This document shows, piece after piece, positions 1-64,000 of a stretch of 64,000 nt of DNA. Made by a program: the position numbers and the translations under genes. The DNA comes from Methanothrix sp. (GTDB lineage Archaea > Halobacteriota > Methanosarcinia > Methanotrichales > Methanotrichaceae). The stretch lies in the NCBI GenBank assembly GCA_963682135.1, contig OY821645.1, forward strand, positions 672,001 through 736,000, in the 5' to 3' direction. Under the pieces are notes generated by a model. That model ran no database searches and was not told where the DNA came from. It was given only the letters and a program-made list of their open reading frames with translations. Position 1 is the first letter of the stretch. Every line of letters begins with the position of its first letter.

Positions 1-1384
1 TTGGACTACTTGTGATATAACCACCAAGAAGATTCCAGCCGGAGACGGGGGGGGTGTTGGTGGTGAACGTTGCAGTGCTGCCAGCCCAGCCTGTCCCGGC
101 AGAGTTGGTTGCATAGCACCTGTAGTAATACATTGTTGCAGGGGTCAATGAACTAAGATCCCGATAATACGTTCCCACGCCCTGCACACCCAGATTTTCG
201 TTATGCTGCCATGAACTCGGGTTTGTGCCGGCATCGCTGGTTCCCCAGCATATATGCAACTCAGGATTTGCGTTACCGGTGTTTGTTATCTGTGCACCTA
301 CCGTGGCTATAGTGTTCCCGATACCGCAGGCAAGTACATTATTGACTGTGGGCAAAACGGAGTGTGACTCTATCCATCTGTGATACGCCACATTTAGCAG
401 CGTGACAAACTCTCCGGTTGCCTTAAGGTTTCCGGCCCGGCCAGGGTGATCATCCCCTGTCGGATAAGACAGTACATTGTGAGATGGATTGCCATCGAAG
501 CTGTGCTGAATTGCTCCCTCCCATAGGCGGTGGTGGTTGCCGGTTGTCCAGCCCAGATCGTTCACGCTGGGACTTCCACCGTTAGTTGTCAGGACGTTAT
601 AGAAATCAAATACGAATACGTTGCTATAAGGATAGCCATTAAGCCAGTCATTTATAAGCCATTGATTAAATGCACGGGCGTTGCCGGAATATTCAAGATT
701 GCTAAGTGGTGGCGCAGTTATTACTATGAAAAGCTTCTCCTGGTGACTGCTAAAGTATTCCAAAATGTCTATATAAATGCCTTTGGCATTGGCAACGGTA
801 TGATACTCAGACCCACTGTCCTGTCCGCGCAGAGGATTGCTTGCTATTGGTGGCACAGGATCACTTGGATTTCCAAGAAGCGCAGAGTTGGGGAAACATG
901 ATTTGAACATTACGATCTCGTTCTGGCCACCTGGGTTGATAGGAAGTCTAGAATATTCACAATGCTGGCCGCTCTCAGCATATAACGCATTCATATATTC
1001 GTTGCTGTCAGGCCCTCGAAACCACAGCCACCAATGGCCAACGTCTGTGTGATCTCCAATGCTGTCCGGTCCCCACCCGTAGTTAGTATCACTTAAGAAG
1101 TAGTTATTATCACGTAGCGACAGACCGAGGGCCCCATTGTAGTCATTGAGCCAGTTCTCACCGGTCGAGTGGTGTATAAAGATCAGACGAACAGGCTCTG
1201 TGGGTGGGCTTGGATTTATCTGTACGTCCCTGAAATTCTTGCCGGTCACATCCGAATTTGAGATAGCAGTCGCAAGTGTTCCATTTTCAAGAGCTGCATC
1301 GGCTGCACAATAGCTCTGTGCCGCTAAGATCGAACAGAAGATGAACACATATGATATAAATGATAATGCAGTTCGCATTTTCAT
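1..1384 (-). CDS. Secreted/surface protein, partial (runs off the left edge)
   Basis: Absent from the ORF track, presumably because it runs off the window edge. Manual translation from ATG at 1384 gives MKMRTALSFISYVFIFCSILAAQSYCAADAALENG...PVRLIFIHHSTGENWLND..., a signal peptide followed by a globular domain. I translated only the first ~125 codons. Confidence 0.75.
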   Translation of the reverse strand, partial: MKMRTALSFISYVFIFCSILAAQSYCAADAALENGTLATAISNSDVTGKNFRDVQINPSPPTEPVRLIFIHHSTGENWLNDYNGALGLSLRDNNYFLSDTNYGWGPDSIGDHTDVGHWWLWFRGPDSNEYMNALYAESGQHCEYSRLPINPGGQNEIVMFKSCFPNSALLGNPSDPVPPIASNPLRGQDSGSEYHTVANAKGIYIDILEYFSSHQEKLFIVITAPPLSNLEYSGNARAFNQWLINDWLNGYPYSNVFVFDFYNVLTTNGGSPSVNDLGWTTGNHHRLWEGAIQHSFDGNPSHNVLSYPTGDDHPGRAGNLKATGEFVTLLNVAYHRWIESHSVLPTVNNVLACGIGNTIATVGAQITNTGNANPELHICWGTSDAGTNPSSWQHNENLGVQGVGTYYRDLSSLTPATMYYYRCYATNSAGTGWAGSTATFTTNTPPVSGWNLLGGYITSSP

Positions 1385-1467
1385 TCTTTTAAGGATATAC
1401 ATAATAGAATCATTTACAGTCTAAATATATAAACTTTTCATCATATTGAACCAACTAACGGGTCCTC

Positions 1468-1508
1468 GAAGCAGGAAGCCCCATTCTTTAGGTTGGGGAG
1501 TAAGTTAC
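1468..1508 (+). mobile_element. Orphan IS200/IS605-type (TnpB) right-end-like hairpin
   Basis: GAAGCAGGAAGCCCCATTCTTTAGGTTGGGGAGTAAGTTAC resembles the GAAGCCCC..TTTAG..GGGG..GTT(C)AC right ends of IS605/IS1341 elements. No tnpA/tnpB is adjacent. Confidence 0.45.
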
Positions 1509-1542
1509 ATAATTATGTAACAACAATAGGCGACTAGATAAC

Positions 1543-2019
1543 ATGGATATCATCATGCGTGCGGCGATAGAAGAAGCCCTTAAGGGATTGAAAGAGGGTG
1601 GAGTTCCCATAGGCGCTGTATTGGTCGAGGACGGGAAGATCATAGGAAGAGGACGAAACAAGAGAGTGCAACAGGGAGATCAACTCATGCATGCGGAGAT
1701 TGATTGTTTGCGCAATGCCAGGCTCACGGGCGGCTACCACAATACGATCCTCTATTCCACGCTCATGCCCTGCTACCTTTGTGCCGGGGCGATCGTCCAG
1801 TTCGGGATAAAAAAGGTCGTAGTTGGAGAATCCAATAGCGCACCAGAAGCCAGTGATTTCATGAAATCTCATGGCATAGAGGTGGTAAACTTGGACTTGA
1901 AAGAGTGCAGGGAACTGATGGAGAGATATATAAGCGAGAACCGAACGCTTTGGAATGAGTTCCTATCAGAGCTAAATCCCGATCTTCTAATGCCATCTGG
2001 AGTGAAGTCAAAATCCTAG
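1543..2019 (+). CDS. Cytosine/nucleoside deaminase (zinc-dependent)
   Basis: HAEIDC and PCYLC zinc motifs; PIGAVLV N-terminal motif. Confidence 0.9.
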   Translation: MDIIMRAAIEEALKGLKEGGVPIGAVLVEDGKIIGRGRNKRVQQGDQLMHAEIDCLRNARLTGGYHNTILYSTLMPCYLCAGAIVQFGIKKVVVGESNSAPEASDFMKSHGIEVVNLDLKECRELMERYISENRTLWNEFLSELNPDLLMPSGVKSKS

Positions 2020-2157
2020 TGCATGATATGAAAAAGACCATCGATATTCTGGCCGTGACTATAGCCGTCAGACACATTATCGCCCGAAGGCGGCAGACTT
2101 TTCTCTCCGTCTTGGCTGTAGCCCTGGCTGTGAGCATCTCGGTCATCTTCACCTCAC

Positions 2158-3415
2158 TAGTATTACAGTTCTAAATTAACATATCAATACTCCGCCGTCC
2201 TTGTCAGCAACAATCCCGCCAGCCATTTTATCCATTTTGTACTTCCATTTAAATATTGTTGGAGTTTCATTCATGTCGTCTATATATTGACTCATGCGAT
2301 CTTTCAACTCTTTTTTGGATGATACACGAATCCCTCTCAGCATGCTTCGAGTCATTTTGCTGAATAGGCTCTCGATTATGTTTAGCCATGAGGCATGTTT
2401 TGGTGTAAAGACAAAATGAAAGCGTTGCGGAACTGTTTTGAGATATCTCCTGGTTTCCTTAGATGTGTGTACGCGAACATTATCAAGAATAATAATTATT
2501 TTTATATCTTTCAGATAGGCTGAATCGACGCATTTTAAGAATTCAATGAACTCCCTACTTCTATGCCTGTCGAATATCTTATAATGGACAGTCCCGGTTA
2601 AGAGATCAATCCCTGCAAGTAGGGATATTGTTCCGTGCCTTATATATTCATAGTCGCGAGAAAGCGTGGCATATTCACCTGACTCAGGCATTAAATCGGG
2701 ATATTTATTTTCAATAGCTTGAATTCCTGGCTTCTCATCGTATGAAATGATAACCATGTCGAGCGGCTTATTTTCTTTGGACATCTGTTGAAGCAATTCT
2801 ACCTGCTTGTAGGTATGTAGTACAACCACGCTCTTCGGCTCAAATTCCGGATCGATTGGAGCAAGGTATGATGAAATTTTATGAGGCTTTACGTTGCTAG
2901 CGCCAAGTATTTTTGAGACGGTTCCGCGAGATAACTTTGATAATTCTGGAAACCCATTATTTAAACAATGGTTCCGAATATGTTCTGCTAATAAACTTTG
3001 TGTCCATAATTCATATGAATATCCAAGGTCTAGTGGTTTTGAGCAAGCAAGAGACAGAATCCATGTTCTTGCGCCTGAGGATATTTTTCGTGGTCTGCCA
3101 CTTCTTGGAAGATCTTCCAATGCTGCATATATTCCATAGGCGAAGGCTTTGTCAATCGTACGCTCAATTTTAGGCCGATTGGTTTCTAAGTCTCGTGCAA
3201 TTTGCGAAATTGATTTGCCCTCATAATACTCAAGAAGGATTTTGGAATGATCTACTGCTCTTTCAGGGAGCGTTCTTGACTTGCTAGCTTTATTAAGGCA
3301 CTCAAGCTCTTCTTCAGTTAATTGCAGAGCAGGCCGCTTACTCACAAATGGCATGATCTCTGATTGAGTTCCAAGTATTAATATATTGCTATGTTATTTT
3401 GGAAGCTAAACACTA
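2158..3415 (-). mobile_element. IS630-family insertion sequence
   Basis: Imperfect terminal inverted repeats (TAGTATTACAGTTCTAAATTAACATA versus reverse complement TAGTGTTTAGCTTCCAAAATAACATA). TA is duplicated within a CTAG target, and the host gene reads through once the element is removed. Confidence 0.9.
2176..3354 (-). CDS. IS630 family transposase
   Basis: HTH region DLPRSGRPRKI; DDE motifs YDEK, ILDNVRVH, TPKHASWLNIIE. Confidence 0.95.
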   Translation of the reverse strand: MPFVSKRPALQLTEEELECLNKASKSRTLPERAVDHSKILLEYYEGKSISQIARDLETNRPKIERTIDKAFAYGIYAALEDLPRSGRPRKISSGARTWILSLACSKPLDLGYSYELWTQSLLAEHIRNHCLNNGFPELSKLSRGTVSKILGASNVKPHKISSYLAPIDPEFEPKSVVVLHTYKQVELLQQMSKENKPLDMVIISYDEKPGIQAIENKYPDLMPESGEYATLSRDYEYIRHGTISLLAGIDLLTGTVHYKIFDRHRSREFIEFLKCVDSAYLKDIKIIIILDNVRVHTSKETRRYLKTVPQRFHFVFTPKHASWLNIIESLFSKMTRSMLRGIRVSSKKELKDRMSQYIDDMNETPTIFKWKYKMDKMAGGIVADKDGGVLIC

Positions 3416-3934
3416 GTCACCGGCCAGCAGCAGATCCTCACGGGCCTCGTGGAAGAGAAGCTTCCCCATGTTGTAGTCAAGCCGCAGCCGGGCGAGGACT
3501 TCATTCACCTTTATAAGAGCCTGCTGAATAGGATCAGGACCCTGCCGGGCATAAAATCCAGTGCGCCGTCCCTCTCATCCACAGCCACGTTATCCCGCAA
3601 AGACAAGACAAAAAACGCTCCGCTGAAGGGGTAAGACCCCCAGGAAATGGAAAGGATCTACAAGATAGGCGAAACAATGGTACAGGGTGATTTAGGCAGC
3701 ATTCAGCAGATTGAATATCAGGGATATCTTTCTGGTGGAGAGCGCCATCCTCGGTTTTATGGGTGCTGTAGCAGGGACTGCTCCAGGCCTGGCGGACGTG
3801 CTGCTTCTTGGAAATGCTCCCTTTGAGATCGCAGCCGGAGGCAGTGAGATTACCACTCTGCCCCTCATCATAAACCCCTGAGAGATCTTCTTGCTCGTCT
3901 TTTGGGCGGTAGCTTTGAGCATAGTGGCGGCCGT

Positions 3935-4144
3935 CTATCCGGCAAGAAAAGCATCCCGGCTCGATCCGGTCATGGCCTTGCGAGACGGTTGAAGGCGGAG
4001 GATATGTTCGAGGATCTTTTCCAGGCAATCCAGGTTTTTGGCGACAGTCTTGATAAGCCTCTCCTCCGAATAAGATGCGAGACAAAAGGTATGGCTGGGC
4101 GTGCAGACCAAATCCAGAGCGATGGTAGGATAGCCAATCATCAT
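3935..4144 (-). CDS. Small hypothetical protein (doubtful)
   Basis: The ATGA overlap with the upstream gene suggests translational coupling; no recognisable motif. Confidence 0.25.
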
Positions 4145-5160
4145 GATCTTTGAATCCCTCTGGCGGACTCTCTTCCTTCAAAAAGCTCCGAGCCAGACCA
4201 TTCGCATTGAGTGTCCCGGCACAGCTCAATCAGCTCCTCAGGAAAAGGCGCAAAGATGGTCTGATTCCTCAAGTACTCTGCCCCAAAACGAGCTATCCAG
4301 CTCTGCAATACAGCCAGGAGGGCGCTGAAAGGAAGCCTTTTTTCCTTAAATCGCTCTATGTTCCTGAGAAAATTGGCTTTCTCGTCAATAGACAGCTCCT
4401 CGGAGAAGTATCCCAGAGAATGATTGAGCATATTTGCCTTCGAGGTATATCGGGGAGGGCTCTTGAGGGCTTCTGCCAGATGCATTCGATACAGTTTGGC
4501 TTGATCTGCAAAATCTAGGCTCTCGCGATTGGACACTATATTTCCCAAGATCTTGGCCTCCTTCTGGCTATGAGCGGCAAGAAGCAGCTTATTTTCGGTA
4601 TGGAATTGGATTAGATCAGAGACCGACCTGCGGTTCTGCATTTCTCTGAAGCTTGACAGAGCATAAAGCTTGGTCAGGAAGTGCTCTCTGATGTTGAAAT
4701 TTCGGAGCCGCCCTTCATCCTCGATGGCCAGATCGGGAAAGGACTTGACCACGGCTCCTCCAAAGAAGCCCGCGGTCTTGGATACGGCTGTTGACTTTGC
4801 AGAGCCTGAATAGACCTTGATATCCTTCATGCCGCAGGAAGGAGAGCGATACTTGAGGATGAATCCGTCCACCTCCTGCAAAGAAGCCAGGAAGCTGCTT
4901 GAAAAGTCCCCCATTTTGTCCGTTACATCCAGGCCGGTGGCCGGCTGGACCAGCCTATGTTCTCCCTTAATCGATACGATCCTTATGGAGTCTCTGGGCA
5001 CTCCGAGGCCTATCTCCATCTCCGCGCAGACCGGGATGAAGTCAACATGAGGCTCTAACGCCTTGACAAAATCGCTGGGAATCATGCTGCCGTCATATCG
5101 GCATTTAGCAACTTCGATGCACTTGCTCAACACCACCTTAGGCCTGGCGAATGATCTCAT
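4141..5160 (-). CDS. DUF523 + DUF1722 (YbgA-like, 2-thiouracil desulfurase-like) protein
   Basis: [37 protein letters not shown] motifs; C-terminal YLRNQT. Confidence 0.9.
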
Positions 5161-5357
5161 AAGGATATACTGTGGAGCCGCTCTCTATAATAATTGTCGC
5201 TGATTCGCAAGGGGCATTTCTCAAAATCATGAAAGGAGTCGCTGCAGCATCAAGCTGCATTGTATTCATCGCAACCATGATCTGAATTCATGAACCGAAA
5301 TTTCCTGGACCATAAAAGATAAGTTAAATAGGCAAAAAGAGGATAGGTTGTTTAAGA

Positions 5358-6401
5358 TTGGTGTTGAGGAGATGGTCTAAAGTGAGCGATAAATTAGCAG
5401 CATGGAATATACGAGAATCTGACTTCCCGATAGCTGGACCCATGTCAGATCAGCTCAAGTTCTTGCTCAATTATGCGGTTCTGGCTCCTTCCGGGCCCAA
5501 TACCCAGCCCTGGAAGTTCTCGATCAAAGATAATGAGATATCCTTGATAGCTGACTTCAGCCGGGCTTTGCCTTCCTTGGATCCTTCGGACAGGACTCTT
5601 TACATAAGTCATGGCTGCGTTCTCACAAATCTTCTCCTGGCAGCCGAACACTTTGGCTTTGCATATGATGTGTTATGCCTGCCCGATGGCACCTCCGGGG
5701 AGAGAACCGCAACCGTGCGATTATCCAAGAAGGCATCAAGCCCGAGGTTTCCGGACCTGTTCGGGGAGATTATCAGACGTCATACAAACCGAAAGAGCTT
5801 TGAGAAGAGGGCCATAGAGGGCGAGAAGCTTCAAAAATTAAAGGATTGCGTCAACAGAGATGGCTTTCGGCTGGATATCCTGACCAGTGATGAAGACAAG
5901 GCCAGGATGGCAGAGCTCCTGGCCAGGTCCCAGAAGATGCAGCTGGGAAATAAGGCATTCCGAAAAGAGCTGGCGTACTGGATTAGGCCGAACAACGCTG
6001 ATGAGAAGGATGGGCTGCCGGGCTACTCCTTTGGCTATTCGGATTTCGAGTCTTTCTTCGGCTCATTCATCTTCGGCGCTTTTGACATGTCTTCCTCCCG
6101 TGCAAGGGTAGAGACCGCCAATATGAACGCCTCGCCTGCTGTGGCGGTGCTATCCACAGAGAGCGATGACAAATTGACCTGGATCAAGACAGGGATTATC
6201 TTCGAGACGTTATTCCTGTTGGCTACCCAGATGGATGTCAGGTTTGACCTCTTCAGCCAGCCCACAGCACTCCCTGAGCTGAGAATGGAGATGGCGCATA
6301 TATTGAATGCGAAGTATCCTCAGATACTCATTCGCATGGGATACGCCGAGCCTGCCAAACACACTCCCCGAAGGCCCGCAAAAGAGGTGCTGATCTCTTG
6401 A
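5358..6401 (+). CDS. Acg-family FMN-binding nitroreductase
   Basis: LAPSGPNTQPWKF, RRHTNRKSF, RMGYAEPAKHTPRRP. The true start may be slightly downstream (GTG near 5382). Confidence 0.85.
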   Translation: MVLRRWSKVSDKLAAWNIRESDFPIAGPMSDQLKFLLNYAVLAPSGPNTQPWKFSIKDNEISLIADFSRALPSLDPSDRTLYISHGCVLTNLLLAAEHFGFAYDVLCLPDGTSGERTATVRLSKKASSPRFPDLFGEIIRRHTNRKSFEKRAIEGEKLQKLKDCVNRDGFRLDILTSDEDKARMAELLARSQKMQLGNKAFRKELAYWIRPNNADEKDGLPGYSFGYSDFESFFGSFIFGAFDMSSSRARVETANMNASPAVAVLSTESDDKLTWIKTGIIFETLFLLATQMDVRFDLFSQPTALPELRMEMAHILNAKYPQILIRMGYAEPAKHTPRRPAKEVLIS

Positions 6402-6623
6402 AGACACGGATTTAGGAAGTGCCGGAGCTGGCTCCCAGAGTCCGCTAAATTCCAGCCCTGGAAAACTGAAGAAAGACGACTGCGCCGTCATGAGATCGAT
6501 CAACACCCTGAAGCTTTGCATCTCCTGTGAAAGTACCGGCCCCAGCTTGAGCTTGCCGGCCACCTGATGCAAGCGAAGGCCTAAATATTGATCTCAATAG
6601 CAAAAAATTACTAAAAATATACA

Positions 6624-6635
6624 CTGAGGGTGAGA
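6624..6635 (-). repeat. Direct repeat of the tRNA-Ser 3' end (att-like)
   Basis: CTGAGGGTGAGA is identical to 10190-10201, and both copies are preceded on the + strand by AAAATAT. Confidence 0.5.
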
Positions 6636-6717
6636 CTTCAGCCTATTTTTACCGGTAAAAATGCTCGATTTTTCCACAAATTGAAACCATTTTATGCAGA
6701 GCGAAGTGCACGATTCG

Positions 6718-7095
6718 TCACTTTCTTTTTCTAAATAATTTTAGGAAGGCTGCATACTCTTCTGGCGTGATCCCCGCGTTTTCTAGAGATTCGATTGTGC
6801 GAGAATCGGTCAACAGGACATCAATGATTTTAGGGGTCTCTGCATAAGCTTTATCATGGTGATCAAAATTAATCAATAAAATTGTATCTTTAATTATTAC
6901 ATATATAATAACAAAGGGATCAAGATGCTCGCTCCACAATCCTTTGAGTACATAGCGCTTAGGTTCTCCAATATCCGGATTGATGCTGATCTCCTGGAGC
7001 TTCCGGATAATCCTTTCTTTTAATAATCCATCTTTTTTGGTTAGCTTTTTAAATTTTTTATCAAAATAGTATGTCGCTAAGGTCTGGTAGGCCAT
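6718..7095 (-). CDS. RelE/ParE-superfamily toxin with C-terminal extension
   Basis: FDKKFKKL, NPDIGEPKRYVLKGLWSEH, VIIY, FDHHDKAY pattern; lies directly downstream of a small acidic gene. Confidence 0.7.
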   Translation of the reverse strand: MAYQTLATYYFDKKFKKLTKKDGLLKERIIRKLQEISINPDIGEPKRYVLKGLWSEHLDPFVIIYVIIKDTILLINFDHHDKAYAETPKIIDVLLTDSRTIESLENAGITPEEYAAFLKLFRKRK

Positions 7096-7101
7096 AACGA
7101 T

Positions 7102-7287
7102 CTACAGGTTGCGGAAATGCTCTGCCAACTCTTCAGGAGTCTTGAGGCGCGTGAATCGGCCTTCTTTAAAGTCATGGAGCCCTTTGATTATGCCTTCTGC
7201 AAAGCTATCCTCTTTTGTTTCTGTGTGGTGGGCCTCTTTGGCATCCTCTATGACAGCTTCGCTGGTTGCTCCGGCCATGATAGGCAC
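7102..7287 (-). CDS. Putative antitoxin
   Basis: 61 aa, acidic, with IIKGLHDFKEGR; upstream of the RelE-like gene. Confidence 0.6.
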   Translation of the reverse strand: MPIMAGATSEAVIEDAKEAHHTETKEDSFAEGIIKGLHDFKEGRFTRLKTPEELAEHFRNL

Positions 7288-7461
7288 TTCTCGCTGCTGA
7301 GGTATAAGGATTGCGAAAGGCGGCTTGAAAAAGCTATTTCAAAGACAGAAAATCTATTCCGGATTGATCTTGGCGACATCATCAAGCATTGCCCATGACA
7401 TCGATCCAGCGAACCGTTATCACCTTTCTGTGAGATACTGCTCCATATCAGCCGGAATTAG

Positions 7462-9053
7462 GTGCGAGCAAAAAGCATGATACCTGAACTCTTGCGCGAA
7501 ATTGTAGCCAAAGGCGAAAGCCAGAATGTGGAGTTCAAGGGCGAGGAGAGGGCAGTCCTGTCAGATTCGGCGCTGGTCGAAGCAGTCATCTGCCTTGCCA
7601 ACCGATCCGGAGTGGAGCCGGGATGGCTACTGGTCGGCGTGGAAGACGATGGCCGCATTACCGGTTCCAGGCCGCGCCACTCTGGAGAAAAGACCGATAC
7701 ATACCGTGTTTCAGCTCTCATCGCAAATCGCACCCGTCCCTCTCTGGCCTACGGGTAGAGATCGTCGAGATGGATGGTCTGACGGTTCTTGTTGTCGAGG
7801 TCCCCACATCCCGAACGCCGGTGAGCACTCCGGAAGGCAAGTATCAGCGCCGGGCGATAGGAGGCAAGGGAAACCCAAGTAGCATGCCCTACATCCTCCC
7901 TGAGATGCTCGCCCGCCAGGCAGACCGGGGAATACAGGATTACTCCGCTCTGGTGGTGCCCGATGCTTGCTGGGAGAGGATCTGGACCCTCTGGAGTTCG
8001 AGCGGTTTTAGGAGAATGATACGCGAGAGCCGGGGAAGAAGCAATGCCGCCCTGGCCGATCTCCCCGACCAGGAGATAGCCAAGGCCCTTGGCGCAGTAG
8101 AGGCGAATCACGAGGTCTCTGCGGCTAGGGTTCTAGGACTTTTGCTCTTCGGAAGAGAGGACGCAATCCATCGCTACCTTCCCACTCATGAAGTGGCTTT
8201 CCAGGTTCTTTCCGATACAAGGGTTGTAGTCAATGAGTTATTCAAGTGGCCGCTCCTGAGAATAATGGAGGAGCTATTGTCCCGGCTCCAGGCCAGGAAT
8301 CAAGAAGAAGAGCTGATGGTGAACATCTTTCGCATTGGAATTCCTGATTACTCAGAGCCAGGCTTTTCGTGAGGGGATGGCCAATGCCCTGATTCACCGC
8401 GATTACTCCCGGCTGGGGGCTGTGCATGTGCAGTGGCACGAGGACTGGATTGAGATCTCCAATCCGGGCGGCTTTCCGGAAGGCGTCAGGCTGGATAACT
8501 TGCTGGTCACACCACCCAGGCCACGCAATCCCTCTCTTGCGGATGCCTTCAAGAGAGCCGGAATCGTGGAGCGCACTGCCAGAGGCATAGAGGGAAAGCA
8601 AACCGGGATTTCGTGCGGCTGGTAGTGGAAGAGAACCAGGCAGGCCGGCCCTTCCGGCTGGATGATTTGCTCTTGCTTAACCAGTTGTGGCTGGAGCGCC
8701 ACTTGGCGGTTTCGGAAGCTGCTTTAGTCATTCAAAAGCCTATTGCAGAGGCGAGATCAATCCTTGAGCGACTGACAGAAAGCGGAATTGTAGATGCCCG
8801 CGGAGAAGGCAAGAATCGCTCGTACCAGTTCTCTGCTCACACCTACAAGAGATTGGGTCAGGAAGCTGCATATGTGCGACAGCGAGGCTTTGAACCGGTT
8901 CAAGCAGAGCATATGGCTCTCCAGTATGTGAAGGCTTATGGGAAGATCACACGCAAGCAGGCAGCAGAGCTATGCAAGATCTCCTCAACACAGGCACGTG
9001 ATCTTCTGAGTCGGCTGGTGAAAAAAAGGAGTTCTGGAAATGCATGGCAGTAA
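7462..9053 (+). pseudogene. AlbA_2 (Schlafen-like) + HATPase_c_4 + wHTH protein, frameshifted
   Basis: GESQNVEFK, LANRSG..LLVGVEDDG, REGMANALIHRDYS, ISNPGGF, PRNP and ITRKQAAELC are spread over four frames (7462-7758, 7623-8372, 8335-8625, 8613-9053). Confidence 0.85.
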
Positions 9054-9167
9054 GAAAGATGCCAATTATGCGGATGCGTCCAAAAATATGGATGGGTTCA
9101 AATAGGATTTGGATGCATTCAAAAAAGAACTATATAATTCGTTAAAACGGGACTTTTTCAACTCTGT

Positions 9168-10091
9168 CTAAAGCAACTCGATGTGAGGTCTTAATGCGGC
9201 TTCCAAGCGCATCATTTCCGCTACCATAGCATTTTGTATCTCGTTCCATTTCTCTTTGTCCTCGCGGTAGCCTCCTATTTCTAAAGTTTTCATTATCCGA
9301 CATGCTTTTTTGTCATCTAAGCGATGCCATTCAAGTTCGGAGCCAAAATCTACTTCTATTTTGGCTTTATTTTCGCTAATATGATCATATATATTTTTGT
9401 TTTTCCTTTTATTTCCGCCATCTATATACAGCTCGACTTTTGCAGCATGCATAAGAATATCGTACTGGTAATATAAGCCAGCTTTACCAGCACTCACGCT
9501 TACGTAACTGCCTGAGTATGGCGAAATCTTTGCATGCAAATCTGTTTTAGTCGATGCATATTTGAGAAAGGAATCCCAAAATTCGTAGCGAATCTTGTCT
9601 CGCTCAGGGGTATTGGGCTTTTCAATTTCCTGATTCTTTCCTACAATCAGAGTCAATAGAGGTGCATGGTTTGATTCATCAATTTTAATTGCTTCCAATT
9701 TAAATAAATAAAAATAAGCATTTGTAGATTCGTTAAGCCAATTAATTGCTTTTATATGTTCAGGCCTTGGATATGAATTGATCCAAATTGCATTTTTGGC
9801 GCCAAAGGATGTCAGGTACGTGATCAACTTCCCAAGATGATCGTGATCACTCTGTTCGAGCTGATTTTCGATAACAACTATATCTCCTGAATCTGCCTTT
9901 GCAACCATATCTACAGAAAAATCGCCTGCATCCTGTTCAATTTTTGCCTCTGACAAATAAATGTCGATTTCTTCATGCTCCAAAACTTCATTGAGAACAT
10001 CGATGTGATCTTTAAGCCACGGCGTAAAATTCTGTGCTTCATCATCCCAGACTTCGCGAAGTGGAACTCGCTCCAGCTTTCCTATCCTCAA
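9168..10091 (-). CDS. DUF4268 domain protein with N-terminal PD-(D/E)xK-like nuclease domain
   Basis: LREVWDDEAQNFTPWL, VD..IENQLEQSDHDHLGKLITY; C-terminal LEWHRLDDKKACRI. Confidence 0.8.
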   Translation of the reverse strand: MRIGKLERVPLREVWDDEAQNFTPWLKDHIDVLNEVLEHEEIDIYLSEAKIEQDAGDFSVDMVAKADSGDIVVIENQLEQSDHDHLGKLITYLTSFGAKNAIWINSYPRPEHIKAINWLNESTNAYFYLFKLEAIKIDESNHAPLLTLIVGKNQEIEKPNTPERDKIRYEFWDSFLKYASTKTDLHAKISPYSGSYVSVSAGKAGLYYQYDILMHAAKVELYIDGGNKRKNKNIYDHISENKAKIEVDFGSELEWHRLDDKKACRIMKTLEIGGYREDKEKWNEIQNAMVAEMMRLEAALRPHIELL

Positions 10092-10187
10092 TGCAATTCA
10101 CCTTCTACAAAATCCACTTAACAAAGTGCTTATGCGCCCTAATTATAAGCATTTCGACTTGATTCCCGAAATTTGATAAAAATATCA

Positions 10188-10305
10188 CGCTGAGGGTGAG
10201 ATTTGAACTCACGAGATGCGTCGCATCACTGGTTTGCTCGTCCCGCCCTCCGGATGGAGAGCAGTACCTCAAGACCAGCGCCGTAGGCCGCTTGGCTACC
10301 TCAGC
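10188..10305 (-). tRNA. tRNA-Ser(TGA) with 33-nt intron at position 37/38
   Basis: Acceptor stem GCTGAGG/CCTCAGC; D arm AGCCAAGCGG; anticodon stem CTGGT/ACCAG with TGA at 10271-10269; intron 10235-10267; long variable arm GATGC-GAC-GCATC; T loop GTTCAAATC; G discriminator. Confidence 0.9.
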
Positions 10306-10386
10306 TCAGCCTGACTTCTTTGCACCATTAGCTTTTAAGCCTGACGATTCGATAATCTTAATATCCTTCACAGCCATTTTTCTCTG

Positions 10387-11625
10387 ATGCTGATAAAAGA
10401 CGTCTCCATTATAGAATCTGGACAATTGCAGCCTGGCCGGGACATCCTCCTCGACGGTGGCAAGATCACCAATGTAGGCCGTGACCTCAGGGATGAGAGC
10501 GATGACGAGCCGATCGACGGGCGGGGAAAATTGGCCATCCCCGGCCTCATCAACGGCCATACCCACCTGGCCATGACCCTCCTGCGCGGCTACGCAGACG
10601 ACATGGAGCTGATGCCCTGGCTGCAGGAGAAGATCTGGCCTCTGGAAGCCAAGATCAATGAGGAAGACGTTCGCTGGGGAGTGAAGCTGGGCTGCCTGGA
10701 GCAGATTCGCTTCGGCATCACCTGCTACAGCGATATGTACTACTTCCCGGATGCTACCGCCCAGGCCACAAAAGAGATGGGCCTGCGCGCCTTTCTCTCC
10801 GGCGTGGTCTTCGATATGAAGCCGGAGCTTCTCGGTCAGGTGGAGCCTTTCATCCGCCGCTGGAAGGGAGACGAGCTGATCACACCCGCTGTGGGCCCGC
10901 ATGCTGCTTACACCTGCTCAGAGGAGACGCTGCTAAAGGCAAAGGAGATCGCCGACCGGCATGATGCTATGATTCACATCCACCTCTCTGAGACCCGCGA
11001 GGAGGTGGACGGATTTCTGCTCTCCAAAGGCAAAAGCCCGGTAGAGTACCTGGACTCACTGGGCCTGCTAAACTCCCGCCTGACAGCGGTGCACTGCGTT
11101 TGGATCTCTCCGGAAGACTGCGATCTTCTGGCTGAGAGGAAGGCCAATGTGGTGAGCTGCACAGAGAGCAATCTCAAGCTGACTTCAGGCATCGCACCGC
11201 TCAATACTATGATGAAAGCTGGAATAAACGTCTGCCTGGGCACTGACGGCGCTTCCAGCAACAACAACCTGAGTATCTTCGAGGAGATGAAGACCACCGC
11301 TATCGCCCAGAAGAATGCTTACCACACTCCTGCCGCATTCTCAGCAGAGCAGATCTGGCGCATGGCCACAGAGAATGCCGCTCGAGCCTTTGGCCTCAAC
11401 CTGGGGCTTCGCCCCGGCGCTCTGGCCGACCTGGCTCTCATCGATCTGAAAAAACCCTGGTTCTGGCCGCAGAGCAATATTATTTCCCACCTGGTCTACA
11501 GCATGTCCGGAGGCGTGGACACAACCATCGTCAACGGTAAGGTGCTCATGCAGGGTGGGGTGATACCGGGCGAGGAGGAAATCTTGGAGAAGGCCCAGGA
11601 GCGTTTCCTGCGTCTGACCTCTTAG
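10387..11625 (+). CDS. Amidohydrolase, 5'-deoxyadenosine/MTA/SAH deaminase family
   Basis: NGHTH, GPHAAYTCS, HIHLSET, HCVW, GTDGASSNN motifs. Confidence 0.9.
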   Translation: MLIKDVSIIESGQLQPGRDILLDGGKITNVGRDLRDESDDEPIDGRGKLAIPGLINGHTHLAMTLLRGYADDMELMPWLQEKIWPLEAKINEEDVRWGVKLGCLEQIRFGITCYSDMYYFPDATAQATKEMGLRAFLSGVVFDMKPELLGQVEPFIRRWKGDELITPAVGPHAAYTCSEETLLKAKEIADRHDAMIHIHLSETREEVDGFLLSKGKSPVEYLDSLGLLNSRLTAVHCVWISPEDCDLLAERKANVVSCTESNLKLTSGIAPLNTMMKAGINVCLGTDGASSNNNLSIFEEMKTTAIAQKNAYHTPAAFSAEQIWRMATENAARAFGLNLGLRPGALADLALIDLKKPWFWPQSNIISHLVYSMSGGVDTTIVNGKVLMQGGVIPGEEEILEKAQERFLRLTS

Positions 11626-11668
11626 TACTGTCAGGCCTAATTGATGCCATCTTCATGAGTCGGACCGC

Positions 11669-13219
11669 TCAATCCGATATCGCCTTCTTTCGCAGCAGGC
11701 GATTGTAGGCGATGGCAAATCTGTGCGCCTCATCTCTGATCTCCTGCACAAAGAGAGAGGCTTTTTCATTCTTCCGGATCAAAAGCGGCCCGTCCAGTCC
11801 GGGCACATAGATCTCCTCCTCGCCCTTGGCCAGAGAGATGATGGGAATCTTCAGCCTCAGCTCTCGCAGCACTGCCAGAGCCGAGGAAAGCTGCCCTTTG
11901 CCCCCATCGATGACAATGAGGTCCGGCATATCCTGTATCTCTTCCTTGAGGCGAGAGTAGCGTCGCAAAACGATCTCCGCGATGGAAGCGAAATCATCTA
12001 TTCCCTGCACGCTCTTGATCTTGAAGCGCCTGTAATTGCTCTTGTCCGGCCTGCCTCCCCGAAACTGCACCATGGAGCCCACGGAAAAGGTGCCTGCCAG
12101 ATGCGAGATGTCGAAGCATTCAATGACCTGAGGGGCCTTGGGAAGATGCAGCACCTCCGCCAGGGCCTGCACCTTCATTCGGTCTCCAAAGAAGCCGATA
12201 TCCAGATTCTTTCTGGCCAGCTCCAATAGCTCCTTCTTTTCACCCTGCTTGGGAACGGTGACGTGTACCTTCTTTCCTTTGACGTGTGAGAGAAAATCCA
12301 CCAGAGACTCATCCAACGGCTCATCGAGGATCAGCTCCTCAGGAGGCTCCCTTTCCGAGTAGTACTGCACCAGAAATTCCTCCAGGAAGTTGTCGCTCTG
12401 GGCAAAGACGAAGTCCTCTTTTCCTTCCAGAGTGCCATGGTAAACCTTGAAGAGCATGAGAAAGACGCTGGAGCCATCTATCTGATAGCTAATAACATCC
12501 TGATCGTACTTGCGGCTCTTCTCTACCTGCTGGCGCTCCTGCAGGTGCTGCAAAGCTGCTATTTCATCACGCAGCTCTATGGCTCTCTCGAATTCCTGAC
12601 GAGCGGAAAGCTGTGTCATCTCTTTCTGCAAAGATTCGACCAATTCCCCGGTTTTGCCTCCCAGGGCCGAAGCGGCTTTTTTTACCCTGGCCAGGTAGTC
12701 TGCTTCAGCTATCTTTCCCAAACACGGGCCGGTGCAGTGACCCAGATGGTAGCGCAGGCATGCACGTTTGGGCAGCCTTTTGCAGGTGCGCAAACCAAAG
12801 GTCTTGCGAAGAAGCTGGTAGACGAATGTCCTCTCCCGAGCGGAGGTGAAGGGGCCGAAGAAAGAGCCTTTGCCGGCGGCTTTGCGGGAGACTCTGATGC
12901 GCGGGAATTTCTCATCAGTCAGCTCAATACAAGCATAGCGGGAAGAGTCTTTGAGCTTGATGTTGTAGCGGGGCTGATGCTTCTTGATGAGAGTGTTTTC
13001 CAATAGCAGCGCTTCAACCTCTGTGTTGGTGACGATGAACTGCAATCCTTTTGATGCCAGGACGAGAGCCTTTGTTCTGGGTCCGTGGTCCTGCTTCTGG
13101 AAATAATTGGAGACTCGCTTCTTGAGATCTCGGGCTTTGCCAACATAGATCACCTTGCCCTGGTCGTCCGTGAATAGGTAGCATCCGGGATTATGAGGAA
13201 GAGAGTCGAGAGAGATCAT
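11669..13219 (-). CDS. uvrC: Excinuclease ABC subunit C
   Basis: GIY-YIG motif PGCYLF..IYVGKA; UVR domain EFERAIELRD; IECFDISH, DLIVIDGGKGQL, RDEAHRFA; ends before the HhH domain. Confidence 0.95.
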   Translation of the reverse strand: MISLDSLPHNPGCYLFTDDQGKVIYVGKARDLKKRVSNYFQKQDHGPRTKALVLASKGLQFIVTNTEVEALLLENTLIKKHQPRYNIKLKDSSRYACIELTDEKFPRIRVSRKAAGKGSFFGPFTSARERTFVYQLLRKTFGLRTCKRLPKRACLRYHLGHCTGPCLGKIAEADYLARVKKAASALGGKTGELVESLQKEMTQLSARQEFERAIELRDEIAALQHLQERQQVEKSRKYDQDVISYQIDGSSVFLMLFKVYHGTLEGKEDFVFAQSDNFLEEFLVQYYSEREPPEELILDEPLDESLVDFLSHVKGKKVHVTVPKQGEKKELLELARKNLDIGFFGDRMKVQALAEVLHLPKAPQVIECFDISHLAGTFSVGSMVQFRGGRPDKSNYRRFKIKSVQGIDDFASIAEIVLRRYSRLKEEIQDMPDLIVIDGGKGQLSSALAVLRELRLKIPIISLAKGEEEIYVPGLDGPLLIRKNEKASLFVQEIRDEAHRFAIAYNRLLRKKAISD

Positions 13220-13426
13220 GCTTTGCAGAAAGACAGTGGTTTCCGGCTATTTTACTGTAACTGAAGGGGAGTATGAGCCTTCGGGGCGAAAGGGATTGAC
13301 ACTTGGGAAGGCTCCAAGATATCACTTGTATTTTTAACTATTTAAGTTTAATTAAATGTGCGCTGAAGCATTCCTTGCTGAAAATAGTCATCATAGTAAT
13401 ACCTATAATCCTGATAGTAATCACAT

Positions 13427-13837
13427 CTAAATCAATTGCACATTAAATGAAGAATTAGCTTTACTGTACAGTTTCTTATCCAAAGTCAATAGAGGGACTT
13501 GCTCTTTTTCTGCCAGGGCTAAAAAGAGGGAATCATAGAAGGACGCTGTAGTAACAATCGAGATATCATATGCCTTCGCCATCATATCCTGCCCTCTGAC
13601 GACATCGCACGCCTCGGAGATAAATGTCTGGCATTTCTGCAGAGCATTGAGAGTTAGATCCCTGTCCATCCCGAATAGAGTCACCTGTTTCCAGGCAACG
13701 TTTCCAACCTCAATCACTGCCAGGTCCAGAGTGATCAAATCCGGTTTGGTGACTGCATCCAGAGCTCTTTGAGAGGCATCCTCTTTGAAAAACATAGCTG
13801 CCAGGATATTTGAATCCAAAGCTACCTTATCAAGCAT
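13427..13837 (-). CDS. vapC: VapC PIN-domain toxin
   Basis: ALDSNIL, E.GNVAWK, FYDSLFLALA, LLTLDKKL. Confidence 0.9.
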   Translation of the reverse strand: MLDKVALDSNILAAMFFKEDASQRALDAVTKPDLITLDLAVIEVGNVAWKQVTLFGMDRDLTLNALQKCQTFISEACDVVRGQDMMAKAYDISIVTTASFYDSLFLALAEKEQVPLLTLDKKLYSKANSSFNVQLI

Positions 13838-14054
13838 CTCGATCCTCCCGTATCATCTTTGCAGCACCGATTGCATTGGGCTTTTGATGCTTCCACAGTT
13901 GCTGAGCCTCGGCAAGGAGCCTTTCTTTTTTCTTTTCCCGAACCATTCTCTCCACGGTTTGCTTGATCTCTCCCTGCCAATTGACATCAGACATCTCATC
14001 CATCATCCGGCGTATACGGTCTTCAATGCGAAAGCTATAAACAGCAGTTGGCAT
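13830..14054 (-). CDS. vapB: VapB-type (RHH-like) antitoxin
   Basis: VYSFRIED..VNWQGEIK..MIREDRD; overlaps the vapC start. Confidence 0.85.
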   Translation of the reverse strand: MPTAVYSFRIEDRIRRMMDEMSDVNWQGEIKQTVERMVREKKKERLLAEAQQLWKHQKPNAIGAAKMIREDRDA

Positions 14055-14096
14055 AAGATAATGTTTATCCTAAATGTATATATGATTTTTCTGCAG

Positions 14097-14228
14097 CTCG
14101 CCCGTCGGCCCGTAGCTTCGGGCTGCGCTCTTGGGCCGGGCCGTGCGGACTTGCGGCGATGTTGTAAGGGCGGGCTGGATTGACTGGCAAGCGCTCGTAT
14201 CAGGGGGGCAGGGGCCGGTCGGACCTGA
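14097..14228. repeat. GC-rich inter-cassette repeat, copy 1
   Basis: Shares GGGCCGGGCCGT(G/C)CGG, CTGGATTG..TGGCAAGCGCTCGT.TCAGGGGG and GGCCGGTCGG.C.TG blocks with copies 2-4. Confidence 0.7.
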
Positions 14229-14232
14229 GGGT

Positions 14233-14500
14233 TCATATTAATATTTTTGCCAGTTTTAATTTTATCTCTGGAAGCTCATTTTTAATGGCATCATTCACGA
14301 TCTCCCAGTCCAACCCAAAGTAATGGTGAACCAGCTTGTTTCTCATGCCGATCATCTGTCTCCATGGAATCTCTGGGTGCTCCTTTTTCAAATCATCCGA
14401 GATATTCCTGGATGCTTCTCCAATGATCTCCAAGGATTTACTTTGCAATGAAATCCATCTCTTCAAGGATGTGTCACAGTAGCTCTACATCTTTATTCAG
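14233..14500 (-). pseudogene. HepT/DUF86 HEPN toxin, disrupted
   Basis: LEIIGEA..PEIPWRQMIGMRNKLVHHY is intact, but the 5' part reads LNKDVELL*HILEEMDFIAK* in another frame. Confidence 0.8.
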
Positions 14501-14774
14501 ACCAGATCACATCCTTCTCCACGTAAGGACGGATCCGTTGATGAAGACCCTTGACGGTTACCAGGTCCACCTCTCTTCCCAGGAGATCTTCAAGATAAAA
14601 AGATAGGTTCATGAAGTTTTTAAATGTGGGCTTCTCGAACTCCACCAGTATGTCAATATCGCTGGACGCCTTCTCTTCGCCGCGAGCGAATGATCCGAAT
14701 ATACCGATCCGCCGGACGCTGAATCGAGTCTTGATATCGTTGGCGTGGCTTTTGATAATGTCGAGGATATCCAT
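14493..14774 (-). CDS. Minimal nucleotidyltransferase (MntA antitoxin)
   Basis: IFGSFARGE..SDIDILVEF..LLGREVDLV. The ATG at 14774 is preferred because the longer ORF runs through the repeat. Confidence 0.9.
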   Translation of the reverse strand: MDILDIIKSHANDIKTRFSVRRIGIFGSFARGEEKASSDIDILVEFEKPTFKNFMNLSFYLEDLLGREVDLVTVKGLHQRIRPYVEKDVIWSE

Positions 14775-14859
14775 ATTCAACCCATAGAATAGAGATGTTA
14801 CATCCCTAAAAACATTGCCCCTTTTGGTGCAAATGGTGTTTGTATCCGATCTGAGCAGT

Positions 14860-14958
14860 TCATTCGTGGCTCGTGCCTGCTGCTCGTGGCCTTGGGGCCG
14901 GGCCGTCCGGGGTTGCAGCGATGTCGTCACGGCGGGCAGGAGGCCGGTCGGGCCTGAT
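14860..14958. repeat. GC-rich inter-cassette repeat, copy 2 (internally shortened)
   Basis: GGGGCCGGGCCGTCCGG...GGCGGGC..GAGGCCGGTCGGGCCTGA. Confidence 0.65.
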
Positions 14959-15078
14959 GACCAGAAGAGCCACCCCGGAGTCAACTGCTTTTTGGGCGCT
15001 GAATTTTGGTAACGGCCGCATTTAATTATTACTATTATCAGAAGAAACTGCGGATCAAAACGCAAAAGGCGCAAAGGA

Positions 15079-15303
15079 TTATGCTACCTCTAACCATTCT
15101 TCGCGACTGATTCCAGATCGTTTTAAAATTTTCTGCAATAGATCCGCACTGATATCGCTGCCATGAGGATTAGGAATACGCGTCTCTACCAGTCCCCTGG
15201 ACATATACTCATGATCTGCTCCGGGATAAGGGCCGACAAATCCCAATTTGCTTAATCGCTTAATCAGTTCACGTCTTGAAACCGGCACAAGTTTATTCGA
15301 CAA
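15079..15303 (-). CDS. hicA: HicA-family toxin
   Basis: SRRELIKRLSKLGF..GADHEYM..IPNPH..ILKRSGISREEW; TTG start at 15303 overlaps the hicB stop. Confidence 0.85.
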   Translation of the reverse strand: MSNKLVPVSRRELIKRLSKLGFVGPYPGADHEYMSRGLVETRIPNPHGSDISADLLQKILKRSGISREEWLEVA

Positions 15304-15550
15304 TAGCAACCGGCTCCGCAGACGCATTAATAACATAGCCGCCTATTGCAGGTATCGGATGACCCAGTCTCAGCTTTAACGCAATCCAGCCCTCGATAAC
15401 GCTCTGCAGTTCCTTGCGACATTCTTCGAGAGATTTACCTGTAGCCCAAACGCCCTGCAGTTCGGGAACCTCGCCATAATAGGGCTTAGGGTCTTCGATG
15501 ATTTCGTAGGTGGCCCTTTCCATAGCCGCCAAGATGTATTCTCCAAACAT
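15293..15550 (-). CDS. hicB: HicB-family antitoxin
   Basis: MFGEYILAAM..YYGEVPELQGVWATGKSLEEC..IEGWI..PIP. Confidence 0.85.
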   Translation of the reverse strand: MFGEYILAAMERATYEIIEDPKPYYGEVPELQGVWATGKSLEECRKELQSVIEGWIALKLRLGHPIPAIGGYVINASAEPVAIVE

Positions 15551-15591
15551 TATCATGATTATCAGCAGTGATAAGATTATAGTCTTTCGCT

Positions 15592-15720
15592 TTGCCAGGC
15601 TCCCGCTCTGGCTTGTGGCCGCCGCCCGTGGGCCGGGCCGTCCGGGCTGTGGCGTGGTCGTTAGGACGGACTGGATTGCTTGGCAAGCGCTCGTGTCAGG
15701 GGGCAAGGACCGGTAGGCCC
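15592..15720. repeat. GC-rich inter-cassette repeat, copy 3
   Basis: GGGCCGGGCCGTCCGG and CTGGATTGCTTGGCAAGCGCTCGTGTCAGGGGGCA match copy 1. Confidence 0.7.
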
Positions 15721-15789
15721 ACGATCACGGGTTCACGCGAAGGCGCGAAGCCGCGAAGTTCCGATGAGAAAAGGACAATTTTTCGCCAT

Positions 15790-15915
15790 AGCTCTCGGGC
15801 CGCGTCGGTGGAGTCGTTTCTCGGCAAAGGTCATCCGGGACAGGGCGCCATCCGCCAGGCGGGCGCGCATGTGCACGCGTTCGCACTCGGGCACGGGAGG
15901 CCGGTCGGGCTTGGC
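15790..15915. repeat. GC-rich segment with the shared terminal block (copy 4, divergent)
   Basis: Ends GGAGGCCGGTCGGGCTTG like copies 1 and 2; the rest is divergent. Confidence 0.45.
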
Positions 15916-15985
15916 ATCTGGTTATAATGAACCCTGGATGAGGCAGGTCTCTATTTTGGACAGGCTCATTGTAGATAATGGCGAA

Positions 15986-16189
15986 TTAGTGGACTTCGTG
16001 GTGTGTACCAACTGCTTCAAGCAGAATGATCTCTTCTTGAGTTTCGAAATCTCGCACAAATTCAAATACGATGCGATATTCGAAGTCGACTGCATAAGCC
16101 CAAGAACCTGCCAGATCCCCTTTCAATTTGTGAGTATGAAGAGATGGATGAAGTGCATCGGTAGCGAGCAGTTTTCAGCGCATGTTCAA
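15986..16189 (-). pseudogene. YafQ-like RelE toxin, 5'-truncated
   Basis: Manual translation LLATDALHPSLHTHKLKGDLAGSWAYAVDFEYRIVFEF..LLEAVGTHHEVH*; the N-terminal part and start are missing. Confidence 0.75.
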
Positions 16190-16410
16190 TCTAACAAATC
16201 CGTCATCAGGTCTTCAAATGTGCCCCGCTTAGCTTCGCCTCTTTTGAACGCACCTCTCCCCTCTTGAACCTCAGCTACCAGCTCGGCCCGGCGCTTTTCT
16301 ATGATGCGCTTGTTGATCAGCTCCACCAGCATGGACTGATCATCCAGAGGCATTGACTCCACAGCTTCGATTAGATCCTGAAAGCTCAATGAATGCACGG
16401 CACAACTCAT
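16186..16410 (-). CDS. Putative antitoxin partner of the YafQ-like gene
   Basis: SFQDLIEAVESMPLDDQ..RRAELVAEVQEGR..GTFEDLM; lies directly upstream of the toxin remnant. Confidence 0.7.
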   Translation of the reverse strand: MSCAVHSLSFQDLIEAVESMPLDDQSMLVELINKRIIEKRRAELVAEVQEGRGAFKRGEAKRGTFEDLMTDLLD

Positions 16411-16541
16411 TGGAATTCACCATTTCCGAGATCCTTGATTGCTGTTAAAGGAATTGAACCTTTGGGTTTTATGATCGATTCATCATCCATTGCAGTCTTA
16501 TCAGCCCCTCGACTGTGCGTGTGCCTGTTGCATTTGGATTA

Positions 16542-17714
16542 TCAAGGATCTCTTTTTATTTGCTGCATTTTTCTGCAAATATCAGCTTCGTTTTCGGCCC
16601 AGATCACATGAATACCCAATGATAATGCATCTTCTTCAAAAAATCGTTCTTCTTCAGCCTTCAACATCTTCACTGTATCTTCGAAATCAAGGTTATTGGC
16701 AATTTTCTCATCTAACATATCTTTATTAATTTTTAAAAATTTTTTAAAACATTTCCTGCAATCAGCGAGTCTTGGTCGAAGCTGAATGATATTATGAAAT
16801 TCATCATCATTTCTTTCATTTTTTGCAGAATCAAGCAACCTACGCAAATTGGGATCGTTTAAGGAGAGTCCTATTAAGAGACACTTATTTTTAATAAATT
16901 TATCTAATTGAGTCTTATTAGTCCAGGCATTACTCGTATTGTACAAAGCATGATACGCTTCTTCGCTTAGGATTATTCTGTTTTTATTCGTTAGATTACC
17001 ATTTCGGGGCAAGAATCCATGAACATGGTAAATCGGAATAGTTCCGGGTTCTTCTGTTTCGGAATAATATATTGACCTATAGTTCTCTTGATTATCTTTT
17101 TCGAGATAATGCTCCAAAATATCATCATAATTATATGTGATTATGCAATCTAATTTCTTTTGACCACCATCATCTGAACTAAGCCGAATTATCTCGTCCA
17201 ATAATTTCGATTTTTTAGATTTGTTATTTCTATATAATGCACATCTAACAAATTTCTCAAATACTATGCAATCATCATCTTCAAGTCCGAGACTGCTATG
17301 GTGATGAAGATTTCTAGCTAATACCAGCTCATTTCTATTGAACATTTTTAAAAATAATTTTTTAATGAAATATATTCTATCTTCAAAGTCATTTTCACGA
17401 ATATATATATTATTCTGTAATATCTTTAGGAGATCCTTCCAATCAGGCAAGCCGCAGCTTTTAGATACGCCAGCACCTAATATTAGTACTAATTTCTTGC
17501 TATTATATGCTTTGTTAAGTTGTATAAACTGGATTGAATCCTCTGGAGACAAAGGACGATTTGTTCGCCTTTGATGAAAAATTTTAATAATTGTATTTAT
17601 ATCTTGTATTTCATCAAATGTATAATTTCCTAGCTCTCCGAAAGTTATATGACGAAGGTCTTGGAAGGTTACTGAATTGCATTTGTCATCAGGCAATCTT
17701 AGATCATGATTCAT
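16542..17714 (-). CDS. SIR2-like (SIR2_2) domain protein, probable defence NADase
   Basis: LILGAGVS..LPDW, IITYNYDD, YHVHG, LLIGLSLNDPNL; markedly AT-rich. Confidence 0.85.
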   Translation of the reverse strand: MNHDLRLPDDKCNSVTFQDLRHITFGELGNYTFDEIQDINTIIKIFHQRRTNRPLSPEDSIQFIQLNKAYNSKKLVLILGAGVSKSCGLPDWKDLLKILQNNIYIRENDFEDRIYFIKKLFLKMFNRNELVLARNLHHHSSLGLEDDDCIVFEKFVRCALYRNNKSKKSKLLDEIIRLSSDDGGQKKLDCIITYNYDDILEHYLEKDNQENYRSIYYSETEEPGTIPIYHVHGFLPRNGNLTNKNRIILSEEAYHALYNTSNAWTNKTQLDKFIKNKCLLIGLSLNDPNLRRLLDSAKNERNDDEFHNIIQLRPRLADCRKCFKKFLKINKDMLDEKIANNLDFEDTVKMLKAEEERFFEEDALSLGIHVIWAENEADICRKMQQIKRDP

Positions 17715-18216
17715 AGAATAGCCCTTATAGCATCAATCTGGAGATGATTTATTACAGCCCCCGAAACGCGGCACAGTGGCCGCGCTTCTGGAACTGCTCC
17801 TCCCTCCTGTGATGTAGTTGTTGTTGGGTTATAATCGTTTATCCCGAGGCCATAGCCTTATGGCATCGTGTCCGGGCACAGGTGTAGCCGCACCCGTCCG
17901 AGACCATGCTATAACTTCCCATGATATAAAGTTTCTTCTCGCCCCTCGCTTATTTCTGCAAAATATCATCCATATGGCGTCCTCTAACCAGCCGGTAAGC
18001 CTTCAAGCATTGTGGCTACCAGCTTATTGCGCGATCGAGTCAGCGATAGAGCGAATATGTTGATACTCAAATTGGCAAAAGGAGATCTGAAGGGCCGAGT
18101 TCAAACGCCTGGACTAAAAGAAGACCAAAAGAAAAACTGCAAGCCCTGCCTTTTTCCGGGCAGAGTTCTTCCTGCTCGTCGGCAAGGCTTGCAACTCTTG
18201 TATCTACTATTACTGC

Positions 18217-19212
18217 TTATTTCTTCTGCAGCCAGGGCATCATAGCTCGCAGCTCTGCGCCCACCTGTTCGATGGGGTGCTCGGACTCAATCTTTTCCAG
18301 GGACTTCTTAACGGGAAGACCGGCCTGGCTCTCCAAAATCCACTCGCGTGCGAACTCGCCAGACTGAATCTCCGACAGAATTTCCTGCATTTCTGCTCTG
18401 GATTCCTCATTGATAATTCTCTGGCCGCGGGTCATGCCGCCGTACTCTGCCGTGTTGGAGACGTTGTTCCACATGCGCATGAATCCGCCCTCGTAGATCA
18501 GGTCCACAATCAGCTTCAGCTCATGGCAGGCCTCGAAGTAGGCGATCTCCGGCTGGTAACCGGCATCCACCAGCGTCTCAAAAGCAGCCTTGATCATCTC
18601 GGTAACGCCGCCACACAGGTCCACCTGCTCGCCGAACAGATCGGTCTCCGTCTCCTCGGTAAAGGTGGTCTCAATGACACCGGCCCTCGTGCCGCCGATG
18701 CCCTTGGCATAGGCCAGCGCCTTCTTGAGAGCTGCACCGGAAGCGTCCTGCTCTATGGCCACCAGACAGGGCACGCCCTTGCCTTCCTGGTAGGTGCGTC
18801 GCACCAGGTCCCCAGGCCCTTTGGGCGCTATCATGACCACATCCACGTTCTCGGGCGGCACAATCTGGAAGTAGCGAATGTTAAATCCGTGCGAGAAGCC
18901 CAGAACCTTGCCTTCCTCCAGGTAGGGTGCAATCTGCTCCCGGTAGATCTTGCCCTGGTACTCGTCCGGCAGAAGGATCTGAATGTAGTCTGCCTTCTTG
19001 GCGGCATCGGCCACAGACATGACCTTCACTCCATCCGCCTCAGCTCTCTTCCAGGCCTTGGAGCCCGGCAGGTCGGCAGCGATAACATCCAGCCCGGAGT
19101 CCTTCAGATTCTCACCCTGGGCATGTCCCTGATTTCCCCATCCCACTATGGCGATGGTCTTGTCCTTCAACACCCTCAAATCTGCATCCTTTTCATGGTA
19201 TATCTTCACCAA
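18217..19212 (-). CDS. ilvC: Ketol-acid reductoisomerase
   Basis: [33 protein letters not shown]. Confidence 0.97.
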
Positions 19213-19307
19213 GTTTCATTCCTCCATATCTCTATTCTAAAAGTAATAATAACCGCAAAAATAATGGATTCGAAGGATGCCTTTTTTTTCAGGCATCTCT
19301 CGAATCC

Positions 19308-19799
19308 TCAAGCCTTGACTACCCTCGCTCCCCTCACCATCGATACTTTGCCGGTGCGGGCGATCTCCTTTATGCCGAACTGACGCAGCAGTTGAACAAT
19401 GGCATCGACCTTCTCCTCGTCTCCCGTGACCTCAATGATCATGGACCGGTGCGAGACATCGATGATCTTGGCCCGGAAGATGTTCACGATCTGCATGATC
19501 TCGCTTCGGCTCTCTTTGTCCGCGTTCACCTTGATGACTGCCAGCTCCCTCTCCACAGACTCGCTCGCCTCAAGCTCGCTGACGCGAATGACGTTGATGA
19601 GCTTGGAGAGCTGCTTTATTACCTGCTCCAGAACATCCCGGTCGCCATGCACGGTGATGGTCATGCGCGAGTAATCGGGATTGTCCGTCGCTCCTACCGA
19701 GAGGCTGTCAATGTTAAACGACCTGCGGCTGAAGAGGCCGGCGATGCGCGTTAATACACCGGATTTGTTCTCCACGATTACGGCAATGGTGTGCTTCAT
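19308..19799 (-). CDS. ilvN: Acetolactate synthase small subunit
   Basis: ACT domain [25 protein letters not shown]; EIARTG. Confidence 0.95.
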
Positions 19800-21554
19800 C
19801 TAGAACCCCTCCTGGCCCAGGATATCCTTTCTGCCTTGAGCATAGATCTTCTCCAAATGGCAGGATTGGTCAACATCACACCACTCCAGCTCCAGAATTT
19901 CGCTTAAAGTGGCTCCAGCCGGAACCATAGGCGAGACCTTCTCAGCTGGGCTTACGATGAAATCCATGACCACCGGCCTATCTGTTGCCATTGCGGCGCG
20001 AATTACCGGCTCAACTTCGGAAGGCTTGGTGGCCCGCAGGCCCACCGCCCCGTAAGCCTCGGCCAGCTTCACGAAATCAGGGCTTGTGCGTCCCAGAATG
20101 GTAGCCGAGTATCTCTTCTCAAAGAACAGCTCCTGCCACTGCCGAACCATTCCCAGGCAGCCGTTATTTAGCACAGCGACCTTCACAGGAATCTCATTGA
20201 CGACCGCCGTCGCCAGCTCCTGGCTGTTCATGAGGAAGCTTCCATCTCCTGCCACGTCGATGACATCGCACTCCGGCCGGCCCATCTTGGCCCCGATGGC
20301 AGCGGGAAAGCCGTATCCCATGGTGCCGAGGCCCCCCGAGGATATGAACTTTTGCGGGTCCTTATGCACAAAGAACTGCGCTGCCCACATCTGGTTTTGC
20401 CCTACCTCAGTGGTGATAATGGCATCAGGCGCGACTTCGCACAGCTTCTCAATCACATATTGCGGCTTGATGATATTCATATCAGGAATGTAGCGCAGAG
20501 GATAGTCCTTCTTCCAGCCTTCCGTCCTCTCATTCCAAAGGCTTCTGCCTTTGGGGCTGACCTCTTTTAAGAGTCCTTGCAAGGCATTTTTTGCGTCCCC
20601 AACAACTGGAATATCCACCCGTACATTCTTGCCCACCTCAGCCGGATCGACATCGATATGAACGATCTTAGCCCGCGGCGCAAAGCTTGCGATCTTGCCT
20701 GTAACGCGATCATCGAATCTTGCGCCGATAGCTAAAATGAGATCAGACTCCTGAATGGCGTAGTTGGCATACTTTGTGCCGTGCATTCCCAGCATGCCCA
20801 GAGAGAGTTGATGATCCTCAGGAAAACAGCCCACGCCCATCAGAGTAGTAGTAACCGGAGCGTTGATCTTGACTGCCAGCTCTATGAGCTCGCAGTGCGC
20901 ATTGGCATACTTTACTCCGCCGCCCACGTAAATAACGGGCCTTTCCGCCTCCATCAGCGCTTTGGCTGCTTTCTTGATCTGCATCTCATGCGCTTTAAAG
21001 GAAGGGCGATAGCCGGACAGCTCCACCTCCGGCCAGGTAAACTCGACCTCATCCACAGTCACATCTCTGGGCAGATCGATCAGCACAGGTCCGGGGCGGC
21101 CTGTACGAGCGATGTAGAATGCCTCCCGGAAGACGCGCGTGATCTCCTTGGCGCTTCGCAGCAAGTAATTGTGCTTGGTAATGGGCAGAGTGATCCCGGT
21201 TATATCCGCTTCCTGAAAAGCGTCCTTTCCAATTAGCCAGGTGTTCACCTGGCCGGTGATGGCCACCATGGGCACGGAGTCCATGTAGGCATTGGCAATA
21301 CCGGTTACCAGGTTGGTAGCCCCGGGACCGGAGGTGGCAATGCACACTCCTACCTTTCCCGTGGCTCGGGCATATCCATCCGCCATATGCGCAGCACCTT
21401 GCTCATGGCGCACCAGAATATGATGAATATCGGACTGGTAGATGGCGTCGTAAAGAGGCAGCAATACTCCGCCGGGAAGCCCGAATACTACATCTACTCC
21501 CTCTCTCTTCAAGCTCTCCAGTACTGCCTGAGCACCCGTCATCTTTTGAGACAT
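19800..21554 (-). CDS. ilvB: Acetolactate synthase large subunit
   Basis: [35 protein letters not shown]. Confidence 0.97.
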
Positions 21555-23062
21555 TTGGCTTTGTCCTCCTCTTCCAGTCGCATCAGCCGGTTGATGCCAT
21601 CCAGCACCGCTTCGACCGATGCCATGATTATGTCAGTGCCGGCTCCTCGAGCCGTTATCTTCCTGTCTGCCATTGCCATCGTCACCCATACTTCTACAAG
21701 TGCATTCGTTCCGCCTGTTATGGCGTCTACATGATACTCTTCCAGCCGCACATCCGCCACATCTGACATGGCTCTCCTTATGGCATTTATGGCCGCATCC
21801 ACCGGCCCGACTCCGGTTCCCGCCTCAAGCTTAATAGCTCCGTTAAGCTGTATCTTCACCGAGGCGGTAGGCGTCACCGTATTGCCGGCCACCACTGTCA
21901 CCTCTTGCAGCTTCACCTTCGGCTCCATCTGGATGGAGAGAACGGTGTCGGCTATGGACTGCAAATCAGCATCAGAGACACGTTTGCCTTTGTCGCCCAG
22001 CTCCTTTACCCTTTCAACTATCGAAGCCAATTGTTGCTCGGAAACCTGGAGTCCGAACTCGCGCAAGGCCAGTTCGACTGAGGCCCGACCGGCGTGCTTG
22101 CCAAGAACTATGCGCCTCTTTCTGCCCACAGTCTCCGGATGTATCGGCTCATAGGTCCTGGTATCGGCCAGGAGCCCGTGCACGTGAATGCCCGCTTCAT
22201 GCGTAAAAGCATTCTCGCCGACAATTGATTTGTTAGGGGCCATGGGAAGACCGGTCATTCGCGAAACCAGCCGAGATAGCTGGTATATGTCCTGGCATTT
22301 GATCCCGGTGTCGATTTTGTAGAGGGATTCCAGAGTCATGACCACCTCTTCCAGGCTGGCATTGCCGGCTCGCTCGCCTATACCGTTCACGGTCACGTGC
22401 GCCTGGGCTGCTCCGGCGCGAAGGGCCGCTACGGTGTTGGCGGTAGCCATGCCGAAGTCATTGTGGCAGTGGACACTGATCGGCGCTCCCAATTGAGACA
22501 ACCGGGAAAATATTTCCCCTGTCATCTCGGGGACCAGCACCCCTACTGTATCACAAAAAGCCAGCCGATCGGCTCCTGCCTCGATTCCCGCCATGTAAAG
22601 GCTGCTCAGATAATCCAGATCGGCCCGGCTGGCATCCTCACCGGAGAGCTCTACAATGAGGCCGTGATCTTTGGCATATTCTGTCACCTGCACAGCCCTA
22701 TTTATTACCGATTTTCGGTCGGATTTCAGCTTGCACGCTATGTGAAGATCAGATACCGGTACCACAAGATGGACGGAATCTACATCGCATGCCAATGCCG
22801 TGTCAATATCAGCGGTCACCGCTCGAACGTAGCTGCATATCTCCGCCTTGAGGCCAAAATCAGCAATTGCTTTTATCGATAGGCGTTCACCTTCTGAGGT
22901 CATGGCTGAGCCCGCTTCAATCACATCCACGCCCAGAGAATCGAGCCCCTGGGCGATGGCGAGCTTCTCATTCATGCCGAGTGATACACCTGGCGTCTGT
23001 TCACCATCACGTAATGTAGTGTCTAGAAAACGTATTTTACCAAATAAATCGATCCCACGCAT
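21539..23062 (-). CDS. cimA: (R)-citramalate synthase (LeuA/CimA family)
   Basis: [25 protein letters not shown] and a C-terminal regulatory domain. The cimA-ilvB-ilvN-ilvC order is as in Methanosarcinales; LeuA cannot be excluded. Confidence 0.75.
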
Positions 23063-23238
23063 TCATGCTCAATCACCCTTCAGCCCCTCGGGCCGTTCTA
23101 ACACGGACATCTTTAATGATTGATAAAGCTAACGAGGGACTGGCATGAGAATGGTATTTCGTTGAATGACGTTCCAAGGGGAAGCTTTAAACCGTTGCAA
23201 TTAAATCGTCCCTCTAGAATGGTGGAGGTTTAGGATAG

Positions 23239-24411
23239 ATGAAGTGCAAATCATTGTATCTTTCTATAGCTGTGCTCTTGTGCCTTATGACAATGCCCTT
23301 TTTGCTCAGCAATACGGCATTTGCAGGAGTAGGATGCGGCAGTAATTGGATGGGCGATACAACTGGGGATACAGACTTTTATGTGAGCAAAAACCAAAAC
23401 CAAGGTATCTCCGGCACATCATCGGCTGCACAATCTTCAAAGCCCGCTGTGACCCTTGGAGAGGTAGCCAAAATTAACAAGAATGCTACGATTCAGAGCA
23501 TAAATCCGGACAAGCCCAGTCCCCAAAGCCCCGGGTCCGTCGTTGTCTGGAAGGTTGAGGCATCCAACTCCGATAATGAAAAAATGCTCTACAATTTTCG
23601 GCTTATGGGACCCGCGACCGGCGGGCAGCTTAAAGATGAGACCGGCTGGATAGCCGAGAATTCCTGGACCTGGAACACTGCAGACGCAGATGCCGGGGAA
23701 AATCAAATTGAGGTACAGGTAAAGCGTTCCGGATCTGCCGGATTTGAGGACAGCAAGGTAAATAGCTACGTCATTGCATCATCGGCAGTTTCAGTTGCTG
23801 CATCATCCGGCACTTCATCAACCTCTGCTTCCAGTACAACATCCTCCGTAGGGGAGGGTCATCCTGAATCAAAAACGGGTGAGCCCATTTCTAGCAGGCC
23901 CAGAGTTGCGCCTGATGAGATGACGCGAGCAGTTTCAACAACAAGCGGGCCCAACATGCAAATGCCCGATACACAACCCAAACCTCTGAATACTCCCACC
24001 ACCACACAGGGGGTAGCAGAAACGGCTGGGATTGGGACTGAGCAGACGCAGGTCCAACCTCAGGATCCTGAGTTTATGGAAGTGGAGGGCAAGTGGACAG
24101 TAAAGCTGGAAAATGATGGCGCTACCCTAAACCCTCTCACAATCATCCAAACAGGAGGAAGTGTCATGGGCATGGGCACTCTCAATGAGAAGAACACCAA
24201 GCTTCAGGTCAGCTCCAAAGGTTCTGTTTCCAATAACGCCATGAGTCTTGATGTATGGACAATAGTCTCCGAATATGGAAATAAGATAGATAAGCGCATA
24301 AGTCTCGAGCTTGTCAAGGTAGATAGAGCAATATCCGGAAGCTATGAAATGTACTCGGGCGAAGATCTGATCAGCAAAGGGAATGCCACCGCCACCAGAT
24401 TTGCATCTTGA
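23239..24411 (+). CDS. Secreted protein (Ig-like segment, S/T-rich linker, C-terminal beta domain)
   Basis: Signal peptide ending AFA; Ser/Thr linker; C-terminal domain paralogous to the next gene. Confidence 0.75.
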   Translation: MKCKSLYLSIAVLLCLMTMPFLLSNTAFAGVGCGSNWMGDTTGDTDFYVSKNQNQGISGTSSAAQSSKPAVTLGEVAKINKNATIQSINPDKPSPQSPGSVVVWKVEASNSDNEKMLYNFRLMGPATGGQLKDETGWIAENSWTWNTADADAGENQIEVQVKRSGSAGFEDSKVNSYVIASSAVSVAASSGTSSTSASSTTSSVGEGHPESKTGEPISSRPRVAPDEMTRAVSTTSGPNMQMPDTQPKPLNTPTTTQGVAETAGIGTEQTQVQPQDPEFMEVEGKWTVKLENDGATLNPLTIIQTGGSVMGMGTLNEKNTKLQVSSKGSVSNNAMSLDVWTIVSEYGNKIDKRISLELVKVDRAISGSYEMYSGEDLISKGNATATRFAS

Positions 24412-24438
24412 ATTATCTTATCAGAAGGAGGACCAGAA

Positions 24439-25029
24439 TTGAAGAGCCAGTTAATTGTATGCATGGTATTGATCTTAGCCTTGCTTGCCAGTCCAGCCTA
24501 TGCAGGCTGCGGAAAATGGGTAATTCGAGATAATACCGATTTTCTGAAAGATCCTATCTTCGATGATGCAGTTGCGTCCTCCACCGGGAGCAGTGCCACT
24601 GTAAATCCCGACGGCACGGCTAAAGCGAAGAACGAGACTGCTGAGAATAGCGAAAAAGCGGTAACTAACAACGTTGTCGCCGAAAAAAAGGCACCCACCA
24701 TCGACCTGGCAGGAAAGTGGAAGGTTTTGCTGGAAAAGAGTCCAGAGAAGGATGCGGGAAAAGCCATTAATCTGATATTGATACAGACCGGTGACCGGCT
24801 GCAGGGTTATGGCACACTTCTCGAAGGTGGAGCAGATACTCCGGCCACTGCCACCGGTTCCATATCCGATGAGGGCATAAGCCTGGACGTAAAATTGGTC
24901 CAGCAGCAGAAGGATTACAAGCTGGATATGGCCCTGGTTAGAAGCAATCTGGAAGGCAGCTACGAGCTGTACGAGATGGAGGCGCTGGCGGAAAACGGCA
25001 ATGCTACAGCCAGTCGATCCAATTCCTGA
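24439..25029 (+). CDS. Secreted protein, paralogue of the upstream C-terminal domain
   Basis: Signal peptide ending AYA; shared GKW.V.LE, IQTG, GSYE.Y, GNATA.R; GGAGGA RBS before the TTG. Confidence 0.75.
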   Translation: MKSQLIVCMVLILALLASPAYAGCGKWVIRDNTDFLKDPIFDDAVASSTGSSATVNPDGTAKAKNETAENSEKAVTNNVVAEKKAPTIDLAGKWKVLLEKSPEKDAGKAINLILIQTGDRLQGYGTLLEGGADTPATATGSISDEGISLDVKLVQQQKDYKLDMALVRSNLEGSYELYEMEALAENGNATASRSNS

Positions 25030-25032
25030 GCA

Positions 25033-25515
25033 TTATTTATGATATGGCTCGCCACGCATTATGCGAAAGCTTCGATAGATTTGCTCTAGAAGAATTACCC
25101 TCATCATCTGATGGGGGAAGGTCATTATAGAAAAAGAGAGAAGAAGATCCGCCCTCTGCGTAACTTCCGCTGCCAGTCCCAGGGGGCCGCCGATCACAAA
25201 GGCCGCCTGCGTTTTCCCTTCAAGGATCATCTTGTGCAGCTCTGCTGCCATCCCGGGCGAGTCGAGAGCTTTTCCCTTTCTGTCCAGCGCGATGATCGGT
25301 CCGCTGTGCCGCTTCAGCTTATCGAGAATGGCCAGTGCCTCCTCCTGCATGGCTTTCTTCTCCTCAGCAGGTGATGCGGCCTCTTTGATATGCGCTTCCG
25401 GCACTTCCACCGCCTCCAGACGGGCATAAGGACGAAGGCGGCGGGCGAAATCTGCAGCCGCATCCTGCCAGTACTTCTCCCGCAGGCGCCCCACAGCGAT
25501 GATGCGAATGATCAG
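25033..25515 (-). CDS. rlmH: 23S rRNA (pseudouridine1915-N3)-methyltransferase
   Basis: IIAVGRLREKYW, ALDRKGK, FVIGGPLGL, TFPHQMMRVILLEQIYRS..GEPYHK. The conserved N-terminus extends back to a CTG at 25515. Confidence 0.9.
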   Translation of the reverse strand: MIIRIIAVGRLREKYWQDAAADFARRLRPYARLEAVEVPEAHIKEAASPAEEKKAMQEEALAILDKLKRHSGPIIALDRKGKALDSPGMAAELHKMILEGKTQAAFVIGGPLGLAAEVTQRADLLLSFSIMTFPHQMMRVILLEQIYRSFRIMRGEPYHK

Positions 25516-25799
25516 CTTCTCGCCTCCACATGCTTCAGGTAGAATTGACCGGTGGGCGAGACAATCCAGCCGCCTTCCGCCCGCTCGATCACCAGAGCCT
25601 TTTCCAGCATTTGCAGGTGATACTTTGCCAGGGACAGGCCAAGATCAAGATCCCTGGCGATCTGATCGCTGCTCTTCAATCCGGCGGCTATGAGGACCAG
25701 CATCTTTCGGCGCAGCGGGAGCTGCAATACTTCCAGGGCGAAGCGATGATCTTCAGCGCTCTCCCACCACTTAGCCTCATTTTTCTTGTCAGAAGGCAT
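25512..25799 (-). CDS. ArsR-like winged-helix protein
   Basis: LQLPLRRKML..IARDL..YHLQMLEKALVIE. Confidence 0.75.
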   Translation of the reverse strand: MPSDKKNEAKWWESAEDHRFALEVLQLPLRRKMLVLIAAGLKSSDQIARDLDLGLSLAKYHLQMLEKALVIERAEGGWIVSPTGQFYLKHVEARS

Positions 25800-25863
25800 G
25801 TTTTATCCTTTCTATGATTATTGAAAATTGCATATAAAAAACGATGAAAAAAGAGCAATAGAC

Positions 25864-26349
25864 CTAATCTTTCTTCTCACCTTGAATCTCGCAAGCTTCG
25901 CTTCCGATCTCGCAGACCCGGCAGACCTCCCGTTCGCTATCCAGATGACGGGTGGCTGTGGCCAGCACACTGGCAGAGGCCAGGTTTCCTGCCAGAAATA
26001 CGGCGGCTGCAATCTGATCATCCGGAATGCCCAGATTGGAGGCGATGCGAATGTGCAGTTTCAGGCAGTGGCTGCATCTCATGGCTGCCGACACGGCAAC
26101 CGAGATCAGCTCGATGGTCTTGGCATCAAGAGTTGAGCTTCTTTGGATGGCATTGTTGTGCAGCACCTTGGTGATGAGAATCTCGGGATTATCCTGCATG
26201 AACTGAAAAACGTAGGGTACCTCGCCGTAAGTTCTCTCTACCGCTTTTAGGATATCCTCGGCTGCTTTCTCCTTCCCCTTGACCAATATGGCGTCCAGAT
26301 CATCTTCGAAGCTCATGACCACTCCTTTTTCCCCGGGCTTAGAAGACAA
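25864..26349 (-). CDS. Carboxymuconolactone decarboxylase/AhpD-family protein
   Basis: LDAKTIELISVAVSAAMRCSHCLKLH; the start may be the MSFEDD ATG near 26316. Confidence 0.85.
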   Translation of the reverse strand: MSSKPGEKGVVMSFEDDLDAILVKGKEKAAEDILKAVERTYGEVPYVFQFMQDNPEILITKVLHNNAIQRSSTLDAKTIELISVAVSAAMRCSHCLKLHIRIASNLGIPDDQIAAAVFLAGNLASASVLATATRHLDSEREVCRVCEIGSEACEIQGEKKD

Positions 26350-27262
26350 ACCCGGTTTCAGAAGCGGACAGTATTCTCACAAGTATATAATCTTTCATCC
26401 GCGACGGCTTGATGGTAGCAATTTCGCCAAGCTTCACACCTTCGTCGAAGGTCACATCTCTTACTGCATCCTTGTAAGAATCGAAGGGCAGCTTCACTCG
26501 CACACCCGTCAGATTCAGGGCGATGGGAAGCGGTGAATAGGAGAACTCTATATCAGGCACCTGTTCACGCACGGCATCCATGACTCGAGGCGGCGATGTG
26601 GTGAGCGGATCCTTGGCAATAGCAGCCCTGGTCTTATCCAGAGCTCTGCCTACCGCATCGACAATCCTGTCTAAAGATCCAATCTCCGTGGCTTTTCTGG
26701 CCCGGTGAGCCACCCGTCCGACTGAAGAGACATACTCAAAGGCATAGGGCAGATCTTTAGCCTCGATCTCCGGCCCACCCGTAACCACCACCGGGATGCT
26801 GATGTTGCGGTAAAGGCTCTCTTTCTTCGTGATGCACTCCCGGAAGTTGCCGAAGATGAATACGGCAGCATCATGCTCATTTATGAGAGCGGTTTCATAC
26901 TCAGTGATCTGGGCGATCTCGCGACCGACGCCTCTGGCCAGTCCTAGCATGTTGGTCTTTGAGCCATGACGGCGCAGGTACTCGGCAATGTCGCAAGCGG
27001 AATGAGGCAGGTGATGAATGGCCAACGTGGGCGTTACCACAGCCACCTCAGTTCCGGCCAGTGGCGCTCGCACCAATTCACCCCTCAAATCCTTGGCGAG
27101 TTGCTGCAGCGCAGCCAAATCTTCAGAGGGGACCAATATCAGAAGGATGATCTCAGTCTGCGTCACATTCTTTTGCAGAATGTAGCCACCCAGATCCTCG
27201 ACAAGCTCTACGACCAGATCGTGCTTGTACAATCCTCCCGTGAACATCACAGGCTCAAGCAT
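26339..27262 (-). CDS. mmp7: Methanogenesis marker protein 7
   Basis: FTGGLYKHD..VEDLGG, PLAGTEVAVV, HHLPHSACDIAEYLRR; cluster position. Confidence 0.85.
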   Translation of the reverse strand: MLEPVMFTGGLYKHDLVVELVEDLGGYILQKNVTQTEIILLILVPSEDLAALQQLAKDLRGELVRAPLAGTEVAVVTPTLAIHHLPHSACDIAEYLRRHGSKTNMLGLARGVGREIAQITEYETALINEHDAAVFIFGNFRECITKKESLYRNISIPVVVTGGPEIEAKDLPYAFEYVSSVGRVAHRARKATEIGSLDRIVDAVGRALDKTRAAIAKDPLTTSPPRVMDAVREQVPDIEFSYSPLPIALNLTGVRVKLPFDSYKDAVRDVTFDEGVKLGEIATIKPSRMKDYILVRILSASETGFVF

Positions 27263-27827
27263 TTTCCATCTCCCGGATCTTTGCTTTGATCTCAGATACC
27301 ATTTCCGGAGTTAAACTCTCCTCAGCAGCAATGAAAAGAAAGCTGTCTTTAGTCATTATGTTGCGCCGATTGCGAAAGCCTTCCGGTGCCACTCTCACCA
27401 GAGCATCAGTCAGATCCTGCAGGAACTCTGCCTCCAGGTCAGCAACCATCAGCTCGGAAGGCGAGGTATCCGAAGCTATGATCACAATGTCCCTTGCCGG
27501 TTGCTCTACTCTCTCTCTTCCGTAGTGATCCCACAGAACCCGGAGCAGATCCGCCATATGCTCCTCATCATTGATCTTGATCTGATAGCCCCCGGAAACT
27601 CGCAGCACATCGCCCACATTCTTGACAGTCAGCGGCGGAATTCCGGAGCGAAGAAGCCCGTATACCGCGAAGTACGGCTTAAGTATGTCCACATAAACAT
27701 AAAGCCTGCCGATGGACCGGATGAGGCCGAGGTCCTGCAAAATGTCCATGATGAGTTCGCGGTATTTCCGGGCTGCGAACTCCTCCTGGCCTGTGACCTC
27801 AATCTTGAAGACCTCCATTGGGTCCAT
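27255..27827 (-). CDS. mmp17: Methanogenesis marker protein 17
   Basis: RVAPEGFR motif, size, and position between mmp15 and mmp7. Confidence 0.75.
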   Translation of the reverse strand: MDPMEVFKIEVTGQEEFAARKYRELIMDILQDLGLIRSIGRLYVYVDILKPYFAVYGLLRSGIPPLTVKNVGDVLRVSGGYQIKINDEEHMADLLRVLWDHYGRERVEQPARDIVIIASDTSPSELMVADLEAEFLQDLTDALVRVAPEGFRNRRNIMTKDSFLFIAAEESLTPEMVSEIKAKIREMENA

Positions 27828-27828
27828 C

Positions 27829-29055
27829 TCAGTCCTCCAGCAATCCCGAAACGAGCAGCGCAGCGCCTACCGCCCCTATGTATTGGGCATACTTGGGAAC
27901 CGTCACTTTAACATGGAGAAGCTCTTGCATGGCTTTGGGCAGCCCTTCTATGAGAGAGGTTCCGCCTACCATGATCACCGGCTCCTTAACCTCCACTTCC
28001 TGAAGCTGCTGCTCATAGACCTGCTCAGCCACAGAATGGCAGGCAGCCATAGCCACGTCTTCCGGTTTGCAGCCCAGGGCAAGGCTGTTGACCAGGCTTT
28101 GCGTGCCGAAGACTATGCAGTAGCTGTTCATGGCCACATTTTTATAGTCACCCTTAAGTGCCAGCTTTCCCAGCTCCGTTATATCGACACCAAGCCGCTT
28201 AGCGGTCAGCTCCAGGAACCTTCCTGAGGCTCCGGCGCATATTCCGCCCATGGTAAAGCCGCCCGGAATGCCGTCCTGCACGGATATGGCTTTATTGTCC
28301 ATTCCGCCGATATCGATGACTGTTGCCGGACCCTTTTGGGCATCAGCCAAAAATACAGCGCCCTTGGAATTGACGGTGATCTCCTCCTGGACAAGCTTGG
28401 CATTGATGTGTTTGCCTACCAAAAAGCGCCCGTAGCCGGTCACACCAATGGCGGCGAGATCTTCTTTCGCTACGTTCGCCATTTTTAGGGCACCTTGCAG
28501 CGCATCCTCAGCGCTCTTCAAGACCTCGTTGGTGGGAACCCAGCCGGTGCCTATCACAACATTGTCCCGCATCACCACCGACTTGGTGGTGGTGGACCCG
28601 GAGTCGATTCCCGCAGTAAGTCCCTTTTGTTTCTCGCGGGCCAGGAGACCCCGGAACTTGACGGTGGTAACCAATGCTTCCATCCTGGTGAGGAGCGTCT
28701 CCGCCGTCGTCCTCTCTGTGAATGAGTAGCTTAAGACAGGAATCTTGGAGTGCTCATGAATATATTTTCTGATCTCCGATCGAATGATGGCAGCCTCAGC
28801 GCAGCGAAAGCAGGTCATGACAATTACAGCATCGGCAAGATCGGGATTTTGCACAATGCGAACCGCACGAGCCATGGCTAAGTTGAGGTCGCCCGAGGAG
28901 ACAGAAACGCCAAACGTGTTCTCCACGTTGAGGATATCTTCCAATGATACCTCAGGATAGATGATCTTTGCCCCTACGGTTTGCGCAGCGCGCTCAATTT
29001 CTTGCTGAATGCCGCTGTACTCTGAACCGCAGGATAGCTGAGCAATGCGGATCAT
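27829..29055 (-). CDS. mmp15: Methanogenesis marker protein 15 (CoA-activase/ASKHA ATPase)
   Basis: [45 protein letters not shown]. Confidence 0.9.
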
Positions 29056-29489
29056 TTTAGGCCTCCCAAAAAGGCTTTGATCTTTTGCACAAATACGATA
29101 GCATCCGGATCATTTGTGGGATAAGATAAGTCGAGCACAGGAACTCCTTTGGTCCTGATGAGCAGCCTCACCAGCTCATTGGTTCTTGAGCAGCCCGCAC
29201 AGCCCGTCAGCCATCCCGGATCTTCTACTATGATGGCAGCCTCGGCCTCTTCTATGATCGGTCCGATGAGGGCCATCCGGCCTCGAACCCCGGAAGGGAC
29301 ATCTACCGCCGCATAACGCAGTCCCTTCTTGGGCTCCTCGGGGGTGACATTCAAAGGTGGCGAATCAATCTCATTTGCCGTGACGAGCCTCCGAACGGCC
29401 TCTGGAACCACAAGCGCCTTGTGGCCCATCCTCTCCACAAGGTCGGAGAGTATCATGCTGGTGGGAGGATAAACTATAACTTTTGCCAT
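29052..29489 (-). CDS. mmp5: Methanogenesis marker protein 5
   Basis: [45 protein letters not shown]. Confidence 0.9.
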
Positions 29490-29504
29490 TGATTTACCTC
29501 AGGA

Positions 29505-29918
29505 TTAACCCTCTTTTATTATCTCTTCCAGCCTCTTGATGGCAAGAGGTTTCTTCTTTTCAGGAATGGCCGGGACTTCGCCCTCATAGGACAATGCCTT
29601 GGAGATCATAGGCAGCATCTTGGACTCGGACTCGATCATATAAAAGCCCGGCCTCGCTCCTCCACCTCTGCGACCTCGGCAGCGCCTGGGATCGCCTGGC
29701 GGAAAACCCCGGTCTTTTATGAATATGCCGGCAGGGTCAAGGGCCCTTATCTCTTTTATGAGCGCATTTATTACATCTTCTTCGCCGTTTATGACGACGC
29801 CAAAGCAGGTCTCCTTGACGGTAACTTCGTATTTCGAACCGTAAATCTTCATGGCGATATCTGAGGGAAGGATATTCGACTCAGAGGATGTTATCACATA
29901 TTTTGTGACTAACATCAT
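29505..29918 (-). CDS. mmp6: Methanogenesis marker protein 6
   Basis: VKETCFG, KDRGFPPGDPRRCR..GG.RPGF. Confidence 0.9.
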   Translation of the reverse strand: MMLVTKYVITSSESNILPSDIAMKIYGSKYEVTVKETCFGVVINGEEDVINALIKEIRALDPAGIFIKDRGFPPGDPRRCRGRRGGGARPGFYMIESESKMLPMISKALSYEGEVPAIPEKKKPLAIKRLEEIIKEG

Positions 29919-31438
29919 CTCACCTCCTTGATGTAAATCGTCTCCCCTTCCGAGACATCTCTTAGCTTCTCCGGTTCCAGTACTCGGCCAATGACGTTCG
30001 TCGCCTCAAACTTCTCGCCGGACGGGCCATATCGTTTATCATCCACGAGCTTCATTCCCACCAGGCCTATCTTCTTGGATACCTGGTTGGAGACGGCTAT
30101 AGAACCGGCAGGTACAGGGCCGGTAGGCTTATTTTCCGGTAGCAGTTCTTTTAAGGTGACAGCATCAATTTCCGGCTTGAAGAGCAGAGTATTCTCATAG
30201 ACAAAATAGACGGGCAAGGGGCCCACAGGTCGCTCCTTAAGGCCTGTGACGTGCCGGAAATAGTCCAGGGTCTTGGGTGCCAGATCATCATAAAGCTGAA
30301 CCGAGACCAAACGGGAGGCGGGGATAGAAACGATGCGCACTTTTTTGTGCTTTAAGATCGACATTGTCTCCCCAGGTTCCTGCTTCACAACTACTGCATC
30401 CTCACCTTCGTATCCTTCCACCTCGGTCTCGATCTCTCTTTTTTGCATCTCTTCCAAGGCATCTTTGAGGCTGCTGCCCATGAGCATGATACGCTTCGGC
30501 GAGACCTCGACCGTTATCAACTGGCCTGGGCCTGCCAGCTTTATCATGTCCATTCCGGATGTGATTCTTGCCACGGCAGAGTGGCCTGGATTCGAGGTTC
30601 GATCCTGTTTGTAGATGAATATCCTACCCAAACCTCGTCCGCTCGTTCTTACCGTCACCACTCCTTCCAGACGAGGCTCGCGGTGCTCGAAGATTATGGG
30701 GACGGTGAGCAACTGATCAGATGAAACATATGAACTGGAGACCGAATCAACCTTGATGGTTCCGTTTCTGGTCAGGGCCAGGAAGAATTCCGCCCCAATC
30801 GGTGCATCTTCGATCAGCTCAGCCCTAACTTCGGTGAAGATCTCTATTCCCTCTTCCATAGGCAAAGCCAGATCGGTTGTGGCCTGTTTTGAGGTTATAT
30901 CCTGCCATTCTACAATGGGCTCTATGCTCAATATTTCGTCGCCTGATTGCAGCCGATCGAGGGTATTTTTGCCGCCTACAATGTGGCCGAGCACACCCCC
31001 GCTCTTTGGTGTGCCGTAAGCTGCCGTATGCCTTCTCCTTATGAAAATGACCTGAGTATTTTCTCGGTCAAATCCGGCTGCACCGAGCACTACCTCCCAT
31101 CGGTTATATTCCTGGGCATCATGTTCAAAAGAGATGGTTGAGGCAAACGGCCCGAAGGCCACGCCATCAACTGAAGCCCATCTTACTGTTGATCTGGATA
31201 TCTTTTCTATGTTTTCGTGCCAGATCCTTTGCAGGTCGTTATCAATCAACTCTATTCTCAGTTTGCCCTTGGTGGTGTTAAGCCAATAGGAATTGGTCTG
31301 GAGACTCTTCTCACCGCGACCTTTGACAATTCCTATTATTGCGCCATTCGCAGGATGGGCGCTGGCTTTGCCCAGGGCATCGGATAGTAGCGCCCCAGGC
31401 AATAGCTCGATCTCTCTGCCATCAACGAAGACTCTCAA
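29915..31438 (-). CDS. mmp3: Methanogenesis marker protein 3 (cyclophilin-like)
   Basis: AFGPF, YFRHVTGLK, PENKP, YGPSGEKFEATNVIGRV. Confidence 0.9.
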   Translation of the reverse strand: MRVFVDGREIELLPGALLSDALGKASAHPANGAIIGIVKGRGEKSLQTNSYWLNTTKGKLRIELIDNDLQRIWHENIEKISRSTVRWASVDGVAFGPFASTISFEHDAQEYNRWEVVLGAAGFDRENTQVIFIRRRHTAAYGTPKSGGVLGHIVGGKNTLDRLQSGDEILSIEPIVEWQDITSKQATTDLALPMEEGIEIFTEVRAELIEDAPIGAEFFLALTRNGTIKVDSVSSSYVSSDQLLTVPIIFEHREPRLEGVVTVRTSGRGLGRIFIYKQDRTSNPGHSAVARITSGMDMIKLAGPGQLITVEVSPKRIMLMGSSLKDALEEMQKREIETEVEGYEGEDAVVVKQEPGETMSILKHKKVRIVSIPASRLVSVQLYDDLAPKTLDYFRHVTGLKERPVGPLPVYFVYENTLLFKPEIDAVTLKELLPENKPTGPVPAGSIAVSNQVSKKIGLVGMKLVDDKRYGPSGEKFEATNVIGRVLEPEKLRDVSEGETIYIKEVR

Positions 31439-31439
31439 A

Positions 31440-33050
31440 TTAACTCCCCAGCATCTCCTTCTCTTCCTCTTCCGTGATCTTGGCTAAGACCTCGCTGGGA
31501 AGACCGGTGAAAATCGCCTGCCCGTCGCGCATAAGCATGGCTCGGTCGCAGATATTTTTCACGAAGTCCATGTCGTGGCTTACAATGACAAATGTTTCTC
31601 CCAGCTCCTGGCGAGCATTAAGGATAGACCGCGTAACCTCGATCTTGGTAATGGCATCCATAGTGCCCGTAGGCTCATCCAGGATCACTATTCTCGGCTC
31701 TTTTATTAATACCTGTGCCATGGCCACGCGATGCCTCTCTCCCTCGGAAAGCTCGTCCGGCATCTTGGACAACACTGCTTCTGACTGCTCCTCCGTGAAT
31801 CCCACAGTCTCCAGGGTGTGAATGGCTTTTCTCTCCGCCAGTTCGAAGGGCAGGGAGAGGCCAATGGCCTCGGTCAGGTTTTCTATGACACTTCGGGAGG
31901 GGTAGAGTGTATACTCCTGATGAAGAATGCCGATGTATTTAGTGGCTCGTCCGCGACCGTTGGATCCGAGTACGGCCATGTCCACCCAGTCGTCTCCTAC
32001 CCGCACGAAGATACTGCCATCGGTAGGTGTGATAATTCCGCTTACCATCTTGGAGAGAGTGGTCTTGCCGCCGCCGGAAACCCCAACCAGGCCGAAGATT
32101 TCGCCCTCTTTTACTTCCAGGCTGACTCTATCCACGGCTTTCACCACGCCCCGGTCTATGCTGATATATCTCTTTGCCAGGCTGTTGGCCTTGATTATGG
32201 GCTCGCCCATTTCCACATCTTCTCGCTTGCCGAGCGTTCCGGCCATGGCCAGGAACATAGCTGCGATATCCTTGGGCTTGCCTTCGGCCTTGATCTCTCC
32301 GCCATCCAGCAAAATAGCTCTATCGGTCAGCTCGACCATGACATCTTCCCAGTGGCTGGTGATGATCAGGGTCATTTTGAAGTCACGGACGGCACGCTTG
32401 ATGGATTCATGCACGACTTTGGCCGTTGACGGATCGAGTGTTCCCGTGGGCTCGTCCGCCAGCAAGACCATAGGCGACTTGGCGAGCTGGCGGGCCAGGA
32501 CAACGCGCTGCTTTTCTCCACCGGACAGTTCTCTGGCCACATGCATCAGCCTGTGGGACAGATTTACCTCATCCAGAAGGTCGGCGGCGCGGTGAACGCT
32601 CATGGAGTCACCTCTCTCCTCTACAGCGCGCATGACATTGGTTATCACGCGTTCATCGCCATAAAGAGCAAAGGTTCTCTGCAGCATAATGGCGATGCGG
32701 TTTACGATATCACGCCGAAGAGGATCATTTATGTCCAAACTCACAAAATCAGCATCGATTGGTTTCAGGACTCCGCCGCATTTGCACTTTTCTCCGGCAC
32801 GGCCAGGCAGCTCTACGTGACGGCATTTCTCACATCTGGCCACATGAAATATCACGCTTCCGCTCATGCCGGGAAATGACTCCACACCGCGCAAGACATG
32901 CATCAGTACGCTCTTGCCGCAGCCGCTTCTGCCCAAGATTCCCACTGATTCGCCCTCACCTATAACCAGGTTTATATTGCGGAGAGCGACAACATCACCG
33001 AATCGAACTGTCAGATCCCGTATCTCGATAAAAGGTGCCAAATCTATCAT
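31440..33050 (-). CDS. atwA: Methyl-coenzyme M reductase system component A2
   Basis: Two ABC ATPase domains (GRSGCGKS, GVSGGGKTT), a zinc ribbon CEKC..CKC, and RIAIMLQRTFALY. Confidence 0.95.
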   Translation of the reverse strand: MIDLAPFIEIRDLTVRFGDVVALRNINLVIGEGESVGILGRSGCGKSVLMHVLRGVESFPGMSGSVIFHVARCEKCRHVELPGRAGEKCKCGGVLKPIDADFVSLDINDPLRRDIVNRIAIMLQRTFALYGDERVITNVMRAVEERGDSMSVHRAADLLDEVNLSHRLMHVARELSGGEKQRVVLARQLAKSPMVLLADEPTGTLDPSTAKVVHESIKRAVRDFKMTLIITSHWEDVMVELTDRAILLDGGEIKAEGKPKDIAAMFLAMAGTLGKREDVEMGEPIIKANSLAKRYISIDRGVVKAVDRVSLEVKEGEIFGLVGVSGGGKTTLSKMVSGIITPTDGSIFVRVGDDWVDMAVLGSNGRGRATKYIGILHQEYTLYPSRSVIENLTEAIGLSLPFELAERKAIHTLETVGFTEEQSEAVLSKMPDELSEGERHRVAMAQVLIKEPRIVILDEPTGTMDAITKIEVTRSILNARQELGETFVIVSHDMDFVKNICDRAMLMRDGQAIFTGLPSEVLAKITEEEEKEMLGS

Positions 33051-33269
33051 GCCCCATAATTCTCACTGCAATGTAAGGTTGATCCGCTAGCAATCCTGGC
33101 ATAATGCTACTTAAGTTTATCCGAAGCTTTGAATGCGTCTTGCCGATAACGATTGTTAAAGTCTTCTCATTAAAAAGATCAAAGCGGTCTAACTTTGGCA
33201 AGAATCTTCTTACTCAATATTTCGAATCAATTGTGGGATGATTGCAGATTCTATGGAAATGGCAGGCAT

Positions 33270-35771
33270 TTATTCTCCATTCCTGGACTTGGCCCGGAGG
33301 GCTTGCAGACGCTTGGCATCATTTTCTGAATCTGGATGTCCGATCTCCCTTTCATAGTCTACGCATATCTGCATCAGTTCAGCAGCCTGCTTGAGACCTC
33401 CTGATTTCTCATATGCGAGACCCAGATTCCAGCAAGTATTTGCTTCGCCCCTTCGGTCCCCGATCTCGTGGGCAATGACAAGACGCTGATCGTAGTACTC
33501 GATGGCCTTACGGGCGTCGCCCAGGTCGGCGTAGGCATTGCCCAGGTTGCCCAGATCAGCTCCCTCGCTCCTTCGGTCCCCGATCTCACGGGCTATAGTC
33601 AGGTGCTGCTCATAATACTCGATGGCCTTACGGGCGTCGCCCAGGTCGGCGTAGGCATTGCCCAGGTTGCCCAGCGCATTTCCTTCGCCCCTTCGGTCCC
33701 CGATATCACGGGCTATGGTCAGGTGCTGCTCGTGGTACTCGATGGCCTTGTGGGCGTCGCCCAGGTTCTTGTATGCGATGCCCAGGTTGCCCAGCGCATT
33801 TCCTTCGCCCCTTCGGTCCCCGATATCACGATCAATGGCCAGCGCCTGCTCGAGGTACTCGATGGCCTTACGGGCGTCGCCCAGGTCGGCATAGGCCAGG
33901 CCCAGGTTGCCCAGATCAGCTCCCTCGCCCCTTCGGTCCCCGATCTCGCGGGCTATGGTCAGATGCTGCTCGTAGTACTCGATGGCCTTACGGGCATCGC
34001 CCAGGTCGGCGTAGGCATTGCCCAGGTTGCCCAGCGCAGCTCCTTCGCCACTTCTGTCCCCGATCTCACGGGCTATGGTCAGGTGCTGCTCGTGGTACTC
34101 GATGGCCTTGTGGGCGTCGCCCAGGTTCTTGTATGCGATGCCCAGGTTGCCCAGCGCATTTCCTTCGCCCCTTCGGTCCCCGATCTCACGGGCTATGGTC
34201 AGATGCTGCTCGTGGTACTCGATGGCCTTGTGGGCGTCGCCCAGGGCGGCGTAGGCATTGCCCAGGTTGCCCAGCGCAGCTCCTTCGCCCTGCTTCGTCC
34301 CAATTTTGCGAAAAGCTTTCAGTGATTGCTTATGATAGTCGATGGCCTTGCGAACATTTCCAATGGCAGCGCTGGCAAGGCCCAACATAGTGAGAAAAGA
34401 TGCTTCGTCATAGCTTGCACCATCAGAATGTGCTGCCTCCAGTCCACACTCCAACATGGCAATTCTCTCCCCCGAATGCCCCTGTAGATCAAGATAATCT
34501 TTGATAGCCCACACAAGAGACCGAGCCTCTGCCAGCATCCCGATCCTAATGCAGACTGACTGAACTGCCAGGATGTGATCTCTCTGAGCATCTAAGTTTT
34601 CGTATCCTGGCAATCCCAGCTTCATCTGTTCTTGGCCGAATTTATCGTAATGCTGAGCCAGTCGAGCCAGTTCTTCCTTTGATACAGACAGCCTTTCCCT
34701 GGCATAAGTATGTGCCAGAGAATGGGTTATCTGATAGCTGGATTCAGGGCGCATTAACAATCCAAAATCGACCAGCTCGCCCAGGCTGAAGTTCGCCTTC
34801 AGAGCAGATAACTGCAGAGCTATGGCTATGACCTCAGGCTCGAAGGACTTCATGGCCAGAACTCCCGCCAGGCCGAGACAGGAGAGCGCCTGATCGCTTA
34901 CGTGCTCCAGACTGTGCTCCATCAGCAGTGGAATGCTCTGATGCTGCTTTTTTCCCATGTCCAGAGCCTCAAGCGGCGTCTCCTTCAGCCAGGCCAGATA
35001 GTCGCTGGCAATCTGTCGCCGGTGAGCCAGGTAGCGGCCTGCCAAGAATATGGCCAGGGGCAAACAGCCCAGGAGATTGCAGATGCTGCGAGATGTCTTT
35101 TCATCTGCAGCCATCGAGCCGCCCCAGGCCTGCAAAAGCTCGACAGCCTTATCCTCAGGCAGAGGCAGCAGATCGCTTGGCTCCTCAGGAGCATCGCTTC
35201 GGCGCCTGGTGGTGATGAGAACTCCGCAGCTTCCTGTGACTGTTAAAACTGCCTGCAGGTCATCGCAGGCCTCGGCTCCATCCAGGACTATCAGAGCCTG
35301 GCGGCCGGCCAGGGCTCTCTTTGCTGCTTCGTAAGGGCTTTGCCGCGGGTCTTCTCCATAAGCTCGGGCGATTTCTTCCAGAGCCGAAGCAGCCTGAGGC
35401 TTGTGATAGAAGGTATGAAAGACTATTCCATCTGGGAAGCGTTCCAGCGGGTTGCTTACGGGCGCAAGCTGCCAGATAGCTTCGGCAGCCAGAGCGGTCT
35501 TGCCCATACCTCCAGGGCCGCAGATGGTGACTGCGTGGCCAGCCTGAAGGTCCCGGTGGAGCGAAGCTAGCTCGGCCTCTCTTCCTGTGAAATGAGGGAC
35601 TCGCTGCGGCCTTTGGAAGGGCAGGCGAAGTTTTAGAGCTTCATTGTAGATGAAATCGCCCTGGATCTGGAACTGGCCGGAGAAGAGCGGGCCAGAGACG
35701 TCTCCTGCTACGTTGGTTTGTGGACCGTTGGTCGTCTGGCCACGTTGGTTGATTGCAGGCTTGTAGTTCAT
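33270..35771 (-). CDS. NLR-like STAND (NB-ARC-type) ATPase-TPR receptor with N-terminal signalling motif A
   Basis: FTGREAEL, Walker A GPGGMGKT, Walker B LIVLDG, LITTR, CLPLA; seven 40-aa TPR repeats; N-terminal QRGQTTNGPQTNVAGDVSGPLFSGQF. Confidence 0.9.
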   Translation of the reverse strand: MNYKPAINQRGQTTNGPQTNVAGDVSGPLFSGQFQIQGDFIYNEALKLRLPFQRPQRVPHFTGREAELASLHRDLQAGHAVTICGPGGMGKTALAAEAIWQLAPVSNPLERFPDGIVFHTFYHKPQAASALEEIARAYGEDPRQSPYEAAKRALAGRQALIVLDGAEACDDLQAVLTVTGSCGVLITTRRRSDAPEEPSDLLPLPEDKAVELLQAWGGSMAADEKTSRSICNLLGCLPLAIFLAGRYLAHRRQIASDYLAWLKETPLEALDMGKKQHQSIPLLMEHSLEHVSDQALSCLGLAGVLAMKSFEPEVIAIALQLSALKANFSLGELVDFGLLMRPESSYQITHSLAHTYARERLSVSKEELARLAQHYDKFGQEQMKLGLPGYENLDAQRDHILAVQSVCIRIGMLAEARSLVWAIKDYLDLQGHSGERIAMLECGLEAAHSDGASYDEASFLTMLGLASAAIGNVRKAIDYHKQSLKAFRKIGTKQGEGAALGNLGNAYAALGDAHKAIEYHEQHLTIAREIGDRRGEGNALGNLGIAYKNLGDAHKAIEYHEQHLTIAREIGDRSGEGAALGNLGNAYADLGDARKAIEYYEQHLTIAREIGDRRGEGADLGNLGLAYADLGDARKAIEYLEQALAIDRDIGDRRGEGNALGNLGIAYKNLGDAHKAIEYHEQHLTIARDIGDRRGEGNALGNLGNAYADLGDARKAIEYYEQHLTIAREIGDRRSEGADLGNLGNAYADLGDARKAIEYYDQRLVIAHEIGDRRGEANTCWNLGLAYEKSGGLKQAAELMQICVDYEREIGHPDSENDAKRLQALRAKSRNGE
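33450..34289 (-). repeat. Seven near-identical 120-bp tandem TPR-coding repeats
   Basis: The unit CCCAGGTTGCCCAG...CCCGAT(C/A)TC...TACTCGATGGCCTT recurs every 120 nt. Confidence 0.95.
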
Positions 35772-35777
35772 GATGGG

Positions 35778-38300
35778 CTATCTCCTCCATTCGGCCAGTT
35801 TTTGCTCAACCCTGGCTGCAAAGGGACTTTCGATTTGCCTGTAAATTTCGAGGGCAATTTCTGCTTTCTTGATAGCTTCGGGGTGCTTGCCGAGTCCGTA
35901 GAGGGCCAGACTGGAATTGTACAGCGCATTTCCTTCGCCCCTTCTGTCCCCGATCTCACGATCGATGGCTAGCGCCTGCTCGTAGTACTCGATGGCCTTA
36001 CGGGCGTCGCCCAGGGCGGCGTAGGCCAGGCCCAGGTTGCCCAGCGCAGCTCCTTCATTCCTTTTATCCCCGATTTCCTTGGCAATGGCCAGCGCCCGAT
36101 CGTAGTACTCGATGGCCTTACGGGCGTCGCCCAGGTCGGCGTAGGCATTGCCCAGGTTGCTCAGCGCATTTCCTTCGCCCCTTCTGTCCCCGATATCACG
36201 ATCAATGGCCAGCGCCTGCTCGTAGTACTCGATGGCCTGGCAGGCGTCGCCCAGGGCGGCGTAGGCCAGGCCCAGGTTGCCCAGCCAAGCACCTTCATTC
36301 CTTTTATCCCCGATTTCCTTGGCAATGGCCAGCGCCTGCTCGTAGTATTCGATGGCCTTACGGGCGTCGCCCAGGTCGGCGTGTGCCAGGCCCAGGTTGC
36401 CCAGCGCATTTCCTTCGCCCCTTCTGTCCCCGATCTCTCGGGCTATGGTCAGGTGCTGCTCGTAGTACTCGATAGCCTTACGGGCGTCGCCCAGGTCAGC
36501 GTGTGCCAGGCCCAGGTTGCCCAGCGCATTTCCTTCGCCCCTTCTGTCCCCGATCTCTCGGGCTATGACAAGACGCTGCTCGTAGTACTCGATGGCCTTA
36601 CGGGCGTCGCCCAGGGCGGCGTAGGCCAGGCCCAGGTTGCCCAGCGCATTTCCTTCGCCCCTTCTGTCCCCGATCTCACGATCAATGGCCAGCGCCTGCT
36701 CGTGGTACTCGATGGCCTTACGGGCGTCGCCCAGGGCGGCGTAGGCCAGGCCCAGGTTGCCCAGCGCATTTCCTTCGCCCCTTCTGTCCCCGATCTCACG
36801 ATCAATGGCCAGCGCCTGCTCGTAGTACTCGATGGCCTTACGGGCGTCGCCCAAAACGTAGTGGGCACTGCCCAGGTTACCCAGCGCAGCTCCTTCCACG
36901 CCCCTATTCCTCAGCTTTCTAGCAGCTTTCAAGGCTTCTTCAAGCCAGGAAATCCTCTGCGTCGGATGGAGGCGCAAATCTATCACATAAACTCCTGCAC
37001 CAGGGTAGTTCATGCAAAGATTCGCTGCCTGGGAATTTACTTCCAGGCTCTTACAGGACCAGGCATGACCGACGTTGATATTCGCTTCTTCTCTGTCAAA
37101 GAGCGCAAGACCCTTTTGGATTCCTTCGCTTCCCTGCAGGTAGTGGTCATCGGCTGCAGCTAGCAGATCTTTGTAGTAAGAGGAATGCCTTGCAGCAATG
37201 ATCTCCCTCGATTCGTCCCGCTGACGGGCTGAGGCAAAGAGGCGAGAGAGGTCGTGCAGCCTGTAGCGCCCATAATCCCGATCTTGAGACCTGTAATCTA
37301 CGAGACTCCACCGCACCAGCTCACTCAAATTCCTGTGCTTATCATCCAGGCAGATCTGCTCCTCAGCCTGGGCATCGAAGTCCGCCGGAAAGACTGACAG
37401 ATCGAGAAAAGTCTTCTGCACAGCAGCAGCAAGCCTTTGAAAGCTTAGGCCTAAGCTGGCGTCAACGCTCATCTCCACGCCCTGCTCGCCGATCATCTCA
37501 AGCCTGGTGCGCTCGTCCTTCAGCTCCTGAGCATATTGCTTCGGGCCGATGTCCTCGGAATTGGCCAGATAGCTTCCGGCAGCTCTCAAGGCCAGCGGCA
37601 GAAAGCCGCAGAGGCTGGCAATTTCAAGCCAGGCAGGGTCATCTCTGGGTGACTTATCTTGCTTTGCAGGGCAGCAGACATTGAGCAGCAGCTCCAGAGC
37701 TTCACCTGGCTTCATGACGTCCAGGTCCTTTTTGAAGAGGCCGGGTATTTTGATGGTCCTGCGGGAGGTGATGAGAAGAGCGCAGCTCTTGGGAGGAATC
37801 AGCTTGATGACCTGCTTGTCATCGGACGCATTATCCAGAAGGAGCAGGACGCGCTTGCCATTAAGCACTTCAAGATATCTGTCTTTGACTTCTGAATCGC
37901 TTTCTGGAATCTTTTCGTTGCGATGATAAGAATGGATGACATAGGCCATTGCCTCCATGGGAGAGAGGGGATTGGTCGTGCCCATCATGTCCACCATGAT
38001 CTGGCCGTCTGGGTAGCGATCTTTGAGTGATTCGGCGAGCTTGAGAGCAAGAGCCGTCTTGCCAACGCCCCCTATGCCACGCAGGCCGATGATGTTCTTG
38101 CCGGCTGAATACTCCGCTAAAAGCTCATTCAGCTCTTCATTGCGGCCTGTGAAATCTGAAGGCGGTTCCGGGATGAAAGGAAGCCGGGAGAGATCATTAG
38201 GTTTTGGGATATTAATATTATAATAATTTCTATCTCCGAATTGCTGCTCTACATTCCCAGTGGGATTTACAACCGGCCCTTTAGCATCCCTGAAATCCAA
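35778..38300 (-). CDS. NLR-like STAND (NB-ARC-type) ATPase-TPR receptor with N-terminal signalling motif B
   Basis: TTG start after GGAGGAG; FTGRNEEL, GIGGVGKT, LLLLDNA, LITSR, FLPLA, MHD-like RLHDL; eight 40-aa TPRs; N-terminal DFRDAKGPVVNPTGNVEQQFGD. Confidence 0.9.
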   Translation of the reverse strand: MDFRDAKGPVVNPTGNVEQQFGDRNYYNINIPKPNDLSRLPFIPEPPSDFTGRNEELNELLAEYSAGKNIIGLRGIGGVGKTALALKLAESLKDRYPDGQIMVDMMGTTNPLSPMEAMAYVIHSYHRNEKIPESDSEVKDRYLEVLNGKRVLLLLDNASDDKQVIKLIPPKSCALLITSRRTIKIPGLFKKDLDVMKPGEALELLLNVCCPAKQDKSPRDDPAWLEIASLCGFLPLALRAAGSYLANSEDIGPKQYAQELKDERTRLEMIGEQGVEMSVDASLGLSFQRLAAAVQKTFLDLSVFPADFDAQAEEQICLDDKHRNLSELVRWSLVDYRSQDRDYGRYRLHDLSRLFASARQRDESREIIAARHSSYYKDLLAAADDHYLQGSEGIQKGLALFDREEANINVGHAWSCKSLEVNSQAANLCMNYPGAGVYVIDLRLHPTQRISWLEEALKAARKLRNRGVEGAALGNLGSAHYVLGDARKAIEYYEQALAIDREIGDRRGEGNALGNLGLAYAALGDARKAIEYHEQALAIDREIGDRRGEGNALGNLGLAYAALGDARKAIEYYEQRLVIAREIGDRRGEGNALGNLGLAHADLGDARKAIEYYEQHLTIAREIGDRRGEGNALGNLGLAHADLGDARKAIEYYEQALAIAKEIGDKRNEGAWLGNLGLAYAALGDACQAIEYYEQALAIDRDIGDRRGEGNALSNLGNAYADLGDARKAIEYYDRALAIAKEIGDKRNEGAALGNLGLAYAALGDARKAIEYYEQALAIDREIGDRRGEGNALYNSSLALYGLGKHPEAIKKAEIALEIYRQIESPFAARVEQKLAEWRR
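35940..36899 (-). repeat. Eight near-identical 120-bp tandem TPR-coding repeats
   Basis: Same 120-nt unit as 33450-34289. Confidence 0.95.
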
Positions 38301-38343
38301 AATTTGACTCCTCCTGCTTGATCTTTTAATCCCTCATCGAGGT

Positions 38344-39477
38344 CTACTCATCCTCTGGAGCTATGAGCTCGATCTTTTCGGGATCTACTCCCTCCTTGAC
38401 CAGCAATTCTGGTTTGCTTTCTTCCGGTATCCCCTCAAGGAGCAGAACGACGATCCCTTGATCAAAAGCCTGCTTAATCGATAGCCCAAATCCTATGGCC
38501 CGGTAGAAAGAGCCAGCAAAGGCAATTGCAGCCTCATCTCCGATTGCATCGTTCATGCCAATGGCGCAATCGATCACCTGGGTAATGGCTTCAGCCTGAA
38601 TTTTAGAGTAGCACGCATTTAGGATTACTACTCGAATGTTAGCTTTCAGCGTCTGGAATAGCGCCTTTATCGCTCTGGGATTTACTGGCTTTTGCTCTCC
38701 CCGGCTATCCACTAAAATTATCTCGCCAGATTGGCTGCCGTGCCCACTGAAATGCACAATCTGCGGCTTATGCTGGTTGAGCAGTTGCAGCAAATCATCG
38801 GGACGAACTGCCCAGGCGGATATGAGGTCTATTGAATCACGGTACTCTGCAGCTCTGATCTTTTCTGTGATCTCTCGGATCTCTCTATCAAGCTCCAAAG
38901 GTGTGGTGCCTTTGGGATTTGAAGCCAGGAAGAGAGCCTTAATCTTTTTAGAATTTTTATTATCATCGGACGATTCTTTTGCCCTGGAATGATCGATATT
39001 CACATCTCCGAAATGCTGGCTGACTGAGCCGCTTGGCCTAATAACCGCGCCTTTCGAGCCTCGAAAGTCATTTGCGTCTCCATTGAATTGACCGGAAAAT
39101 ACAGCTCCCTGTACGCCTCCGGCAATATTGGTCTGCGGACCGTGAACTGTCTGGCCCCGCTGGTCGAATACCGATCCTGCGCCCTCTTTCTTGATTGTCT
39201 CGACAAGCCTCTGAATCTCCTCTGCAAAATCAGCATCATCTTCCATCTTTTCGGCTATGGCCGCCTGTAGGGCAGCCTGCCTTGCCTTTGAATCCGGCTT
39301 CTCCTGGGCGCCAGCCAAAGCCTGCTGGGCGCTGGCGTCGCCTTTGAACCTGTCTGCAACCGACCCGGAAAGATCACCTACCAGACCCCCCAGCTTCTCT
39401 CCAACGGTTTTTGAAAATACTTCTGCTCCCTTAGCCACAAAGGGAGCCGCAAGGGCCGCTATTCCGAGTAGATCCAT
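38344..39477 (-). CDS. Effector: helical Bell/HeLo-like domain + two signalling motifs + CHAT (caspase-like) protease
   Basis: N-terminal hydrophobic/amphipathic helices (AALAAPFVAKGAE..DDADFAEEIQRLV); G/Q/N-rich linker aa 104-158; CHAT motifs LFLASNP, VHFSGHG, VILNAC with catalytic His and Cys. Confidence 0.85.
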   Translation of the reverse strand: MDLLGIAALAAPFVAKGAEVFSKTVGEKLGGLVGDLSGSVADRFKGDASAQQALAGAQEKPDSKARQAALQAAIAEKMEDDADFAEEIQRLVETIKKEGAGSVFDQRGQTVHGPQTNIAGGVQGAVFSGQFNGDANDFRGSKGAVIRPSGSVSQHFGDVNIDHSRAKESSDDNKNSKKIKALFLASNPKGTTPLELDREIREITEKIRAAEYRDSIDLISAWAVRPDDLLQLLNQHKPQIVHFSGHGSQSGEIILVDSRGEQKPVNPRAIKALFQTLKANIRVVILNACYSKIQAEAITQVIDCAIGMNDAIGDEAAIAFAGSFYRAIGFGLSIKQAFDQGIVVLLLEGIPEESKPELLVKEGVDPEKIELIAPEDE

Positions 39478-39615
39478 GCACTCACATTCCCAAATCGAGG
39501 TCTAAGAGGCGTTGACATCTCATGAGATAAATCTTTCCGGATAAAATTTGATGAAAGCAGGCATAGATTATAAGATCAATAACATACATATCTTGCATCA
39601 TTGAAGGTATTACCT

Positions 39616-40125
39616 ATGGAAACCCTGCAAGCAATAAAGACCCGCCGTAGCATACGCAAGTTCTTGGATAAGCCGGTCACCCGAGAGATGGCAAGAGATC
39701 TCCTGGAGGCGGCCATGTTTGCGCCTTCCGCCGGAAACGAGCAGCCCTGGCAGTTCATAGTATTGGATGAACGCAAGTTTCTCGATAAGGTGCCAAATAT
39801 TTGTGCCACAGCTTCCATGTGCCGGCAGGCGCCTCTGGCGATCCTGGTTTGCGGCGACTCTTCACTGGAGAAGTACCCCAATTTCTGGGTGCAGGATTGC
39901 TCAGCCGCAACGGAAAATCTCTTGCTGGCCGCGCATGCCTGGGGTCTGGGCGGCGTCTGGGTGGGAATCTATCCCTTGAACGACCGCGTTGAGGCTTTTC
40001 GCAAGCTCCTGGGTCTGCCAGAAGAGATAACTCCATTTGCCCTGACGGCACTGGGATACCCGGATGAAGCACCTGCTGCGCCCAAGAGATACAGGGAAGA
40101 AAGGGTACATTTCAACGGATGGTAG
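39616..40125 (+). CDS. Nitroreductase family protein
   Basis: IKTRRSIRKF, APSAGNEQPWQF, QDCSAATENLLLAAH..GLGGVW. Confidence 0.92.
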   Translation: METLQAIKTRRSIRKFLDKPVTREMARDLLEAAMFAPSAGNEQPWQFIVLDERKFLDKVPNICATASMCRQAPLAILVCGDSSLEKYPNFWVQDCSAATENLLLAAHAWGLGGVWVGIYPLNDRVEAFRKLLGLPEEITPFALTALGYPDEAPAAPKRYREERVHFNGW

Positions 40126-40144
40126 AAGAAGGATTGGGATCTTA

Positions 40145-40756
40145 TCAAGCGATGCCCCTCATCAATCTCTCTTCTTCTTCCAGCTTATGAAATGCTCTCT
40201 TTCTTCTGCGATAAGTTACAAAGGTGATTATGGCTGCAATTGCGATGGATCCGAAGAGGGCTGCCAGGGAGATCATGATTGATGCGAACAGGCCCTCAAC
40301 CATCCCTTTTCCTATAGCCAGTACCGCTTGGGGCCCGTCTCTGCCTGAATACGAGGCATTAACCTGATAAATGCCGGCCCGCTCGATGCTAAAGGCCATT
40401 ATGGATCGACCGCTGCGCCCTCCCAGGCTGTAGGAAAAGTCGCTTTTTGCCGGATAGGTGGCTAAGTCAATGCCTGTGGCTTTTTCCCGCACATGTACCT
40501 CCAGACCTGATATTGGCTCACCCGAACTGTAGAATCTGCCGCTAAAGTAACTGTTGTTCTCGTAGAAGACGACGTATTCGCCCGGCTCTGAGAAAAACAG
40601 GTCCGCTCCTCCCGGAGCTAGCATCTGCATCAGGCCGTTTTGCGTATCAGAAATGCCGGAGTAGATAGACCCGGCAAATGCCGCAAATCCTATGATTATT
40701 ATCAGCACTGCCAGGCCATAATACCAAATTCCCGGCTGAATATTATCGCTATTCAT
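40145..40756 (-). CDS. Membrane protein, two TM helices
   Basis: N- and C-terminal hydrophobic helices; the ATG at 40756 overlaps the photolyase stop. Confidence 0.7.
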   Translation of the reverse strand: MNSDNIQPGIWYYGLAVLIIIIGFAAFAGSIYSGISDTQNGLMQMLAPGGADLFFSEPGEYVVFYENNSYFSGRFYSSGEPISGLEVHVREKATGIDLATYPAKSDFSYSLGGRSGRSIMAFSIERAGIYQVNASYSGRDGPQAVLAIGKGMVEGLFASIMISLAALFGSIAIAAIITFVTYRRRKRAFHKLEEEERLMRGIA

Positions 40757-42113
40757 CGTAACCCCATTTGCCAATGTAAGCCTGCACATCGAATTTTCTT
40801 TTTGCGCCATTATAGTTCATGTAGCGCACCTTGCCAAATATCGCCCTTTCCTTCCAGGCTCGATCATGAAGGCCGCCCAGGCTCCAGGCAATTCCCGTAT
40901 ATCCGTTGGGATCTCTTCCGTCCAGTTCATACCGATCATTCAGATAGATCGCTAATGCCTGAGCTGCAGCGGGCGACGCCGTCCACTCCAGAATCTTTTT
41001 GGCCCAGTACATTCTCATGTAGCCGTGCATCTTTCCAGTTCGAAGCAGCTCCCGTTGGGCAGCATTCCACAGTTCGTCATGGGTGCCTGCCTTCTCCAGC
41101 TCCGAAAGAGTGTAAAGGTATTCTCTTCTATCTTTTTCATGCTCGCGAAGGCTCTTAATTGCCCAGGATGCAAAGCCCTGCGTATCATCATAGTGCTGAT
41201 TGTAGTAGCAGTAATTCTCGGATAATTCTCTTCGCACTATCAGCTCCTCTAAAAATGCGCCTGCATCTTTGCGGCTTCTCAAAACTTGCAGAGCGATTCG
41301 TTGAGCCGATATCTGGCCGAAGTGCAGATAAGGAGAAAGGCCGGACTGTCCATCAATATTGGGATCATTCCTATCCCTTTCGTAACCGTCCAGCTTGTGC
41401 TCCAGGAAATGGTCCATTTGCCTCATGGCCGCCGCCTCTCCCGGCACTATCCATTTTGCCTCCGGCATCGCGTCTGCTCTTAAGGATCTTTCCGCTTCCC
41501 CCCAGTCATTCTCAATAGCGCCGGTTCCCTGAGGATAATTGCTCTCTCTCACAACGAGATCCTTCTTGGGCAAAGTCGGGAACTCATCAAGAAATTCAAA
41601 GAGAAGTCGATTCACTTTGGGACGGAAACTGTAGGCTGCCCATTCCTGTTTTTGGGATGCCTGCCAGCAAGGAATGATGTTGTGGGCATCAACCTCGTAA
41701 AAGGATATTTCGTTCACATCTGCAAGTACGCTTTTCCACTGCCTGCTTTGCCGCAGAGGGGAAAAATCACATACTAAAGCACCTGCATCCATTTCTTCAA
41801 TCAGACGAGGTATCTCTCTGCCGGGATCGCCCCGGAGAAGGAAGAAAGGAATGTTTTGAGCCTTCAGGTTATTTTCCATCTCCTTTAACCCTCGTAGCAT
41901 AAAGAGATACTGCCTTTCGGTCGCACCCAAGAACAGGGAAGCCTGGCAAAAGGCTACCGCCGGATAGGTATCGTACTTTTTGGCAAGCTCTCCGGCATAG
42001 AGCAGAGCCCAGTTGTCGCTGACGCGCTGGTCGCGACTCATCCAATAGATCACAGGGCCTTTCGTTTGGCTTTTTTTCGTCAAGGCTCTTACCCTTTTGG
42101 GATTGATGAGCAT
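40749..42113 (-). CDS. phr: Class II CPD DNA photolyase
   Basis: YWMSRDQRVSDNWAL, EVDAHN, SGLSPYLHFGQIS, MHGYMRMYWAKKILEW, LDGRDPNGY. Confidence 0.95.
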   Translation of the reverse strand: MLINPKRVRALTKKSQTKGPVIYWMSRDQRVSDNWALLYAGELAKKYDTYPAVAFCQASLFLGATERQYLFMLRGLKEMENNLKAQNIPFFLLRGDPGREIPRLIEEMDAGALVCDFSPLRQSRQWKSVLADVNEISFYEVDAHNIIPCWQASQKQEWAAYSFRPKVNRLLFEFLDEFPTLPKKDLVVRESNYPQGTGAIENDWGEAERSLRADAMPEAKWIVPGEAAAMRQMDHFLEHKLDGYERDRNDPNIDGQSGLSPYLHFGQISAQRIALQVLRSRKDAGAFLEELIVRRELSENYCYYNQHYDDTQGFASWAIKSLREHEKDRREYLYTLSELEKAGTHDELWNAAQRELLRTGKMHGYMRMYWAKKILEWTASPAAAQALAIYLNDRYELDGRDPNGYTGIAWSLGGLHDRAWKERAIFGKVRYMNYNGAKRKFDVQAYIGKWGYDE

Positions 42114-42381
42114 AATAGCTATTACTGTTATTATTACTATTTATAGAAACCATTGCTTGATGGCGTCAAAAAATATGAGTGATAATGATTCATCAACCAC
42201 ACATCGATCACCTGTAATAGTGGTGATTAAATGCGAAATTACCATGTGGATGAAGGCTGATATACCCGGTAGAAGTTAAGTCAGAAGATTATCTGAATTG
42301 TCTAATATCATGAAAATATCTTCCGAAAGACCTATAAGGCAGTGAGGAGAGCAGAAGTCGAAGTTCAGACAGGTCGTCTCA

Positions 42382-45300
42382 ATGGCATACGATATCTTAT
42401 GGCGCTATGATGTTGATTCTCAGAAAAGGATCATTGATTCCTACATCTCACCGGTCGCGGACAAGATGCTGGGCTTGCCAGAAGATACCATCAGAAACAG
42501 CTTCCAAATATATTTTTCATATGTACATCCCGATGACTTGCCAGTCGTGCAGGAGATGCTTTCCGAAGCTATAGGGACGCCTGGGAAGGAGAAAAACGCA
42601 GAATACCGATTGCGAAAGGCTGACGGAAGGATGCTTTGGGTTCGTTCCCGGAGTCATGCCAATTGGCAGCCCGACGGCCGGATCAATATCTTTGGCTCTA
42701 CAATTGAGATCAATGACAGCAAGCAAGAAGAAGAAGAACTCAAAGAATCAAAGCTGCGATTAGCCAATATCATCGATTTTTTGCCGGATGCCACATTTGC
42801 CATAAGCCGGGACGGAAAGGTTCTCGCCTGGAATCATGCTATTGAGGTTATGACCGGTGTACCAAAGGAGGAGATCGTGGGCAAAAGCAATTATGCCTAT
42901 GCAGTACCGTTTTTTGGCGAAGCCCGGCCGATTCTCATCGATCTCATCTTTGAGAAATTACCGAAATTTGAAGAGAGATATATTTCTTTTGCAAGAAAAA
43001 GAAACCAATTGGTTGCCGAGGCTTTTGCGCCCCGGCTCAACCGGGGTAAGGGTGCCTATCTCTGGGGTATTGTCTCTCCTCTTTATGATAGCTATGGCAA
43101 TATTGTAGGAGCAATCCAATCTATCCGCGATGTCACCGAACGTAAAGCCGCAGAGCATGCGCTGCAGGAAAGCGAGGAGAGGTTTCGTACACTCTTTGAG
43201 AGTTCTCAAGACGCATTGATTACCCTCTCCCCGCCCTTGTGGAAGATCAACTCAGGCAATCCGGCGGCAATCAAGATATTCGGGATAAGAGACGATAAGC
43301 AGCTTACATCATTTTGTCCCTTGGATCTCTCACCGGAGCGCCAGCCGGATGGGCAGAAATCCTCCGATAAATTCAAGGAGATGATGGATATCGCCATGCA
43401 AAAGGGCTCCCATTACTTCGAATGGATACACAATCGGCTAAATGGCGAGCAGTTTGCGGCAACAGTTCAGCTTACCCGCATGCAGCTGCAAGGTAAGATA
43501 TTGATACAGGCCAACGTGCGAGATATCTCCGAGCAAAAATGGGCGGAAGCGGCGCTAAAGGGAAGCGAGAAGCGCCTCATGCGAGCGGAGGAGATCGCCC
43601 GTTTCGGTCACTGGGAGTTCTCAATAGACGAGAAACTGATGCGCGCCTCAAAGGGGGCAAAGCGCATTTATGGTTTGGAGGGTGAAGAGTGGCCTCTTTC
43701 TGATGTGAAAAAAATTCCCTTGCCCGAGTACCGCACGCTCCTCGATAGGGAACTTTCAGAATTGGTTATGAATGGAAGGCCGTATAATGTGGAATTTAAA
43801 ATTCAAAGGCCATCCGACGGACAGATTCTTGATATTCATTCACTTGCAGAATATGATCCTGCAAAAAGAATGTTGTTTGGCGTCATAAATGATGTCACGC
43901 AGCGCAAGAAAGCAGAGGAAGCCTTGCGGGAGAGTGAACTGAGGCTAAGAACCATTTTTCAGACCTCCTCTGCAGGAATAATCATAGTTAATCCCCAGGG
44001 GAGAATTACACAGGCAAACCAGAGGATGGCAGAAATGTTTTCCTGCCCGCTGCAGACGATTATAGGCACTGCGTATCCTTCCTTTATTCATCCGGATGAA
44101 CGCTCGCAGGGAACAGATCGCATGCAAGCATTGATGGAAAAGAGGATCGATACAGTCTATACGCAGCGACATTATCTGCGTAGGGATGGCGGCGATTTTT
44201 GGGGATTAATAAGTGGCCGACGGATGGTAGGATCGAATGGAGAGTTCATTGGCCTGCTGGGCATCATATTCGATATAACCGATCACAGGAACGCTGAGTT
44301 GGCGCTAATGTCATCAGAGCAGGAGAAGGCGGCAATTCTGAATGGATTAAGGCATGTTTCTGTGGAGTACCTTGATACCAACATGCGCATTATCTGGGTG
44401 AATAAAGCGGTGCAAACCTCTCTTGGATTATCTATGGAGCAGATAAAGGGCAATTACTGCTATGAGATCCTGCAGAAACTCAAGGAGCCGTGTCCCGGAT
44501 GCACGGCATGCAAAGCCGCAAAGACAGGGCATTTTCAGGAAGGGGAGATTGTGACCCCCGACGGCAAGACCTGGCTGTCAAGAAGCTCTATCATCAAAGA
44601 TGCAAATGGTTGTGTCCAGGGAATAGTCCATGTGGCTATGAATATCACCGAGCGCAAGAGGACAGAGGAAGAGATCAGCTCGAATCTTGAGGAGCTCAAG
44701 AGATCCAAGACCCAGATTCAGCAATCAAATTCGCTGCTTTCAGCAATTATGGCAAGCCCCAATAATATCGTCGTTTTCGCATTGGACAGGGAGTACAGAT
44801 ATCTGGCATTTAATCAAAATCATAAAAATACTATGTTGGCCATTTGGGGGGTTGACATTGAAATCATGGCAAATATGCTCGATTACATTACAGATGCCGC
44901 TGACCGCAGCAAAGCAAAGCGAAACTTTGACCGAGCACTGGCAGGCGAGCACCTGGTTATTATTGAGGCATATGGAGACAACGATCTGCAGCGTCGCTAT
45001 TATGAGAACCATTACAGCCCCATCAGAGGAGAAGACGGTCTCTTCATCGGACTGACTGTATTTCTGTTCGACATTACTGAGCGCAGGCGCATGGAGGAAG
45101 AGCTGCAACAAACCAATCACGATCTGGAAATTGCCATTAAGCAGTCAAATGAATTGGCTAAACAAGCCGAGCATGCCAATACTGCCAAGAGCGAATTCCT
45201 GGCTAACATGAGCCATGAGATCCGCACTCCATTAAACGGCGTTATAGGCATGACCGGACTGTTGCTGGATATGGATTTAGATGCAGAGCAGCATGAGTAT

Positions 45301-46353
45301 GCACAAATTGCCCATATCAGCGGTGAGATGCTTCTATCTCTAATCAACGATATCCTTGACTTCTCCAAGATCGAGGCCCGCAAACTGGAAATGGAAATGC
45401 TGGATATCGATATTCGCTCCATCATGAAAGAGACTGCAAATCTCCTGGCATTCAGTGTCCGGGAGAAAGAGCTGGAATTGCGCTGTCAGGTGGAGCCGGA
45501 AGTTCCATCCAGGCTGAGAGGCGATCCGGGAAGGCTGCGCCAGATTCTCATCAACCTGGGCAGCAATGCTGTAAAGTTCACTGATAAGGGCGAGATCGAA
45601 ATTCGCGCTTGCTTGGAGAGCGAAGATGAAATAAATGCCACAATTCGCTTCTCTGTAAGAGATACAGGTATTGGCATCCCGGCAGATCGGCAAGATATTC
45701 TCTTCTCACCTTTTTCACAATTGGACAGATCGACAACGCGAAAATACGGTGGAACCGGCCTCGGTCTGGCCATATCTAAACAACTGGTGGAAATGATGCG
45801 TGGTAGGATCGGCCTGGAAAGCAAGGTGGGCATAGGTTCTATCTTCTGGTTCACAGCCGTGTTCGAGAAGAAGATGACAAGGCCGGAATCGGCAGATGGT
45901 GAGCCCATGAAGATTAAAGGAAAGGCAGGAATAGATGGCATCGTGGCAAGGCCTGCAATTTCCCAATCATCCAAACGCAAGATACGCATTCTGGTGGCGG
46001 AAGATAACCCCGTAAACCAGAAAGTGGCCCAGGCATTGCTGCGCAAGATGATGTTACAATCGGATGTTGTTTCTAACGGTCTGGAGGCAGTCAATGCACT
46101 GCAGACCACACCCTACGACCTGGTGCTGATGGACTGCCAAATGCCTGAGATGGACGGTTACGAGGCCACGAGTAAGATCCGTGAGCAAGGATCCAAGGCA
46201 CTCAATCCATCCATTCCCATCATTGCCATGACAGCTCTCGCAATGCTTGGAGATAGGGAGAAGTGTATTCAGGCCGGAATGAACGATTTTATTGCCAAAC
46301 CGGTCTTGCGAAGAGATCTGACAAGAATGCTTACCCGATGGCTGGGGATTTAA
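42382..46353 (+). CDS. Multi-PAS hybrid histidine kinase with receiver domain
   Basis: Several PAS/PAC repeats; FLANMSHEIRTPLNG; N, G1 and G2 boxes; receiver AEDNPVN..LMDCQMPEMDG. Confidence 0.93.
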   Translation: MAYDILWRYDVDSQKRIIDSYISPVADKMLGLPEDTIRNSFQIYFSYVHPDDLPVVQEMLSEAIGTPGKEKNAEYRLRKADGRMLWVRSRSHANWQPDGRINIFGSTIEINDSKQEEEELKESKLRLANIIDFLPDATFAISRDGKVLAWNHAIEVMTGVPKEEIVGKSNYAYAVPFFGEARPILIDLIFEKLPKFEERYISFARKRNQLVAEAFAPRLNRGKGAYLWGIVSPLYDSYGNIVGAIQSIRDVTERKAAEHALQESEERFRTLFESSQDALITLSPPLWKINSGNPAAIKIFGIRDDKQLTSFCPLDLSPERQPDGQKSSDKFKEMMDIAMQKGSHYFEWIHNRLNGEQFAATVQLTRMQLQGKILIQANVRDISEQKWAEAALKGSEKRLMRAEEIARFGHWEFSIDEKLMRASKGAKRIYGLEGEEWPLSDVKKIPLPEYRTLLDRELSELVMNGRPYNVEFKIQRPSDGQILDIHSLAEYDPAKRMLFGVINDVTQRKKAEEALRESELRLRTIFQTSSAGIIIVNPQGRITQANQRMAEMFSCPLQTIIGTAYPSFIHPDERSQGTDRMQALMEKRIDTVYTQRHYLRRDGGDFWGLISGRRMVGSNGEFIGLLGIIFDITDHRNAELALMSSEQEKAAILNGLRHVSVEYLDTNMRIIWVNKAVQTSLGLSMEQIKGNYCYEILQKLKEPCPGCTACKAAKTGHFQEGEIVTPDGKTWLSRSSIIKDANGCVQGIVHVAMNITERKRTEEEISSNLEELKRSKTQIQQSNSLLSAIMASPNNIVVFALDREYRYLAFNQNHKNTMLAIWGVDIEIMANMLDYITDAADRSKAKRNFDRALAGEHLVIIEAYGDNDLQRRYYENHYSPIRGEDGLFIGLTVFLFDITERRRMEEELQQTNHDLEIAIKQSNELAKQAEHANTAKSEFLANMSHEIRTPLNGVIGMTGLLLDMDLDAEQHEYAQIAHISGEMLLSLINDILDFSKIEARKLEMEMLDIDIRSIMKETANLLAFSVREKELELRCQVEPEVPSRLRGDPGRLRQILINLGSNAVKFTDKGEIEIRACLESEDEINATIRFSVRDTGIGIPADRQDILFSPFSQLDRSTTRKYGGTGLGLAISKQLVEMMRGRIGLESKVGIGSIFWFTAVFEKKMTRPESADGEPMKIKGKAGIDGIVARPAISQSSKRKIRILVAEDNPVNQKVAQALLRKMMLQSDVVSNGLEAVNALQTTPYDLVLMDCQMPEMDGYEATSKIREQGSKALNPSIPIIAMTALAMLGDREKCIQAGMNDFIAKPVLRRDLTRMLTRWLGI

Positions 46354-46408
46354 GAAAGAACAATGGCATTTTTCTTCCAACAGATCTATCAATCAGAACT
46401 AATCATAA

Positions 46409-49132
46409 GTGTTAGTGATAATCATGGGCGATGAGGAAGATTGGCGTGTGGCCGAGGTCAATGGAGGCATCGCCGAAAGAAAGCAGGCGGAGCTAGCGCT
46501 ACGACGAGAGAAAGAGCAGGCTCAGCTATATCTTGATATTGTGGGGACAATAATTATCTCCATCAGTTCCGACCATACCGTAAGTCTGGTCAACCAGGCC
46601 GGCTGTCGTCTGCTGGGATACCGTGAAGATGAGATTATAGGCACTAACTGGTTTGAGCGTTTTTTGCCGGCACGGGAAAGAGTAGATGTTGAACAGATAT
46701 TTGATCATTTGATGGCCGGGATTATTGAGCCGGTCAGGCATGTAGAGGGCATAGTACTGACCCGCAATGGTGAGGAGCGGATAGTCTCCTGGCTTAACAC
46801 CGTATTAAGAGATGAGGGAGGCAATATCACAGGTACCATTTCCTGCGGCGAGGATATTACTGAGCGCAAGAAAGCAGAAGAGAAAATTGCATCATCAGAA
46901 GCGCTTCTAAATGCTACTCTTGATTCTATTCCTGATATCATAGGGATACAAAATCCAGACCATACAATCGTACGCTATAACCGCGCAGGATATGATTTCC
47001 TGGGCCTTTCCCAAGAGGTGGCTCACGGGCGACGATGCTACGAACTAATCGGACGGAGTATTCCCTGCGAAGAATGTGCATCCTCAAAGGCACTCAAGAC
47101 GAAGAAGCTGGAACAGATAGAGAAATATTTGCCCGAATATGGAGTTTATTTGGACTGCCGGTCTAATCCTGTATTGAATAAAGACGGTGAGATCGAATAC
47201 ATTGTCGAGCAGCTTCGCGATATCACCGAACGCAAGCAAGTCGATTTGAGCCGGGCCCGTTCCTTGGAACGCCTGGAGAGGTTGAATTTGCTTATGCAGA
47301 CTCTGCTAAGCCCTGGCAAATTGGAGCAGAAACTCAAGAAGATCACCGATGGCGTGGTGGATATCTTCGGGGCCGACTTTTGTCGCATTTGGATTGCCTG
47401 TCCCGGAGACCTATGCGATGCAGGGTGCATACATGCAGCAGTGACTGCTGGACCGCACGTCTGTCTTCATAAAGATCGATGTCTTCGACTTCTTGCCAGT
47501 TCGGGACGCTATACCCACACGGACGGAGAGATTCACAGACGAGTGCCTTTTGGTTGCTACAAGATTGGTCGCATCGCATCGGAGAAGGAACAGAGATTTC
47601 TTACCAACGATGTGCAAAGCGATCCTCGCATTCACAATCGCGAATGGGCTAAGGAGAACGGCCTCGTCTCATTTGCCGGCTATCAGTTGCGTCACCCTGG
47701 TGGTGATGCCCTGGGAGTCATGGCGCTTTTCAGCAAGAAACCTATCACCTGCGAGGAAGATGCCCAGCTCAATATCCTGAGCAATACAGTCACTCAGGTC
47801 ATTCAAACTGCCTGTGCGGATGAGGAGATGCTTGAGACTCTCAACGAAGCGACCAGACTCAACAAGTACCTCAATGAGCAGACCGCCCGAGCCAATGAAT
47901 TGGCAGATCTGGCCAGAAAGGCCAGTGCTGCCAAGAGCGAATTTTTAGCTAACATGAGCCATGAGATCCGCACTCCCTTGAACGGCATCATCGGCATGAT
48001 CGGGCTCTTGCAGGATATGAATTTGAATCCCGAACAGCTTGAATACGCAAGAATCGCCGGAATCAGCGGCGAAATTCTGATGTCTCTAATCAACGATATC
48101 CTGGACTTCTCCAAGATAGAAGCCCAAAAACTGGAGCTGGAGACACTGGACTATGATCTGCGCTCTGTGCTTGACAATACGAGAAACCTCCTGGCCATCG
48201 GGGCTCAAGATAAAGAGCTGGAATTGGTCTGCATTGTGGAGCCCTCTGTGCCTTCTTTGCTAAGAGGCGATCCAGGAAGACTGCGCCAGATTCTAATCAA
48301 CCTGGGGAGCAATGCCGTGAAGTTCACTGACCATGGCAAGATAGTAATTCGCGCCGGCCTGGAGAACGAAGACGAAAGAAATGCCACAATTCGTTTCTCT
48401 GTCAGCGATACAGGCATCGGCATCCCGGTAGATCGGCAAGATATTCTCTTCACTCTGTTCACTCAGGTAGACGGCTCGACGACACGCAAATACGGCGGAA
48501 CAGGCCTCGGTCTGGCTATATCCCGGCAGCTTGCAGAGCTGATGGGTGGTATGATCGGCGTGCATAGTGAGGTGGGAAAAGGCTCTACATTCTGGTTTAC
48601 TGCCGTTTTCGAGAAACAGCCGGCAAGGATCGAATCTGCCGAAGATATTGTGGGAATTGAGGTTGAAGGATCATCGCACCGGATCGAAGTGTCTGGATTT
48701 TCCCAATCACCCAAACGCAAAATACGCATCCTGGTTGCGGAAGATAATCCCGTGAACAAAAAAGTGGCTCAGGCCTTGCTCACAAAGATGGGGCTGCAAT
48801 CGGATGTTGTGGCCAATGGTCTGGAGGCCGTCAATGCTCTGCAGACCACTTCTTACGACCTGGTGCTGATGGACTGCCAAATGCCTGAGATGGACGGTTA
48901 CGAGGCCACGAGCAAGATCCGTCAGCCAGGTTCAAAGGCACTCAATCCATCCATTCCCATCATCGCCATGACTGCTCTTGCTATGCAGGGAGATCGTGAG
49001 AAATGCATTCGGGCTGGAATGAACGATTTCATTGCCAAGCCGGTCTTGCGAAGAGATCTGACTAAAATGCTCGACAGGTGGCTGTCAACAACGGCGGATG
49101 GTAAGCCGCTGCGATCTCTTAATATTCCTTGA
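46409..49132 (+). CDS. PAS/GAF hybrid histidine kinase with receiver domain
   Basis: Two PAS domains, a Cys-rich GAF-like region, H-box FLANMSHEIRTP and a receiver domain. Confidence 0.93.
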   Translation: MLVIIMGDEEDWRVAEVNGGIAERKQAELALRREKEQAQLYLDIVGTIIISISSDHTVSLVNQAGCRLLGYREDEIIGTNWFERFLPARERVDVEQIFDHLMAGIIEPVRHVEGIVLTRNGEERIVSWLNTVLRDEGGNITGTISCGEDITERKKAEEKIASSEALLNATLDSIPDIIGIQNPDHTIVRYNRAGYDFLGLSQEVAHGRRCYELIGRSIPCEECASSKALKTKKLEQIEKYLPEYGVYLDCRSNPVLNKDGEIEYIVEQLRDITERKQVDLSRARSLERLERLNLLMQTLLSPGKLEQKLKKITDGVVDIFGADFCRIWIACPGDLCDAGCIHAAVTAGPHVCLHKDRCLRLLASSGRYTHTDGEIHRRVPFGCYKIGRIASEKEQRFLTNDVQSDPRIHNREWAKENGLVSFAGYQLRHPGGDALGVMALFSKKPITCEEDAQLNILSNTVTQVIQTACADEEMLETLNEATRLNKYLNEQTARANELADLARKASAAKSEFLANMSHEIRTPLNGIIGMIGLLQDMNLNPEQLEYARIAGISGEILMSLINDILDFSKIEAQKLELETLDYDLRSVLDNTRNLLAIGAQDKELELVCIVEPSVPSLLRGDPGRLRQILINLGSNAVKFTDHGKIVIRAGLENEDERNATIRFSVSDTGIGIPVDRQDILFTLFTQVDGSTTRKYGGTGLGLAISRQLAELMGGMIGVHSEVGKGSTFWFTAVFEKQPARIESAEDIVGIEVEGSSHRIEVSGFSQSPKRKIRILVAEDNPVNKKVAQALLTKMGLQSDVVANGLEAVNALQTTSYDLVLMDCQMPEMDGYEATSKIRQPGSKALNPSIPIIAMTALAMQGDREKCIRAGMNDFIAKPVLRRDLTKMLDRWLSTTADGKPLRSLNIP

Positions 49133-49490
49133 GAAGAAATTATCTCTTGTGAAGGATCTCTGCGAACTTTCCCAGCCGAAGAAAAAAAAGATGCTGGATT
49201 TAGCATCAGATATGGATAGAATCATACTTCTCCTCCTCTTCGAGACCGGTCTCGATCTTGAATGCCTGATCAATCTTGGCGTCTCTGATCTGGACATAGA
49301 GAGCGGACAGCTTCGAGTTGCTGAGAACAGAAAGATTCAGCTATCCAGTGCAACGCTTTCTGAGATCAGGCAATTTCTGAACTCCCGTCCCGGGCAGGTT
49401 CATCTCCTGGAGGGGAGGTGCGCTAAGCCGGTAACCAGCAAATGGAAGCGATGCGTGCTGGAAAGTCTGATGCGGAAATCTGAACAATAA
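49098..49490 (+). CDS. Small tyrosine-recombinase-like protein, catalytically degenerate
   Basis: DRIILLLLFETGLDLECLINLGVSDLD resembles integrase box I, but the catalytic Arg is replaced by Asp and no HxxR or Tyr region follows; start uncertain. Confidence 0.5.
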   Translation: MVSRCDLLIFLEKKLSLVKDLCELSQPKKKKMLDLASDMDRIILLLLFETGLDLECLINLGVSDLDIESGQLRVAENRKIQLSSATLSEIRQFLNSRPGQVHLLEGRCAKPVTSKWKRCVLESLMRKSEQ

Positions 49491-49527
49491 TGGAAAATGA
49501 TAAGAATGGATAAGCAAATCACCCCTC

Positions 49528-49974
49528 ATGCAATATTCTGAGGGCAGCTTGGGCCGCGTCTTCGTCCTGAGGATGGATCATGGCGAAGATCTCATAGAAT
49601 CGCTGCAAAAGTTCCAACGGGAGAAAAAGATCGAGTCTTGCACCGCTTTTTTCTTGGGGGCACTGCGTGATGGTCGGGCAGTGACAGGTCCAAAGTTGCC
49701 GGTAGTTCCTCCCACGCCCAATTTTGAAGCCTATGAGAGCGCCTGGGAGATCTTTGGCATGGCTACAATTTACCCATCTATTGAGGGGCCGAAGCTGCAT
49801 ATCCACAGCGCAATGGGACGGGGCCGGCAGTCCCTCTTGGGATGCATTCGAGATAAGGCTCAGGTCTACCTGATTGTGGAAGCGGTCTTATTCGAGATCT
49901 GCGGCCTTGCTGCAGAAAGAGCCTGGGATGAAAATATGCAGCTCTATCTGCTCTCCTTGAAGAACCGGCTCTAG
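49528..49974 (+). CDS. PPC (DUF296) domain protein
   Basis: RVFVLRMDHGEDL, LGAL, LHIHSAMG, VEAV. Confidence 0.85.
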   Translation: MQYSEGSLGRVFVLRMDHGEDLIESLQKFQREKKIESCTAFFLGALRDGRAVTGPKLPVVPPTPNFEAYESAWEIFGMATIYPSIEGPKLHIHSAMGRGRQSLLGCIRDKAQVYLIVEAVLFEICGLAAERAWDENMQLYLLSLKNRL

Positions 49975-50352
49975 ACCTTTGAATTCATGCACAATGAAGA
50001 TCTCGCGACATCGCGAAGATACTTGCCTATTTTTGATAGCAATATAAAATCTGTTATTGCCAATAGTGCGCATGAGAATGGCGAAAGCTATTTATGAGAG
50101 TACTTAAGTCCAGCCAATAAAATTTGGTAAAACGAAAGCCTCCTCTCAGCTCTGCCTATTGTATCTGTTATGAATTATATGCACCATAAAATTCTCATAT
50201 AGAATCATTCTTGTCTAATTTAGTACATTAAAGAGCCAGGTGAATTTTTTTGTGAGTATGTGTATAGTTTGTAGATCACGATCTGTACACATGTGTCCAC
50301 TTTAAGTGTCTATTAATACTAGTGAATATTCTTTAGTGAACAGGAGAATTGA

Positions 50353-50760
50353 ATGAGACTTAGAGTAGTTAGTTCAAAAAATGAGATTTCAAATCTCAAT
50401 CCCAATGAGAAGATGGTTCATCTGGCTTTTCGCGCCAGCAATGTAGACTTCCTCAGCTTGATGCAGAGATGCCCCAGGCTGCGAATGATTCAGGTACCCC
50501 CATCCTATCACAAGACCATGTCCAACGCCATCCAGGTATTCCTGGACATGCAGGGCATTGAGCTATTGGAAGGAGATGTCTGGGGCCACAGAAAGGACCT
50601 GGACGAGTACTTCACCGTGGAAGATGCAACTCTGGAGGAGATCAGCTCTCTGGTTGCCAGCGGTGCCGCCATAGAGGATCTGGCCAGCCAGATCCAGAAG
50701 AAGGCCAGACTCGGCCCGGACCTCATCAAGTACATCGCAAAGAGCAAGATCACCGCATAA
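50353..50760 (+). CDS. DUF1699 family protein
   Basis: RVVSSKNEI..LNPNEKMVHLAFR..EGDVWGHRKDLDEY. Confidence 0.85.
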   Translation: MRLRVVSSKNEISNLNPNEKMVHLAFRASNVDFLSLMQRCPRLRMIQVPPSYHKTMSNAIQVFLDMQGIELLEGDVWGHRKDLDEYFTVEDATLEEISSLVASGAAIEDLASQIQKKARLGPDLIKYIAKSKITA

Positions 50761-50846
50761 AGTCGGGACATCTTGTGCCGGGTGAGAATTTTCCGGCTAT
50801 TCTCTTTTATTTTCTAAGAAACTGATTTAATAAAATTGGGTGGTGA

Positions 50847-52949
50847 ATGATTTTGAAGAACGCATTTGTTCCATCATTAAAAAAGGCTGTTTTAAAAAGA
50901 GCATTTCGCATCACATTATTAATTTGTTTTGTATTAGTGTTGCAGATGCCCGGCTTGATAGCAGTCGACACTTCAAACAACGATACTCTAGCCTTTGACC
51001 CTGGCAACATGAATACATCAATTCATCCCGGAGACGACTTCTATCGATATGTCAACGGCAGGTGGATCGAGAAGAATCCCATTCCATCGGATAAAACCGA
51101 TTTTAGCGAATTTGTGATTGTGGGTGACAGAACAGACGAGCAGGTTCGAAGGCTGGTAGAGCAGGCCTCCAATAACACATCTGCCCAGAAGAGCCTGGAA
51201 TGGAAGATAGGCCGGCTCTACAGCATCGGAATGGATACCAATTCAATAAACCGCCAGGGAACCGGGCCGCTGCAGGGAGAACTGGAACAGATAGACAATA
51301 TTACCTCCGCTGCTGATGTTCAAAAGGTCTCCACGAAGTTGCTTTCTTATTACATTATCGATCCATTATTCTCATTCTATGCTTCTCCCGACAGCAAGAA
51401 CAGCAAGGTGATGATAGCTACCATTTACCAATCCGGTCTGGGCTTGCCAGACAGAGATTATTACCTGCGAATGGATAACGAATCGGCGAAGACGCGCGAA
51501 GATTATCTAAAGTTCGTCGCCAACATGTCTATCTTGCTGGGCGAATCTTCCTCGAACGCCTCCAAAGATGCTCAGACTATTTTGAGAATGGAGACCAGAT
51601 TGGCCAATGCATCTTTCACAAATATTGAGAATCGAGATGCAGTCAAGACCTATCATCGCATGACCCTCTCAGAGCTGCAGGAACTGGCACCGGAAATCAA
51701 CTGGACCGGATTGATCCAGGATGTGGGCTATCCTGATATTGAGGTGATCAATGTCAACCAGCCGACTTTCATAAGGGAAATGGGAAAGATGATCGAGACG
51801 GAGAGCGCAGACGACTGGAAGACCTTCCTGCGCTGGAAGCTGATATCTGCAACTTCTCCATACCTCTCCTCCGAATTTGAGAATGAATCCTTTGAATTCT
51901 ACGGCCATAAGTTGAACGGCCAGGAGGAGATGAAGCCTCGCTGGAAGAGGGTCCTCGGGACAGAGAACCAATTACTGGGGGAGAGCATCGGCCAGCTCTA
52001 CATTCAGCAATATTTTGATCCTCAATCCAAGGCCAAGATGAAAGAAATGGTGAAGAACCTGAAAGCTGCATTTCGCGAAAGGCTCGTGAATCTCTCCTGG
52101 ATGGAGAATGCCACTAAAGCTAAGGCTCTTGATAAACTGGAGGCCATGGATGTTCAGGTCGGCTATCCGGATGAATGGCAGGATTTCTCTCGGCTGGAGA
52201 TATCGAACGATTCTTACGTGATGAATGTGCTCAGAGCCGGCAAGTTCCAATTCGAACACGGATATTCCGGGCTGGACAAGGCAGGAAAGCCCGTGAACCG
52301 CAAAACCTGGTTTGCGCCGCCTCAAGAGGTAAACGCTTACGCCTACTTCGAGATGAATGCCATATTCTTCCCGGCAGGGATTTTACAGCCGCCTTTCTAT
52401 AATGCCCTGGCAGATGATGCCATCAACTATGGAGCTATCGGCGCTGTCATCGGACACGAGATGACTCATGGTTTTGACGATCAGGGAAGAAAGTTTGACA
52501 AGAACGGCAATTTGACTGACTGGTGGACAGAGCAGGATGAATTCAATTTCAATAACAGCACAGAGGTGTTGGTGGGCCAGTATGACAAGTTCGAAGCGCT
52601 GCCGGGTCTCTATGTGAACGGCAACCTGACATTAGGCGAGAACATAGCAGATATGGGCGGCCTGACCATGGCGTATTATGCTTTCCATCTGACACAGCCA
52701 AATGAGACTGAGAAGATCGACGGTTTCATTGCAGATCAGAGGTTCTTCCTGGGCAACGCCCAGATGTGGCGAGATAATATCCGCAATGAGTCTTTGAGGA
52801 CTAAGGTATTGACCAATCCACATTCGCCCTGCAAATTCCGAATTAATGGTGTAGTCTTCAATATGCCGGAGTTCTACCTGGCCTTTAAAGATATCAAGCC
52901 TGGTGATAAGCTTTACAGACCAGAGGATGAGAGGCCGGTCATCTGGTAA
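50847..52949 (+). CDS. M13 (neprilysin/PepO) metallopeptidase, secreted
   Basis: PGDDFYRYVNG, VNAY, GHEMTHGFD, GENIAD, PHSP. Confidence 0.93.
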   Translation: MILKNAFVPSLKKAVLKRAFRITLLICFVLVLQMPGLIAVDTSNNDTLAFDPGNMNTSIHPGDDFYRYVNGRWIEKNPIPSDKTDFSEFVIVGDRTDEQVRRLVEQASNNTSAQKSLEWKIGRLYSIGMDTNSINRQGTGPLQGELEQIDNITSAADVQKVSTKLLSYYIIDPLFSFYASPDSKNSKVMIATIYQSGLGLPDRDYYLRMDNESAKTREDYLKFVANMSILLGESSSNASKDAQTILRMETRLANASFTNIENRDAVKTYHRMTLSELQELAPEINWTGLIQDVGYPDIEVINVNQPTFIREMGKMIETESADDWKTFLRWKLISATSPYLSSEFENESFEFYGHKLNGQEEMKPRWKRVLGTENQLLGESIGQLYIQQYFDPQSKAKMKEMVKNLKAAFRERLVNLSWMENATKAKALDKLEAMDVQVGYPDEWQDFSRLEISNDSYVMNVLRAGKFQFEHGYSGLDKAGKPVNRKTWFAPPQEVNAYAYFEMNAIFFPAGILQPPFYNALADDAINYGAIGAVIGHEMTHGFDDQGRKFDKNGNLTDWWTEQDEFNFNNSTEVLVGQYDKFEALPGLYVNGNLTLGENIADMGGLTMAYYAFHLTQPNETEKIDGFIADQRFFLGNAQMWRDNIRNESLRTKVLTNPHSPCKFRINGVVFNMPEFYLAFKDIKPGDKLYRPEDERPVIW

Positions 52950-53063
52950 GGAGGACCATTGCAGAGAGGATTTAGGGAAAAGAAGATGCCTAAAGGAAGT
53001 ATGCCTGAAGGGGGTTAGAATCCACTTTGGCAGCCTTCAGCTATCGGAACTTGGGTGTAACTA

Positions 53064-53510
53064 TCAGGCCTTTATGACAATCGTCTTGGCGATGTTATCC
53101 CCAAGTCTCTGCTTCTTATCGGAACGCCAGATGAGGATAGCACCGATGAGATAGGCGAATAGTCCATCGATGATTCTGAGGATATTCCTTGTCAGAGCTT
53201 GGTTCATATCGATCTGTCCTCCGTCTTCCCTGACTACCTTGATCTTGGTTACCATCTTGCCGATGGTCTGTCCCTTTGACCCCTCAAGGAGTGTGAAATA
53301 GCCAACGTAAATTACGAAATAGAGCAATCCAATCCACCAGGGAACCATTCTCTGCGTCATCATACCAAAACCCATCCCACTGCCGATGGCTCCAATAATG
53401 ATGCCCACAATTATGTTATCAATGATGAGAGATACTAGCCTAATTCCTATTCCCTGGTACTCTTTCGTCTCTATGGTATTTCCTGAATTTGATAAAATTT
53501 CATCGGTCAT
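53064..53510 (-). CDS. RDD family membrane protein
   Basis: R..IID, GQTIGK, QRLGD. Confidence 0.9.
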   Translation of the reverse strand: MTDEILSNSGNTIETKEYQGIGIRLVSLIIDNIIVGIIIGAIGSGMGFGMMTQRMVPWWIGLLYFVIYVGYFTLLEGSKGQTIGKMVTKIKVVREDGGQIDMNQALTRNILRIIDGLFAYLIGAILIWRSDKKQRLGDNIAKTIVIKA

Positions 53511-53641
53511 AAATCCACTCTCCTAGCTATGACTAATAACATCTATATTGGAAACGCATGCATTAGCCATTTCCAAATCAACTAATATAATTAATATAGC
53601 TATTACTGCTATATATTTTTTTCTTTAAAGTTAATCGCATG

Positions 53642-54485
53642 TAGAGTCCCGAATCTTTGGCATTTATATACCCCTCGATTCTTTTTTAATCTACCTTGCT
53701 GCATTAAAATCTCTCTCCATTCGAGACAGAATAAATTCAACTTACAGCCGTTTGGCAATCTAGACCAAAAAGCATCTTCTGGCGTCTGAAGATAGTGCTT
53801 TTCTTCAAGACTCTCATGATACCTTATTGAGTTATACCAATTCAAAAATTTGTCAAAATTTTCAAACAATTTCCTGCTCTTCTCGTAAGTATGAAACCAT
53901 TTTTCGATTTTGCCATTGGTCTGAGGATGCTTAACTCGCGCCAGGATATGTTTTATCCTATTCTCTGCCAGGAATCGTCCAAAATCACATTCTGACACCC
54001 CGTTCTTGTCTGACCTGTTGGCAAAGAATTGCGAGCCATGATCCGTAATCATCTCTTTGATTTCCCGAATCTCTCCAAAATCATCAAGCGCCATTCTTAC
54101 AATCGCTATGCTGTTATCAGTAGTCGCAGCAGAAAATTCCCCTTCTGCAAGAATGAATCGAGAGCTGTCATCAAGAACCACGCAGACCTCTTTGCCATTG
54201 AATCGACTGGTATGCCAATCAAGATGAACTGCGATGAGACTATGTTTTCGTTCATATCTCATCCAAGGCTTCCTGCGTTTCTTTTTTGTTATCCCCATTG
54301 GTTAAACCGTTTTCAAGAAGGACTTGATGGATCGCGTTATGCGGTATATGTCTGCCATATCTTTGCTCGATTATCTTCTCGATAAGCCTTGCTCCGGAAT
54401 TTTGCTCTTTGTGGATTTCCAGTATTAGACTAACGTCTGACTCGCCAAGACTCTTCTTTGGGCGCCCGAACTTTTTTGGTGCCAA
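53642..54485 (-). pseudogene. IS481-like (rve integrase core) transposase remnant
   Basis: RYERKHS..HLDW, LDDSSRF, ITDHGSQF, HPQTNGKIEK; split by frameshifts near 54285 and 53730; 5' end truncated. Confidence 0.8.
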
Positions 54486-54559
54486 TGGCTCCTTATTCTT
54501 ATAATTGAGATCGTGCGGTTAATGCGTTTACTTGATTCGGGAGGTTGGGTCAAAACCTA

Positions 54560-55102
54560 TTAGAGATTCACGACCCGGTCGCTTTTGGACACGGAAATCA
54601 GACGCTCTACTCCATCAATCTCCTTGATTAATGCCGCCACAGAAGACGGCACCAGTTTGGACCATTCACCATTCTCTCTCATCAGCTTGCGGATGACCGT
54701 CCCGGAATACTGGTCTCTCCGGTACATGGGCGACCTTCTTATCTGTATGCCGGCTTCGGACATGAGCTGAACCACCAGAGGATTATTGGAGTAGACCACA
54801 TCAAAGCGAGGCACCATGGATCGCAGGTGAGAAGCCCATACGCAGTTTCTTTGGATATCCTGCAAAGGCGTGATGACGCATCGCTCCCTCAAACCGCTCT
54901 CGCTCAAAGCGGCATATATCATCTCCATCCTCTCGCCACCGGTGAAAGGATTTTCTGGAGTGTGGCTCTCCTGGGCGCTGCCAATTACGATTACTATCTC
55001 CTCCACCTCCAGAGCGATCTTCTCCAAAACCGCCTGATGCCCCAGGTGATAGGGCTGGAAGCGCCCAATGTACAAAGCCCTCTTGATCTTTAAATCCCCC
55101 AT
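54560..55102 (-). CDS. nadM: Nicotinamide-nucleotide adenylyltransferase
   Basis: YIGRFQPYHLGH, GSAQESHT..NPFTGGER, SGTVIR. Confidence 0.93.
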   Translation of the reverse strand: MGDLKIKRALYIGRFQPYHLGHQAVLEKIALEVEEIVIVIGSAQESHTPENPFTGGERMEMIYAALSESGLRERCVITPLQDIQRNCVWASHLRSMVPRFDVVYSNNPLVVQLMSEAGIQIRRSPMYRRDQYSGTVIRKLMRENGEWSKLVPSSVAALIKEIDGVERLISVSKSDRVVNL

Positions 55103-55119
55103 CTTGACTTGCCTATCGC

Positions 55120-56878
<1,759 letters not shown>

Positions 56879-56891
56879 AATTCAGCGTTCT

Positions 56892-59800
56892 TCATTCCTT
56901 GTTTTTTGCAGGGGATTTTTCAGCTAGTTTATCAGTGAGACTCTTAATCAACTCATCAAGATCTTTCTCATACTCTTCATTGAGATCCAATTCCTTCGCC
57001 AACCGGCAACATTTCGAGGCCTTTCTGGCAATGAGCGGATCCCTCTTTGATTGCAGATCCCATAAATCAATTTTGCCCTTATATGCCATAGCCAGGTGAA
57101 AATATGCAGAAGGTCCGGCTTGCTCGGACACGGATTTCTCAAGCCAGTATATCGCTTCATCTATGAGGCCAAGGTCATAGCAAATCCAGCCCATGCAATC
57201 TTCGTAATCGGCATTTAAGCGATGCATCCTTGATTGATAATCCTCTTTATATTCTCTGCTATTTGTCCCTTTATTGCAGTCTTCCAGTGAGCCAATATCT
57301 TTTTTGGCAAGACGAGCATTATCAAGGGCAATACCAGGGTTACCATTGCGTTCTATGCATGAGATTGATTTACCTAAATAGGCTCGAATTATTATCTCAT
57401 TTGGATAAATGAAATCTTCATATTTTTCTCCAAGAATATTATCTGGCGCATCTTCTTTAAATTTTACTCCTTCTGATATTATCTGGTCGAACAGTCTATC
57501 CGATTCATCGAATGACTTAGCTTTGAGGTAAGCATAAGCAAGTCTTAGGGCGATTATGAGCGTGTCTCTATCGGAATGGATCTTTGCAGATCTAACATTG
57601 TAGAGAATTCTGAAATGAGGTATTGCTTTCTTGTAGTTGCCCATCTCATAATGCACTTTGCCAAGCCAGTAACGAGCCACACCTCTCTTTGTTATCAGAG
57701 ATTTATCATAGATCCTCAGGGCTTGATTGAGTTTATCACTGGCGGCAGTCAGTATTTTCTTACGATGTTCTTTATCATCGCATTTTTTTGCCTGTTTAAC
57801 ATATGATTGTGCCATCTCAACCAGGATTTCAGGCTTGTCAGGCTTCCAAGATTGTGCATAATCCAGCTCTTGCATGCCAAAATCAAACTCCTCCAGGTCG
57901 CAGAATATGCTGCCAAGCTCACGACGCTCGTCATAGCCCAACGGGTTAGACATCCTTCCTTTTTGTGCTCCTTTTAGGGCATTCGACATTTCTTTTCTTT
58001 GCTCACTCTGTGATCGGGAAAGCTTCGTCCAGAGGCTTCTGCTTTTTATATCCTGAGGACGTTCATCCTCTAATAGATTAATTGCTTCCTGGAAGGCCGT
58101 TTCCGCTTCTCTTGGCTTTTTCATATTAAGATAAAGCTGACCTGATTCAATCAAGAGCTGAGAATATTCCTGGACATACATGGAGTACTTTCTTGGAAAT
58201 TCAGTTTTAATTATTGAACTATTATTTTTATTATCCTTAATAAAAATCTCATTGATCTCTTCAAGCGTATTTATAGATTCTTTATCAAATAAATCCACCT
58301 GCGCTTTGATTTTATCATTATTCTTTTTATTTTCAATAGCATCAACAGCTCTGAGATAGACATCTGCGCAATTTTTTAGGGCATTTTCTAATTCATCGAT
58401 CGCTTCTTTATTGTGGGATAGTTTTTGCGCTTCGCTAATAATATCGCTAATTTTTCTTTGTAATTTATTGTACATTTTTTTATTTTTATAATCTCTAGCT
58501 TCAATTGGATTTGACTCACCATTTATAAGTTTGTATGTATCTAATTTGCATTTTAACACATTCTTGGCATTGGCGAGACAATTCTCAGACTCTTGCTTTT
58601 TTTCTTGATTTTTTTGATATATTTCATTAAATAGAGCATCCAATACGTTTATTTCCGGGCCAATGAAGATAGAGTCGTCTTTGAGATGCTTATTTAAACT
58701 TTCTATTTTTTTATCGAAATCACTATTATCTTGAATCTTATTATTTTCTAGAAAATTAATTGAATTAGTGAGACATCTATGGGCATCGTCTGGTCTTTTC
58801 GATTTCAAATAGTGCTCATGTCTATCAAACATCTCTCTAGCCTTTCTGAAAGAATCGTCCCAATAATTATAATATAAATAAGATAAATAACTATACGAAT
58901 AAAGAACCTGTGCTCTTTCCCATCCCTTTTCTGCCCGATGATAATCATTCTTCAATTTATCAATAATTATTTTGATGTGGTTTTCGTAAATGTTCTTAGT
59001 CTCATTGCTATCGTTATCTATTGAATCTAGGTCATCTAATAATTTAATTAATGTCGCAAAAACGGCGGCGCTTTTCCAATTCCCCGATACACCTTCCTCT
59101 TTTCCGCCGCATTCAAGCATCATTTTAAGACATTTGATAATCGAATCTCCTTTCTTTGCATCATCCTTTAATCTTGCCAAAAAGGAAGCATTTTCCAGAC
59201 GTCGACATTGCTCGGCTTCCTCCATCGACCCATAGACTTTTGCCACCATTTCCAGGGCGGCACTGCATGCATCAGGGCCATAGACCATGATACTATCGCA
59301 TAATTGAAACGCTCTTTCTTTGCACATTAATTCATTATGGGTTACTTCTTTGTTCCACTTTTTATAAAAAATACATCCAAGACATGCCTTGAACCTGTCA
59401 TCTTCAGGAGCCATTTTTGAGCCAAATTCGTAAATTTTTCTGGCGGCTTCATCGTATTTATTGGATGAATTCTGACAATGGGCTTTGCCTAGATGAAGAT
59501 ATAAATTGGAATCATAGGGATTCACGCTGATGGCCTGTTCAAGAGATTTTCTCGCACTAAAATTTTGCATAGAATAAGATAGCTCCTCTGGAAAGGATTT
59601 TTGCTTAAGCAAATATAGATCGGCCAGATCAATTAGGCACTCGCTAAACAGCTTCCTGGCATCAGTCAAATCATCCTCCCAGAATTCTGATTTTAGCAAT
59701 GCCAACAGGGAATAATATGCCGCCTTTTTACAGCACGTGATCGGATTTATTAGATCTATCTTTTGGACGCCGGATCCTGAATTCTTCACGCTGGTCTCAA

Positions 59801-61808
59801 CTGAACAGATAGACTCTCGGTTTTTTTCATCAATCCTGGCCAGATGGCTCATGGCATCTCCCTTCAGATTATATGCTTTTGCCAGACATCGATAATCCTT
59901 CAATATGATGCCAGAGTCTTTCTCTTTAAGTTTAATTATATAATCACTCAAATCAACAACTTTCGTATACTGTTCTGTAATTGTCTTATTGCAGAGGCGG
60001 AGAAGCTTAATATCATGATGATACGAATGAGAAAGTTCCTCTTGGTCTCTTGCTCTATCATAAATATTGAGCCCAAGGGCATAATATGCCTCCCATTCGT
60101 TGGGATTTTTCTTGATGGCCCTGGAGAACGCGACCTCGGCAGAGTCGAGCTGCTGGAGTTCGGTATAGACGACCCCTAAATTATAATAGGCTTTAATGGA
60201 GTCATCCTCCTCTTCGGCAGCATTGATGAAGTGCTTTTCAGCATCCTTTAAGTAATATTGCCTTTTTTTGACAGAATGCAGACAATCACGATAAGCTCGA
60301 AGACCTTCATTGAAATTCCAAATAGCTTTCCAGGGTACTACTTTGCCAGGTTCTCCAAATGCCAGCTTTGCGAAAATCCGGTGAGAGAGCTCACTAACCA
60401 TATCGTCAATCGGTCGGGTCTTTGAGTCACTATCCAAGGAGATCTGCTCATCAACAACCCAGCTGTATGGCTCACTTCCCGTCATAGTTGCGGTCAGGTA
60501 AAAAATGTCTCCCTTTTCCTTCGTTGTGTCTTTCGTCTTATGCAATCCGATAGTTATCCTTGGTCCCTGCATCAAGCGCCCGATCATACTGGTGACTGAC
60601 CCCAGGGGGACGCTTATTGGGCCAAGCCCAATCTCCGAATTTTCACTGGTTGAGCTCTTTAGAATATCTCCGATCTCCCCTGATTTAAGGGTGGCTTCGA
60701 CGGGCCTGCCTGCACCTGATTCAGATCGAATGGCACGTTGCTCATCTACATCTTTGTATAGCTCGCTTATCCTATTGAGGTTTGTTGCCAGCAGGTCGGC
60801 CAACCCACTTGGATTGGGTTCATCTCTGTCGGCCCCCTTTCCAGCTTTATCATCTGCTTTGGTTTCTTGCGGAGGGGAATTTGTGAAATCTTCCACAACA
60901 ATTGACAATTGATGAGATGTCCTCATGACGAGGATTATTACTTCTAAAAGAAACCAAATTACTAAGATCTTCTCCCAATGAAAACTGATAGTTGTTATTA
61001 TGCTTGATACCATTGCATAAAAAAAGTTATCCCCAAAATAATTCCAATATACTATTACTCCCTTTGGCGAATCCATATTGAGCAATAATCCGTCAGATGG
61101 TCCGTCCAGCAATGATCCTTGCGCATACCTTGCACCAAGATATGTGACGTTAGATATGATTCCATTGATCTGGGATGTGCCATCGATAATCATTCTTGAG
61201 CTCGATGCAATCAGGCCATTGTAGGCTTTCTCTATCAACCAGACAATGATTGCGACATCTGCCAGCCTTATTACAGGAGCCGGACATCCTGTAATCAAGA
61301 AGCGGTAGGTTTTTCCCAGCCATCTGGATATCCACAATAATAGAAATCGAGCAGGGAAAAAAATAGTATGTTTCGAAAGAATTAATAATGTTGAGAGGAG
61401 TAATAGTATTAATGAAATCAAGATAATAGAAAAGCCCAACATTGCCCATAGAGAAGATTGTGGTAAGCCTTTAGCTTCTCCAAAGAGTAGGTATAATATG
61501 CTTTCTCCATAGGCCTGGTCAATTATGCGAAGAATAAGAAGCGAAATTAGAATGACGCCAATGCCAAGAAATAATATTATCGCGTAAGCCCACCTTTTCT
61601 TACACAATGGTTTAAAATGGAAAATAAGAGCAGGAACAAAAAAGAAGAAAAAAAACGTAGTAATCGCATATGCCCAAAGATCAGACATCTCTGAGAAAGC
61701 TGTCGCTTTCACTAGAATGCTGATGAATGCACTGGCAATAAACAACGAACTCGCAAAAATAAAGAAAACCGTTGAAGCCCCATTCCTTACCTTCAGCATA
61801 ATTGGCAA
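56892..61808 (-). CDS. Large membrane-anchored TPR protein
   Basis: Multiple N-terminal TM helices followed by TPRs (AYYNLGVVY, LYLHLGKA, YWLGKVHY, YFHLAMAY); AT-rich. Confidence 0.8.
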   Translation of the reverse strand: MPIMLKVRNGASTVFFIFASSLFIASAFISILVKATAFSEMSDLWAYAITTFFFFFFVPALIFHFKPLCKKRWAYAIILFLGIGVILISLLILRIIDQAYGESILYLLFGEAKGLPQSSLWAMLGFSIILISLILLLLSTLLILSKHTIFFPARFLLLWISRWLGKTYRFLITGCPAPVIRLADVAIIVWLIEKAYNGLIASSSRMIIDGTSQINGIISNVTYLGARYAQGSLLDGPSDGLLLNMDSPKGVIVYWNYFGDNFFYAMVSSIITTISFHWEKILVIWFLLEVIILVMRTSHQLSIVVEDFTNSPPQETKADDKAGKGADRDEPNPSGLADLLATNLNRISELYKDVDEQRAIRSESGAGRPVEATLKSGEIGDILKSSTSENSEIGLGPISVPLGSVTSMIGRLMQGPRITIGLHKTKDTTKEKGDIFYLTATMTGSEPYSWVVDEQISLDSDSKTRPIDDMVSELSHRIFAKLAFGEPGKVVPWKAIWNFNEGLRAYRDCLHSVKKRQYYLKDAEKHFINAAEEEDDSIKAYYNLGVVYTELQQLDSAEVAFSRAIKKNPNEWEAYYALGLNIYDRARDQEELSHSYHHDIKLLRLCNKTITEQYTKVVDLSDYIIKLKEKDSGIILKDYRCLAKAYNLKGDAMSHLARIDEKNRESICSVETSVKNSGSGVQKIDLINPITCCKKAAYYSLLALLKSEFWEDDLTDARKLFSECLIDLADLYLLKQKSFPEELSYSMQNFSARKSLEQAISVNPYDSNLYLHLGKAHCQNSSNKYDEAARKIYEFGSKMAPEDDRFKACLGCIFYKKWNKEVTHNELMCKERAFQLCDSIMVYGPDACSAALEMVAKVYGSMEEAEQCRRLENASFLARLKDDAKKGDSIIKCLKMMLECGGKEEGVSGNWKSAAVFATLIKLLDDLDSIDNDSNETKNIYENHIKIIIDKLKNDYHRAEKGWERAQVLYSYSYLSYLYYNYWDDSFRKAREMFDRHEHYLKSKRPDDAHRCLTNSINFLENNKIQDNSDFDKKIESLNKHLKDDSIFIGPEINVLDALFNEIYQKNQEKKQESENCLANAKNVLKCKLDTYKLINGESNPIEARDYKNKKMYNKLQRKISDIISEAQKLSHNKEAIDELENALKNCADVYLRAVDAIENKKNNDKIKAQVDLFDKESINTLEEINEIFIKDNKNNSSIIKTEFPRKYSMYVQEYSQLLIESGQLYLNMKKPREAETAFQEAINLLEDERPQDIKSRSLWTKLSRSQSEQRKEMSNALKGAQKGRMSNPLGYDERRELGSIFCDLEEFDFGMQELDYAQSWKPDKPEILVEMAQSYVKQAKKCDDKEHRKKILTAASDKLNQALRIYDKSLITKRGVARYWLGKVHYEMGNYKKAIPHFRILYNVRSAKIHSDRDTLIIALRLAYAYLKAKSFDESDRLFDQIISEGVKFKEDAPDNILGEKYEDFIYPNEIIIRAYLGKSISCIERNGNPGIALDNARLAKKDIGSLEDCNKGTNSREYKEDYQSRMHRLNADYEDCMGWICYDLGLIDEAIYWLEKSVSEQAGPSAYFHLAMAYKGKIDLWDLQSKRDPLIARKASKCCRLAKELDLNEEYEKDLDELIKSLTDKLAEKSPAKNKE

Positions 61809-61917
61809 CCAGACACTTTCCTATTACTACTGTTTCGTTGTTTTAGTATATTTAATTTGCCGAAGACCTCTCGAATGACAATGAGTGCATCAAATCAAAA
61901 TAAATATAAAAAACTAA

Positions 61918-62310
61918 TTATTTTCCGTCAATAGAAACTACATCTTTCGCTCGATCTACAGTTATCTCTTTAATTCCTTGAAAAGAGGAAACAGCACCCT
62001 TGATCCGGACGCGATCGCCTATATTCACCTTGTCTTGAATCTCTTCGGCTCCTGCTTTCGATGAAATGAAAACCGGAAGAGGCGTTGAGTCCAGCATGAT
62101 AATTAGATTGCCGCCACTCTTGGTAGGCTTCTTCTCCAGGACCAGGCCTTCTACTGAAAGGCTTGCCTCTTCTTTCATGCCGGAATCAATATCTTTAACG
62201 CCAGCCAGATCATCGTCTTCAGGGCCAAAGGCCCAAAAAGCCACCGCCAGAGATCCCAAGGCCATGAGGAGCAACACTACTACGACCTTCTCCTCTCTTT
62301 GCATCCTCAT
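61918..62310 (-). CDS. Membrane-anchored OB-fold protein
   Basis: N-terminal TM helix; VEG.V..GGNLII..GDRVRIKGAV..EITV. Confidence 0.75.
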   Translation of the reverse strand: MRMQREEKVVVVLLLMALGSLAVAFWAFGPEDDDLAGVKDIDSGMKEEASLSVEGLVLEKKPTKSGGNLIIMLDSTPLPVFISSKAGAEEIQDKVNIGDRVRIKGAVSSFQGIKEITVDRAKDVVSIDGK

Positions 62311-62386
62311 GACAGTCCATCCGGCGCCATAGCCCAGGCTATTCTACAAGCTCTGCGCGATTGAGCAAAAAAGATTTTTATATCTT

Positions 62387-62563
62387 CTATTTCTTAACTT
62401 CCGGTTTGACACCATAGTACTGCTGCCAGCCCTTCTCCAGGTGCTCCAGACATATATCGCATACACCCTTGTATGCGCCCTCTGGGTAGGTGAGGTTATG
62501 GACGGGGGCCTTTATGGGAAAGAGCAGCGGTCGAGCACGGGTACATAATTCGCAATCAGCCAT
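62387..62563 (-). CDS. Small FpoO-like zinc-finger protein (58 aa)
   Basis: Below the ORF-track cut-off. MADCELCTRARPLLFPIKAPVHNLTYPEGAYKGVCDICLEHLEKGWQQYYGVKPEVKK has DCxLC...YPxG.(W/Y)KG.CxxC, like the N-terminus of Methanosarcina FpoO. Confidence 0.75.
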   Translation of the reverse strand: MADCELCTRARPLLFPIKAPVHNLTYPEGAYKGVCDICLEHLEKGWQQYYGVKPEVKK

Positions 62564-62629
62564 TTAAATTCATCTCCTACGAAATGTTGGATGAAGCTTC
62601 TCATGTTTAAGTTTTCTGTCCGAATGGTT

Positions 62630-63076
62630 TCATGCCTCAAAGGGATGATATTCTTCCATCTCCCTCACAATTCCTGCCAGTTCCTCCACCAGCGCCTCAT
62701 CTACCTCTGCAAGCTTTACATTTCGCACAACATTGGTCACCTCGATATCGGCCATGACGATCTTGGGAAGATTGCTGTGCTTGAATCCCTCCACCACAAC
62801 GTAGTCCATCCCATCCCTCTCCAGTTCAGCCAGGGCGCAATCAAGATCGCCTCGCTCGCGGGTCACCTTGAGGCGCGCGTTGCCCATGCCCAGGACCACA
62901 TCCGCCCCGGCATCGAAGTGGCGCCTGGTGTCGCCCCGGTCCACGTCATGGCCGGCCATGTTCTTGATCGTGCCCACCTTGCCATGTTTAGCCAGCGACG
63001 CTACCAGTGCGCAGGCCAATGTGGTCTTGCCTGTTTTCTTGGTTCCTACTACGGATATTACCTTCATGCTATCCAT
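62630..63076 (-). CDS. mobB: Molybdopterin-guanine dinucleotide biosynthesis protein B
   Basis: VISVVGTKKTGKTTL, VGTIK, GDT.RH..AGA, VVVEGFK. Confidence 0.85.
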   Translation of the reverse strand: MDSMKVISVVGTKKTGKTTLACALVASLAKHGKVGTIKNMAGHDVDRGDTRRHFDAGADVVLGMGNARLKVTRERGDLDCALAELERDGMDYVVVEGFKHSNLPKIVMADIEVTNVVRNVKLAEVDEALVEELAGIVREMEEYHPFEA

Positions 63077-63107
63077 TTTCGATTGCAGATGGTTTGTTAT
63101 TCTTTGC

Positions 63108-64000
63108 TCAGGCCCGCAAGAGTTCGATTAAAAATCTCGCGAATCCATTCAGGTCTGCTACGCGAACATTCTCGTTCAGGCCGTGGATATTGCTCTCCAG
63201 CTGCCGGCCCACCCCAAAGACACAGGTGGGAATGCCGGTCTTCTCTGTGGCATAAGCCTGATCAAGGCTGCCCTGCGCTCCGGAGAGTCGGGGGAAAAAG
63301 CCCATTCCCCTCTTCACTGCCTCCCTCACCTCCCAGACCCAGGGGTGATCCGGGTTGACGCTCATAGGCGGATAGCCGGGATAAAACTTGATATCAAAGT
63401 CGACATCCAGCGGTTTCAGGGTCCTCTCGATCTCCGCCATGGCCTCATCCATGCTCTCTTCCGGTATCACCCGCCGGTCGCCGCGCAGATTGCACCTATC
63501 CGGCACAATGTTCTCCTTGATGCCCCCATTGATCATAGTAATATTGAGGATGGGCATGAGGTTTTTCTTTCCAACGGCCTCCAGGGCGGAGCTGGCAGGC
63601 AGAAGAGACCGTCTGGCCTGCACCACTTTCTTGAGGTCCATGAGCGCGTTCATGATGGGTATGGATCTTTCCACAGCATTTATCCCCAGGAAACTGGAGC
63701 CGCTGTGCACAGAATTGCCATGGACGACCAAATCCCAGTGTATGATGCCGTTGCTGCCTATCACCACATCATCAGAGAAGCCGTCCATGCAGAGCATCAG
63801 ATCCCCTTTTACCAATCCCAAATCGGTGAGATAACACAGGCCGGAATAGCCGCCCACCTCTTCGTCCGTAGTTAAGAGAACAGAGAGATTGTACTTGGGC
63901 TTGCCACTCTCCAGGAGTGCTTTTAGGGCAGCAATTAATGCGGCAATCGACCCCTTGCAATCGGAGACACCCCGCCCATAGACTCTTGCGTTCTTGACCA
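63108..64000 (-). CDS. M20 family peptidase/deacylase (ArgE/DapE-like), 5' part outside the window
   Basis: YGRGVSDCKG and TDEEVGG lie upstream of the annotated ORF start; HGNSVHS, GGIKENIVP, NIHGLNE. Confidence 0.85.
   Translation of the reverse strand, partial: VKNARVYGRGVSDCKGSIAALIAALKALLESGKPKYNLSVLLTTDEEVGGYSGLCYLTDLGLVKGDLMLCMDGFSDDVVIGSNGIIHWDLVVHGNSVHSGSSFLGINAVERSIPIMNALMDLKKVVQARRSLLPASSALEAVGKKNLMPILNITMINGGIKENIVPDRCNLRGDRRVIPEESMDEAMAEIERTLKPLDVDFDIKFYPGYPPMSVNPDHPWVWEVREAVKRGMGFFPRLSGAQGSLDQAYATEKTGIPTCVFGVGRQLESNIHGLNENVRVADLNGFARFLIELLRA

Follow-up and report, generated by a model that had tools for sequence, protein, structure and literature searches.

The window, a 64,000-nucleotide stretch of DNA from the filamentous methanogen Methanothrix (GCA_963682135.1, OY821645.1:672001-736000), carries on its minus strand three genes in the order effector, NLR-B and NLR-A, separated by gaps of 43 bp (effector/NLR-B) and 6 bp (NLR-B/NLR-A) (Table 1). 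The reading frames and gaps confirm the tightly spaced, co-oriented trio described in the original prediction, which was made from the DNA alone. Such adjacent and collinear effector and NLR genes are a feature of BASS/Bell clusters.

Table 1. Genes, domains and motifs of the locus, with positions counted from the first nucleotide of the window
Feature	Position	Strand	Description
Effector gene	38344..39477	-	377 aa; ORF call, Bell–motif A–motif B–CHAT order
Bell-type domain	39175..39477	-	aa 1-101; five helices, hydrophobic helix 1, Asp at position 2
Motif A on effector	39085..39168	-	aa 104-131
Motif B on effector	39004..39069	-	aa 137-158
CHAT domain	38458..38976	-	aa 168-340; Pfam PF12770, 2.5e-9, 37.4 bits vs cut-off 24
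Putative catalytic His246	38740-38742	-	invariant in 16/16 aligned effectors
Putative catalytic Cys289	38611-38613	-	invariant in 16/16 aligned effectors
NLR-B gene	35778..38300	-	840 aa, TTG start; motif B, NB-ARC, TPR array
Motif B copy, NLR-B N-terminus	38232..38297	-	aa 2-23
NB-ARC of NLR-B	37473..38138	-	aa 55-276; Pfam PF00931, 3.6e-15
TPR array of NLR-B	35922..36896	-	120-bp unit, 8.1 copies, 85% matches
NLR-A gene	33270..35771	-	833 aa; motif A, NB-ARC, TPR array
Motif A copy, NLR-A N-terminus	35670..35753	-	aa 7-34
NB-ARC of NLR-A	35001..35540	-	aa 78-257; Pfam PF00931, 2.7e-8
TPR array of NLR-A	33443..34290	-	120-bp unit, 7.1 copies, 85% matches

Domains of the effector

The AlphaFold2 (AF2) model of the N-terminal domain, computed from an 88-row alignment (pLDDT 91.2, pTM 0.81), predicts helices at aa 3-24, 27-44, 48-59, 64-80 and 82-100. 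Bell domains are helical and about 100 amino acids long, begin with a hydrophobic helix and are acidic at position 2 or 3, and the predicted domain displays all of these features, its Asp2 being invariant in 16/16 aligned effectors. Together with motif A, it shares 57% identity (78/137 positions, E 4e-54) with a Bell protein from a genome of the same genus, which places it among the homologs of named Bell-domain proteins. The NLR adjoining that protein (locus L017) contains, as residues 5-29, the AEB69175.1_5_29 peptide of Methanothrix soehngenii, which is printed in Table 2 of PMC8086366 and for which beta-cross FTIR signatures and Congo-red binding were reported. From this adjacency, we infer that the L017 Bell protein is AEB69174.1 itself, named as a Bell example by Dyrka et al. 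(10.1101/2020.01.06.895854). Judged by its sequence, motif A is of the same family as the published AEB69175.1 motif.

A Foldseek search of the Bell model against the PDB gave 0 matches at E ≤ 1e-3, the best TM-scores (0.34-0.43) all falling on generic helical bundles; this search thus gave no fold kinship with any HeLo, MLKL or Babybell protein of solved structure, which weighs against our reading of the locus. Bell folds vary widely in topology according to the Bab paper (10.1101/2024.11.07.622273). Among the 150 representatives listed, 106 have a Bell domain with neither A nor B, and 89 of the Bell-bearing representatives listed are at most 175 aa long.

The C-terminal part of the effector matches the PADLOC models chat (3e-17) and SAVED_CHAT (3e-9). 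Its closest solved relative is the SAVED-CHAT protease (PDB 8tl0_A, ‘CHAT domain-containing protein’; profile match 4.3e-17), with the HFsGHG and LNAC stretches that hold the putative His and Cys aligned. With a Pfam profile match above cut-off and both putative residues present, this part of the effector is a candidate CHAT protease. The Bell-like and CHAT calls originally made for the effector thus stand, the former through its identity to the Bell protein beside the NLR with the printed peptide, the latter through the Pfam score and the aligned His/Cys stretches.

The two receptors

Besides NB-ARC, many Pfam TPR families match both NLRs. Pfam places the first domain of NLR-B at aa 50-55 and that of NLR-A at aa 55-61, which leaves no room for another N-terminal domain in either: the N-terminus consists of motif A or motif B only, as expected from the original prediction that neither receptor carries a further effector domain. 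This architecture, NB-ARC and TPR behind an otherwise empty N-terminus, is that of the NLRs of BASS/Bell clusters. The NB-ARC regions of NLR-A and NLR-B are only ~30% identical. The TPR units are as alike between the two genes (nucleotide identity mean 0.79, maximum 0.92) as within each of them (mean 0.78, maximum 0.85), and both arrays are highly self-similar; internally highly conserved TPR repeats have been described for such NLRs (Dyrka et al. 2020, 10.1101/2020.01.06.895854).

Two motifs, each shared with one receptor

Motif A of the effector is identical to the NLR-A copy at 19/28 positions and motif B to the NLR-B copy at 13/22, which reproduces exactly the counts and coordinates of the original prediction. 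The local alignment scores of these cognate pairs (106 for A, 79 for B) were each reached by 0/20000 composition-preserving shuffles, whereas the cross pairs were unremarkable (effector A with the NLR-B N-terminus, 1333/20000; effector B with the NLR-A N-terminus, 14119/20000), and the one-to-one matching that had been proposed therefore holds. Motifs A and B have no detectable likeness to each other (score 20, reached by 2906/5000 shuffles).

For each motif, a profile HMM derived from 16 effector homologs only, leaving out the NLRs, was run over the entire 3.04 Mb genome, represented by its 15977 ORFs of 50 aa or longer. The effector aside, the top match of profile A was NLR-A (3.6e-12), followed by the NLR (0.13) and the Bell protein (1.0) of a second locus; profile B retrieved NLR-B (7.4e-8), its following matches having E ≥ 45. 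By these profiles, the only partner of each motif in the genome is the neighboring NLR. Across 10 loci, motif A is more alike between cognate effector and NLR (0.527) than in permuted pairs (0.443), a value reached by 2/20000 permutations but inflated because the 10 loci are related. The co-variation is modest, with the cognate NLR ranked 1st-2nd in 4/10 loci and 4th-9th in 6.

The A–B module in relatives

Twenty-one cluster representatives, including that of the window, cover at least 96% of the length of the effector. The Bell–A–B–CHAT order is conserved in 16 aligned effectors sharing 64-93% identity, and the residues of both motifs are invariant among them. The two motifs lie 5 residues apart on the window effector, which lacks 6 A–B spacer residues present in 15/15 aligned homologs, a point against our reading.

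In fixed order and with a conserved spacer, A–B was found in 26 of the 150 representatives listed (18 A–B, 7 Bell–A–B, 1 A–B–A). Its carriers include Bell+PNP_UDP, C14 caspase, trypsin+caspase, GNAT, Mrr_cat and STAND proteins, and the motifs occur across Archaea- and Chloroflexi-labelled contigs. This portability among effector types argues for an adaptor role of the module rather than one tied to the protease.

Among the receptors of these relatives are A-only and B-only NLRs as well as NLRs combining A with all or half of B; single NLRs hold A and B in G024 L028, and A with half of B in L048_4213, L057 and L058. Arrays of two or three NLRs recur (G010, G044, G063, L071). NLR-B and NLR-A adjoin with a 6-bp gap in G010 (L030), as in the window, while the effector of G044 (L048) is followed by three NLRs carrying B, A with half of B, and A. 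Not every A–B effector has receptors for both motifs beside it: the A–B effectors of L032 and L033 (effector, then NLR-B), L027, L055 and L056 adjoin a B-type NLR only, which leaves motif A without a visible local partner in these five loci and weighs against our reading.

A bolder and less likely reading would make A–B a split-template adaptor, in which two segments of one serpentine amyloid core would each be nucleated by a different NLR. If this were true, a single killer would integrate several sensors, and the A–B code would link at least three receptor classes (A, B, A+B) to at least seven effector classes (Bell, CHAT, PNP_UDP, C14 caspase, trypsin+caspase, GNAT and Mrr), forming a combinatorial immune network in Methanothrix, with a module that moved between Archaea and Chloroflexi.

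It is rather unlikely that A–B is one bipartite unit, with the two NLRs as halves of a single template, whose core is converted only when both NLRs act, as an AND gate or a heteromeric resistosome. Such a unit would suit the fixed order and conserved spacer in the 26/150 representatives listed, the single NLRs combining A with all (G024 L028) or half of B, the mere 6 bp between the NLR genes and the TPR units that are as alike between these genes as within them; however, Bell–A effectors and A-only NLRs form stand-alone pairs in many genomes, A–B effectors stand beside a B-type NLR only (L033, L027, L055), and the two motifs are mutually unlike. The ~30% identity of the NB-ARC regions also argues against an obligate NLR-A/NLR-B hetero-oligomer of recent origin.

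Nature of the shared motifs

Both motifs are enriched in G/Q/N/V/I and poor in L/K/P, motif A (28 aa) containing G 6, Q 5, V 3, L 0, K 0 and P 1, and motif B (22 aa) G 4, S 4, V 2, L 0, K 1 and P 1. As in BASS/Bell clusters, each is a ~20-30 aa motif common to the effector and the extreme NLR N-terminus. They are not C-terminal on the effector, lying at aa 104-158 of 377 with CHAT downstream, which weighs against our reading; C-terminal placement does occur in relatives, namely Bell–A paralogs and caspase–A–B effectors. No Pfam amyloid-motif family matched the linker or either NLR N-terminus at E up to 10, a further point against our reading. The motif copy of NLR-B resembles the printed Frankia BASS3 peptide (score 42, reached by 1/5000 shuffles); the score of effector motif B against this peptide was reached by 898/5000 shuffles, and the motif A copies were not significant. 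In the AF2 model, the linker (aa 100-170) stays below pLDDT 30, with values of 23-30 for the motif region, next to a confident Bell domain.

It is unlikely that A and B are ordinary homotypic docking peptides that join effector and sensor at a fixed stoichiometry and form neither amyloid nor prion-like polymers, acting for example by beta-strand augmentation or as a small folded adaptor like the STAND effector-associated domains. The internal position of the motifs and the lack of Pfam amyloid-motif matches would agree with docking, as would the adaptor domains that STAND NTPases and effectors are known to share (PMC8195603). Against it stand the G/Q/N/V/T-rich composition, with leucine absent from both motifs, the low predicted confidence of the motif region, the aggregation of a motif A family peptide with beta-cross signatures (PMC8086366) and the likeness of the NLR-B copy to the BASS3/RHIM-like Frankia peptide.

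Effector and NLR copies share 56/84 nucleotides for A and 40/66 for B, with the same codon at 7/19 and 6/13 identical residues, respectively. Since synonymous sites have diverged, the likeness of the motifs is kept at the protein level and does not stem from recent DNA copying. We find it highly improbable that the motifs are passive footprints of effector/NLR gene fusion and fission devoid of a signaling role, a view fed by in-frame fusions exactly at the motifs (Bell–A–NLR-A in L049, caspase–B–NLR in L029, caspase–A–half-B–NLR in L057) and by a single chimeric receptor, NLR-B-like at its front and NLR-A-like at its C-terminus, at a syntenic metagenome locus, but opposed by this conservation, by the invariance of the motif residues among the 16 effectors and by the retention of the motifs on unrelated effector domains in Archaea- and Chloroflexi-labelled contigs.

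Proposed mechanism and significance

Taken by its sequence features, the locus is of the published NLR-associated amyloid-signaling kind (BASS/Bell), with a new wiring. Homology to the published archaeal Bell/NLR pair and the matched motifs uphold its original placement among NLR/amyloid-motif systems, and we consider it rather likely that the locus encodes an NLR-type sensing and cell-death module signaling via templated amyloid-like assembly of short motifs. Its role would probably be abortive infection or a non-self response; the surroundings, housekeeping genes without a recognisable defence island, weigh against this reading.

NLR-A and NLR-B would each bind a trigger via their variable TPR arrays, whereupon NB-ARC oligomerisation would bring many copies of motif A or B at the N-termini together as a beta-structured nucleus, able to recruit and convert the cognate part of the A–B linker. 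In the polymerised effector, the Bell domain may free its hydrophobic helix 1 for membrane attack, and proximity may activate the CHAT protease domains. One sensor would probably do without the other, giving an OR gate, since relatives possess receptor/effector sets with A only or with B only.

The literature text covered by our searches yielded no description of a tripartite Bell–A–B–CHAT effector, of A–B as a fixed-order composite module (including its caspase, PNP_UDP, GNAT and Mrr effectors), or of A-only, B-only and A+B receptors queued two or three behind one effector (window, G010, G044). The searches thus agree with the original view that the one-to-one wiring of two motifs could not be placed in known work. 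Motifs A and B are not specific to this locus, A–B being widespread on many effector types. Amyloid signaling from NLRs to cell-death effectors is well documented in fungi; for filamentous bacteria it has been proposed, and it has been shown for one E. coli phage-defence pair, archaeal cases being a side note in the publications consulted. The locus bears on how cross-seeding barriers are encoded, with two unlike motifs so close together and each having its own receptor, and on whether, and with what logic, several sensors can converge on one executioner. In addition, a single switch would govern both a membrane-targeting domain and a caspase-like protease. A set of four peptides offers a compact and direct route to testing these claims.

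Comparison with known systems

A filamentous host is one trait that Bell/NLR pairs share with the locus of the window. As described by Dyrka et al. 2020 (10.1101/2020.01.06.895854), the BASS1-10 Bell/NLR pairs, including AEB69174.1/AEB69175.1 of Methanothrix soehngenii, resemble the window in their adjacent collinear genes, in a ~100-aa Bell domain whose helix 1 is hydrophobic and whose position 2 is acidic, in a ~25-aa G/Q/N/V-rich motif that recurs at the N-terminus of an NB-ARC/TPR protein, and in internally highly conserved TPR repeats. In contrast to these pairs, the window effector is tripartite (Bell, motifs, CHAT) and its motif region therefore internal rather than C-terminal; it has two unlike tandem motifs instead of one motif or its pseudorepeats, and two receptors (three elsewhere), each with a different part.

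In the fungal NWD2/HET-S and PNT1/HELLP(/SBP) systems, an NLR N-terminal motif likewise common to a membrane-targeting effector templates the amyloid fold of the latter, and enzymatic effectors (PNP_UDP, lipase) may bear the same motif. In these fungal systems, one NLR addresses one or several effectors, whereas in the window several NLRs face one effector. In the HET-S system, the motif is repeated twice on the effector but occurs once on the NLR; the r1/r2 segments of HET-s are pseudorepeats of one motif, unlike A and B, for which the shuffles gave no such relationship.

The Bab/Agp system of E. coli (BASS11), experimentally an abortive-infection and phage-defence system (Ibarlosa et al. 2024, 10.1101/2024.11.07.622273), also pairs a Bell-related helical killer with an adjacent TPR sensor sharing its amyloid motif at the N-terminus, and the same source lists BASS11 with CHAT, TIR and NB-ARC domains. 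[quoted passage not shown]

For the CHAT domain, the SAVED-CHAT protease differs in its control, which lies with a SAVED domain that binds cyclic oligonucleotides, within CRISPR/CBASS systems, whereas the window combines CHAT with amyloid-type motifs and NLRs. The SAVED-CHAT protease is switched on by ligand-induced oligomerisation, which, by analogy, would parallel an activation of the window CHAT domain by polymerisation.

Organization and annotation of the locus

The existence of the three-gene locus was confirmed. It is conserved and represents a novel variation on an already known kind of system. Its three ORFs, encoding the effector and the receptors NLR-B and NLR-A, are separated by gaps of only 43 bp (effector/NLR-B) and 6 bp (NLR-B/NLR-A). 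Pfam assigned NB-ARC and TPR families to both receptors and, as originally predicted, detected nothing before residue 50-61 in either. The CHAT call on the effector was likewise borne out by its score of 37.4 bits (cut-off 24), by the conservation of His246 and Cys289 in 16/16 homologues and by an alignment with 8tl0_A (4.3e-17), the sole solved relative found.

When the Bell (published helical effector domain), motif A and motif B portion of the effector and both NLR N-termini were searched against Pfam at E-values up to 10, DUF2884 alone was returned (0.077, under its cut-off). Every NCBIfam match fell far under the curated cut-off, hence supporting no family membership, and PADLOC recognised only the parts ‘chat’, ‘SAVED_CHAT’ and ‘TPR’ and called no system.

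Elsewhere in the window, GC content drops to 0.384 at 16001-18000, around the gene of a protein with a SIR2_2 domain (1.6e-19), which may be an independent defence gene brought in with acquired DNA. GC content is lowest at 58001-60000 (0.358), a stretch covered by a large ORF with TPR repeats.

Coordinates of the locus, its domains and related features (window positions unless a genome or locus is named)
Feature	Positions	Strand	Details
Effector ORF	38344-39477	-	377 aa
NLR-B ORF	35778-38300	-	840 aa
NLR-A ORF	33270-35771	-	833 aa
Effector CHAT domain	38458-38976		aa 168-340
Effector A–B spacer	38983-39084		aa 132-136
NLR-A TPR array	33443-34290		120-bp unit, 7.1 copies, 85% matches
NLR-B TPR array	35922-36896		120-bp unit, 8.1 copies, 85% matches
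SIR2_2-domain protein	16542-17714	-	390 aa
ORF with TPR repeats	56892-61808	-	1638 aa
Second Bell/NLR pair, outside the window	G000:C1:1953463-1955768		137-aa Bell protein, 630-aa NLR
Broken effector gene of G005	L016:7762-8772
Chimeric NLR	L032:10196-12730		844 aa
NLR with N-terminal hydrophobic stretch	L040:288-2474
NLR with N-terminal hydrophobic stretch	L028:5445-7367

Each receptor shares its own motif with the effector

The original prediction paired each receptor with a distinct motif of the effector linker, and its alignments were reproduced exactly, namely 19/28 identical residues between effector aa 104-131 and NLR-A aa 7-34 (motif A), and 13/22 between effector aa 137-158 and NLR-B aa 2-23 (motif B). 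The one-to-one matching holds, since the local alignment scores of the cognate pairs (106 for A and 79 for B) were each matched by 0/20000 shuffles, while those of the cross pairs between motifs and non-cognate NLRs were unremarkable (1333/20000 and 14119/20000 shuffles), and each motif has a unique partner in the genome. Profiles built from the 16 effector homologues only were searched against the complete genome (3.04 Mb, 15977 ORFs); beyond the effector itself, profile A retrieved the adjacent NLR-A alone (3.6e-12) and profile B the adjacent NLR-B alone (7.4e-8), with next matches at E-values of at least 45 for B. For A, the next-best matches were the NLR (E 0.13) and the Bell protein (E 1.0) of a second locus. 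An interpretation of the two motifs as diverged pseudorepeats of each other is unsupported, their likeness being undetectable (score matched by 2906/5000 shuffles).

At the DNA level, the two copies of each motif are identical at only 56/84 (A) and 40/66 (B) positions, and the same codon is used at 7/19 and 6/13 of the identical residues, respectively, which argues for a likeness maintained on the protein rather than a recent copy. Across 10 related loci (13 NLR motifs), the motif A copies of cognate effectors and NLRs had a mean identity of 0.527 versus 0.443 after permutation (2/20000 permutations), the cognate partner ranking first or second in 4/10 loci only; this co-variation lends modest sequence-based support to the pairing.

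The window genome also harbors a second, canonical pair, in which a short Bell protein directly abuts an NLR. The C-terminal motif of the former and the N-terminus of the latter share the core GQTVHG.QT.I, a variant of motif A. This pair lies near an adenylate kinase gene, at a site syntenic in two other genomes of the genus (G010 and G024).

Conservation of the locus and evolution of the receptors

A word-indexed search with the effector found 2456 proteins at E ≤1e-5 among the 8000 candidates scored; at least 21 proteins, including that of the window, reached ≥96% query coverage among the 120 matches listed. The 16 full-length effectors aligned (64-93% identity) all display the order Bell–A–spacer–B–CHAT with invariant motif residues. 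Within the genus, a match to Bell+A+B at E ≤1e-6 was present in 27/59 species genomes, mostly as Bell–A proteins, and a relative of NLR-A at E ≤1e-30 in 10/59; an intact full effector occurs in the window genome and G044. A scan of metagenomes with Bell+A+B yielded 4 loci only.

Motif matching is present at homologous loci: in G044 (L048), the effector precedes three NLRs, one bearing B, the next A together with the first half of B, and the last A. In G063 (L050), a Bell–A protein is followed by two NLRs with A-type motifs. Of this system, the G005 genome retains remnants only: a broken Bell–A–B–CHAT gene, interrupted by stops, in which other sequence takes over downstream of the HFSGHG motif and which has no adjoining NLR, as well as NLR-A fragments (L053) ~78 kb away. 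In G010, NLR-B and NLR-A are adjacent with the same 6-bp gap as in the window, and the contig starts 56 bp before NLR-B, so that no effector is seen. A Bell ORF at another contig end (G010:C166) was rejected as the missing effector because it adjoins adenylate kinase, like the second Bell locus of the window genome, of which it is thus an orthologue.

The units of the two TPR arrays resemble each other between genes (mean nucleotide identity 0.79, maximum 0.92) to the same degree as inside each gene (0.78 and 0.85), while the NB-ARC regions share only ~30% identity; the repeats hence exchange or co-evolve, as Dyrka et al. 2020 (10.1101/2020.01.06.895854) describe for such NLRs. L033 carries the effector, then NLR-B, and then ends. 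The metagenome contig L032, with flanking genes shared with the window, carries the effector and a single NLR that joins the N-terminus and NB-ARC of NLR-B to the C-terminal 60 residues of NLR-A. This chimera would reflect either a deletion, with recombination joining the two almost identical TPR arrays, or repeats that collapsed during assembly.

Bell domain, linker and CHAT domain of the effector

Effector residues 1-101 were modelled as five helices (pLDDT 91.2, pTM 0.81, 88-row alignment), with a hydrophobic helix 1 and an invariant Asp2. The AF2 model of the whole effector (16 rows) reached a mean pLDDT of 49.7 only, with 23-30 for the linker (aa 100-170) and ~45-50 for the CHAT part, which was left out of fold searches because of this poor modelling. 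The window effector is 6 residues short in the A–B spacer (consensus ~KGPxSMG), these being present in 15/15 other aligned homologues.

The CHAT domain is 56-76% identical to that of ~100 listed cluster representatives (P0028-P0120), the N-terminal parts of which are unrelated (TIR, FGE-sulfatase, TPR, NACHT, FHA or caspase); some are named Acidobacteria MAG proteins by their sources. Its sequence marks this short domain as a mobile protease cassette with unusually high conservation.

Searching effector aa 1-165 against 1.84 billion cluster representatives gave 316 matches at E ≤1e-3, and the Bell domain occurs with neither A nor B in 106 of the 150 listed. Among these 150, 89 Bell-bearing representatives are ≤175 aa long, mostly ~130-145 aa with a G/N/V/I-rich tail, the architecture named Bell by Dyrka et al. 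2020 (10.1101/2020.01.06.895854). G005 encodes a Bell–A protein of 144 aa with an NLR directly after it. This Bell protein is 57% identical (78/137) to Bell+A of the window, and residues 5-29 of the NLR are identical to the Methanothrix soehngenii peptide AEB69175.1_5_29 (PMC8086366, Table 2), for which that article reports beta-cross FTIR bands and Congo-red binding; the motif A family thus has some experimental backing. Motif B, in its NLR-B copy, resembles the Frankia BASS3 (RHIM-like) peptide given there (1/5000 shuffles), the effector copy falling short of significance (898/5000).

Motifs A and B form a portable composite module

Among the same 150 matches listed, in a search whose E-value threshold B-only proteins are not expected to pass, we counted 18 A–B, 7 Bell–A–B, 1 A–B–A, 13 Bell–A and 5 A-alone proteins, and the order A-then-B was constant. 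According to Pfam, A–B stands behind Bell+PNP_UDP (P0121), C14 caspase (P0178), trypsin+caspase (P0168), GNAT (P0181) and STAND ATPases (P0142, P0183), and A alone behind C14 caspase (P0233) and Mrr_cat (P0235). Caspase–A–B effectors adjoin B-type NLRs in three loci (L027, L055, L056), and fusions occur exactly at the motifs, giving Bell–A–NLR-A (L049), caspase–B–NLR (L029) and caspase–A–half-B–NLR (L057). These architectures make A–B a composite module that is portable. As single NLRs may also carry both motifs (G024 L028, L058), receptors come with A, B or both, the window representing the split state.

Some NLRs of this family (in L040 and L028) contain, before their A or A–B motif, a hydrophobic stretch ~60-90 residues long that possibly spans the membrane and stands in place of a separate effector. 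The same EPEPGAW linker recurs in caspase–A(–B) effectors on L063 (GC 0.656), L068 (GC 0.634) and L060 (GC 0.454), contigs labelled as MAGs of Anaerolineales, Chloroflexia and Ignavibacteriota. The high-GC L063 and L068 look truly bacterial, which suggests that the A/A–B module moved between domains; the low-GC L060 could be a binning error.

Proposed mechanism

We consider it reasonably probable that an oligomerised NLR would provide a motif nucleus templating the assembly of the effector, which would in turn lead to membrane attack by Bell and proximity activation of CHAT. This scheme is drawn by analogy with the NWD2/HET-S and BASS (bacterial amyloid signalling sequence) systems, with the aggregation of the motif A family peptide and with Bab/Agp of E. 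coli, an abortive-infection pair with a Bell-related killer, experimentally shown according to 10.1101/2024.11.07.622273. By the same analogy, either sensor would probably be enough alone; a cooperative reading, in which A–B is one unit templated by the two NLRs together, seems less likely.

Comparison with known systems

Bell/NLR pairs in Methanosarcinales, one Methanothrix pair included, are already in print, as are BASS motifs beside CHAT and one motif repeated on an effector. Within the literature searched, which excludes the full list of pairs in the supplement to Dyrka et al. 2020 that may bear on this point, no description was found of two unlike tandem motifs with a separate NLR partner for each, of one effector with a queue of two or three NLRs behind it, of motifs that separate Bell from an enzyme, or of an A–B module common to many effector types. 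The original prediction, which could not place the two-motif, one-to-one wiring as described, fits the same body of text. The nearest printed statement there concerns a combined NLR19+NLR34 motif at five Tuber NLR N-termini.

Follow-up and report, generated by a model that had tools for sequence, protein, structure and literature searches.

Amyloid signaling from NLRs to cell-death effectors is established in fungi and, recently, in Escherichia coli phage defense; from Archaea, gene pairs and one peptide test have been reported. The closest described systems are the Bell/NLR pairs, in which a Bell-domain effector and an NLR have a motif in common, either of the BASS1 to BASS10 families or unclassified (10.1101/2020.01.06.895854), and which include a pair from Methanothrix soehngenii (PMC8086366). 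As described in the preprint, Bell domains are helical, span about 100 aa, begin with a hydrophobic N-terminal helix, and have an acidic residue at position 2 or 3 (10.1101/2020.01.06.895854). The 25-residue peptide from the NLR side of the archaeal pair (AEB69175.1) that is given in Table 2 of PMC8086366 was Congo red positive and formed cross-beta aggregates as judged by FTIR.

The locus compared here with these systems lies in a 64,000-nucleotide stretch of Methanothrix sp. DNA (assembly GCA_963682135.1, contig OY821645.1, positions 672,001 to 736,000 of the forward strand), hereafter the window, and comprises an effector gene and two NLR genes with the following features:

38344..39477, minus strand: effector gene, 377 aa, ATG start, encoding a Bell domain, motifs M1 and M2, a spacer, and a CHAT protease (ORF, DNA, and 21 near-full-length homolog clusters)
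39172..39477, minus strand: Bell-family helical domain, aa 1 to 102, with five helices, a hydrophobic helix 1, and Asp2 (AF2 model, homolog clusters, and 57% identity to a canonical Methanothrix Bell protein)
39079..39171, minus strand: motif M1, aa 103 to 133, core FDQRGQTVHGPQTNIAGGVQGAVFSGQF (matches the NLR2 N terminus)
38989..39078, minus strand: motif M2, aa 134 to 163, core DFRGSKGAVIRPSGSVSQHFGDVN (matches the NLR1 N terminus)
38947..38988, minus strand: charged, Ser-rich spacer, aa 164 to 177 (the least conserved segment)
38347..38946, minus strand: minimal CHAT (caspase-like) protease module, aa 178 to 377 (Pfam CHAT, PADLOC chat and SAVED_CHAT, 8tl0_A)
38740..38742, minus strand: codon of His246 of the catalytic dyad, in HFSGHG, aa 242 to 247 (invariance and alignment to the SAVED-CHAT dyad His)
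38611..38613, minus strand: codon of Cys289 of the catalytic dyad, in LNAC, aa 286 to 289 (invariance and alignment to the SAVED-CHAT dyad Cys)
35778..38300, minus strand: NLR1, 840 aa, TTG start after GGAGG, with an M2-type N-terminal motif, NB-ARC, and TPR (ORF, Pfam)
38220..38297, minus strand: N-terminal motif of NLR1, aa 2 to 27, DFRDAKGPVVNPTGNVEQQFGDRNYY (ORF translation, BLASTP)
33270..35771, minus strand: NLR2, 833 aa, with an M1-type N-terminal motif, NB-ARC, and TPR (ORF, Pfam)
35670..35753, minus strand: N-terminal motif of NLR2, aa 7 to 34, INQRGQTTNGPQTNVAGDVSGPLFSGQF (ORF translation, BLASTP)

As in the published pairs, the effector combines a domain of the Bell family with a motif of the M1 family and is tightly and collinearly linked to an NB-ARC/TPR partner. 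However, the effectors of the pairs described in the preprint and in PMC8086366 end with the motif, whereas here a second motif and a protease follow, and two downstream NLRs (three in the related locus G041) carry different motifs. One ORF coincides exactly with 38344..39477 on the minus strand; its product starts with MDLLGIAALAAPFVAKGAEVF and has three parts, namely, the Bell-family helical part (aa 1 to 102), a Q/N/G-rich part (aa 103 to 163), and the CHAT part (aa 178 to 377), with SRAKESSDDNKNSKK covering residues 163 to 177. An earlier note on this DNA, made from the sequence alone, had described a tripartite effector, and the ORF, N-terminal domain, motif region, spacer, and CHAT module were all found in this gene. 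What that note took for a single motif linker is indeed a motif region but one that contains two different motifs, each paired with a separate NLR, a pairing that had been missed. Homologs that cover at least 96% of the effector at 59 to 100% identity fall into 21 clusters (at 90% identity, including its own), so the architecture is not a product of chance. Among 14 aligned full-length homologs, the mean pairwise identity is highest in the CHAT module (0.86), followed by M1 (0.75), the Bell domain (0.64), M2 (0.62), and the spacer (0.34). The canonical Bell protein is 120 to 140 aa long and terminates in the motif, unlike this 377-aa protein with its internal motif region and subsequent CHAT module; a Bell domain is present, although in a protein of noncanonical architecture.

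The AF2 model of residues 1 to 102 consists of five helices (mean pLDDT, 92.5; pTM, 0.83). Helix 1 has a mean Kyte-Doolittle hydropathy of 1.40, compared with at most 0.13 for the other four helices, which agrees with the earlier description of a helical domain of about 100 aa that opens with a hydrophobic helix. Helix 5 ends at residue 100, and both the model and the 14 homologs lack a linker between the Bell domain and M1. Residues 1 to 136 align with the Bell+M1 protein of a relative, G035, with 78/137 identical residues (57%; E = 5e-51), and the likeness of the N-terminal domain to Bell domains, as previously proposed, is thus borne out at the level of sequence. This canonical Methanothrix Bell protein is encoded upstream of, and next to, an NLR whose residues 5 to 29 are, letter for letter, the Congo red-positive peptide of PMC8086366. 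Furthermore, the Bell alignment of the preprint (10.1101/2020.01.06.895854) includes an M. soehngenii protein with an accession number adjacent to AEB69175.1, which, from this adjacency, would be the same Bell protein.

Bell-family matches extend over 316 representative clusters at E ≤ 1e-3, and those among the matches listed are mostly Bell+motif proteins of 120 to 160 aa. The family displays the published Bell traits, with an acidic residue at position 2 or 3 and with proteins of 120 to 160 aa that have Q/N/G-rich ends and are encoded beside NLRs. Among 108 near-complete representatives examined, 90 are short Bell+motif proteins without a protease, and 17 have a C-terminal extension of more than 70 aa. 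Residues 1 to 102 of the effector, judged by these sequence relationships, belong to the Bell family.

Structure searches with the N-domain model did not set it apart from generic helical bundles. The best Foldseek match of the N-domain model in the PDB had an E value of 0.15, with none at E ≤ 1e-3. In a wide VIA-align search, the top row for the N-domain model was the CC domain of the ZAR1 resistosome (6j5t_G; Z, 5.2; rmsd, 2.9; 67 aligned residues), tied with unrelated helical chains, and in a second look the NRC4 resistosome (9cc8_A; Z, 3.6) ranked 20th; these matches represent generic helical bundles. A whole-protein AF2 model based on 14 close homologs, with a mean pLDDT of 47.4 and values below 50 in the CHAT part, served for the first VIA search only. 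Bab (9H9V), MLKL, and the HeLo domain of HET-S are not among the structural-search rows listed, although absence there is not exclusionary. The best match of a profile of 82 Bell-family sequences among PDB sequences was unrelated (E = 0.015); a Pfam scan of the same 82 members gave no match to the domain of the window protein itself and weak HetE-N matches in 8/82 (best E value, 0.0057), and no HeLo-type family was present among the 25 most-matched of the 115 Pfam families matching these members. No match between residues 1 to 177 and gasdermin-, EACC1-, or Pepco-type families was found in Pfam, NCBIfam, or PADLOC.

Among the Bell-type systems in the literature covered, biological function, here in phage defense by amyloid signaling, has been demonstrated only for Bab/Agp of E. 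coli (10.1101/2024.11.07.622273). Bab has a Bell-type domain, with four helices that cup a hydrophobic helix 1 (9H9V, according to the text of that preprint), and a C-terminal amyloid motif that is matched to the N terminus of the sensor. In that system, the sensor is a TPR-GreA/B-PIN protein and the effector is single headed with one motif, whereas the sensors here are NLRs; no PDB chain matched the N-domain in the sequence and structure searches.

The composition of residues 103 to 163 differs sharply from that of the remainder of the protein: G, Q, N, S, and V account for 54% of the residues (27% in the rest), and L, K, and E account for 2% (26% in the rest). This fits the profile of BASS-type motifs, which are rich in G, Q, N, and V and poor in K and L. 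In BLASTP comparisons, M2 (aa 137 to 160) is identical to the N terminus of NLR1 at 14/24 positions (E = 6e-9), and M1 (aa 105 to 131) is identical to the N terminus of NLR2 at 19/27 positions (E = 3e-12). The hallmark of BASS-type systems, a motif common to an effector and the N terminus of an adjacent collinear NLR, is therefore seen twice at this locus, in M2/NLR1 and in M1/NLR2. M1 is also identical at 13/19 positions to the amyloid-tested NLR peptide of PMC8086366, and the N terminus of NLR1 and the Frankia BASS3 peptide in the table of that paper have, by eye, D-x-R-D-A-K-G and G-N-V in common. Two regular expressions for M2 retrieved only the effector and NLR1 from the whole genome. Cognate covariation between the M2 of an effector and that of its own NLR was not seen: cognate pairs resemble each other no more than noncognate pairs do, with 8 to 15 of 25 identical residues in all 25 combinations; a single position hints at it (F/F in two pairs, I/I in two, and F/I in one).

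The three genes lie on one strand, with 43 nt between the effector stop codon and NLR1 and 6 nt between the NLR1 stop codon and NLR2. Both sensors have NB-ARC and TPR_12 matches in Pfam (E = 3.6e-15 and 2.2e-98, respectively, in NLR1 and 2.7e-8 and 4.1e-56 in NLR2). An M2-type NLR is located directly downstream of the effector in all five loci with downstream DNA (the window, L019, L020, L021, and L023), and an M1-type NLR comes next in three of the four loci with further DNA. The exception is L019, the locus of the closest relative (92% identical), which has no adjacent M1-type NLR. The G041 locus contains three NLRs, and in one of these, NLR-b, M1 is followed by the connector and by the beginning of M2. 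The operon of the window contains no other candidate target gene, and a canonical Bell/NLR pair is encoded elsewhere in the same genome. Contigs of four sequencing runs cover the locus in fragments that are broken in the TPR repeats, and joints with a short side look repeat driven.

The C-terminal module matches Pfam CHAT (PF12770) at aa 168 to 340 (E = 2.5e-9; 37.4 bits against a cutoff of 24) and PADLOC chat (E = 3e-17), with an additional match to SAVED_CHAT. His242, His246, and Cys289 are invariant in 14/14 aligned full-length homologs, and the His246/Cys289 dyad is invariant in all 36 sequences of alignment A4; the protease with its HFSGHG and LNAC motifs is thus intact, as had been noticed from the sequence. 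The nearest solved sequence relative is SAVED-CHAT from the type III-B CRISPR system of Haliangium ochraceum (8tl0_A; phmmer E = 4.5e-14). The aligned His and Cys of that chain have indices 355 and 402 by our own count, which gives the 47-residue spacing and, with a constant offset of 20, the positions of the published dyad, H375/C422, of a protease that is switched on by filament formation (10.1101/2023.06.23.546230). With this polymerization-activated CHAT solved in the SAVED-CHAT filament (8TL0), clustering could, by analogy, activate the protease studied here, as the earlier note had surmised. SAVED-CHAT polymerizes through cA3 bound to its SAVED domain and has a second caspase as its substrate (10.1101/2023.06.23.546230), whereas the window protein has an amyloid-type motif and no second caspase is encoded.

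CHAT has been seen under amyloid-type motifs before: BASS motifs are described on CHAT, TIR2, alpha/beta-hydrolase, and guanylate cyclase effectors (10.1101/2020.01.06.895854), and BASS11 is described with TIR, CHAT, and EAD7 (10.1101/2024.11.07.622273), so that the coupling of CHAT to an NLR by a short matched motif is common to these systems and the window locus. In the BASS-enzyme effectors covered by these preprints, however, the motif is C-terminal and the enzyme is the sole effector domain, whereas here the motifs precede CHAT and are held in common with a Bell domain. In the same genome, three of five CHAT matches are in an open frame with an NB-ARC match, and CHAT would therefore be an NLR-controlled effector in this organism. 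Among 28 CHAT-only metagenome loci examined, one contained no ORF by the criteria used; 8 of the remaining 27 encode a CHAT module of about 200 aa with a C-terminal Q/N/G-rich tail. A stand-alone M2-CHAT ancestor was sought in the same set, and an M2-like motif before CHAT was seen, by eye, in 0/27 loci.

The tripartite form occurs in several Methanotrichaceae, and an intact gene is present in 2 of 105 species genomes of the order. In the relative G035 (also L042), the gene has decayed: stop codons interrupt it, its CHAT module is truncated, and no NLR accompanies it. The gene is therefore dispensable. Other two-headed Bell proteins without CHAT were identified, namely, Bell-M1-M2-PNP_UDP (P0121), Bell-motif-DUF4062-motif (P0161), and TIR-Bell-motif (P0248); because PNP_UDP and DUF4062 occupy the position of CHAT in these relatives, the design needs no protease. 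In the literature searched, neither a Bell-motif-CHAT fusion nor an effector with two different motifs was found described, although the supplementary tables of the preprint on Bell/NLR pairs might list the gene.

Taken as a three-gene cell-death or immune operon with amyloid-type signal transfer, the locus would employ NLR-templated polymerization to activate both heads of the effector, a reading that we consider reasonably likely, with several sensors probably firing one double-barreled suicide protein. A biological trigger would cause an NB-ARC/TPR sensor, either NLR1 or NLR2, to oligomerize and thereby to gather its N-terminal motifs (of the M2 or M1 type, respectively) into a cross-beta seed. 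This seed would template whichever of the two central effector motifs matches it, so that effector molecules polymerize. Polymerization would flip the M1-adjacent Bell domain into a form that attacks membranes, a switch that has been proposed for canonical Bell and HET-S-type effectors, and would crowd the M2-adjacent CHAT domains, thereby turning the caspase-like protease on cellular substrates. The two motifs would function as an OR gate through which different sensors address the same effector, and self-cleavage would not be required.

Fungal gene clusters offer a parallel: in HELLP/SBP/PNT1, with the PP motif, and SesA/SesB/HET-eN, with the sigma motif, one NLR-type trigger activates, through amyloid motifs, both a HeLo-type membrane effector and an enzyme (PMC5485727). 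In those clusters, as described, two separate effectors have one motif and the enzyme is a lipase, whereas the window locus has one polypeptide, two motifs, several NLRs, and a protease. The same paper puts forward, for fungi, the idea of "a single effector activated by different NLRs" (PMC5485727).

The number of independent addresses in the effector can be read differently. M1, the connector, and M2 could fold together into one multirung amyloid core of the kind seen in HET-s, with its two rungs, or in the long sigma motif, and NLRs with either half would then nucleate the same fold; the two-headed reading would be unchanged. At the C termini of Peptidase_C14, GNAT, and other proteins (P0168, P0178, P0181, P0203, P0143, and P0160), the M1-connector-M2 block is conserved as a unit, and in many cases an additional element of the ITGDGNV type comes after it. 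Because the motifs are conserved together as one block in bacterial caspase-type and GNAT proteins, M1 and M2 may be a single composite motif rather than two independent addresses. NLR-b of G041, which spans the connector, points in the same direction, as does the precedent of HET-s-type effectors, which have two repeats where the NLR has one (10.1101/2020.01.06.895854). Unlike r1 and r2 of HET-s, however, M1 and M2 are not detectable pseudorepeats: their Smith-Waterman scores were no better than those of shuffled sequences (in three homologs, fractions of 0.44, 0.06, and 0.47 of the shuffles scored as high). Moreover, NLR1 and NLR2 each match one half only, and many Bell proteins have M1 alone and are paired with M1-type NLRs. 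With these observations on the two sides, we view a composite core as possible but somewhat unlikely.

A more doubtful alternative assigns the protease a licensing role. Polymerized CHAT would cut its own polypeptide in trans, and only the Bell fragment freed from an inhibitory CHAT would kill, making the protein a single-chain analog of a caspase with gasdermin or EACC1. Caspase-like proteases tied to NLR-like sensors in prokaryotes license EACC1, Pepco, and gasdermin by site-specific cleavage (PMC12642450), and fungal CHAT- and S8-NLR genes adjoin gasdermin genes (PMC9815663). The CHAT dyad is intact, a hydrophilic linker rich in K, R, D, and S separates M2 from CHAT in all 14 homologs, and there is a weak NCBIfam match to "caspase, EACC1-associated type" (E = 1.7e-4), which at 21 bits is far under the cutoff of 140. 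The bacterial gasdermin, EACC1, and Pepco systems do resemble the locus in coupling a caspase-like protease and a membrane-damaging module under an NLR-like sensor, but there the two are separate proteins and an inhibitory piece is cut at a defined site (PMC12642450), whereas no conserved site is present here and canonical Bell proteins need no protease. Lying between M2 and CHAT, with helix 5 running directly into M1, the spacer is on the wrong side of the motifs: cleavage at this point would detach the protease, and Bell-M1-M2, which has the form of a canonical Bell effector, would stay on the polymer. The proposal in the earlier note that the protease cuts the spacer and releases the N-domain is, for this reason, weakly supported. 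The spacer is also the least conserved segment, with 0/14 invariant columns, while protease-free Bell+motif proteins prevail in the family (90/108) and nonprotease domains replace CHAT in relatives. A protease-licensed pore former is, accordingly, improbable.

It is very improbable that the fusion lacks an effector role of its own, either as a recent chimera heading to decay or with CHAT as a regulator that trims NLRs or the fiber to end the signal, since, despite the rarity of the intact gene in the order and the decayed copy next to a transposase and a toxin-antitoxin pair, CHAT is the best conserved part (111/183 invariant columns and an invariant dyad in homologs down to 64% overall identity) and the NLR partner is kept in 5/5 loci, both of which would indicate purifying selection on an active enzyme.

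Under the preferred reading, in which NLR-templated polymerization would activate both heads, the position of the motifs between two effector domains raises the question of whether fiber formation alone activates a caspase-like protease. With two unrelated motifs and two sensors, the locus would be a clean system for the study of orthogonal addresses and signal integration, an idea that has been proposed for fungi (PMC5485727) and of which no demonstration was met in the literature covered. All of the components are small and suited to the E. coli or Podospora assays already published. Bell proteins recurrently gain a second, enzymatic head, and in such fusions the "pore-former" and "enzyme" branches of NLR effectors come together within a single molecule. 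A bolder possibility, which we advance tentatively and hold to be short of an even chance, is that the effector is an archaeal signaling hub with two orthogonal amyloid addresses, at which distinct NLRs independently nucleate one fiber; this fiber would push a pore-forming domain into the membrane and would also be the scaffold on which a caspase-like protease is activated by proximity. If true, this hub would be a functional archaeal counterpart of the inflammasome speck, made of some 60 amyloid-motif residues, and the Bell-motif-enzyme fusions with CHAT, PNP_UDP, DUF4062, and TIR would represent a general class, as yet undescribed, of two-headed effectors under amyloid control.

The effector gene is followed on the same strand by two NB-ARC/TPR genes, NLR1 and NLR2:

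38344..39477 (-), effector, a single ORF of 377 aa with an ATG start
35778..38300 (-), NLR1, NB-ARC/TPR protein of 840 aa, with a TTG start behind GGAGG, 43 nt past the effector stop
33270..35771 (-), NLR2, NB-ARC/TPR protein of 833 aa, starting 6 nt past the NLR1 stop

All strings quoted in an earlier note on the DNA were recovered in the effector: MDLLGIAALAAPFVAKGAEVF at the N terminus, SRAKESSDDNKNSKK at aa 163-177, HFSGHG at aa 242-247, and LNAC at aa 286-289. The protein is conserved. The homologue search yielded 2461 proteins at E ≤ 0.001 among 8000 candidates scored and, among the best 120 of these, 21 clusters span ≥96% of the effector at 59 to 100% identity; one near-full-length cluster carries the source name Methanosarcinales archaeon protein. 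Mean identity is 0.86 for CHAT, 0.75 for the first central motif (M1), 0.64 for the Bell domain, 0.62 for the second motif (M2), and 0.34 for the spacer. In the connector between the motifs (aa 131-134; 39079..39090 region), the window effector is without six residues (GPxxxG) found in 13 of the 13 other aligned full-length homologues.

The Q/N/G-rich center that the earlier note called the motif linker is present and contains two motifs rather than one, each matching a different NLR. M1 (aa 105-131) matches residues 8-34 of NLR2 (19/27 identical, E 3e-12), and M2 (aa 137-160) matches residues 2-25 of NLR1 (14/24 identical, E 6e-9). In three homologues, M1 and M2 showed no likeness to each other beyond that of shuffled sequence (0.44, 0.06, and 0.47 of the shuffles scored as high). 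G/Q/N/S/V account for 54% of the central region and L/K/E for 2%, a compositional bias of the kind given for bacterial amyloid signaling sequences (BASSs) in the main text of the Dyrka preprint (10.1101/2020.01.06.895854). Across the 3.04-Mb genome, two regular expressions detected the M2-type motif in the effector and NLR1 only, and the Bell profile had two ORF matches only, the effector and one canonical short gene.

To place the N-terminal domain, effector aa 1-165 were compared with 1.84 billion representatives in a full HMMER scan; 316 clusters reached E ≤ 1e-3, and 150 of them were listed. The domain is nearly complete in 108 of the 150, of which 90 are short, with a tail of ≤70 aa beyond the domain, 17 have a longer C-terminal extension, and 1 has an N-terminal extension. 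The short relatives resemble Bell proteins already in print: they start with M-D or M-x-D, followed by a hydrophobic first helix, the conserved core FKGDxYAEQTL...P...D..FA, and varied Q/N/G-rich tails. The window's genome has one such canonical pair at another locus, in which a 137-aa protein precedes an NLR with a matching N terminus. At the sequence level, the N-domain is a Bell domain, because effector residues 1-136 are 57% identical (E 5e-51) to a Bell+M1 protein of another genome of the genus (G035), M1 matches an experimentally tested peptide, AEB69175.1_5_29, at 13 of 19 positions, and the Bell alignment of the Dyrka preprint includes a Methanothrix soehngenii protein with an accession number adjacent to AEB69175.1. 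The same peptide (PMC8086366, Table 2) is identical to residues 5-29 of the NLR adjoining the G035 Bell+M1 gene; it displays cross-beta FTIR signatures and binds Congo red (PMC8086366). A confident AF2 model of the N-domain built from 82 family members (pLDDT 92.5, pTM 0.83) has five helices (3-24, 27-44, 48-59, 64-80, and 82-100), in agreement with the "four helices cupping helix 1" described for Bab and modeled Bell domains (10.1101/2024.11.07.622273). The model has no Foldseek match in the PDB at E ≤ 1e-3. VIA-align, run against 48,161 chains, ranked the ZAR1 resistosome CC domain first (Z 5.2, rmsd 2.9, 67 residues), tied with unrelated bundles, and a second VIA search reached Z 4.7 at most; no link to HeLo, MLKL, or CC bundles was drawn from these searches.

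The C-terminal domain matches Pfam CHAT over aa 168-340 (E 2.5e-9, over the curated cutoff) and the PADLOC models "chat" (E 3e-17) and "SAVED_CHAT" (E 3e-9). That its caspase-like motifs are intact, as the earlier note held, is borne out by the invariance of His242, His246, and Cys289 across 14 aligned full-length homologues. Of solved structures, the SAVED-CHAT filament 8TL0 is the nearest relative of this domain (E 4.5e-14); in it, the aligned His and Cys are spaced by 47 residues, exactly as in the published dyad H375/C422; this protease is turned on by filament formation (10.1101/2023.06.23.546230). The compact module of about 200 aa (aa 178-377) has counterparts at 56-76% identity in many proteins, joined to partners as diverse as FGE-sulfatase, TIR, PspA, NACHT, NB-ARC, TPR, PfkB, and wHTH (proteins P0028-P0120; loci L024-L054), some of them source-named Acidobacteria (Pyrinomonadaceae, Blastocatellia). 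Apparently, Archaea and Bacteria have in common a mobile effector module that is highly conserved. CHAT starts ≤30 residues from the N terminus in 21 of 27 CHAT-only metagenome loci (28 examined), none of the 27 has an M2-like motif ahead of CHAT, and 8 carry a C-terminal Q/N/G-rich tail, following the "CHAT then motif" order of the Dyrka preprint.

The order, which comprises one family, was covered by 105 species genomes; an intact tripartite gene was detected in two of them, that of the window and G041 (76% identity). A further 29 places, spread over 26 genomes, match the Bell+M1 part alone. On metagenome contigs, four more loci are intact and one is decayed. In G035, a decayed tripartite copy carries two stops and a truncated CHAT (L018, G035:C1 7762..8772 (+); likewise L042): Bell-M1-M2, followed by 40 residues of CHAT, runs up to a stop, and a 100-aa ORF starts at the HFSGHG stretch and runs into unrelated sequence. 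No NLR lies downstream of this copy; upstream are an ORF that resembles a transposase and two small neighboring genes that together resemble a toxin-antitoxin pair. An M2-type NLR directly follows the effector at all five loci with downstream DNA, and an M1-type NLR comes next at three of the four with further DNA; it is absent at L019, where the effector is 92% identical and the flanking housekeeping genes are the same. G041 has three NLRs, one of which bears a tandem array of M1, the connector, and the beginning of M2 (L017, G041:C61 4213..6405 (-)). The N terminus of this NLR nearly copies the effector center, and the third NLR, with M1 alone, comes next. A pattern-limited scan of named genome records found 15 loci, every one from a record titled Methanothrix, Methanosaeta, or Methanotrichaceae. 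One of these loci has the tripartite form, and canonical Bell+M1/M1-NLR pairs make up most of the remainder. The order of parts, Bell-M1, M2-CHAT, M2-NLR, M1-NLR, with the first two in one gene, gives the impression that an M2-CHAT/M2-NLR unit may have been inserted into a Bell-M1/M1-NLR pair; a free M2-CHAT gene was not found among the 27 CHAT-only loci.

Other parts of the window also hold genes of note. A SIR2_2 (SIR2-like) ORF of 390 aa (16542..17714 (-), E 1.6e-19) lies in a low-GC stretch (0.38 at 16-18 kb versus about 0.5 around) and may be an acquired defense-type gene. Just before it, near each other, are NTP_transf_2 nucleotidyltransferase and UPF0150-like ORFs (14493..15074 (-) and 15293..15706 (-)) that resemble toxin-antitoxin components. 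A 1638-aa ORF with TPR matches only (56892..61808 (-)) occupies a second low-GC stretch (0.36-0.41 at 58-62 kb). An Rfam tRNA match at 10188..10305 (-) probably contains an intron, since it spans 118 nt versus the 71-position model.

Other Bell proteins likewise have a second domain, placed after the motif or before it:

P0121, Bell-M1-M2-PNP_UDP
P0161, Bell-motif-DUF4062-motif, with the motif twice, flanking DUF4062
P0248, TIR-Bell-motif
P0140, Bell, then a large CHAT region
P0124 and P0138, Bell-motif-NB-ARC
P0122, P0125, P0127, P0131, and P0133, Bell proteins with a second domain, several such domains being without a Pfam match

The reading with the best support is an effector with two heads that is triggered by amyloid. 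Each of the two NLRs would be able to nucleate its matching motif, the effector would polymerize, and polymerization would turn on the Bell domain, next to M1, and crowd and activate CHAT, next to M2. Precedents include the Bell/BASS gene pairs of the Dyrka preprint; Bab/Agp, where a Bell-type domain is activated via amyloid signaling in phage infection (10.1101/2024.11.07.622273); the filament-activated SAVED-CHAT (10.1101/2023.06.23.546230); and gene clusters of fungi where a single NLR triggers both a HeLo-type protein and a lipase, the firing of one effector by different NLRs having also been suggested for fungi (PMC5485727). That M1 and M2 instead form one composite core is plausible, because other proteins carry the two side by side: bacterial-looking Peptidase_C14, Trypsin+C14, and GNAT proteins end in the M1-connector-M2 block, to which a third element is often added. 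Self-cleavage, proposed in the earlier note, in which CHAT cuts the spacer and frees the N-domain, has precedents in the protease-licensed pore formers EACC1, Pepco, and gasdermin (PMC12642450) but fits poorly, because the spacer lies on the CHAT side of the motifs, the wrong one for such a release, and has no conserved residues, relatives carry nonprotease heads in the same place, and canonical Bell proteins need no protease.

The kinds of components that make up the two-headed effector system are all known: Bell, BASS-type motifs, CHAT, and NB-ARC/TPR NLRs. The literature searched yielded no motif between two effector domains (for the Dyrka preprint, this covers the main text; the supplements might list the gene), no two unrelated motifs in one effector, each with its own NLR, and no description of recurrent Bell-motif-enzyme fusions. 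The finding is of solid interest for the fields of amyloid signaling and prokaryotic immunity. Within the window's own genome (G000:C1), three of five CHAT matches share an open frame with an NB-ARC match (about 2428032-2429357 (+), 555756-557036 (-), and 2999677-3001131 (-)) and resemble "all-in-one" CHAT-NLR proteins that exist alongside the amyloid-coupled form; this sharing of frames suggests that CHAT regularly serves this organism as an effector under NLR control.
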